DNA from: Clostridia bacterium
GTDB lineage: Bacteria > Bacillota > Clostridia > Christensenellales > Aristaeellaceae
Direction: 5' to 3'
DNA length: 12,957 nucleotides
Assembly: GCA_045599485.1 (NCBI GenBank)
Contig: JAZRWA010000087.1
Coordinates: 1 to 12,957, forward strand
Shown here: positions 1 through 12,957 of the stretch, one piece after another
How positions within the stretch are numbered: the first letter of the stretch is position 1
How the letters are laid out: every line of letters starts with the position of its first letter
Translations under genes and position numbers: made by a program
Notes under the pieces: model-generated
What the model saw: only the letters and a program-made list of their open reading frames with translations
Databases searched by the model: none
What the model was told of the DNA's origin: nothing

Positions 1-1580
<1,580 letters not shown>

Positions 1581-1654
1581 TCCTAACCAAGTATTTTTTG
1601 CCCGTTATGCCCGCTTTATGCATTTTTGATATGCGATGTTTCATTTTTAGTGCA

Positions 1655-1697
1655 AAAAGTGAAATGAAAAGCCCCCCGGCAGAAAAACCGCCGGAGG
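1655..1697 (-). terminator. rho-independent terminator downstream of the FAD oxidoreductase gene
   Basis: - strand RNA: CCUCCGGC (1697-1690), 9-nt loop, GCCGGGGG (1680-1673). This is an 8-bp stem with one G-U pair, followed by CUUUUCAUUUCACUUUUU. It begins about 20 nt after the TGA at 1720-1722. Confidence 0.6.
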
Positions 1698-1719
1698 CAT
1701 TTTGATGCATAAGAGAGGA

Positions 1720-3555
1720 TCAGTAAATGCGTACCTCGAAGATGACCGCATCGGGCGCGCCGTGAGTGGCAAGGGTTTCCACACGCACCGTATCGCAGAG
1801 GATCGATTCAAAGGGGACGACGTTGAGGCGCTGCAGGTTGCCGCGGATGGAGCGGCGGGCGGTCTCTTTGCCGTCCTTCAGCAGCACGACATCGTAGTCG
1901 CGCACCAGCTCGGGCGGGGTGCTCTTGACCTGCTCAGTGGCGCGGACGGAGGACAGCGTCAGCTTGATGGACTTGCTGAGGTTGGGATCGAAAACAAGGC
2001 GCACCTCGCTGACCGCTTTGCATTCGGACAGCTTCAGCGTGAGGGTGCCCTGCGGACCGTCGGCCTTCCAGCAGTTGCTGTTTTCGCCTTCGCTGCGGCT
2101 GACGCCGTTGATGACGTTGACGGCGGGTTCCTTTTCGCTGTCGGCACTGACAGCGGCGGTAAGGGCCAGATCGGCGGGGTCTTCGTTCTTGAAGCCGGGG
2201 ATGTAGCAGTCATCCTTCAAAAGGGTCTGCTGCAGCTCATGGATATCGATGCCGCGGATGGAGGTGCCGCCCGCAAGGGCCAGCGCCGCCGCCGTGCCGA
2301 TGGCCTGACCGCCTACGGCGCAGGTGCCCATCACGCGGGTGGAGGCCATGGCCAGCTTGCTGGCGCTCAGGCTGCGGCCGCTGATGAACAGGTTTTCGGT
2401 ATTTTTGGCCAGATAGCTGCGGTAGGGGATGGTGTACAGGCCGTCAAAGGGATAGATCTCACTGGGCATCCTGTCAAAGTCGAACAGGCCGTGCTCGATG
2501 TGGTTGTCGACCGCCCAGCCGCCGTAGGCCACGGCGTCGTCAAAGACACGGTTCTCCAACAGGTCGTTTTCGTTGAGGATGTAATCGCCTTCCATGCGGC
2601 GGCTCTCGCGCATGCCGGGCAGCATGCCCACCCATTCCAGATCGTAGTTGGCGGCACCGTGATTGCCGCCGTTTTTGATGTGATCCCAGACGCCGTAGAT
2701 GCAGTTGAACAGCTCGTCACGAATGTCCTCAAACTGCTCGATGATGTCGCCCTTATCGCCGTTGATCTCGATCCACCAGTAGCCGTAATCCATGCAGTAG
2801 CTGTCGGTCATCAGGGCGAGCGCCTTTTTATCCACGCTTTCGATGAGCGCGTCGGCTTTTTCTTCCAGCTGCGGCCCGATCAGGTCGGCATGCTTGCGGT
2901 AGCGCAGCTGCTCCTCGGTAAAATGACGGGCGGTTTTGGGCGGGGTGAACGGAACGGGCTCGCCGCGGTTGACGGCCTTGAACAGCAGGGTGTTGCCCAT
3001 GCGGTGATCATCGGGCTCGGCGGGGGCATGCGGCTCGTTGAATTCGGCCTTGCCCTCACTGCCGGTGCGGAAGGGAACGCCCGCAAAATAGGCCAGCGTG
3101 CCGTTGCCCGTGCAGTCGGCAAAAATATCGGCGCTGATGGTCCATTCGGTCTCGGTGGTCATCTGCCAGCAGCGGATGGATTGGACACGGCCGTTTTCAC
3201 ATGCGGCATCGTGCATGGTGGTATTGAGAAAAACGGTCAGATTCTTTTCACGGGAGGCTTCAAACAGTACACGATCCCACGTTGAAAAATTGAAATAGCG
3301 GTTGACGGCCTTGTTGCTGAGCAGGATCTCACGCAGGATGCCGCCCTCCTCGGCGTTGGGCTTGGTCTCATCCGCCGAGGCACCGCAGATGTGCATGCGG
3401 ATCTCGCTGGAAGCGTTGCCGCCGAACACGGGACGCTCCTGAATGAGCGCCGTGCGCGCGCCGTGACGCGCCGCGGCAATGGCGGCGATGAGGCCGTTCA
3501 TGCCGCCGCCCACGACGCAGAACTGAAAGGATGCCTGCTTTTCACGTGCTTTCAT
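1720..3555 (-). CDS. FAD-dependent oxidoreductase (GxGxxG Rossmann N-terminus, FAD_oxidored-like) with a C-terminal beta-sandwich/discoidin-like domain of about 150 aa
   Basis: Uninterrupted 611-aa ORF. The N-terminus FCVVGGGMNGLIAAIAAARHGARTALIQERPVFGGNASSE is a dinucleotide-binding motif. AGGAGGAAGAAGA lies directly upstream of the ATG at 3555. The stop is TGA, followed by a terminator. Substrate is unknown. Confidence 0.8.
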   Translation of the reverse strand: MKAREKQASFQFCVVGGGMNGLIAAIAAARHGARTALIQERPVFGGNASSEIRMHICGASADETKPNAEEGGILREILLSNKAVNRYFNFSTWDRVLFEASREKNLTVFLNTTMHDAACENGRVQSIRCWQMTTETEWTISADIFADCTGNGTLAYFAGVPFRTGSEGKAEFNEPHAPAEPDDHRMGNTLLFKAVNRGEPVPFTPPKTARHFTEEQLRYRKHADLIGPQLEEKADALIESVDKKALALMTDSYCMDYGYWWIEINGDKGDIIEQFEDIRDELFNCIYGVWDHIKNGGNHGAANYDLEWVGMLPGMRESRRMEGDYILNENDLLENRVFDDAVAYGGWAVDNHIEHGLFDFDRMPSEIYPFDGLYTIPYRSYLAKNTENLFISGRSLSASKLAMASTRVMGTCAVGGQAIGTAAALALAGGTSIRGIDIHELQQTLLKDDCYIPGFKNEDPADLALTAAVSADSEKEPAVNVINGVSRSEGENSNCWKADGPQGTLTLKLSECKAVSEVRLVFDPNLSKSIKLTLSSVRATEQVKSTPPELVRDYDVVLLKDGKETARRSIRGNLQRLNVVPFESILCDTVRVETLATHGAPDAVIFEVRIY

Positions 3556-4259
3556 TCTTCTTCCTCCTTGAGCGTGAATCGGGTGGAATCGAGATCGATC
3601 TCCCCGGGCTTTTTGACAAAGATGGCGAATTTGATGGGGACGCCTTCGGCGGCGTATTTCATTTCGTGCTCGGTGAGATAGTTGGGGGTGAAGCCGTCGG
3701 CGTGCAGATCACGGGTGAGGTGGCGGCACTCAAAGCCGCAGACCTCAAAATACCGGAGAGAATCGTTGAACAGGGCGTCATCATCGGTCTTGAACCAGAT
3801 CTCGCCCCCGTCGACCAGAAAGGTGCGGTACTGCATCAGCTGGCGGGGATGGGTTAGGCGGCGCTTGTGGTGCTTCAAGCGTTCCGCCCACGGATTGCAG
3901 AAGCTGATGTAGATCCTTTCCACCCGGTCCTCTGCCGAAAACGCCTTGTATATGTAGCTGATGTCAAACTTGACCAGCTTCAGGTTGCGGACGGGTTCAT
4001 CGCCGTAGGCGGCGGCGACGTTGCGGCGGGCATTGCCCAGTACATCGGCGGAAATGTCAAAGGCGGCATAGTTGACGCTGGGGTTTTCATGCGCCATGAC
4101 CGCGGTGGATACACCCTTGCCGCAGCCCAGTTCGACATGCAGCGGCTACTCTTTTTCAAAGCTCTGCCGCCAATGACCGCAGAGCGTTTCCGGCTCACGG
4201 GTAAAGTACCCGCACTCCGTCAGTTCGGGCAGCGCCCACTTTTTCTTCCGCATATGCAT
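3552..4259 (-). CDS. trmB: tRNA (guanine46-N7)-methyltransferase, full length only if the in-frame TAG at 4146-4148 is translated
   Basis: - strand translation from ATG 4259 (alternative 4253): MHMRKKKWALPELTECGYFTREPETLCGHWRQSFEKE-TAG-PLHVELGCGKGVSTAVMAHENPSVNYAAFDIS...FCNPWAERLKHHKRRLT...FKTDD. This is colinear with TrmB (from memory, B. subtilis ...WNTVFGNDNPIHIEVGTGKG...). The ORF-track product (3552..4097) starts after the SAM-binding GxGxG motif. The promoter lies upstream of 4259. The TGA stop overlaps the next ATG (ATGA). Confidence 0.85.
4146..4148 (-). other. in-frame TAG inside trmB (candidate sense or readthrough codon)
   Basis: Context gaa aaa gag TAG ccg ctg cat. It is 51 nt upstream of, and in frame with, the ORF-track ATG at 4097, and 105 or 111 nt downstream of ATG 4253 or 4259. 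Confidence 0.85.
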
Positions 4260-4291
4260 ATCGGCTTGAATCCCCTTTCATCACTGCCGCC

Positions 4292-4320
4292 AGTATAACA
4301 CAGACAGAGAAATTGTTCAA
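4292..4320 (-). promoter_or_regulatory. sigma-A type promoter for the trmB / FAD-oxidoreductase operon
   Basis: - strand: TTGAAC (4315-4320), 17-nt spacer ending in TGt (extended -10), TATACT (4292-4297). It lies about 30 nt upstream of ATG 4259. Confidence 0.5.
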
Positions 4321-4330
4321 TCATCCGCGA

Positions 4331-4358
4331 ACAAAAAAGCGGCCCCCGAAGGGACCGC
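4331..4358 (-). terminator. rho-independent terminator of the Cys-rich protein gene
   Basis: - strand RNA: GCGGUCCC UUCG GGGGCCGC followed by UUUUUUG. This is an 8-bp GC-rich stem with one G-U pair, a UUCG tetraloop and a U6 tract. It begins about 20 nt after the TAA at 4378-4380, not after the TAG at 4489-4491. Confidence 0.85.
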
Positions 4359-4377
4359 GGTAGAGCAGGAGAAACGA

Positions 4378-5169
4378 TTACTGGGGCGGGTTGCCTTTCC
4401 AGAAATGATTGCAGACGGTGCAGGTAAGGGGATAATAGCCGTTGTGCCATTCGCCGCTGGCATCCTCATAACCTTCGACCCAATCGCCCTAGTTGGCAAA
4501 ATCCCAGCAGCTGCTGACTTCATAGACATTGCCGCAGATGGTGCAGCTGTACTGGTGGCTGTCATCACCAATGTACTTGCAGGTAACATTGCAGCGTTCG
4601 GAGAGCTCTTTACCGCAGCCGGCGCAAACACCGTCATGGCTGTTGTCGCCGTCCCAGCACCAGTCGACCACATGGCCGGCATTGCTGCCGAAGTTGCGGT
4701 AATCCACATAACGGCAGACCTGGCAGATGCGGCGTTCCTCACCCTTGCGGACACAGGTGGCTTCGCGCAGGGTCTTCCATTTGCCCCAGGTATGGACGTG
4801 GACCAGCACACGGCAGGCACCGCAGTCGGTGCAGGAGAATACGTCAAAATCGCCTGCCACTTCGGCGGTCTCGCCAAAGATATGACCGGAAGCGTCATCG
4901 CTGCTCAACAGATCGGCCAGCCCGGACGTGACTTTGGAGGCGACGATGGCAAGAACGTTGCTCTCGTCCACCTTGACATTGACAGTGCCCAGTACGGCAC
5001 CGTTATCGTCCGTCCAGGTCACGGTGGCTTCGCCGGCACCGGCGGGGACCAGCATGGACATGCCCTCGACAGTCACAACGGCTTCATTGGAAGAGGTGAC
5101 GGCGGCCAGGGCAGTGGTGATGCCCATCAGCATCAGGCAGATGAGCAGCGCGGTCAGCATTTTTTTCAT
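4378..5169 (-). CDS. secreted cysteine-rich protein of unknown function (signal peptide plus multiple CxxC motifs); contains an in-frame TAG at 4489-4491
   Basis: ATG at 5169 with GGAGG (5177-5181) 7 nt upstream. MKKMLTALLICLMLMGITTALAAV is a signal peptide. The C-terminal half has about 16 Cys in CxxC, CxxCxxC and CxxxC spacings. The frame stays open for 36 codons after the TAG (GDWVEGYEDASGEWHNGYYPLTCTVCNHFWKGNPPQ, which includes another CxxC) up to TAA 4378-4380 and then the terminator. The track start at 5235 is an upstream in-frame ATG with no RBS. Confidence 0.7.
4489..4491 (-). other. in-frame TAG inside the Cys-rich protein gene (candidate sense or readthrough codon)
   Basis: Context ttt gcc aac TAG ggc gat tgg. 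After it come 36 more open codons, then TAA and a strong terminator. Confidence 0.75.
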
Positions 5170-5206
5170 GAGCAGTCCTCCGTTTTTTAGGATCAAAACT
5201 GTTGAA

Positions 5207-5235
5207 ATTATAGCCATTCGGATGAAAATTGTCAA
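5207..5235 (-). promoter_or_regulatory. consensus sigma-A promoter for the Cys-rich protein gene
   Basis: - strand: TTGACA (5230-5235), 17-nt spacer, TATAAT (5207-5212). It is divergent from the rplJ promoter. Confidence 0.6.
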
Positions 5236-5257
5236 TGATGCGGGCGGAAAAAAGTGC

Positions 5258-5286
5258 TTGACAAAAGGCGTGGGCTGGAGTATGAT
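5258..5286 (+). promoter_or_regulatory. sigma-A promoter for rplJ-rplL
   Basis: TTGACA (5258-5263), 17-nt spacer, TATGAT (5281-5286). Confidence 0.65.
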
Positions 5287-5292
5287 ATTTGC

Positions 5293-5451
5293 GGCTCAAA
5301 AAGAGCCTGTGCCATAGACAGCTGGTACGCCGCAAGGCGTTTGAAGGCGAAAGCCGCCCGCCGAGGCGCAAGCGCATGATTGATTTTATGCCCTTGTGCC
5401 CTGCACAGGGGCTTCTTTTTATCCATGGCCGGACGGAAGGTGAAAACAACA
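5293..5451 (+). promoter_or_regulatory. rplJ 5' leader (probable L10 autoregulatory leader) with a terminator-like attenuator hairpin at 5390-5421
   Basis: About 160 nt of structured, GC-rich untranslated leader lies between the promoter and rplJ. The hairpin is GCCCUUGUGC (5390-5399), loop CCU, GCACAGGGGC (5403-5412), followed by UUCUUUUUA, just before the RBS GGAAGGTGA. This placement matches the L10 leader known upstream of rplJ in Firmicutes. I could not verify the L10-binding motif itself by eye. Confidence 0.5.
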
Positions 5452-5958
5452 ATGAGCAAGAATCAGGAAGCGAAGAAGGTCGTCGTTGCTGAGATTACCG
5501 AAAAGCTGAAGAATTGCCAGAGCATGGTCGTGGTGTCCTACAATGCCATCACCGTCGCCGAGGTGACCGAGCTGCGCAACCAGTTCCGTGCTGCCGGCGT
5601 GGAATACGTCGTGCTGAAGAACACCCTGGTCCGCCGCGCGCTGGACGATATGGGTATCACCGGTCTGGACAGCGTTCTGGAAGGCCCCAGCGCCTTTGCG
5701 TTCGGCATGACCGATGCTGTGGCTCCCGCCAAGATCGTGTACGATTTCATCAACAAGACCAAGGAAGACGGTCGTCTGACTGTCAAGGCCGGTCTGATGG
5801 ACGGCGAAGTGCTGGACGTCAAGCAGGTCAAGGCCCTGTCCGAGCTGCCCTCCAAGGATGTTCTGCTGGCCCGTGTGGTTGGCAGCCTGCAGGCCCCCGT
5901 GGCCAAGCTGGTCTATTTCCTGGAAGCGCTGCGCAAGAAGGAAGCCGGCGAGGAATAA
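5452..5958 (+). CDS. rplJ: 50S ribosomal protein L10
   Basis: MSKNQEAKKVVVAEITEKLKNCQSMVVVSYNAITVAEVTELRNQFRAAGVEYVVLKNTLVRRAL... is a typical L10 sequence. The RBS lies 8 nt upstream of ATG 5452. The stop is TAA. The track start at 5380 lies inside the leader. Confidence 0.95.
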   Translation: MSKNQEAKKVVVAEITEKLKNCQSMVVVSYNAITVAEVTELRNQFRAAGVEYVVLKNTLVRRALDDMGITGLDSVLEGPSAFAFGMTDAVAPAKIVYDFINKTKEDGRLTVKAGLMDGEVLDVKQVKALSELPSKDVLLARVVGSLQAPVAKLVYFLEALRKKEAGEE

Positions 5959-6018
5959 TTTTCCCTGCCGCATAACAACAAAAAATCATCTTTATAATTT
6001 GAATGGAGGAACAATCCA

Positions 6019-6390
6019 ATGACCAATCAGGAGTTTATCGATGCCGTAAAGGGCATGAGCGTTATTGAACTGATGGACCTGGTGAAGGCCCTGGAAGCTG
6101 AGTTCGGCGTTTCCGCCGCTGCTCCCGTTGCTGCTGCCGGCGCTCCCGCCGCTGCTGCTGCTCCCGCCGAAGAGCAGACCGAATTCAACGTGGTTCTGGT
6201 CGATGCCGGCGCCGAGAAGATCAAGGTTATCAAGGTCGTCCGCGAAGTCGTGTCCGGCCTGGGCCTGAAGGAAGCCAAGGACTTCGTCGAGTCCGTTCCG
6301 AAGACCATCAAGGAAGGCGTCTCCAAGGAAGATGCCAAGAAGATCGCCGATCAGTTCGCCGCTGTTGGCGCCAAGTGCGAAATCAAGTAA
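6019..6390 (+). CDS. rplL: 50S ribosomal protein L7/L12
   Basis: [31 protein letters not shown], then an Ala/Pro hinge, then the C-terminal domain [64 protein letters not shown] lies at 6005-6010. The stop is TAA. Confidence 0.95.
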
Positions 6391-6408
6391 TTTTTCGCCT
6401 GACGATCG

Positions 6409-6441
6409 CGACCCGGGAAGCAATTCCCGGGTCGTTTTTTG
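6409..6441 (+). terminator. rho-independent terminator after rplL
   Basis: CGACCCGGGAA (6409-6419), loop GCAA, TTCCCGGGTCG (6424-6434): a perfect 11-bp stem followed by T6 (6435-6440). Confidence 0.9.
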
Positions 6442-6475
6442 TGCGCGGGGGTTCTTTCCCCATGTCCCCTGCTAC

Positions 6476-6504
6476 TTGCACGGAAACGGTGATTTTGGTA
6501 TAAT
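6476..6504 (+). promoter_or_regulatory. sigma-A promoter for the SH3b-NlpC/P60 gene (and probably mnmG)
   Basis: TTGCAC (6476-6481), 17-nt spacer ending in TGg (extended -10), TATAAT (6499-6504). GGAGG at 6524-6528 lies 6 nt before ATG 6535. Confidence 0.55.
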
Positions 6505-6534
6505 AAGAAGTGATTTTTTGCCCGGAGGTAAGGT

Positions 6535-8247
6535 ATGCTGAAACGCGCTTTGGCCTTGACCGCGTTTGTACTGATGATGCTGTGCCTGCTCGCCTGCGCA
6601 TACGGCGAGGAGAGCTTTTTTGCCTATTACGGGGAGGAACGGTGGATTCGCCGTGAGCCGGTCAGCGGCAGCAGCGGCGTGGCCGAATTGCCTGCCAACA
6701 CGGTGGTGAAGCTGACCCCTGTCAATGGCAGCTATGCCGCGGTCAGCTACAACGGCAAGGATGGCTATCTGTATTATCCCGAAGCCAACAGGGTGGACAT
6801 GACCGATCCCATGAGCCCCGACGCTGTGTGGGTGGAGGGCAGCTTTGAGGAAGAGGCCGTTCTTCGCCGCGCACCGCTGAAGAATTCCTCCCGTGTGGCG
6901 AATGTGCCCGCCGGGGAACGTGTGCGGGCAACAGCGGTCAACAGCACCTATCTGTATCTGGAATACGGCGGCAAAAGCGGCTATGCCCTTCGGGAACAGT
7001 TTGCCCAGACCGTTTATCCCTCGGGCATCGTGCTGCCCTACATTGTGTATGCCAAGTCGGAAGTGGTGCTGTACAACGGCCCCTATGCCGATTCCGCTGC
7101 TGTGGGCAGCCTCAAGGTCAACACGCCCACGCTGGCGGTGGGCTATGACGGCGAAAGCCTGCTGGTGCAGCAGGACGGTGCCCTGTATTATGCTCCCGCG
7201 CAGAGCCTGACCGTGCTGGAAGGCAATTATGACACCGAGGATTTTGATGCCGCGCTGGCGTCTGCGGCGGATATTCTGGAATATCCCCTGACCAATGCAC
7301 GGGTGATCGGCAAGGGTAAAAAGAAGGCCGCTGTGACGGTACACGCCTTCTTTGGCGAGTACGCCTATCTGACCTGCGGCAGCTATGTGGGCTATGTGCA
7401 CTACAGCAAGCTGCAGGCAACCAAAAACACCAAAGACGCCATGGATGCCATGCAGCGGCAGATCCTCAAACAAAAGGGCCGCAGGTATCTGGAGATCGCT
7501 TTCCAGATGCTGTAGGAGGATAACCCCATCCTGCAGTATTATAACCGTTACTGCCAGGGCAACGCGGTGGCGCGTTTCCGTTACGGCTGCCCCTATTTCT
7601 ACGGCGGCTATAACGAAAACATCCTGCTCAAGGTGTACCGCACGTGGCAGAACAGCCATTATTATCTGATGAGCAACCGCTATCTGGGCGGCTTTGACTG
7701 CATCGGCTTTGCCCGCTGGGTGCATACCACCGCCGGAGATGCGACGCTGCCCGCCATCAGCAAGGTGCGCTCGGACGGACGCAATAACCTGGTGGATGTC
7801 GGCAATTTGCCCTATGACGAGTGGCAGAATGTGCTGCTGGCCGGCGACTGTGTCAACATCGCCTATTCCGGTGGCGGCTATCACATTGGCATTTATATCG
7901 GCACGCTGCGGGAATTTGGCTTCACCGAGGAGGATGTGGGCGAGCCGCTGGCCCCCTATATGGATCGCCCCCTCATCATTCACTGCGGCATGAACAATTT
8001 CCATACCGAATGGTATGCCAAATACCTGAAGGAAAACGGCCTGTCCTCCGTGACTCCGCCCGATGGCGGCGTGACCATCTCGGTCATGGGCGTGGACTTT
8101 GAAAACTGCCCCTATACCGAAACCATGTGGCAGGGGACGGCTAACGTGAAAACCTTTTATTGGTTTGACCTGATGGGCTATAATCTGACGGTCATCAACC
8201 CCATCGGCAGCAATGTGCGCTGGATGGCGGTCTATCGCAGCAAATAA
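6535..8247 (+). CDS. exported cell-wall hydrolase: signal/lipoprotein peptide, about four SH3b-like repeats and a C-terminal NlpC/P60 cysteine peptidase domain. It is a single ORF only if the TAG at 7513-7515 is translated
   Basis: MLKRALALTAFVLMMLCLLAC is a signal peptide with a lipobox-like LLAC. Repeats resemble VVKLTPVNGSYAAVSYNGKDGYLY and RVRATAVNSTYLYLEYGGKSGYAL. ORFs 6535..7515 and 7567..8247 share a frame, and codons 7516-7566 contain no stop. The NlpC/P60 motifs are YGCPYFYGG, GGFDCIGFARWVH (catalytic Cys) and GGGYHIGIYIG (His). The downstream part has no signal peptide, and its track start (GTG 7567) has no RBS. The gene ends with a TAA TAA double stop at 8245-8250. Confidence 0.75.
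7513..7515 (+). other. in-frame TAG between the SH3b repeats and the NlpC/P60 domain (candidate sense or readthrough codon)
   Basis: Context cag atg ctg TAG gag gat aac. The same frame continues EDNPILQYYNRYCQGNAVARFRYGCPYFYGG. Confidence 0.65.
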
Positions 8248-8268
8248 TAAAGAGGCCTTGAAAAACGA

Positions 8269-10032
8269 ATGTTTGATATAATCGTGATCGGAGCGGGGCA
8301 TGCCGGGTGCGAGGCAGCACTCGCGGCGGCCCGCATGGGTCTGGAAACGCTGCTGTTTACCCTGAATCTGGACGCGGTGGCCCTGATGGCCTGCAATCCC
8401 GCCATCGGCGGCACGGGCAAGGGGCATCTGGTACGCGAGGTGGATGCTTTGGGCGGCGAAATGGGCCGCGCTATTGACGATACCACGCTGCAGAGCCGCA
8501 TGCTGAACATGTCCAAGGGCCCGGCGGTGCACTCGCTGCGTGCGCAGGCGGACAAGCGTGAATATCAAAAGCGCATGAAGCGCGCCCTCTTTGCCCAGGA
8601 ACACCTGACGGTGCGTCAGGGCGAGGTGATGCGCATTGAAACGCTGAACGGCCGCGTCAGCGGCGTGATCACGCGCACCGGCGAGCACATTGCCTGCCGC
8701 GCGGCGGTGGTGTGCACCGGCGTGTATCTGAAGGGGCGTGTGTTTATCGGATAGGCGCAGTGGGAGGCGGGTCCGCAGGGGCTGCTGCCGGCCACGGGGC
8801 TGAGCGAGAGCCTGGCGGATCTGGGCTTTCAGCTGCGCCGCTTCAAGACGGGCACACCGGCGCGTGTGGATGCCAGGTCCATTGATTTTTCTGCCATGGA
8901 GCCGCAGCCGGGCGATGACAGGCCGGTGCCGTTCTCCTTTTTGACTGATCACGCGGTGGAAAACCGCATGATGTGCTACCTGACCTATACCAATCCCGCT
9001 ACGCATCAGATCATTTTGGATAACCTGCACCGGGCGCCCATGTTCAACGGTACCATTCAATCGGCCGGCCCGCGCTATTGCCCTTCCATTGAGAGCAAGA
9101 TCGTGCGCTTTAAGGACAAGGACCGCCATCAGCTGTTTCTGGAGCCCGAGGGCTTCAACGATTCCGAATGGTATGTGCAGGGCATGTCCTCCAGTTTGCC
9201 ATAGGATGTGCAGTGGGCCATGTACCGCACCATTCCCGGGCTGGAGCACTGCATCCTGACCCGTCTGGCGTACGCCATTGAGTATGATTGCATCGACTCG
9301 CTGGCACTGTCGCCCACCCTGGGGGCGCTGCAGGTGCCGGGGTTGTACCTCGCGGGGCAGATCAACGGCACCTCGGGGTATGAGGAGGCCGCGGCACAGG
9401 GCATTCTGGCGGGTATCAATGCCGCGCTGTACGTCAAAGAGCGGGAGCCCTTTGTGCTGACCCGCGATCAGGCGTATATCGGCGTGATGACCGATGACCT
9501 GACCACCAAGGGCACGGATGAGCCCTACCGCATGATGACCAGCCGTGCTGAACACCGGCTTTACCTGCGGCAGGACAATGCCGATCTGCGTTTGACCGCC
9601 CGCGCGCATGCCATCGGGCTGGCGACGGATGAGCGCCTGCGCCGTGCCGAGCAAAAGGCGCGGGAGACCGAGGAGCTGCTGCGGTGGCTCAAGGAAAACC
9701 GCAAGGAGGCGCTGCTGCGCCATCCCGAAAACACGATCGATATGCTTCTGCCCGAGGACGCGCCCTTTGGCGCGGCAGCCCGGGAGGAGGCGGAGATCAG
9801 CGTCAAATACGAGGGCTATCTGGAGCGTGAGCAGGCGGCGGTGCGCAAGGCGCAGGCCATGGAAAACCGTCTGCTGCCGCCCGATACGCCCTATATGGAA
9901 ATTACCGGTCTGCGCATGGAAGCGCGTCAGAAGCTGACGGCACAGCGTCCGCTGTCGCTGGCACAGGCTTCCCGCATTCCCGGGGTATCACCTGCTGACA
10001 TTGCCGTGCTGATGGTATGGCTGCGAAAGTGA
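8269..10032 (+). CDS. mnmG: tRNA uridine 5-carboxymethylaminomethyl modification enzyme MnmG (GidA), intact apart from two in-frame TAG codons (8752-8754, 9202-9204)
   Basis: Three track ORFs (8269..8754, 8866..9204, 9208..10032) are all in frame 1 and together give a colinear Mnm[25 protein letters not shown] ... [60 protein letters not shown] ... [44 protein letters not shown] ... [21 protein letters not shown] ... [20 protein letters not shown]. The stop is TGA. Confidence 0.9.
8752..8754 (+). other. first in-frame TAG inside mnmG
   Basis: Context ttt atc gga TAG gcg cag tgg. The conserved [11 protein letters not shown] motif follows in the same frame, 29 codons later. Confidence 0.9.
9202..9204 (+). 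other. second in-frame TAG inside mnmG
   Basis: Context agt ttg cca TAG gat gtg cag. It sits inside the conserved S-S-L-P-x-D-V-Q ... GLE ... YAIEYD block. Confidence 0.9.
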
Positions 10033-10042
10033 GGGGAAGAGC

Positions 10043-10396
10043 GTGGGACTGAAGGATAAACTGCTGCGGATGCTGCTGACGCCACAAACGGTGCGGCAGA
10101 CGTCGGAAGAACTGGTGCTGCGCTTTGCCGCGGCATCCCGCCTGCCGGAGGAGGCCAAAGGGTATCTGAAGGACGCGGAAGCCATTTTGCGCCTTAAAAA
10201 AGGTATCAGGCAGGTAGAGACCGACCTTGCGACCGGTACGGTGACCCTGCAGCTCGATCAATTGAAGCCGGAGGAAGCGCTCCGTTGGGTCAATCATGTG
10301 CTGGATGCCGTGCCCGGGGCGGTGAGTCAGATCAACGCCGGTCAGAGCAAGGCAAAGGTGATGAGTGACCTGCAAAAGCACTTTGAAAATGAATAA
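10043..10396 (+). CDS. hypothetical small protein (117 aa), possibly a ferredoxin-like/HMA-like fold without metal-binding cysteines
   Basis: GTG start at 10043 with GAGGGG 6 nt upstream. G/C third-position bias matches the neighbouring genes. The stop is TAA. The segment GIRQVETDLATGTVTLQLD resembles the beta-hairpin of HMA domains, but there is no CxxC. I recognise no family. Confidence 0.45.
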   Translation: MGLKDKLLRMLLTPQTVRQTSEELVLRFAAASRLPEEAKGYLKDAEAILRLKKGIRQVETDLATGTVTLQLDQLKPEEALRWVNHVLDAVPGAVSQINAGQSKAKVMSDLQKHFENE

Positions 10397-10421
10397 ATCA
10401 AATCAGAAAGGACGAATGATC

Positions 10422-11756
10422 ATGAAACAGCTTCCCGTAACCGCCGAAATGCTGGCCCGCTGGGATGCGGCAAATGCCAATTGCAAGCGCCGCCGTCTGG
10501 CCGAGAGAGCCCTGTCCAAGTGCGACCTGAACGATGTGATGTTCAACAACACCGCCGCCGCCGCGATGCGCCAGAAGTTTTCTCTGGAGCTGGATACGCT
10601 GCCGGTGACCTGTCAGAAACAATCCGGCCGCTGCTGGCTCTTTGCCGCCGCCAATGTGCTGCGTGAGAAAATCGCCAAAGAAAAGAACCTGGCAAACTTT
10701 GAACTTTCTCAGAGCTGGCTTGCTTTCTGGGACAAGTTTGAGCGCGCCAACTATTTCCTGCAGGCCATGATGGATACTGCCGAACTGCCTCATGATGACC
10801 GCACAGTGTCCTTTGTGCTGTCCACCGGCGTGCATGACGGCGGCCAGTGGGATATGTTTGCCAACATCGTCCGCAAGTACGGCATCGTGCCCAAGGATGT
10901 GTTTGATGAGACCTATCAATCCTCCAGCACCCGCCCCATGAACTATTATGTCAACCGCTTCCTCAAGGCCCGTGCCGCTGTGCTGCGCCGCATGGTGCAG
11001 GAAGGCAAGCCCGAGGACGAGGTGCAGGCCGAAAAGGAGAAGGCACTGGAAAAGGTCTATTCCTTCCTGTGCTCCTGCTACGGTGTGCCGCCCAAGAGCT
11101 TCGACTTTGAGTATGTGGACAGGAACAGGGAGTACCACATCGAAACGGGCTACACTCCCGAAAGCTTCCGCGACAAGTATGTGGGCGACCTGCTGGACAA
11201 GACCGTCAGCATCATCAACGCCCCCACCGCGGATAAGCCCTATCACAAGACCTTCACCGTTCGTCTGCTGGGCAACGTGATCGGCGGCAAACCCGTAGTG
11301 CACCTGAACCTGACGATGGATGAATTCAAGCAGGCGATCCTCAACCAGCTGAACGCCGGCAAGGTGGTCTGGTTTGGCAGCGATGTGGGTCATTTCGGTG
11401 AACGCACATTGGGTATCTGGGACAACAACTGCTTTGACGCGGAGCTGGTGACCGGCATGGATCTGAGCATCAGCAAGGCGGACGCGCTGGAGATGGGTCT
11501 TTCTGCCATGAACCACGCCATGGTGCTGACCGGCGTCAACATGAAGGATGGCAAGCCCGACCGCTGGCGCATTGAAAACAGCTGGGGCGATGACAAGGGC
11601 CAGAAGGGCTATTACATCTGCTCTGATGACTGGTTCAACCAGTATGTGTATCAGGCGGCGGTCGAGAGAGAATACCTGGGTGATCTGGCCAAGTATGCCG
11701 ACGAGACGCCCGTTGAGCTGGCTCCCTGGGATCCCATGGGCACGCTGGCAGACTGA
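10422..11756 (+). CDS. pepC: aminopeptidase C (bleomycin-hydrolase-like cysteine peptidase, family C1B)
   Basis: MKQLPVTAEMLARWDAANANCKRRRLAERAL... with the catalytic block QKQSGRCWLFAAANVLR, His in MNHAMVLTGV and Asn/Trp in ENSWGDDKGQKGYY. The AGAAAGGA RBS sits about 9 nt before ATG 10422; the in-frame ATG at 10416 is too close to the RBS, and the track start 10365 overlaps the previous ORF. The stop is TGA. Confidence 0.85.
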   Translation: MKQLPVTAEMLARWDAANANCKRRRLAERALSKCDLNDVMFNNTAAAAMRQKFSLELDTLPVTCQKQSGRCWLFAAANVLREKIAKEKNLANFELSQSWLAFWDKFERANYFLQAMMDTAELPHDDRTVSFVLSTGVHDGGQWDMFANIVRKYGIVPKDVFDETYQSSSTRPMNYYVNRFLKARAAVLRRMVQEGKPEDEVQAEKEKALEKVYSFLCSCYGVPPKSFDFEYVDRNREYHIETGYTPESFRDKYVGDLLDKTVSIINAPTADKPYHKTFTVRLLGNVIGGKPVVHLNLTMDEFKQAILNQLNAGKVVWFGSDVGHFGERTLGIWDNNCFDAELVTGMDLSISKADALEMGLSAMNHAMVLTGVNMKDGKPDRWRIENSWGDDKGQKGYYICSDDWFNQYVYQAAVEREYLGDLAKYADETPVELAPWDPMGTLAD

Positions 11757-11775
11757 AAAACCACACAATGACTTC

Positions 11776-11810
11776 CGAAGGGATCCTTGCCGCGGCGGGG
11801 GTCCCTTCTT
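11776..11810 (+). terminator. possible weak terminator after pepC
   Basis: GAAGGGAUCC (11776-11785), 12-nt loop, GGGGUCCCUUC: about 10 bp with one G-U pair. Only UU follows, so the U-tract is poor. Confidence 0.3.
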
Positions 11811-11817
11811 GGCTCAG

Positions 11818-11847
11818 GTTGACAGCCCGCGCGGCAAAAGCATATAA
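11818..11847 (+). promoter_or_regulatory. sigma-A promoter for proB-proA
   Basis: TTGACA (11818-11823), 18-nt spacer, TATAAT (11842-11847), about 37 nt upstream of ATG 11885. Confidence 0.6.
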
Positions 11848-11884
11848 TAACAGCGGAACAACAGGAAAGCGAAGGAAAAATACC

Positions 11885-12658
11885 ATGAGGATCGTGATCA
11901 AGATCGGCACCTCGACCCTGACTCACAAAACGGGGCATCTCAACATCCGTCAGGTGGAAAAGCTGTGCAAGGTGGTCAGTGATTTAAAAAACGCGGGGCA
12001 TGAGCCGGTGTTGGTGTCTTCCGGTGCCATTGGCATGGGCGTGGGCAAGCTGTCGCTGGCGGGACGTCCCTCTGACATGCCCACCAAGCAGGCGGCGGCG
12101 GCCGTGGGTCAGTGCGAACTGATGTATATTTATGATAAACAGTTTTCCGAATACAATCATGTGGTGGCGCAGATCCTTTTGACAGGGGACGACCTCGACC
12201 ATGAGGATCGGCGCAGGAACTTTGAAAACACCCTGTTCCGCCTGCTGGAGCTGGGGGCGCTGCCCATTGTGAATGAAAACGATACCATCGCCACGCAGGA
12301 GATTGCCGTGGGCGATAACGACACGCTGGGGGCTATTGTGGCGGCATGTGTCAAGGCCGATCTGCTGGTGCTGCTCAGTGATATCGATGGGCTGTATACC
12401 GCCGATCCGCGCAGGGACGCGGAGGCGAGGTTGATCTCCGTGGTGGAAGAAGTGACGCCGGAGATCTTGGCTCTGGCGGGCGGCAAGGGCTCGGCGCTTG
12501 GCACGGGCGGCATGCAGACCAAGCTGCATGCGGCGAAAATTGCCGGGGCCGCGGGCGTGGACATGATCATCACCAACGGTACGCGTCCGGAAGAACTGTA
12601 TGATATTGTGGAAGGGCGCCCGGTGGGAACGCTCTTTAAGGGGTGCAAAAACAAATGA
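11885..12658 (+). CDS. proB: glutamate 5-kinase (short form without a PUA domain)
   Basis: MRIVIKIGTSTLTHKTGHLNIRQVEKLCKVVSDLKNAGHEPVLVSSGAIGMG...IVNENDTIATQEIAVGDNDTLGA...LLSDIDGLYTADPR...GTGGMQTKLHAAKIA. The purine-rich stretch GGAAAGCGAAGGAAAAA lies upstream. The track start 11768 is in the promoter region. The TGA stop overlaps the proA ATG (ATGA). Confidence 0.9.
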   Translation: MRIVIKIGTSTLTHKTGHLNIRQVEKLCKVVSDLKNAGHEPVLVSSGAIGMGVGKLSLAGRPSDMPTKQAAAAVGQCELMYIYDKQFSEYNHVVAQILLTGDDLDHEDRRRNFENTLFRLLELGALPIVNENDTIATQEIAVGDNDTLGAIVAACVKADLLVLLSDIDGLYTADPRRDAEARLISVVEEVTPEILALAGGKGSALGTGGMQTKLHAAKIAGAAGVDMIITNGTRPEELYDIVEGRPVGTLFKGCKNK

Positions 12659-12957
12659 CCACATTGGAAATGCTGAAAAGCGCCCGCGCGGTGCGTGCGG
12701 TCGCGGCGGCGTTGGATACGGAGCGCAAGAATCAGGCCCTGGAGGCCATGGCCGCGGCACTGGAAAGGGAGACCGCGCAGATCCTGGCGGCCAACATGCA
12801 GGATGTGACAGCGGCACAGGGCACCATGAGCGCTTCGCTGCTCGACCGTTTGCAGTTGAATGAAAGCCGCATCAAGGCGATGGCGGAGGGCATCCGTCAG
12901 GTGGCGGCGCTGCCGGACCCGGTGGGCAAGGCAGTGACGCGCACGGTGCGCCCCAAC
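12655..12957 (+). CDS. proA: gamma-glutamyl phosphate reductase, first 101 codons; continues beyond the right window edge
   Basis: ATG at 12655 overlaps the proB stop. The frame is open to the window end: MTTLEMLKSARAVRAVAAALDTERKNQALEAMAAALERETAQILAANMQDVTAAQ...LLDRLQLNESRIKAMAEGIRQVAALPDPVG, a typical ProA N-terminus. It is not in the ORF track because no stop lies in the window. Confidence 0.9.
   Translation, partial: MTTLEMLKSARAVRAVAAALDTERKNQALEAMAAALERETAQILAANMQDVTAAQGTMSASLLDRLQLNESRIKAMAEGIRQVAALPDPVGKAVTRTVRPN

Follow-up and report, generated by a model that had tools for sequence, protein, structure and literature searches.

According to the published view, known code changes in bacteria all involve UGA, which is read as Trp in Mycoplasmatota, some endosymbionts and Eggerthellaceae (table 4) and as Gly in Absconditabacteria and Gracilibacteria (table 25); UAG is a stop outside a few pyrrolysine (Pyl) enzymes. 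Translation of UAG is known from other systems. All UAG codons stand for pyrrolysine in archaeal Genetic Code 34 (Kivenson et al., bioRxiv 10.1101/2024.09.30.615893), crAss-like, Lak and other gut phages recode TAG to Gln (code 15-like) with the involvement of suppressor tRNA(CUA) genes, and UAR-to-Glu or UAR-to-Gln codes, among them codes with ambiguous or context-dependent stops, are used by Blastocrithidia, ciliates and other eukaryotes. In the literature searched, in-frame TAGs fixed in housekeeping genes are not described for any natural lineage of bacteria, nor is bacterial UAG reassignment reported, in agreement with the original prediction that UAG decoding in such genes is not a recognised code.

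We analysed a 12,957-nt stretch of DNA (the window) along with sequence of its clade (about 40 kb examined). The host falls in the order Christensenellales (Clostridia), within a small group of gut or rumen bacteria that have not been cultured; two sister species make up the lineage, that of the window and one represented by GCA_024404275.1 and by several Logan and ENA contigs. Sequence comparisons make it moderately probable that in this narrow lineage UAG encodes an amino acid and does not terminate translation.

Such a system would resemble the bacterial UGA codes in that housekeeping genes of one monophyletic group of bacteria contain an in-frame stop codon, and in its expected mechanism, a cognate tRNA together with loss of the corresponding release factor. 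It would differ from them in the codon (UAG, hence RF1 and not RF2 is at stake), in a genome that is neither AT-rich nor reduced (the window has 56-62% GC) and in the still low frequency of in-frame TAG, five in 3,982 codons or ∼1.3 per 1,000 codons. Like archaeal Code 34, it would be found in a prokaryote, originate in a TAG-poor genome and use UAG as sense genome-wide, with TAGs inside ordinary genes and the table 11 coding density little reduced; however, Code 34 is archaeal, pyl-dependent and tied to methylamine methanogenesis (bioRxiv 10.1101/2024.09.30.615893), whereas the sites described here favour an acidic residue. Phage recoding would share with this locus translated in-frame TAGs, a gut or rumen habitat and the type of tRNA proposed below, but the window is part of a chromosome (ribosomal proteins, PFOR, proBA, tRNA-modification genes) and Gln is found at just one of six TAG sites. 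The eukaryotic codes assign UAG to Glu or Gln, as may be the case here; they are nuclear, with eRF1, and usually change UAA together with UAG, whereas UAA is still the commonest stop here. Amber suppressor and RF1-free E. coli (supE, supF, C321.deltaA), although engineered or laboratory strains, illustrate that one anticodon change makes a UAG-reading tRNA and that cells can do without RF1 when few genes end in TAG.

With TAA and TGA taken as the only stops, the window has five in-frame TAGs, at 4146 and 4489 on the minus strand and at 7513, 8752 and 9202 on the plus strand. TAG is the sole interruption in four long frames: trmB (3552-4277, minus strand, TAG at 4146), a gene for a Cys-rich protein (4378-5295, minus strand, TAG at 4489), an SH3-NlpC/P60 gene (6532-8247, plus strand, TAG at 7513) and mnmG (8251-10032, plus strand, TAGs at 8752 and 9202). 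These four genes are free of in-frame TAA and TGA codons, frameshifts and indels. The frame scan bears out the original prediction that five TAGs interrupt four genes; its further statements, that other lesions are missing and that protein sequence resumes in frame after TAG, agree with the alignments and domain matches given below. The TAGs are in frame and within domains, with purifying selection on both flanks. A search for an extended sequence context common to the TAGs, a hint of systematic base-calling error, found none; four of the five (4146, 4489, 8752 and 9202) are known from one assembly only, the window's own.

Two TAGs are located in mnmG (8269..10032, plus strand; 587 codons, stop TGA), a gene for tRNA uridine-5-carboxymethylaminomethyl synthesis with Pfam domains GIDA and SAM_GIDA_C. 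The GIDA match covers residues 3-392 in one stretch across both TAGs (E = 1e-161). Codon 162 (8752..8754, plus strand) is GAG in the relatives L001, L002 and L003, and its column has E in 64 of 83 orthologues; codon 312 (9202..9204, plus strand) is likewise GAG in relatives, with E in 59/83. Codon alignments to relatives cover 587/587 codons, TAG being the sole interruption. In a comparison with L002, a relative about 91% identical, 127 codons differed synonymously and 9 non-synonymously (amino-acid identity 98.5%). By segment the synonymous/non-synonymous counts were 35/3, 37/4 and 55/0, the last segment following the second TAG, and the part downstream of the TAGs had 92 synonymous and 4 non-synonymous differences. 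On the window's own branch, after polarisation, there were 40 synonymous changes and three non-TAG replacements.

The trmB gene (3552..4259, minus strand; 235 codons, stop TGA) encodes tRNA m7G46 methyltransferase (Pfam Methyltransf_4, 6e-28). Its codon 38 TAG (4146..4148, minus strand) is CAG (Gln) in relatives. The Methyltransf_4 match begins at residue 38, the TAG itself; upstream lies a typical TrmB N-terminus (MRKKKWA...), and the SAM motif ELGCGKG is situated just past the TAG, ahead of the next ATG. TrmB structures in PDB (7nyb, 2fca and 1yzh) match residues 1-210 with E = 1e-33 to 1e-34 and have N, N and A in the TAG column. After the TAG we counted 42 synonymous and 11 non-synonymous differences from L002. 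The Cys-rich secreted repeat protein (4378..5169, minus strand; 263 codons, stop TAA) was positive in the coding-frame classifier, had no domain match in a Pfam search and contains repeat modules common to giant surface proteins. Its codon 227 TAG (4489..4491, minus strand), TGG (Trp) in relatives, occupies the aromatic position of an H-x-[FWY]-G-x-W module. This protein evolves fast; the 36 codons past the TAG can still be aligned and have four synonymous and four non-synonymous differences.

The oldest of the TAGs is codon 327 (7513..7515, plus strand) of the gene for a secreted SH3b-NlpC/P60 (C40) peptidase (6535..8247, plus strand; 570 codons, stop TAA). The translation has a signal-peptide-like N-terminus, and Pfam places SH3_3 upstream and NLPC_P60 downstream of the TAG; in tblastn searches 570/570 residues were aligned in three relatives. 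This TAG is fixed across two species: it is present in 7/7 contigs (the window, L001, L002, L003, L174, L175 and L176), which come from seven samples and independent Illumina-type assemblies of two species ∼10% apart, nucleotide identity between the window and the other six being about 90%. In the 90% cluster all eight unbroken N-terminal fragments are exactly 326 aa long, ending just before the TAG. Outside the clade, 40/40 homologues are unsplit single proteins of 463-601 aa (568-601 aa apart from two shorter entries), and the column of codon 327 is invariantly acidic in these 40 (31 E and 9 D). The 17 codons from the TAG to the next start candidate have three synonymous and no non-synonymous variable columns. 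An additional in-frame TAG, aligned with W, was found in L002 at codon 99 of the same gene; outgroups have T, S or R there, so the context is weakly constrained.

The remaining genes of the window are free of TAG: the N-terminal 496 codons of pyruvate:ferredoxin oxidoreductase (PFOR; 1..1488, minus strand), whose homologues are annotated as PFOR and whose amino-acid identity to L001 is 99.4%; a FAD-dependent oxidoreductase gene (1720..3555, minus strand; Pfam FAD_oxidored, 2e-89); and, on the plus strand, rplJ (5452-5958; Ribosomal_L10) and rplL (6019-6390; Ribosomal_L12 and Ribosomal_L12_N), both in agreement with gene calls in relatives, a small ORF seen in translation (10043 to 10396), pepC (10425-11756; Peptidase_C1_2, 7e-162), proB (11885-12658; AA_kinase, 1e-44) and the start of proA (up to 12957). 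The visible gene ends use TGA (FAD oxidoreductase, trmB, mnmG, pepC, proB) or TAA (Cys-rich, rplJ, rplL, NlpC, small ORF), and TAG in 0 of 10 cases. This count, given in the original prediction, is right; as evidence it fails, since TAG is the rarest stop in relatives (71/1,445, 4.9%), ∼0.5 would be expected and P is about 0.6. The prior of (1/3)^5, under 1%, that was attached to five of five lesions being TAG was overstated as well: given the codon usage of the window, 58-63% of single-base nonsense paths yield TAG, hence P(5 of 5 TAG) = 0.06-0.10.

The density of in-frame TAGs in the window nevertheless exceeds chance. A control screen of 170 related loci (about 2 Mb) with a frame classifier and homology turned up no more than two in-frame TAGs; these sporadic cases both lie on contigs with a coverage of about 3x. 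The 3,982 codons of the window offer 658 single-base paths to TAG, and with about 0.16 neutral substitutions per site on its branch, neutrality of such changes would predict roughly 35 TAGs, 18 TAAs and 7 TGAs, and lethality none; four new TAGs, no TAA and no TGA were observed. These figures suggest that TAG has been tolerated about as often as ordinary missense changes are. The sister species has a low TAG density (1-2 per 2,400-3,300 codons), and PFOR, rplJ and rplL, which are highly expressed, contain no TAG.

Could UAG be undecoded after all, with the four window-specific TAGs having arisen in dispensable genes by recent nonsense mutation, as variants within the population or through assembly error, and NlpC/P60 truly split into an SH3 protein that ends at the TAG and a catalytic domain with its own start? 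The genes mnmG and trmB as well as secreted proteins are non-essential in model bacteria, TAG is the likeliest nonsense product here, every site is a single-base neighbour of the relatives' sense codon, and the low-coverage contigs of the control screen show that sporadic in-frame TAGs occur elsewhere. Moreover, the NlpC/P60 TAG overlaps an AGGAGG motif, and TAGGAGGAT could serve as a ribosome-binding site. However, outgroups also have GGAGGA, where it merely represents Glu-Glu/Asp codons, a separately initiated catalytic domain would be without a signal peptide, and the 17 conserved codons that separate the TAG from the next start belong to a conserved block present in the 40 unsplit homologues. 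Recovery of this TAG from seven samples also speaks against this view. Five independent events would be needed within 5.1 kb without relaxed selection (92/4 downstream in mnmG), with TAA, TGA and indel lesions all missing and TAG at several hundred times its density in related loci. We regard this explanation as unlikely.

If UAG is decoded, the aligned residues partly narrow down the amino acid, which the original prediction had held to be indeterminable from the window. At the six TAG sites, the extra one of L002 included, they are E at both mnmG sites, E/D in NlpC/P60 (40/40), Q, W and W, and the codons in relatives or orthologues are GAG (three), TGG (two) and CAG (one). Both W sites are in weakly constrained contexts, NlpC codon 99 and the fast-evolving Cys-rich repeat protein. 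Glutamate would be the best single guess. The aligned residues are not uniform, and all six source residues are a single mutation from TAG; random nonsense hits would look alike, and the authors of Codetta warn that such hits also align to single-mutation neighbours of the codon.

The same mix of single-step neighbours would be produced if RF1 were lost or crippled without a dedicated tRNA, so that UAG, unassigned, is slowly read by near-cognate tRNAs (Gln, Glu, Trp, Tyr, Lys) and in-frame TAGs drift in as mildly deleterious missense-like variants. In engineered E. coli without RF1, UAG is read by near-cognate tRNAs. This parallel, the low TAG density and the TAG-free PFOR, rplJ and rplL speak for slow reading, which has no known natural precedent; the two TAGs in the constrained mnmG would compound stalling, and retention of the oldest TAG on an invariantly acidic column through ∼10% nucleotide divergence fits better with defined, efficient decoding. 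We consider near-cognate reading improbable.

Equally improbable is leaky suppression, in which RF1 is intact, TAG still ends some genes and a suppressor tRNA of moderate efficiency permits sufficient read-through for these genes to function. In the nearest outgroup, L093, one gene ends in an apparently genuine TAG; thus any real change would be of recent date and limited to a narrow clade. A young, narrow change, the low TAG density with highly expressed genes spared, and the favoured model of ambiguous intermediates in other reassignments (bioRxiv 10.1101/2024.09.30.615893) agree with leakiness, but two TAGs in mnmG would square the loss of product, and 0/10 clade gene ends have a real TAG terminator, though only about 0.5 would be expected. 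A bacterial counterpart of Code 34, with constitutively expressed pylTSBCD and every UAG read as Pyl, is very doubtful: genome-wide use is known in archaea with sporadic origin (bioRxiv 10.1101/2024.09.30.615893), TAG-poor genomes such as the relatives here (4.9%) are its expected start and heterogeneous aligned residues are typical of it, but a bulky lysine derivative fits poorly at three of six sites that are conserved acidic, one invariantly E/D, no AAG-to-TAG site was found although AAG makes up 15-25% of mutational paths to TAG, no consistent PYLIS-like structure was found after the TAGs, the Code 34 authors report none in bacteria (bioRxiv 10.1101/2024.09.30.615893), and a gut survey of genes for the Pyl-containing methylamine methyltransferase (MttB) makes no mention of Christensenellales.

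Decoding of UAG as sense, as originally predicted, is supported by purifying selection downstream of the TAGs, fixation of the NlpC/P60 TAG, its acidic column and the extra TAG of L002. The most likely mechanism would be a dedicated tRNA with anticodon CUA combined with lost or weakened RF1, RF2 taking over termination at UAA and UGA; low ancestral use of TAG terminators (about 5% of stops) would ease the change. The tRNA might derive from tRNA-Glu or tRNA-Gln, with charging by the non-discriminating GluRS that Clostridia typically possess; this enzyme already accepts different bases at anticodon position 36. A scan of the window and of clade contigs detected no tRNA genes, tRNA(CUA) included; we infer the UAG-reading tRNA, the status of RF1 and the genome-wide extent of the phenomenon. 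If UAG reassignment is true, this would be, in the literature searched, the first bacterium known to translate TAG as sense.

Within the window (12,957 bases; GC 56–62%), translation of the minus strand identified the N-terminal 496 codons of pyruvate:ferredoxin oxidoreductase (PFOR; 1–1488), an adjoining gene for an FAD-dependent oxidoreductase, trmB (TAG at 4146) and the gene for a Cys-rich secreted repeat protein (4378–5169; TAG at 4489). The plus strand carries rplJ and rplL (5452–6390), the gene for a secreted SH3b-NlpC/P60 peptidase (TAG at 7513), mnmG (TAGs at 8752 and 9202) and, at the right end of the window, a small ORF, pepC, proB and the start of proA. Scans of the window for tRNA genes and for Rfam families returned no match. 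The original prediction of five in-frame TAGs was borne out: once TAG is read as sense, trmB, mnmG and the Cys-rich and NlpC/P60 genes become single long frames with TAA or TGA as the sole stops, and no TAA, TGA or indel was found inside these genes. Both mnmG TAGs fall within one uninterrupted Pfam GIDA match (residues 3–392). The TAG of trmB marks the start of the methyltransferase domain, and the SAM-binding motif ELGCGKG follows just 3′ of it, ahead of any ATG; the TAG at 7513 separates the upstream SH3 domains from the downstream NlpC/P60 domain. Alignments with close relatives run end to end (570/570 and 587/587 codons), TAG being the sole interruption.

Reading phases were assigned by a codon-usage classifier with six phases, trained on 167 orthologues, which called every gene of the window sense and the long antisense ORFs antisense. 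One such frame (5992–9987, minus strand; 1,332 codons) lies opposite rplL, NlpC/P60 and mnmG and includes an ATG ORF of 1,083 aa (6472–9723, minus strand) classified as antisense; similar ORFs lie opposite PFOR (82–1521, plus strand) and the FAD oxidoreductase gene (1702–3285, plus strand). Such frames result from codon bias, as TTA, TCA and CTA occur in sense one, two and one times among 3,982 codons. The rplJ–rplL pair (5380–6390) is isolated, being flanked by the Cys-rich and NlpC/P60 genes and not by rplKA and rpoBC, and the region upstream of it gave no match to an L10-leader RNA family. The Cys-rich protein (4378–5169, minus strand) belongs to no Pfam family; it is built from H-x-[FWY]-G-x-W...C..G...C..C modules, and modules of this type recur 2–26 times per large protein (~400–5,000 aa) across 2,441 representative clusters.

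Looking up RplL by exact match retrieved contigs ~91% identical to the window at the nucleotide level: L001 (from MAG GCA_024404275.1), L002 (Logan SRR27361835), L003 (ENA) and shorter ones. The clade thus assembled consists of the species of the window and a sister species ~10% divergent, whose members are 95–98% identical among themselves. The clade is rare, since scanning GTDB as a whole with the C-terminus of mnmG matched Christensenellales/Clostridia MAGs only (rumen and gut, ≤82% aa identity) and a metagenome scan with ProB gave matches of ≤80% aa identity. The pepC sequences formed one clade cluster, with contigs of ≤3.4 kb except for the window itself. Synteny of the window genes is common to bacterial MAG contigs.

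In the sister species, four of the window TAGs correspond to sense codons: CAG (Gln) at trmB codon 38, TGG (Trp) at codon 227 of the Cys-rich gene and GAG (Glu) at mnmG codons 162 and 312. The fifth, NlpC/P60 codon 327, is TAG in both species. It was present in all seven contigs inspected, which came from seven different samples, and each of the eight unbroken N-terminal NlpC/P60 fragments in the 90% cluster is exactly 326 residues long. A sixth TAG was found in the sister-species contig L002 (position 3941) at NlpC codon 99, which is TGG in other contigs. All six sites are spanned by homology, and the homologue columns hold sense codons. Given TAG327 in seven samples and the extra TAG in L002, in-frame TAG belongs to the clade as a whole rather than to a single assembly. 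The distribution is phylogenetically coherent, with TAG327 in both species and E or D in all outgroups. The nearest outgroup with data (L093; PFOR 83% nt identical) has an EamA gene ending in an apparently genuine TAG, so that the change would be recent and limited to this clade.

The TAG-bearing genes are still alive and under purifying selection downstream of TAG. Comparison of mnmG between the window and L002 gave 127 synonymous and nine non-synonymous codon differences, the two TAGs counted in; by segment, the synonymous and non-synonymous counts are 35 and 3 before the first TAG, 37 and 4 between the TAGs and 55 and 0 after the second (92 and 4 in total downstream of the first TAG). With changes polarised by outgroups, the mnmG window branch shows 40 synonymous changes and three replacements other than TAG. 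Past its TAG, trmB has 42 synonymous and 11 non-synonymous differences, and the catalytic half of NlpC/P60 has 42–51 and 13–16, respectively. Over the 17 NlpC/P60 codons that separate the TAG from the next potential start, three columns vary synonymously and none non-synonymously.

Synonymous divergence from the sister-species contig L001 is ~0.2 per codon in most genes and falls to 0.05 in PFOR, 0.08 in rplJ and 0.008 in rplL, a pattern that fits strong constraint on the codon usage of highly expressed genes; these three genes are also without TAG. Recombination was considered for PFOR, where the window and L001 are 98% identical as against ~91% elsewhere; codon-bias constraint explains this better, since low synonymous divergence is common to rplJ and rplL. 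Recoding was also suspected in two PFOR genes of relatives, P0021 (L091, 10001–13950) and P0083 (L092, 10001–13600), and frameshifts were found instead. The two contigs are 618 and 739 kb long, and the frameshifts look like indel errors of long assemblies. Many of the top PFOR database matches are truncated through such frameshifts or by contig ends.

To gauge the background level, we combined the classifier with homology spanning the TAG in a screen of ~2.05 Mb from 174 loci. Outside the clade it produced only two true in-frame TAGs, one in a ParA gene (L105, 4282, minus strand), matched by GAG in a 97%-identical contig, and one in the signature motif of an ABC transporter, LSGGQQ[Q] (L166, 6878, plus strand). 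The two contigs are unrelated, both with ~3x coverage, and their TAGs may be sequencing errors or genuine nonsense alleles. The remaining candidates were same-frame neighbouring genes and not in-frame TAGs. At 5 in 3,982 codons, in-frame TAG is several hundred times denser in the window than in the screen.

Two statistics of the original prediction fared less well. The absence of TAG from gene ends was confirmed as a count (TGA five, TAA five and TAG none of 10), but it carries little weight as an argument: in relatives (L011–L173, same classifier) genes end with TAA 701 times, with TGA 673 times and with TAG 71 times out of 1,445 (4.9%), so that ~0.5 TAG terminators would be expected among ten (P ~0.6 for none). 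The prior of (1/3)^5, under 1%, for all five lesions being TAG had to be replaced by P = 0.06–0.10, because 58–63% of single-base nonsense paths lead to TAG; the codons GAG, CAG, AAG and TGG are abundant, and codons giving rise to TAA or TGA (GAA, CAA and the TGA-generating ones) are rarer. Rates make a better argument. TAG can be reached by 658 single-base paths, and neutral divergence on the window branch is ~0.16 per site; neutrality of such changes would predict ~35 TAG, 18 TAA and 7 TGA, and lethality none at all, as against four new TAGs and no TAA or TGA observed. TAG-creating changes would then have been accepted roughly like ordinary amino-acid replacements, and TAA- or TGA-creating changes never.

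The NlpC/P60 gene could be read as genuinely split, with a terminated SH3 protein and a catalytic fragment started by re-initiation. The TAG327 codon overlaps a perfect Shine-Dalgarno-like AGGAGG (TAGGAGGAT; 7513–7521, plus strand); in outgroups the same place holds GGAGGA, arising simply from Glu-Glu/Asp codons. Outside the clade, each of the 40 homologues is one unsplit protein (38 of 568–601 aa and two shorter entries), and the column aligned with codon 327 is invariantly acidic (E in 31, D in nine). With the low non-synonymous change, these observations make a terminated SH3 protein with a leaderless catalytic fragment unlikely. A systematic base-calling or methylation-motif error was rejected, as the five TAGs have no extended context in common and TAG327 recurs in seven independent assemblies. 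The base following TAG (+4) is G at five of the six in-frame TAGs (P ~0.04, G being 38.6% of codon first bases); this excess may be a context effect or chance, and perhaps meaningless. Gene decay was rejected given the single type of stop, the lack of frameshifts and the low non-synonymous to synonymous ratio. A phage origin was dismissed, as the genes are chromosomal housekeeping genes.

Selection, conservation across species and samples, and the controls all support the reading in which UAG is decoded, and these TAGs are probably translated. That a dedicated tRNA does the decoding is a somewhat likely, less secure proposition. Among 46 loci of the clade and its relatives, which contain few tRNA genes overall, no tRNA(CUA) was found; the clade contigs scanned, like the window, carry no tRNA gene of any kind. 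The ~40 kb of clade sequence contains no pylT, pylS, pylBCD or Pyl-dependent methyltransferase genes. Downstream of the five window TAGs, RNA folding gave z-scores of 0.04, 1.2, −3.0, −3.4 and −0.85; the 120 nt 3′ of the TAG fold unusually well in NlpC (7513–7632, plus strand, z = −3.0) and at the first TAG of mnmG (8752–8871, plus strand, z = −3.4). The mnmG structure is an 86-nt hairpin starting 2 nt past the TAG and occurs in relatives with GAG as well; the NlpC structure is found in the window, L001 and L002 and is missing in L003. With two sites structured and three not, no consistent PYLIS-like or read-through-promoting element was found over the five window sites. A downstream PYLIS-like structure is not universal even in Pyl genes.

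The residues aligned with the six TAGs are E, E, E/D, Q, W and W, a set that is small and not uniform. At mnmG codons 162 and 312, E occurs in 64 and 59 of 83 orthologues, respectively. At trmB codon 38 the sister species has Q, and solved TrmB structures have N, N and A. NlpC codon 99 is W within the clade, and 35 of the 40 outgroups carry T, S or R there; codon 227 of the Cys-rich gene is W, the aromatic position of the H-x-[FWY]-G-x-W module where E occurs in 4.6% of modules. The sites in constrained context are all acidic, and the two Trp sites are weakly constrained. Under a single-amino-acid model, Glu would clearly be the best fit and Gln and Trp poorer ones, six sites being too few to settle the choice. 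The phage-type recoding of TAG to Gln was rejected, with Gln at one of the six sites and in 0/40, 1/83 and 6/83 sequences at three conserved columns. The authors of Codetta caution that residues one mutation away from TAG also resemble random nonsense hits, and all six sites are one mutation from TAG. We regard a specific UAG-to-Glu code as a tentative assignment. In Clostridia generally, a non-discriminating GluRS charges both tRNA-Glu and tRNA-Gln and accepts either C or G at position 36 of the anticodon; a route to Glu or Gln would thus be mechanistically plausible.

With ~40 kb of clade sequence covered, the tRNA, the status of RF1, the completeness of the reassignment and the identity of the amino acid are inferences. 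One possible scenario is that a Christensenellales clade took over the amber codon, which was hardly in use, for glutamate, RF1 having been lost or disabled beforehand, by means of a tRNA(CUA) that would be charged by the non-discriminating GluRS. RF1 loss would be cheap, as TAG is the rarest terminator in related loci (4.9%). The process would be at an early stage, with TAG at ~0.3–1.3 per 1,000 codons and sister lineages on the standard code. Bacterial code changes described so far concern UGA in every case; UAG reassignment is known only in some phages, in eukaryotes and organelles and, since 2024–25, as pyrrolysine in some archaea (Code 34; bioRxiv 10.1101/2024.09.30.615893). In the literature searched, we found no mention of in-frame TAG in the housekeeping genes of any bacterial lineage. 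A stop-codon reassignment of a new form is probable in this clade; that it is the first bacterial code with sense UAG, in the form of the glutamate capture just described, is possible but less likely than not.

Annotation under table 11 breaks or shortens genes in MAGs of this clade (the deposited NlpC/P60 entries are fragments, 326 and 226 aa long), and translation-table predictors based on coding density would overlook such a case. If true, the finding would provide a natural counterpart of the engineered RF1-free E. coli and a new orthogonal tRNA–synthetase setting in which to expand the genetic code, and it would bear on whether amber-recoded gut phages have hosts with the same code. The clade would also be a young case, with standard-code sisters, for testing codon-capture against ambiguous-intermediate models. 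The finding would also mean that RF1-dependent termination can be given up in nature, by a gut or rumen Firmicute of free-living type and normal GC.

Follow-up and report, generated by a model that had tools for sequence, protein, structure and literature searches.

In-frame TAG codons in trmB and neighbouring genes suggest that UAG may be a sense codon in an uncultured Clostridia lineage

The gene for tRNA (guanine46-N7)-methyltransferase, trmB, of an uncultured gut or rumen-type group of Clostridia, Christensenellales-like, carries a TAG triplet that follows 37 codons of conserved N-terminus and precedes the SAM-binding motif. Its position raises the question of whether UAG ends translation in this lineage or is read as an amino acid. 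The window, which is the whole 12,957-nucleotide (13-kb) stretch of DNA that was analysed, contains the gene on its minus strand together with putative expression signals and a closely linked neighbour:

3552-4259, minus strand: trmB, tRNA (guanine46-N7)-methyltransferase, 235 sense codons including one TAG; TGA stop at 3554-3552
4149-4259, minus strand: N-terminal 37 codons of trmB, 5′ of the TAG, aligning to residues 1-37 of B. subtilis TrmB
4146-4148, minus strand: codon 38, the single in-frame TAG of trmB, presumably translated
4113-4145, minus strand: SAM-binding motif PLHVELGCGKG of trmB, translatable only with TAG38 read through
4271-4278, minus strand: RBS-like AAAGGGGA, 11 nt 5′ of ATG 4259; the same in related locus L001
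4292-4320, minus strand: promoter-like site TTGAAC-17-TATACT 5′ of trmB, a consensus match only; conserved in L001
3552-3555, minus strand: ATGA overlap of the trmB TGA stop and the oxidoreductase ATG start
3555-1720, minus strand: FAD-dependent oxidoreductase downstream of trmB, its start overlapping the trmB stop

The trmB reading frame

Translation of the minus strand over 4259..3552 gives MHMRKKKWALPELTECGYFTREPETLCGHWRQSFEKE*PLHVELGCGKG...KEEEE* (the first asterisk being TAG38), in which the conserved N-terminal segment and the SAM-binding motif share one reading frame. The frame stays open for 37 codons from the TAG back to ATG 4259, as an earlier note on this DNA had described. The same translation confirms its observation that the product called under the standard code, from ATG 4097 (M55), begins downstream of PLHVELGCGKG (4145-4113). 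Between the TAG and M55 there is no in-frame ATG, GTG or TTG. The note had also placed the only promoter-like and RBS-like elements upstream of 4259 rather than of 4097, and they are indeed found at 4320-4292 and 4278-4271, with no promoter-like site between 4259 and 4097. A search of the window against Rfam returned no matches.

Comparison with the TrmB family places the TAG inside a single protein. With X at codon 38, residues 1-216 align to positions 1-222 of the 224 in the equivalog profile NF001080, unbroken across X, at 200.3 bits (cutoff 132); the 181-aa standard-code product spans only positions 65-222. Pfam Methyltransf_4 (PF02390) covers residues 38-210 (97.9 bits, cutoff 24), and TIGR00091 gives 109.8-110.9 bits, slightly below its cutoff of 112.65. 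B. subtilis TrmB (7NYB, 2FCA) aligns over residues 1-210, ungapped at X, its EVGTGKG lying opposite the ELGCGKG of the window at residues 43-49. The seven residues E43, L44, G45, C46, G47, K48 and G49 of this glycine-rich motif (E-x-G-x-G-x-G) are invariant in 17 TrmB orthologues. The window protein is 94% identical to P0001, an uninterrupted protein of 236 aa, and homologue lengths fall between 235 and 272 aa in 120 of 120 among the matches listed. All 17 aligned orthologues begin with MHMR or MRMR and carry the upstream segment, and none starts at the equivalent of M4097. The suspected resemblance of the upstream segment to the TrmB N-terminus thus holds over all 37 residues, and profile and orthologues alike, by spanning the site, support the proposal that a stop at the TAG would sever the N-terminus from the SAM motif.

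Codon 38 is CAG (Gln) in the closest relatives (L001, L002, L003, L004, L087 and L088). Among the 120 homologues listed, 109 have Q in this column, 7 have A, 3 have R and 1 has G; Bacillus and Streptococcus have N. The earlier note had described the site as a variable position just before a conserved Pro; the Pro is there, but the word variable is only partly right, since Q predominates among relatives. Position 38 is a surface-type column directly preceding that Pro.

Judged from its sequence, trmB is an intact gene under selection, and including the SAM-binding motif in TrmB requires translation through codon 38. Equivalog-level homology and purifying selection (dN/dS 0.065) predict that the product has m7G46 methyltransferase activity on tRNA.

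TAG codons in other genes and in a sister species

The local case in trmB is one of five in the window, and the phenomenon extends to a sister species. The five in-frame TAGs lie in four otherwise intact genes, i.e. trmB, mnmG (two), an SH3-NlpC/P60 peptidase and a Cys-rich secreted protein. They are spread over ~3,800 codons, of which TAGs make up 0.13%, and no in-frame TAA or TGA and no frameshift occurs in the window genes. The TAG-bearing genes other than trmB, with one associated signal, are:

4378-5169, minus strand: Cys-rich secreted protein, 263 codons; TAG at 4491-4489 (codon 227), true stop TAA at 4380-4378
4358-4339: intrinsic terminator after the Cys-rich secreted protein gene
6535-8247, plus strand: SH3-NlpC/P60 (C40) peptidase, 570 codons; in-frame TAG at 7513-7515 (codon 327)
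8269-10032, plus strand: mnmG (gidA), 587 codons; in-frame TAGs at 8752-8754 (codon 162) and 9202-9204 (codon 312)

The lineage as sampled here comprises species A, to which the window belongs, and sister species B, which shares ~91% DNA identity with it and is represented in independent assemblies. Among the loci compared, L087 is the NCBI MAG GCA_024404275.1, L088 is ENA ERZ27247129 and L004 is Logan SRR27361835. In mnmG, column 162 is E in 116 and Q in 3 of 120 homologues and column 312 is E in 120 of 120 (both among the matches listed); codon 162 is GAG in L004, L087 and L088, and codon 312 is GAG in L004 and L088. The peptidase is a secreted enzyme with its catalytic domain 3′ of the TAG. 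At column 327, 30 of its 38 aligned full-length homologues have E and the other 8 have D; all are single proteins of 568-601 aa. The same TAG327 is found in L004, L087 and L088; it is common to species A and B, is fixed in both and predates their split. Codon 227 of the Cys-rich protein is TGG in L001, L004, L087, L088 and L089, and the 36 codons 3′ of the TAG are conserved and end at a common TAA.

Contigs of species B add three sites to the five of the window, for a total of eight. Strains of this species carry additional TAGs that vary between them, with only one fixed TAG in ~4,400 codons, and 0 genes on the species B contigs end in TAG. In the oxidoreductase, TAG215 recurs on five contigs, each from a different sample, with the gene running on to a normal stop. 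Of 146 homologues, 47 have E and 34 have D at column 215, and 143 have E at column 167, another TAG site. Three of the eight sites, a small sample, are strain-level polymorphisms that could be mildly deleterious.

Purifying selection acts strongly on both sides of every TAG, with dN/dS of 0.02-0.1 at dS ~0.4. Downstream of the TAGs the ratio is 0.00-0.07 at dS 0.3-0.5 (0.056 in the peptidase, 0.072 in trmB), and mnmG, with a dN/dS of 0.018, accumulates 55 synonymous and 0 non-synonymous differences after codon 312. The N-terminal 37 codons of trmB differ from species B by 7 synonymous changes and 1 non-synonymous change. By the same sequence criteria as trmB, the four other TAGs of the window must likewise be translated through.

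Ordinary nonsense mutations that leave pseudogenes, or errors of sequencing or assembly, would produce TAGs one substitution away from the sister codon (CAG, GAG or TGG), as is the case for each of them, in genes that standard-code callers split. The in-frame stops here, however, are exclusively TAG and come with no frameshifts; identical TAGs recur in independent assemblies of different samples, and purifying selection stays strong past every TAG, including one older than the species split. That these genes are decaying or misread has very little probability.

Alternatively, the genes may be split, with polypeptides re-initiated downstream of a genuine stop, and NCBI does annotate the species B peptidase as two proteins. 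This arrangement fits poorly with trmB, where no start codon lies between the TAG and M55 and the SAM motif in that stretch is nevertheless kept: over its 16 codons, the two species differ solely at synonymous third positions. In mnmG the first possible start lies 38 codons past TAG162, beyond the conserved RFKTGTPAR, and a re-initiated catalytic domain of the peptidase would be without a signal peptide. The TAG-to-next-start stretches, which re-initiation would leave untranslated, show synonymous third-position changes only. These stretches, and the purifying selection that flanks each TAG, exclude all three explanations: gene decay, sequencing error and gene splitting.

Insertion of pyrrolysine, as in Acetohalobium, Desulfitobacterium and methanogens, is to our knowledge the only sense use of UAG documented in natural bacteria, which speaks for considering it here. 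The TAGs, however, occupy conserved Glu columns of housekeeping enzymes and not methylamine methyltransferases. A pyrrolysine system was rejected on the distribution of the TAGs over trmB, mnmG, the C40 peptidase, the FAD oxidoreductase and the secreted protein, at Glu, Gln and Trp columns. Both pyrrolysine and split genes are regarded as highly improbable.

Between strains sharing 97-98% identity, TAGs are gained and lost through one-base changes within unchanged flanks, so no local recoding signal is needed, and a cis-acting signal was rejected on that ground. The region itself (rplJ-rplL, PFOR, mnmG, trmB, proB) is bacterial core chromosome, syntenic with standard-code relatives. A scan for MnmG among GTDB representative genomes found none above 86% amino-acid identity, so neither recoded species is among the genomes scanned.

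Amino acid, tRNA and release factor

Taken together, it is rather likely that UAG is a sense codon in this lineage and not a terminator, read by a trans-acting tRNA, most likely as Glu, with Gln as the second choice, and that RF1 has been lost or disabled. TAG terminates 0 of about 10 window genes, a small sample, and TAG stops are uncommon (about 3%) in standard-code relatives as well; UAA remains a stop and ends at least four of the window genes.

The choice of amino acid is guided by eight TAG columns, which favour Glu, although eight sites are few. Five of them are Glu or acidic columns (mnmG 162 and 312, peptidase 327, oxidoreductase 167 and 215), and four of these five are GAG in sister genomes. 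The remaining three are one Gln site (trmB) and two Trp sites, both TGG-derived and at weakly constrained positions. Substitution at these two Trp sites would be radical under either a Glu or a Gln reading. When the sources of TAG were compared with expectation from the codon usage and the four-fold-site mutation spectrum of the lineage, GAG-to-TAG changes were roughly as frequent as expected under neutrality (2 observed against 2.4 expected), CAG-to-TAG changes were under-represented (1 observed against 4.1 expected), and AAG and TAY gave 0 against about 6 and 8 expected, respectively.

Glutamine is the usual outcome of natural amber suppression, and UAG encodes it in phages that use code 15 and in most of the UAG reassignments of eukaryotes. 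Here it could be inserted by a supE-like tRNA-Gln(CUA) or, after loss of RF1, by the near-cognate tRNA-Gln(CUG). Such a reading would make the trmB TAG, which replaces a CAG in a column dominated by Q, a silent change. It would also draw on the few Q residues of mnmG column 162 and on the adjacency of tRNA-Gln(CUG) to tRNA-Glu(CUC) in relatives. The trmB column contains no Glu among the 120 homologues listed, which counts against a Glu reading. Nonetheless, the five Glu or acidic sites have little or no Q (0/120, 0/38 and 1/146, for instance), and a silent CAG-to-TAG change, mutationally about twice as accessible as GAG-to-TAG, has been seen in one event against four from GAG. Decoding of UAG as Gln is therefore considered unlikely. 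With Glu as the preferred amino acid, the trmB product would be a full-length enzyme of 235 residues in which Glu replaces the ancestral Gln at codon 38.

A putative tRNA with a CUA anticodon would act in trans and decode UAG throughout the genome, most likely inserting glutamate, and it could plausibly stem from a copy of tRNA-Glu(CUC) with a C36-to-A change. Relatives carry tRNA-Gln(CUG) and tRNA-Glu(CUC) in tandem, the latter with the sequence GGCTCCGTTGTCTAGAGGCCTAGGACGCGGCCCTCTCAAGGCTG... An ARAGORN search of the window together with about 100 related loci found no tRNA of the lineage with anticodon CUA. JGI data were scanned twice for a pattern combining this anticodon with a tRNA-Glu body of Christensenellales type: one scan came back empty, and the other returned 57 CUA tRNAs, all unlike the tRNA-Glu and tRNA-Gln of the relatives.

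Release factor 1 would probably be missing or non-functional, so that UAA and UGA, the two codons recognised by RF2, would be the sole stops. Stop and frame calls in related loci, made with a codon model trained on true mnmG frames, indicate that genes of the wider group seldom end in TAG: ~27 of 900 (about 3%) do so in 80 loci, and 0 of ~80 in the nearest relatives, L005 among them. Since TAG was already so rare there, a codon-capture route fits. Internal-TAG flags raised in these loci look, from coordinates alone, like same-frame neighbouring genes in L045 and like 5′ extensions of ORFs in L017 and L082.

A leaky code, in which RF1 is retained and suppressor or near-cognate tRNAs translate UAG part of the time, would produce a mixture of truncated and full-length proteins, the ‘ambiguous intermediate’. 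The affected genes are all of a dispensable type, so leaky suppression with RF1 present would look identical in the DNA. The rarity of TAGs, their absence from the highly expressed rplJ, rplL and PFOR, the mixed source residues (E, Q and W) and the single fixed TAG of species B all accord with it. On the other hand, TAG is the terminator of no gene of either species in the sequence sampled, TAG327 has been retained through dS ~0.44 upstream of the catalytic domain of a secreted enzyme, and GAG-to-TAG changes proceed at about the neutral rate in mnmG despite its very low dN/dS. Leaky decoding is accordingly rated improbable.

Relation to known codes

Two bacterial codes reassign UGA: code 4, in which it encodes Trp in Mycoplasmatales, insect endosymbionts and Eggerthellaceae, and code 25, in which it encodes Gly in Absconditabacteria and Gracilibacteria. 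The lineage resembles them in that one stop codon stands in frame in conserved genes of a bacterial chromosome and is never the terminator. The codon here is UAG, and the dispensable factor would be RF1 instead of RF2; unlike in code 4, the window genome has about 58% GC and no sign of reduction or AT bias. Amber reassignment is otherwise known to us only from phages, organelles and eukaryotes, with pyrrolysine as a special case. Bacterial stop-codon reassignments described so far, in reviews to 2026, all concern UGA (PMC8629427, PMC13462651), and a published bacterial UAG reassignment was not found in the literature searched. As in the UGA codes, a changed tRNA anticodon and loss of the matching release factor would be expected, and prior rarity of the codon as a stop fits codon capture (PMC8629427, PMC13462651).

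Code-15 gut phages (crAss-like, Lak and others), which read UAG as Gln through a suppressor tRNA(CUA), likewise use amber as sense in a gut-associated prokaryotic genetic system. These phages switch code while infecting standard-code hosts, whereas the present TAGs lie in a bacterial core region and would encode Glu, not Gln. Assignment of UAG to glutamate, presumably by a tRNA-Glu whose anticodon pairs with a stop codon, would recall the UAR-to-Glu nuclear codes of peritrich ciliates (code 30) and Blastocrithidia (code 31). Those codes are eukaryotic, involve eRF1 and usually reassign UAA and UAG together; here UAA stays a stop. Use of UAG as an amino acid codon in a bacterium is shared with the pyrrolysine-encoding Acetohalobium arabaticum and Desulfitobacterium and with RF1-deleted E. 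coli. In the pyrrolysine bacteria, UAG termination coexists with sense use in a few methyltransferase genes, unlike the ordinary Glu, Gln and Trp positions in housekeeping genes seen here. The RF1-deleted strains of E. coli (C321.deltaA, RFzero) show that a bacterium can do without the factor when few or no TAG stops are left (PMC4434889, PMC11903333); they are man-made, whereas the present lineage is wild.

A more specific scenario, for and against which confidence is evenly divided, is that free-living gut Clostridia have captured UAG for Glu by means of a dedicated tRNA-Glu(CUA) and have lost RF1. The process would still be in its early phase: TAG accounts for ~0.1% of codons, and its sites vary between strains. 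It would represent the first natural UAG reassignment on a bacterial chromosome and the first prokaryotic stop-to-Glu code. If UAG is indeed sense here, no natural reassignment of the amber codon would have been reported from a bacterial chromosome before, and RF1 would prove dispensable in the wild, just as in engineered E. coli. The lineage would then offer a young, polymorphic test case for the codon-capture and ambiguous-intermediate models and possibly provide a natural orthogonal tRNA/synthetase pair. It would also be relevant to conflicts between phage and host codes in the gut, a habitat with many TAG-recoded phages.

Annotation of these MAGs under the standard code splits or truncates genes, which lowers apparent genome quality and distorts protein databases. 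TrmB is called as fragments of 37 aa and 181 aa, and the C40 peptidase of GCA_024404275.1 has been deposited as two proteins.

trmB and its in-frame TAG

The trmB gene lies on the minus strand, and its reading frame is interrupted once:

4259 to 3552, minus: trmB, from ATG 4259 to TGA 3554-3552, 235 residues with X at the TAG
4148-4146, minus: TAG, codon 38, the sole in-frame TAG of trmB
4145-4113, minus: SAM-binding motif PLHVELGCGKG
4320-4292, minus: promoter-like TTGAAC-17-TATACT, 5′ of ATG 4259
4278-4271, minus: AAAGGGGA element, 5′ of ATG 4259

An earlier note had described this arrangement accurately, including the motif 3′ of the TAG and the confinement of the promoter-like and AAAGGGGA elements to the region before 4259. 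Under the standard code the ORF starts only at ATG 4097 (M55), 3′ of the SAM-binding motif, and no promoter-like site was found before this ATG. Translation through the TAG yields a product that matches the TrmB equivalog NF001080 without a break (residues 1-216 on profile positions 1-222 of 224; 200.3 bits, cutoff 132). B. subtilis TrmB (7NYB, 2FCA) aligns with residues 1-210 gaplessly at X, with Asn in that column, and the Pfam Methyltransf_4 match begins precisely at residue 38. The 181-aa standard-code product covers profile positions 65-222 only, and the 37-aa fragment alone finds no match. The window takes up nearly all of a 12,958-bp NCBI MAG contig, whose code-11 gene calls divide TrmB into these two pieces, 37 aa and 181 aa.

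A homologue search matched 1,481 proteins, of which the best 120 are all 235-272 aa long. The segment upstream of the TAG is carried by orthologues, as all 17 that were aligned begin with MHMR or MRMR. The closest among the listed matches, P0001 (94% identical) and P0002 (80% identical), are uninterrupted proteins of 236 aa with Gln, encoded by CAG, in the TAG column. This column, which the note had called variable, is instead fairly conserved (Q 109, A 7, R 3, G 1 in the 120 homologues). The note's view that the TAG is no terminator is supported, and the trmB codon appears to be one example of UAG being read as sense throughout the lineage. The trmB stop overlaps the oxidoreductase start (ATGA, 3552-3555), an arrangement also found in the sister species (species B) that suggests translational coupling.

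TAG codons in other genes

Re-reading TAG as sense fuses several pairs of standard-code ORFs in the window into full-length genes:

8269-10032, plus: mnmG, TAGs at 8752-8754 (codon 162) and 9202-9204 (codon 312)
6535-8247, plus: SH3-NlpC/P60 secreted peptidase, TAG 7513-7515 (codon 327), between the SH3 part and the catalytic domain
5169-4378, minus: Cys-rich secreted protein, TAG 4491-4489 (codon 227), then 36 codons and TAA
4358-4339: clean intrinsic terminator, 3′ of the Cys-rich gene's TAA

The 36 codons after the Cys-rich TAG are conserved; the protein itself has no Pfam match. No in-frame TAA or TGA and no frameshift occurs in the window genes, and those free of TAG (PFOR, FAD oxidoreductase, rplJ, rplL, a 117-aa ORF, pepC and proB) end in TAA or TGA.

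Related contigs from different samples (L001, L002, L004, L087, L088 and several shorter ones) make up species B; they are 96-98% identical to one another, ~91% identical to the window (species A) and fully syntenic with it. L087 is part of the NCBI MAG GCA_024404275.1, labelled 'Clostridia bacterium', whose peptidase gene (L087, 8309-10021) NCBI has deposited in two pieces, the hypothetical protein MCQ2453781.1 and the C40 peptidase MCQ2453782.1. MnmG is only 84-86% identical to that of the nearest GTDB representatives, and screening these by homology gave no in-frame TAG with support.

TAG sites in the window (W) and related contigs, with residues in homologues
trmB 38: TAG in W; CAG in species B
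Cys-rich protein 227: TAG in W; TGG in species B
mnmG 162: TAG in W; GAG in L004, L087, L088; 120 homologues, E 116, Q 3, D 1
mnmG 312: TAG in W; GAG in L004, L088 (species B); E in 120/120
Peptidase 327: TAG in W, L004, L087, L088 (fixed in both species); 38 full-length homologues, E 30, D 8
Peptidase 99: TAG in L004 alone; TGG in W, L087, L088; distant homologues carry T or S
Oxidoreductase 215: TAG in L002, L096, L097, L098, L099 (five contigs from as many samples); GAG in L001, L087, W; E 47, D 34 of 146
Oxidoreductase 167: TAG in L002 only; GAG elsewhere; E in 143 of 146 diverse representatives

Codon 215 of the FAD oxidoreductase is thus a GAG/TAG polymorphism inside species B, and the frame runs on to a normal stop in the contigs carrying this TAG. 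The two TAGs of L002 lie at 1278-1280 and 1422-1424. Across this gene L097 shows just 86% identity, so it may represent another lineage or be chimeric.

Selection between the window and species B (Nei-Gojobori; dS ~0.33-0.46)
mnmG: dN/dS 0.018; after codon 312, 55 synonymous and 0 non-synonymous changes
trmB: 0.065; downstream of the TAG 0.072, upstream 7 synonymous and 1 non-synonymous
Peptidase: 0.078; downstream of the shared TAG 0.056
Oxidoreductase (no TAG in W or L087): 0.08
Cys-rich protein (fast-evolving): 0.31; 0.31 on either side of the TAG

The peptidase TAG327 is older than the split between the two species, and the catalytic domain downstream of it has therefore been under selection for the whole lifetime of the TAG. 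The gaps between TAG and possible restart (16 codons including the SAM motif in trmB, 17 in the peptidase) differ between species only at synonymous third positions; in mnmG, the first possible restart lies 38 codons downstream, past the conserved RFKTGTPAR segment. Purifying selection and these synonymous-only gaps exclude pseudogenes, errors and split genes. Moreover, TAGs are gained and lost via single substitutions in otherwise unchanged contexts; decoding is therefore independent of a local signal and must operate in trans, as a feature of the cell as a whole. It is very likely that UAG is translated.

The amino acid probably read at UAG

Five of the eight TAG sites fall in Glu or acidic columns, and four changes are demonstrably GAG-to-TAG. 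Neutral changes to TAG expected in the window lineage were derived from the codon usage of the window and from the spectrum of substitutions at four-fold sites that separates species A from species B.

Changes to TAG by source codon (count in window; expected; observed)
GAG: 133; ~2.4; 2
CAG: 95; ~4.1; 1
AAG: 156; ~6; 0
TGG: 49; ~1.3; 1
TAY: 150; ~8; 0

Given the GAG counts, GAG-to-TAG behaves as if it were a silent change. The empty AAG and TAY classes led to rejection of Lys and Tyr. Gln is an improbable reading because silent CAG-to-TAG would then be the commonest class. Trp would need radical Glu-to-Trp changes in the highly constrained mnmG. The Glu-type events occur in the most constrained proteins, the Gln-derived event in the moderately variable trmB column, and the Trp-derived events in the fast-evolving Cys-rich protein and a T/S/W-variable peptidase column, the pattern expected if TAG encodes Glu. 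These comparative data suggest that UAG is probably read as Glu; ambiguous or other readings take up what likelihood Glu and Gln leave.

Decoding, stop-codon usage and neighboring features

In the proposed mechanism, a tRNA with anticodon CUA would decode UAG, and RF1 would have been lost, leaving UAA and UGA to RF2. The chances that a dedicated tRNA inserts Glu in a cell lacking RF1 seem evenly balanced. Adjacent tRNA-Gln(CUG) and tRNA-Glu(CUC) genes form an identical tandem in three relatives (L065 3795-3952, L070 3633-3790, L083 2710-2867), and either could become a CUA suppressor by one anticodon substitution. No CUA tRNA was found in the window or the related loci of the lineage examined, and the CUA tRNAs that pattern scans picked up in JGI metagenomes were all unrelated to it. 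Many environmental contigs (L106-L162) carry such tRNAs, several in large tRNA arrays (L158, with 27 tRNAs; L142).

TAG terminates ~27 of 900 genes (~3%) in 80 related loci (L005-L086) of a Christensenellales-like group and 0 of ~80 in the nearest relatives (L005: 15 TAA, 2 TGA, 0 TAG). This rarity is unusual, being low for genomes of 55-60% GC; a new meaning for UAG would thus have damaged few genes, as a codon-capture scenario would have it.

According to Shulgina and Eddy (PMC8629427), all known bacterial code changes reassign UGA, and the bacterial cases listed in a 2026 paper are still UGA only (PMC13462651). In full-text literature searches, the only amber reassignments were those of phages, organelles and eukaryotes, of pyrrolysine systems and of engineered E. 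coli. The nearest analogues are bacterial codes 4 and 25, where the same logic applies to another codon and release factor; phage code 15, which shares the codon but belongs to another kind of genome and inserts Gln; and the eukaryotic UAR-to-Glu codes.

Between the Cys-rich gene and rplJ (5207-5286) lie back-to-back promoter-like sites, and no Rfam match to an L10 leader was found upstream of rplJ:

5235-5207, minus: TTGACA-17-TATAAT, perfect
5258-5286, plus: TTGACA-17-TATGAT

The conserved 117-aa ORF (10043-10396, plus) between mnmG and pepC has no Pfam match and recurs in L004, L103, L104 and L105. Another ORF (12640-12957, plus) overlaps the proB stop and continues past the window end; this candidate is presumably proA.

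Follow-up and report, generated by a model that had tools for sequence, protein, structure and literature searches.

The codon UAG is very probably read as sense, or very efficiently suppressed, in the Clostridia bacterium represented by the window (the whole stretch of DNA that was analysed, 12,957 nucleotides of contig JAZRWA010000087.1) and in its sister species, with the TAG at codon 227 of a cysteine-rich gene being translated. That TAG is very probably one visible instance of UAG decoding throughout the clade. Five in-frame TAGs are found in the window, one each in trmB, the cysteine-rich gene and an SH3-NlpC/P60 hydrolase and two in mnmG (Table 1), and reading TAG as sense restores these four otherwise broken genes. 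In-frame TGA, in-frame TAA and frameshifts are all absent from the genes of the window. TAG is the final stop in none of its ten complete genes; with a TAG frequency of only 3% among the stops of the outgroups, ten genes are too few to be decisive.

Table 1. Positions in the window of the cysteine-rich gene, its expression signals and the in-frame TAG codons.
Feature	Position	Strand	Remarks
Sigma-70 promoter of the cysteine-rich gene	5207..5235	-	TTGACA-17-TATAAT, 12/12 consensus match
Shine-Dalgarno GGAGG	5177..5181	-	7 nt upstream of ATG; read from the sequence
Full cysteine-rich gene	4378..5169	-	ATG 5169-5167; 263 codons and TAA
In-frame TAG, codon 227	4489..4491	-	TGG (Trp) in relatives, the conserved Trp of the GNW motif in the last repeat
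36-codon tail	4381..4488	-	Carries CxxC of the last repeat; coding score; 32/36 residues identical in the sister species
True stop TAA	4378..4380	-	Common to all relatives
Intrinsic terminator	4331..4358	-	8-bp stem, UUCG loop, U6; kept in the sister species
trmB in-frame TAG	4146..4148	-	Gene 4259-3552; directly ahead of GCGKG, the SAM-binding motif; CAG (Gln) in relatives
Hydrolase in-frame TAG	7513..7515	+	Lipoprotein gene 6535-8247; TAG joins the SH3 and NlpC/P60 halves
mnmG in-frame TAG, codon 162	8752..8754	+	Gene 8269-10032; GAG/Glu in all relatives and outgroups
mnmG in-frame TAG, codon 312	9202..9204	+	GAG/Glu in all relatives and outgroups

The preliminary description had placed the open reading frame, the TAG, the TAA and the terminator correctly, and direct reading also confirms that the frame stays open for 36 codons from the TAG to the TAA. 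These sense codons encode GDWVEGYEDASGEWHNGYYPLTCTVCNHFWKGNPPQ, which includes LTCTVCNHFW, and the residues flanking codon 227 (X) are SSCWDFAN-X-GDWVEGYEDASGEWHNGYYPLTCTVCNHFWK. The product is predicted to be secreted, with the signal peptide MKKMLTALLICLMLMGITTALAA followed by H-x-W...C...CxxC repeats. No family in Pfam or NCBIfam was found for it, but the repeat module of about 35 amino acids has the conserved aromatic residue, the single Cys and the CxxC of the secreted proteins with H-x-W...C...CxxC tandem repeats. The repeat is matched at E <= 0.001 by 1886 large proteins, most of them with 5-26 tandem repeat stretches. When the tail is aligned with a complete module, the TAG takes the place of the Trp in the last repeat, whose CxxC is provided by the tail; this bears out the earlier suggestion that the CxxC motif fits the Cys pattern upstream.

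The tail had also been described as having the same G/C bias in the third codon position as the sequence upstream. GC3 is 0.67 in the tail compared with 0.74 upstream of the TAG, and the codon-usage log-likelihood of the tail is 11.4, where in-frame windows of 36 codons from real genes have a mean of 15.3 (sd 5.1). A value of at least 11.4 was reached by 0.07% of the off-frame windows and by none of the 192 intergenic windows, so the segment scores as coding. The open frame alone is not unusual: the probability of 36 open codons by chance is about 0.27 given the base composition, and at least 36 open codons follow two of ten real stops in the window.

Searches among 5.8 billion protein clusters gave only two matches to the cysteine-rich protein. 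One is the public truncated product of this contig, 226 amino acids long, and the other (P0002) is a protein of 263 amino acids from 'Clostridia bacterium isolate Horse_feces223' with 81% identity. P0002 aligns without gaps and ends in the same final residue, with Trp where the window has TAG; P0002 and its cluster extend past the TAG position to the same TAA, as read-through would predict of a homologue. All three syntenic contigs of the sister species, with about 91% DNA identity to the window, have TGG at the position of the TAG and share both the TAA and the terminator with the window. The homologue of 263 amino acids, the repeat structure and the shared TAA together mean that the gene certainly reached the TAA in the recent past.

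A terminator had been proposed about 20 nt beyond the TAA, with nothing similar just after the TAG. It was found 19 nt past the TAA, and a scan between TAG and TAA gave no terminator-like site. The stem at 4358-4339, GCGGTCCC-TTCG-GGGGCCGC, has eight pairs of which seven are G-C and is followed by six T (4338-4333), that is, a G+C-rich hairpin with a direct U-tract downstream of a stop, as in Rho-independent termination. Hairpin and T-run are kept in three relatives, with a G.U pair shifted within the stem. Terminator-like motifs number 5 in 2.5 kb, where 2.5 are expected. The cysteine-rich gene would form one transcription unit made up of the consensus promoter, the ribosome binding site, the 263-codon frame, the TAA and the intrinsic terminator. 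Its promoter lies back-to-back with that of rplJ on the + strand, and within 5207-5286 both are near-perfect sigma-70 promoters (12/12 and 11/12).

The terminator after the TAA and the open, codon-biased tail show where the ancestral gene and its transcript ended. The placement of the terminator had been put forward as evidence that the TAG is read through. It does support a reading frame that runs to the TAA, and the earlier conclusion that the frame continues through the TAG is very probably right. The argument is nevertheless weaker than claimed, because a recent TGG to TAG mutation would leave an identical tail and terminator, and the placement cannot separate read-through from such a mutation. 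Present-day read-through is supported by the recurrence of TAGs in conserved genes, by TAG sites that are shared and by purifying selection downstream of them.

A recent nonsense mutation of this kind would have cut a non-essential, fast-evolving protein to 226 amino acids and left the tail and terminator as ancestral leftovers. TGG to TAG is a common single transition, the TAG at codon 227 is present in one assembly only, the open frame could be due to chance, and pseudogene stops often derive from UGG, a caution given by the authors of Codetta (PMC8629427). The tail is also too short to reveal ongoing selection: dN/dS is 0.3-0.5 in the 36 codons after the TAG, compared with about 0.3 in the part of the gene before it, a fast evolution because of which separate selection on the tail cannot be demonstrated. 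However, such a mutation would need to have arisen alongside four further disruptions in 13 kb that are all TAG, with dN/dS of 0-0.1 downstream and with neither frameshift nor TGA or TAA, while the clade keeps one in-frame TAG in all assemblies examined and another across five. Truncation would also orphan Cys221 of the last repeat. An isolated nonsense mutation at codon 227 is an unlikely explanation.

In the hydrolase, the TAG is found in every clade assembly examined, including the window and three sister-species contigs. Assemblies from NCBI, ENA and Logan yield at least eight distinct SH3 products of 326 amino acids that stop at this TAG, whereas in about 30 outgroups the homologue (51-59% identical) is a single protein of about 570 amino acids that runs across the SH3/NlpC junction. 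The outgroup residue at the position is Glu in 28 of 28 sequences of the protein set and E30/D3/P2 among the genome loci. The only signal peptide of the hydrolase is upstream of the TAG. In the 226 codons of the NlpC/P60 half past the TAG, dN/dS is 0.06-0.09 between two species that both carry the TAG, and the 17-codon linker directly past it has three synonymous and no non-synonymous changes. As the TAG is present in both species, all their divergence arose in its presence. The low dN/dS under a shared TAG indicates that the downstream half has been translated throughout, and its export needs fusion to the upstream half.

For this one TAG the gene might instead be split, with SH3 ending at the TAG and NlpC/P60 re-initiated at a non-canonical start by means of an overlapping AGGAGG. 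The segment TAGGAGGA does contain a perfect Shine-Dalgarno sequence, with ATC and CTG codons 10-13 nt further on. The GAGGAG in it, however, corresponds to Glu-Glu codons that are present in the outgroups too, and no ATG, GTG or TTG is found from the TAG up to the conserved core of NlpC/P60 (NPIL..YN..AVARF), which leaves that segment with no canonical start ahead of it. A separate NlpC/P60 protein would lack a signal peptide and yet be under strong purifying selection, and the remaining seven TAG sites would lack an explanation, so that a split gene is very improbable here. The AGGAGG that overlaps the TAG resembles a ribosome binding site but equals the Glu-Glu codons of the outgroups. The TAG also lies inside a small hairpin at 7510-7536 (CUGUAGGAGG...CCAUCCUGCAG), and two consecutive TAA codons (8245-8250) close the hydrolase gene.

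The four remaining TAGs of the window, including that of the cysteine-rich gene, are specific to its lineage and known from one assembly; opposite them the sister species has CAG, TGG, GAG and GAG. In mnmG, the Pfam GIDA match covers both TAGs as a single stretch. Between the window and the sister species, dN/dS of mnmG after the first TAG is 0.03, and codons 313-587, after the second TAG, show 55 synonymous and no non-synonymous changes. The TAG in trmB is at a position where about 75% of the outgroups have Gln and the others A, R or G. The stop codon of trmB shares bases with the start codon of the FAD oxidoreductase gene (ATGA, 3552-3555), which indicates that the two form an operon; each of them has an in-frame TAG somewhere in the clade. 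Between mnmG and pepC there is a conserved open reading frame of 117 amino acids (10043-10396) with dN/dS of 0.11 against the sister species and no Pfam family. Antisense open reading frames of up to 1083 amino acids at 6472-9723 (-), 82-1521 (+) and 1702-3285 (+) were rejected as genes, being artefacts of G/C-rich third positions.

Three further TAG sites occur in assemblies of the sister species. At codon 215 of the FAD oxidoreductase, TAG is carried by five assemblies that derive from different runs, and GAG by the window together with three more contigs of the clade. Codon 167 of the same gene is TAG in one of these five and GAG elsewhere, and codon 99 of SH3 is TAG in one sister-species contig and TGG in the others. 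Past codon 215, dN/dS between carriers of the TAG is 0.05-0.11; one such comparison has 28 synonymous and 6 non-synonymous changes (dN/dS 0.05). The clade thus has eight TAG sites, counted as six genes, with mnmG, trmB, the hydrolase, the oxidoreductase and the repeat protein as named carriers. TAG makes up only about 1 in 800 codons, and TAG/GAG is polymorphic within a species.

These sites, which come from NCBI, ENA and Logan and recur across different runs and pipelines, bear on whether the TAGs could be sequencing or assembly artefacts. The window-specific TAGs do come from a single MAG with short contigs, and exact look-ups of the 226-aa fragment, a 161-aa MnmG fragment and PepC did not find the same species in other records. 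Only 2.5% of random substitutions are nonsense, however, so that four stops would imply about 160 substitutions, and codons 313-587 of mnmG show no non-synonymous difference at all. Among TAG trinucleotides found only in the window, four are in frame and one is out of frame. Random sequencing error is excluded by the recurrent TAG sites and the selection figures, and an artefact of any kind is an extremely remote explanation for the TAGs.

The in-frame stops lie in conserved genes at positions that can be aligned and are followed by sequence under purifying selection (dN/dS 0-0.1), as is expected when a stop codon has been reassigned. The TAGs differ from the decay of pseudogenes in that they are the only disruptions, are accompanied by no frameshift and have low dN/dS downstream, and an origin as pseudogenes is very unlikely. 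The occurrence of only TAG, never TGA or TAA, proved to be a weak argument, since 62% of random nonsense mutations in these genes would be TAG (0.62^8 = 0.02).

The inserted residue is most likely glutamate. The codons replaced at the eight sites are five GAG, one CAG and two TGG, that is, not uniformly Glu but also Gln and Trp, and at three of the five GAG sites Glu is found in every or nearly every outgroup compared. A calculation based on codon usage and on the transition/transversion ratio observed attributes only 12% of the expected TAG-creating mutations to changes from GAG and 37% to changes from CAG. The probability of five or more out of eight from GAG is 0.0012, which with eight sites is a lead and not a proof. 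The excess of GAG fits silent GAG to TAG changes, that is, UAG read as Glu, and is unexpected for Gln. A point against it is that codon 227 read as Glu would swap the Trp of the repeat motif for Glu.

UAG might alternatively be decoded as something else: as Gln by a suppressor tRNA of supE type or of phage origin, as pyrrolysine, or by near-cognate read-through after loss of RF1, possibly in competition with termination. This would agree with Q and W among the replaced residues, with the usual reading of reassigned UAG as Gln in gut phages and as pyrrolysine in archaea, and with the different number of TAGs between strains. If UAG were Gln, silent CAG to TAG changes should dominate, but CAG is found at one site only, and five sites are GAG, three of them with Glu in all or nearly all outgroups compared. 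The context of methylamine methyltransferases expected for pyrrolysine is not seen among the TAG-bearing genes. A residue other than Glu is a possibility of some weight but rather doubtful. That an uncultured genus of Clostridia from herbivore guts, comprising the species of the window and strains like 'Horse_feces223', has a new code at an early stage with UAG as Glu is a proposal for which the chances seem evenly balanced.

If UAG is read as Glu, a tRNA with anticodon CUA would be expected to read it. The simplest origin would be a tRNA-Glu(CUC) gene with one base changed in the anticodon, charged by a GluRS that tolerates the change at position 36, while RF1 would be lost or weakened. TAGs would then build up chiefly by silent GAG to TAG changes, and at codon 227 by TGG to TAG instead. 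The scans of the window for tRNA genes and Rfam families gave no hits, and tRNA scans of 38 loci gave no CUA anticodon. A pattern scan of JGI metagenomes for a tRNA-Glu-like anticodon arm with CUA gave no tRNA, its two hits being chance matches in low-GC contigs, and release-factor motifs were absent from all fetched loci. The clade data consist of contigs of 13 kb or less.

No shared RNA element of the PYLIS or SECIS kind was found downstream of the TAGs. Strong hairpins occur at two TAG sites. The one in mnmG, a long hairpin at 8754-8840 (-59 kcal/mol, z = -4.0), begins directly after the TAG at codon 162; it is not a recoding signal, as the sister species has this hairpin too, next to a GAG codon.

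The scan of genome contigs returned, besides outgroups, a single clade member (Horse_feces223). In-frame stops are absent from these genes in the outgroups, which are about 55% identical. In the outgroup family (L014-L030), 153 genes end in TAA (89), TGA (59) or TAG (5), a TAA-rich and TAG-poor usage that is unusual for 55-63% G+C. Such a usage may have been a precondition for freeing TAG. The nearest named relatives belong to Candidatus Ventricola, with TrmB 65-67% identical, and 'species C' (JGI 3300020112, 6.7 kb), which is more distantly related, has no in-frame TAG. Two proteins, P0040 and P0055, were rejected as intermediate relatives because they are chimeric fusions in which an NlpC/P60 C-terminus is joined to unrelated membrane proteins. 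The 3' end of contig L053 (1928-2363) does not align with the relatives and, like P0040 and P0055, is probably an assembly chimera.

The reading of UAG as an amino acid by a free-living gut bacterium would, if true, be the first natural amber reassignment in a bacterial chromosome and the fourth bacterial code. It would also be a reassignment in progress, with a stop that is rare in outgroups, TAG/GAG polymorphism within a species and unequal TAG loads in sister species, which would make the codon-capture and ambiguous-intermediate models directly testable. There is a practical consequence for annotation, since gene callers and NCBI split or truncate genes with TAG, as in the public products of 226, 326 and 214 amino acids. 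The code would further bear on the conflict between the codes of gut phages and their hosts.

All known code changes in bacteria reassign UGA (Shulgina & Eddy 2021, PMC8629427), and a literature search found no bacterial reassignment of UAG. The bacterial codes 4 and 25 (UGA to Trp and UGA to Gly) are similar in having in-frame stops in conserved genes and a codon that was rare in outgroups beforehand, but here the codon is UAG, which is read by RF1, whereas UGA is read by RF2. According to the literature, UAG has been reassigned across whole genomes only to pyrrolysine, in certain archaea (Kivenson et al., bioRxiv 10.1101/2024.09.30.615893), and to Gln, in phages. The archaeal code, and the use of pyrrolysine in some bacteria, resemble the reading proposed for the clade in that UAG is sense in many genes and TAG a rare terminator. 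The pyrrolysine code needs pylTSBCD and is genome-wide only in archaea, while in this clade TAG occupies positions of conserved Glu and the genes concerned do not include a methylamine methyltransferase.

The reassignment of UAG to Gln is known in gut phages ('code 15' in crAss-like, Lak and other phages with suppressor tRNAs), which would share with the clade an in-frame sense TAG in the gut and presumably a tRNA with anticodon CUA. In the clade, however, the TAGs are in chromosomal housekeeping genes (mnmG and trmB, near rplJ/rplL and PFOR), and the replaced codons suggest Glu and not Gln. Peritrich ciliates and Blastocrithidia have nuclear codes in which UAR is read as Glu. They resemble the proposed code in that UAG is Glu, but they are eukaryotic nuclear codes with UAA reassigned as well, whereas TAA stays the main terminator in the clade. 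Laboratory amber suppressors (supE and others) and E. coli with RF1 deleted would be comparable in that one base changes in the anticodon and RF1 is dispensable once TAG is rare. Those strains were engineered or selected; the clade would be a natural lineage in which TAGs are fixed in conserved genes.

Follow-up and report, generated by a model that had tools for sequence, protein, structure and literature searches.

The DNA analysed here is a single contig of 12,957 nt (JAZRWA010000087.1; hereafter the window) from a MAG of an uncultured, high-GC (58% GC) Clostridia lineage, Christensenellales-like and found in gut or rumen metagenomes. Four of its 12 genes carry in-frame TAG codons, five in all, and no in-frame TGA or TAA occurs in 3,985 codons (Table 1). 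The neighbours of these genes include rplJ, rplL, proBA and nifJ. In the sister species, which include assembly GCA_024404275.1 and share ~91% nucleotide identity with the window, four of the TAGs correspond to GAG, GAG, CAG and TGG, and these four are thus far specific to one contig. Related genomes hold the fifth, in the NlpC/P60 hydrolase gene (at least 8 assemblies), as well as an extra lineage-specific TAG (from TGG) in sister L002. Over these six TAG events, the aligned residues are E (~80%) at both mnmG codons, E/D (100%) in the hydrolase, Q (79%) in trmB, and W at the last two, where the comparison covers sisters only.

Table 1. TAG-bearing genes and their in-frame TAG codons, in window coordinates.
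Feature	Position	Strand	Description
trmB (tRNA m7G46 methyltransferase)	3552..4259	-	235 codons, terminal stop TGA, one in-frame TAG; Pfam Methyltransf_4
TAG, trmB codon 38	4146..4148	-	directly precedes SAM-binding motif PLHVELGCGKG; CAG in sisters
Secreted Cys-rich protein	4378..5169	-	263 codons with TAG read through, ends TAA; signal-peptide-like N-terminus
TAG, Cys-rich protein codon 227	4489..4491	-	TGG (Trp) in sisters; read-through or real truncation
Secreted SH3-repeat + NlpC/P60 (C40) peptidoglycan hydrolase	6535..8247	+	570 codons, terminal stop TAA, one in-frame TAG; Pfam SH3_3, SH3_4, NLPC_P60
TAG, NlpC/P60 gene codon 327	7513..7515	+	TAG in window and in L001-L003
mnmG (tRNA U34 carboxymethylaminomethyl-modification enzyme)	8269..10032	+	587 codons, terminal stop TGA, two in-frame TAGs
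TAG, mnmG codon 162	8752..8754	+	GAG in sisters; Glu column
TAG, mnmG codon 312	9202..9204	+	context SSSLP*DVQ; GAG in sisters; Glu column

The two TAG codons of mnmG

Translated from end to end, mnmG contains exactly two internal stops, both TAG. The Pfam GIDA model (PF01134) matches residues 3-392 over model positions 1-390/391 (E = 1e-161) and is colinear over both TAGs. The C-terminal domains GIDA_C_1st and SAM_GIDA_C (PF21680, PF13932) are also present, and PDB MnmG matches residues 2-587 (E = 1e-182). The conceptual product therefore has the full-length architecture of the MnmG/GidA family, with the FAD-binding GIDA domain and the C-terminal helical domains.

Both TAGs fall in columns dominated by glutamate. 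At codon 162, 66 of 83 orthologues have Glu (the rest being S 6, D 6, Q 3, P 1 and G 1), and at codon 312 the count is 66 of 82 (Q 5, R 4, K 3, A 3, S 1); in the mnmG orthologue alignment, every close relative has Glu at both. Among solved structures, Aquifex MnmG has D and E at the two columns, and E. coli MnmG aligns as KIHIG-L-DNYSGG and SLP-F-DVQ. A sequence-only reading of this DNA had given the same E. coli alignment and had proposed two in-frame TAGs at sense positions, with Glu common there in Clostridia-type sequences and Glu or Gln as plausible meanings; the orthologue columns (~80% Glu) and the GAG codons of the sisters bear this out. The panel's 83 other mnmG genes are all free of internal stops. 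The codons just before the TAGs are also unusual: GGA before the first and CCA before the second are both derived, and are shared by 2/83 and 1/82 relatives, respectively.

The gene is strongly conserved on both sides of its TAGs. Compared with L002, the protein is 98.5% identical and the DNA ~91%, and dN/dS against the sister species in the three TAG-bounded segments is 0.026, 0.031 and 0.000, with no indels. All 55 differences from L002 past codon 312 are synonymous, and the protein encoded by the last 275 codons is identical to that of the sister. On the window's own branch, we counted 61 synonymous changes, four missense changes (none past codon 312) and the two GAG-to-TAG changes. These counts leave room for a neutral phase of at most ~5% of the branch. 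The earlier argument, that inactivation at codon 162 would not have left the gene so intact, thus holds: selection downstream of each TAG is purifying, and neither neutral evolution nor indels, which would have spoken against it, were observed. Truncated MnmG products of 161 aa and 270 aa have been recorded from the NCBI contig, and the TAGs are thus already public.

Could the TAGs be errors of sequencing, assembly or consensus that are absent from the real genome? Only one MAG contig carries the four window-specific TAGs, and each of their truncated products appears just once in a collection of 15 billion proteins. A metagenome scan for the pattern F-I-G-[TAG/GAG]-A-Q-W-E returned only a chance match in unrelated low-GC DNA (L092), and hence no second copy of the window-specific TAGs; nor did another sample of this species that spans the sites come to light. 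Random errors, however, would also add missense changes, frameshifts and other stops, whereas the protein past the second mnmG TAG matches the sister throughout. The TAGs also arose by three kinds of base change (G to T, C to T and G to A), and the NlpC/P60 TAG is reproduced in independent assemblies made with different pipelines. We therefore regard an artefact as hardly credible. Two candidate further sources were set aside: P0076 (RplJ, JGI) was considered as the same species and rejected because its gene neighbours differ (L091), and the PepC-cluster contigs L093-L095, considered as independent copies, are from sister species and start downstream of mnmG codon 312.

A very stable hairpin lies right after the first mnmG TAG (-59 kcal/mol, z = -3.6), as might be expected if local mRNA signals (PYLIS-like, SECIS-like or a leaky context) programmed read-through at particular sites while TAG remained a normal stop elsewhere. 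A G follows the TAG in five of six cases, a derived A precedes both mnmG TAGs, and low-level read-through could plausibly throttle the NlpC/P60 autolysin. Yet the hairpin is equally present in relatives with GAG at mnmG codon 162 and is not TAG-specific, and around the other four TAGs the structure is unremarkable (z -1.3 to +2.2), with no motif in common. Across the five TAG contexts, then, we found nothing with the properties of a site-specific PYLIS/SECIS-like recoding element. Two inefficient read-throughs in series would moreover yield almost no MnmG, although mnmG is under very strong selection. Programmed read-through thus seems extremely unlikely as the source of the pattern.

TAG codons in the neighbouring genes

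The NlpC/P60 TAG is kept as TAG across the genus: at least 8 independent assemblies, drawn from several samples and species, contain a 326-aa fragment ending there. The source samples of L001-L003 include SRR27361835 and ERZ27247129. In 27 unsplit homologues (~570 aa, 43-50% identity), the TAG column is E in 23 and D in four, within the conserved motif LNIAFTML[E]EGNPIL. Both halves of the gene are under purifying selection, with omega of 0.088 before the TAG and 0.080 after.

The gene could instead be read as an old split into two proteins. AGGAGG follows the TAG, and GTG 7567 is the sole possible restart codon. However, AGGAGG is the expected output of the conserved Glu-Glu/Asp codons at this position anyway, and the 51 nt (17 codons) between the TAG and GTG 7567, which a restart would skip, encode four family-invariant residues; all three differences there (3/3) are synonymous. 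A C-terminal fragment made from the restart would also be without a signal peptide, leaving the catalytic half with no export signal.

In trmB, the TAG column is Gln in 37/47 homologues (79%), with A 7, R 2, G 1 and Glu 0. Sister TrmB is an uninterrupted protein of 236 aa, and omega rises from 0.027 before the TAG to 0.096 past it. Fragments of 37 aa and 181 aa are on record from the window's contig only.

The Cys-rich protein evolves fast (omega 0.29 before the TAG and 0.3-0.5 after). Its sister orthologues have 263 aa, which equals the window's 226 codons plus the TAG plus 36 further codons, and end at the same TAA. These 36 codons retain coding GC periodicity (0.56/0.47/0.67) and a CxxC motif.

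Two features of the window say less than they might seem to. None of its 10 complete genes ends in TAG, whereas five end in TAA; this carries no weight, because TAG is a rare terminator clade-wide (48/876 gene ends, 5.5%), with ~0.6 expected among the window's complete genes. That five of five in-frame stops are TAG is also weak evidence (p ~0.06-0.10), because TAG accounts for 58-63% of one-step nonsense paths under the window's codon usage and is the most accessible stop in this genome. True-frame in-frame stops are scarce in ~1.3 Mb from 80 other relatives and show no bias towards TAG, although locus L085 (JAUNDF010000071.1) hints at sporadic instances outside the window's group. This screen was filtered by GC periodicity, because an unfiltered homology screen is swamped by the conserved ORFs, off-frame or antisense, that high-GC3 DNA typically contains.

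The standard code could be retained if mnmG, trmB and the Cys-rich gene were dispensable in this one MAG and carried young loss-of-function alleles, as recent pseudogenes or strain polymorphisms, that predate visible decay, with NlpC/P60 as the old split described above. The confinement of four TAGs to a single contig fits this, as do the accessibility of TAG, the mnmG counts that would permit a short neutral phase, the AGGAGG in NlpC/P60 and the TAG columns, which have no one residue in common. Three of the six events (CAG to TAG once and TGG to TAG twice) are classic transition nonsense mutations of the kind seen in pseudogenes. All of the TAG-affected genes are non-essential in model bacteria, which favours inactivation; that all four are plausibly dispensable also speaks against TAG being read as sense.

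Several observations nevertheless make such inactivation improbable. It would need three of 12 neighbouring genes to be hit near-simultaneously, mnmG twice, with no frameshift, TGA, TAA or excess of missense changes. Both mnmG events are GAG-to-TAG transversions in Glu-dominated columns, each with the unusual derived A just before it, and the gene past codon 312 has diverged at synonymous sites alone. The NlpC/P60 TAG persists across species with both halves at omega ~0.08, and its 17 conserved codons are difficult to reconcile with a split. More generally, the marks of pseudogenes (omega near 1, frameshifts, mixed stops) are absent: omega is 0.00-0.10 in mnmG, trmB and NlpC/P60, and no indels, TGA or TAA were found. 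For any single gene, very recent inactivation, within ~5% of the branch, is compatible with these data.

UAG as a probable sense codon

We think it probable, from comparative sequence evidence, that UAG is read as an amino acid and terminates inefficiently in this Clostridia bacterium, with mnmG, trmB and the NlpC/P60 gene, and probably also the Cys-rich gene, made as full-length proteins. As TAGs are found in trmB, NlpC/P60 and the Cys-rich gene as well as in mnmG, and as one of them is conserved across sisters, the pattern points to a lineage-level change in decoding and not to an oddity of mnmG.

The most likely meaning of TAG, judging by alignment columns and codon origins, would be glutamate, with glutamine second. 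Glutamate is favoured because three TAG columns are 80-85% Glu, and because both mnmG TAGs would then be synonymous changes. Substitution-origin modelling of the TAG sources (two derived from GAG and one from CAG) also prefers Glu over Gln, with likelihood ratios of 11 to 356. The trmB column, 79% Gln with no Glu, sits against a uniform Glu reading, and ambiguous near-cognate decoding of TAG is possible. Tryptophan, suggested by the two TGG-derived TAGs, was rejected, as three TAGs are at strongly acidic columns.

A separate possibility is pyrrolysine, the one amino acid that TAG is known to encode naturally in bacterial cells. Under this explanation, all TAGs in the genome would encode pyrrolysine via pylT and pylSBCD located elsewhere, as a bacterial counterpart of the archaeal 'Code 34'. 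Archaea that read all TAGs in this way have in-frame TAGs in many ordinary genes together with low TAG usage, and TAG is likewise a rare terminator in the present clade. Against this, acidic residues make up 80-100% of three TAG columns, and a bulky lysine derivative would be an unlikely substitute there; the TAGs of mnmG, the most constrained gene, behave as synonymous changes from GAG. No pyl genes (pylT, pylS, pylBCD) were seen in the 13-kb window, the part of this genome covered here. Taken together, this makes pyrrolysine very unlikely.

If UAG is indeed read as an amino acid, the decoder would be a tRNA with anticodon CUA, most simply a derivative of tRNA-Glu(CUC), and release factor 1 would be lost or weakened. 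When the window and 90 related loci were searched with ARAGORN and Rfam, at both strict and permissive settings, no tRNA(CUA) emerged. RF1 was not found among the related loci either, the sole release factor gene being RF2 in the distant locus L038. The route was probably codon capture, with TAG already a rare terminator in the clade, a rarity at gene ends that fits such a route. New TAGs would then have arisen by single mutations from GAG, CAG and TGG, with the fastest build-up in the window's species.

With rather less assurance, we lean towards the view that the whole genus has converted UAG to sense, most likely Glu. Such a conversion would be without natural precedent as an amber reassignment in any bacterial chromosome, and would make a fourth bacterial code. 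It would seem to be at an early stage, with one ancestral TAG common to the genus and a rapid build-up of new TAGs in a single species.

Comparison with known reassignments

We found no report of bacterial TAG reassignment in the literature searched. In the surveys read, Codetta's among them, all known bacterial stop reassignments involve UGA (Codetta 2021, PMC8629427; KACI 2026; gTranslate 2026). For UAG, the known cases of reassignment are confined to phages, archaea (Pyl) and eukaryotes. If true, the present reading would add a new bacterial code, in a free-living, high-GC bacterium where UAG stands for a canonical amino acid. It would also allow the route through codon capture and loss of RF1, so far explored only in engineered E. 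coli, to be tested in nature, and would have consequences for the arms race with the TAG-recoded phages that share these habitats. Annotation of such MAGs would have to change, since standard callers split TAG genes, as is visible in public records, and a natural Glu-inserting tRNA(CUA)/synthetase pair would be of interest to genetic-code engineering.

The gut phages that use genetic code 15 (crAss-like, Lak) read TAG as Gln by means of a suppressor tRNA(CUA) (Ivanova 2014, as cited; PMC9523058; bioRxiv 10.1101/2021.08.26.457843). As in the window, their in-frame TAGs are at sense positions of conserved genes, and they share its gut and rumen ecosystems. The window's TAGs, however, are in chromosomal housekeeping genes beside rplJ, rplL, proBA and nifJ; its columns and origin spectrum favour Glu over Gln, and the window and the 90 related loci yielded no suppressor tRNA.

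A cellular parallel is archaeal code 34, in which all TAGs encode pyrrolysine (Kivenson et al.). There too a TAG stop has become sense and is scattered in ordinary genes, TAG density varies by lineage, and standard gene callers yield split genes. The difference is that code 34 belongs to Archaea with the Pyl machinery, whereas the window is from a bacterium, has acidic and Gln columns, and shows no pyl genes in 13 kb.

Among bacteria, UGA has been reassigned to Trp in code 4 (Mycoplasmatales and others) and to Gly in code 25 (Gracilibacteria, Absconditabacteria). These codes resemble the proposed one in that a stop is captured as sense, in a restricted clade, with a cognate tRNA and loss of the matching release factor. 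They differ in concerning UGA and RF2 instead of UAG and RF1, and mostly occur in low-GC or reduced genomes, compared with 58% GC here.

That bacteria can live with UAG as a sense or unassigned codon is clear from amber-suppressor (supE/supF) and RF1-deleted recoded E. coli (C321.deltaA-type), which are viable once few essential genes end in TAG. Without RF1, near-cognate Gln, Tyr and Trp are inserted at UAG. Those strains are engineered or lab-selected, whereas the window's pattern is natural and inherited across species.

Finally, the UAR-to-Glu nuclear codes of protists (such as Blastocrithidia nonstop and peritrich ciliates) are a precedent for UAR as glutamate (PMC12153298). These codes are eukaryotic, involve eRF1 and tRNA mechanisms that have no relation to bacterial RF1, and affect both UAA and UAG, whereas in the window UAA is clearly still a terminator, ending half of the complete genes (5/10).

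In-frame TAG codons in the window

Every window gene could be identified once ORFs were re-called with TAG as a sense codon. Several in-frame TAGs stand at sense positions, with selection acting downstream of them, one TAG shared across species and no local signal. In-frame TGA or TAA codons are absent (0 in 3,985 annotated codons), and the ten complete genes terminate in TAA (five) or TGA (five).

Features of the window and in-frame TAGs in related contigs
Feature	Position	Strand	Detail
nifJ N-terminus		-	
FAD oxidoreductase		-	
trmB stop / FAD-oxidoreductase start	3552-3555	-	4-nt overlap (ATGA)
trmB, in-frame TAG	4146-4148	-	codon 38
Secreted Cys-rich protein, in-frame TAG	4489-4491	-	codon 227
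L10 leader (RF00557)	5294-5427	+	upstream of rplJ; sub-threshold
rplJ, rplL			
Secreted SH3+NlpC/P60 hydrolase, in-frame TAG	7513-7515		codon 327
mnmG	8269-10032	+	587 codons; terminal TGA
mnmG, first TAG	8752-8754	+	codon 162; GGA TAG at 8749-8754
mnmG, second TAG	9202-9204	+	codon 312; CCA TAG at 9199-9204
mnmG stem	8754-8840	+	just after codon 162
117-aa protein			downstream of mnmG
pepC, proB, start of proA			last genes of the window
Antisense ORF	1702-3285	+	spurious
Antisense ORF	6472-9723	-	spurious; across NlpC/P60 and mnmG; 1,083 codons, the longest
Antisense ORF	10398-11768	-	spurious
L002 NlpC/P60, extra TAG	L002:3941-3943		codon 99
L085 RluD-type pseudouridine synthase, TAG	L085:3946-3948		conserved S4 motif

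The two TAGs that the sequence-only reading reported in mnmG are real and appear on translation of the gene. Its product matches the Pfam GIDA domain over model positions 1-390 of 391 (E = 1e-161), unbroken across both TAGs, and is completed by both C-terminal MnmG domains. The E. coli residues given in that reading for the two columns were also right, as solved structures give L and F; Aquifex MnmG has D and E. Internal stops are absent from all 83 other mnmG genes in the panel of relatives. The trmB TAG lies immediately 5' of the SAM motif PLHVELGCGKG, while in the Cys-rich protein 36 further codons lead from the TAG to a TAA.

In the window, a derived A stands just before each of the mnmG TAGs, so that each site carries an adjacent double change (sisters have GGT GAG and CCG GAG); among the 83 relatives, GGA occurs twice and CCA once at these codons. 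This could reflect tandem mutation, codon-context selection for UAG decoding, or loss of internal Shine-Dalgarno-like GGAGG/TGAGG.

Elsewhere in the window, the L10 leader match is full-length and scores 35.7 bits (E = 0.0085), below the gathering threshold of 44, and the overlap of trmB with the FAD-oxidoreductase gene suggests translational coupling. The long antisense ORFs opposite real genes were rejected as genes: their GC1 of about 0.75 and GC3 of about 0.6 mirror GC3-rich coding frames. Such ORFs are conserved among related genomes and can confuse screens that rely on homology.

Selection and the codons of related genomes

We compared the window with sister-species contigs from NCBI (GCA_024404275.1), ENA and Logan (L001-L004 and L093-L095; about 90-91% nucleotide identity). 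Against L002, a Logan contig (SRR27361835), dN/dS in mnmG was 0.026 for codons 1-161, 0.031 for codons 163-311 and 0.000 for codons 313-587, where all 55 differences are synonymous; the sequence-only reading had proposed this comparison as a test of translation. The two NlpC/P60 halves gave 0.088 and 0.080, and trmB gave 0.027 upstream and 0.096 downstream of its TAG; none of the segments compared in these three genes contained indels. With outgroup polarisation, the window branch of mnmG carries 61 synonymous, 4 missense and 2 GAG-to-TAG changes.

Each TAG is one mutation from the ancestral codon. The sisters have GAG at both mnmG sites, CAG in trmB and TGG in the Cys-rich gene, and all of them share the NlpC/P60 TAG. 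The extra TAG of L002 is TGG in the window, L001 and L003, and Thr or Ser in distant homologues.

The shared TAG falls within a conserved NlpC/P60 motif, LNIAFTML[E]EGNPIL, at a position that is E in 23 and D in 4 of 27 unsplit homologues, and a 326-aa product stopping there is found in at least eight independent assemblies. The sole in-frame restart codon lies 17 codons 3' of the TAG. Those 17 codons hold four family-invariant residues and show three differences from the sisters, none of which alters the protein, and a catalytic fragment begun at the restart would be without a signal peptide. Given the conserved motif, the skipped invariant residues and the missing signal peptide, the TAG must therefore be read through if a secreted enzyme is to be made; on this evidence, the gene would have to have been kept as a read-through gene since before the species split.

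We also observed an in-frame TAG in L085 (JAUNDF010000071.1, Clostridia MAG S22M_St_68), in the context GRRLDVLLA-TAG-VSGLTRSR; at this position, Lys or Glu is found in homologues that are 74% identical. As L085 is only distantly related to the window (66% MnmG identity), other members of the order may also carry in-frame TAGs sporadically.

Translation or loss of function

Selection and sister codons support the earlier reading of the mnmG TAGs as sense, which we extend from one gene to the lineage: TAG is probably translated there. The main rival, recent loss-of-function alleles in dispensable genes combined with an old split of NlpC/P60, is distinctly less probable. In its favour, the four window-specific TAGs are known from one contig; protein look-ups, sister contigs and a metagenome scan yielded no second sample that spans them. 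That contig is an unannotated NCBI MAG contig, and truncated products of the interrupted genes are on public record, so the TAGs belong to the public sequence. Every affected gene is plausibly dispensable, and half of the six events are nonsense changes of the transition type, about which the Codetta paper cautions (PMC8629427). TAG is also the most accessible stop, making up 58-63% of one-step nonsense paths under window codon usage, so that, if nonsense mutations fell at random, five TAGs out of five would still arise with p of about 0.06-0.10. However, loss of function requires three of 12 adjacent genes to be struck near-simultaneously, one of them twice, with frameshifts, other stop kinds and a missense excess all absent, and it leaves the NlpC/P60 evidence unexplained.

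The panel comprised 80 GTDB representatives with mnmG (L011-L090; about 1.3 Mb), all of them rumen and gut MAGs of uncultured Clostridia (Christensenellales-like); their MnmG identity to the window reaches 86% at most. TAG ends 48 of 876 called genes there (5.5%; TAA 417, TGA 411) and 1 of 58 in the six closest GTDB relatives; because TAG is a rare terminator clade-wide, the lack of TAG-ended genes in the window carries no weight. After a GC-periodicity filter had removed off-frame artefacts, few in-frame stops remained in the panel, without TAG bias.

Artefact, pyrrolysine and site-specific read-through are, even jointly, rather improbable. No common RNA structure lies 3' of the TAGs. The only strong hairpin after one, the mnmG stem (-59 kcal/mol, z = -3.6), recurs in relatives (-47 to -52 kcal/mol) irrespective of codon 162, and equally in those with GAG. 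Pyrrolysine appears unlikely because three of the TAG columns are acidic.

Meaning of TAG and known codes

No one residue fits all TAG columns: E predominates at mnmG codons 162 (66/83 orthologues) and 312 (66/82), trmB has Q in 37 of 47 homologues and E in none, and the Cys-rich sisters have W. If TAG has one meaning, Glu appears the best fit, since both changes in mnmG, the most constrained gene (dN/dS about 0.02), would then be synonymous and the non-synonymous events would fall in less constrained genes. In an origin model (144 GAG and 106 CAG codons, branch dS about 0.17), two GAG-derived TAGs against one CAG-derived favour Glu over Gln, the likelihood ratio ranging from 11 to 356 with the kappa and omega assumed. 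TAG may instead mean Gln, or near-cognate decoding without RF1 may leave its reading ambiguous.

The UAG decoder would be a CUA-anticodon tRNA, for which a derivative of tRNA-Glu(CUC) is the simplest candidate, with RF1 presumably lost or weakened; the change may have followed a codon-capture route, eased by the scarcity of TAG terminators. Neither the window nor 90 related loci contain a tRNA(CUA); tRNA genes with anticodon CUC occur in related loci.

The known bacterial stop reassignments all concern UGA (Codetta, PMC8629427), and those given by KACI (2026) and gTranslate (2026) include no bacterial TAG reassignment. Bacterial pyrrolysine is limited to a few enzymes, TAG otherwise being a stop (Kivenson et al.). 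The nearest counterparts are phage code 15, in which TAG means Gln, archaeal code 34, in which it means Pyl, and the bacterial UGA codes 4 and 25; the code proposed here would work much as each of these does, yet belong to none of them.
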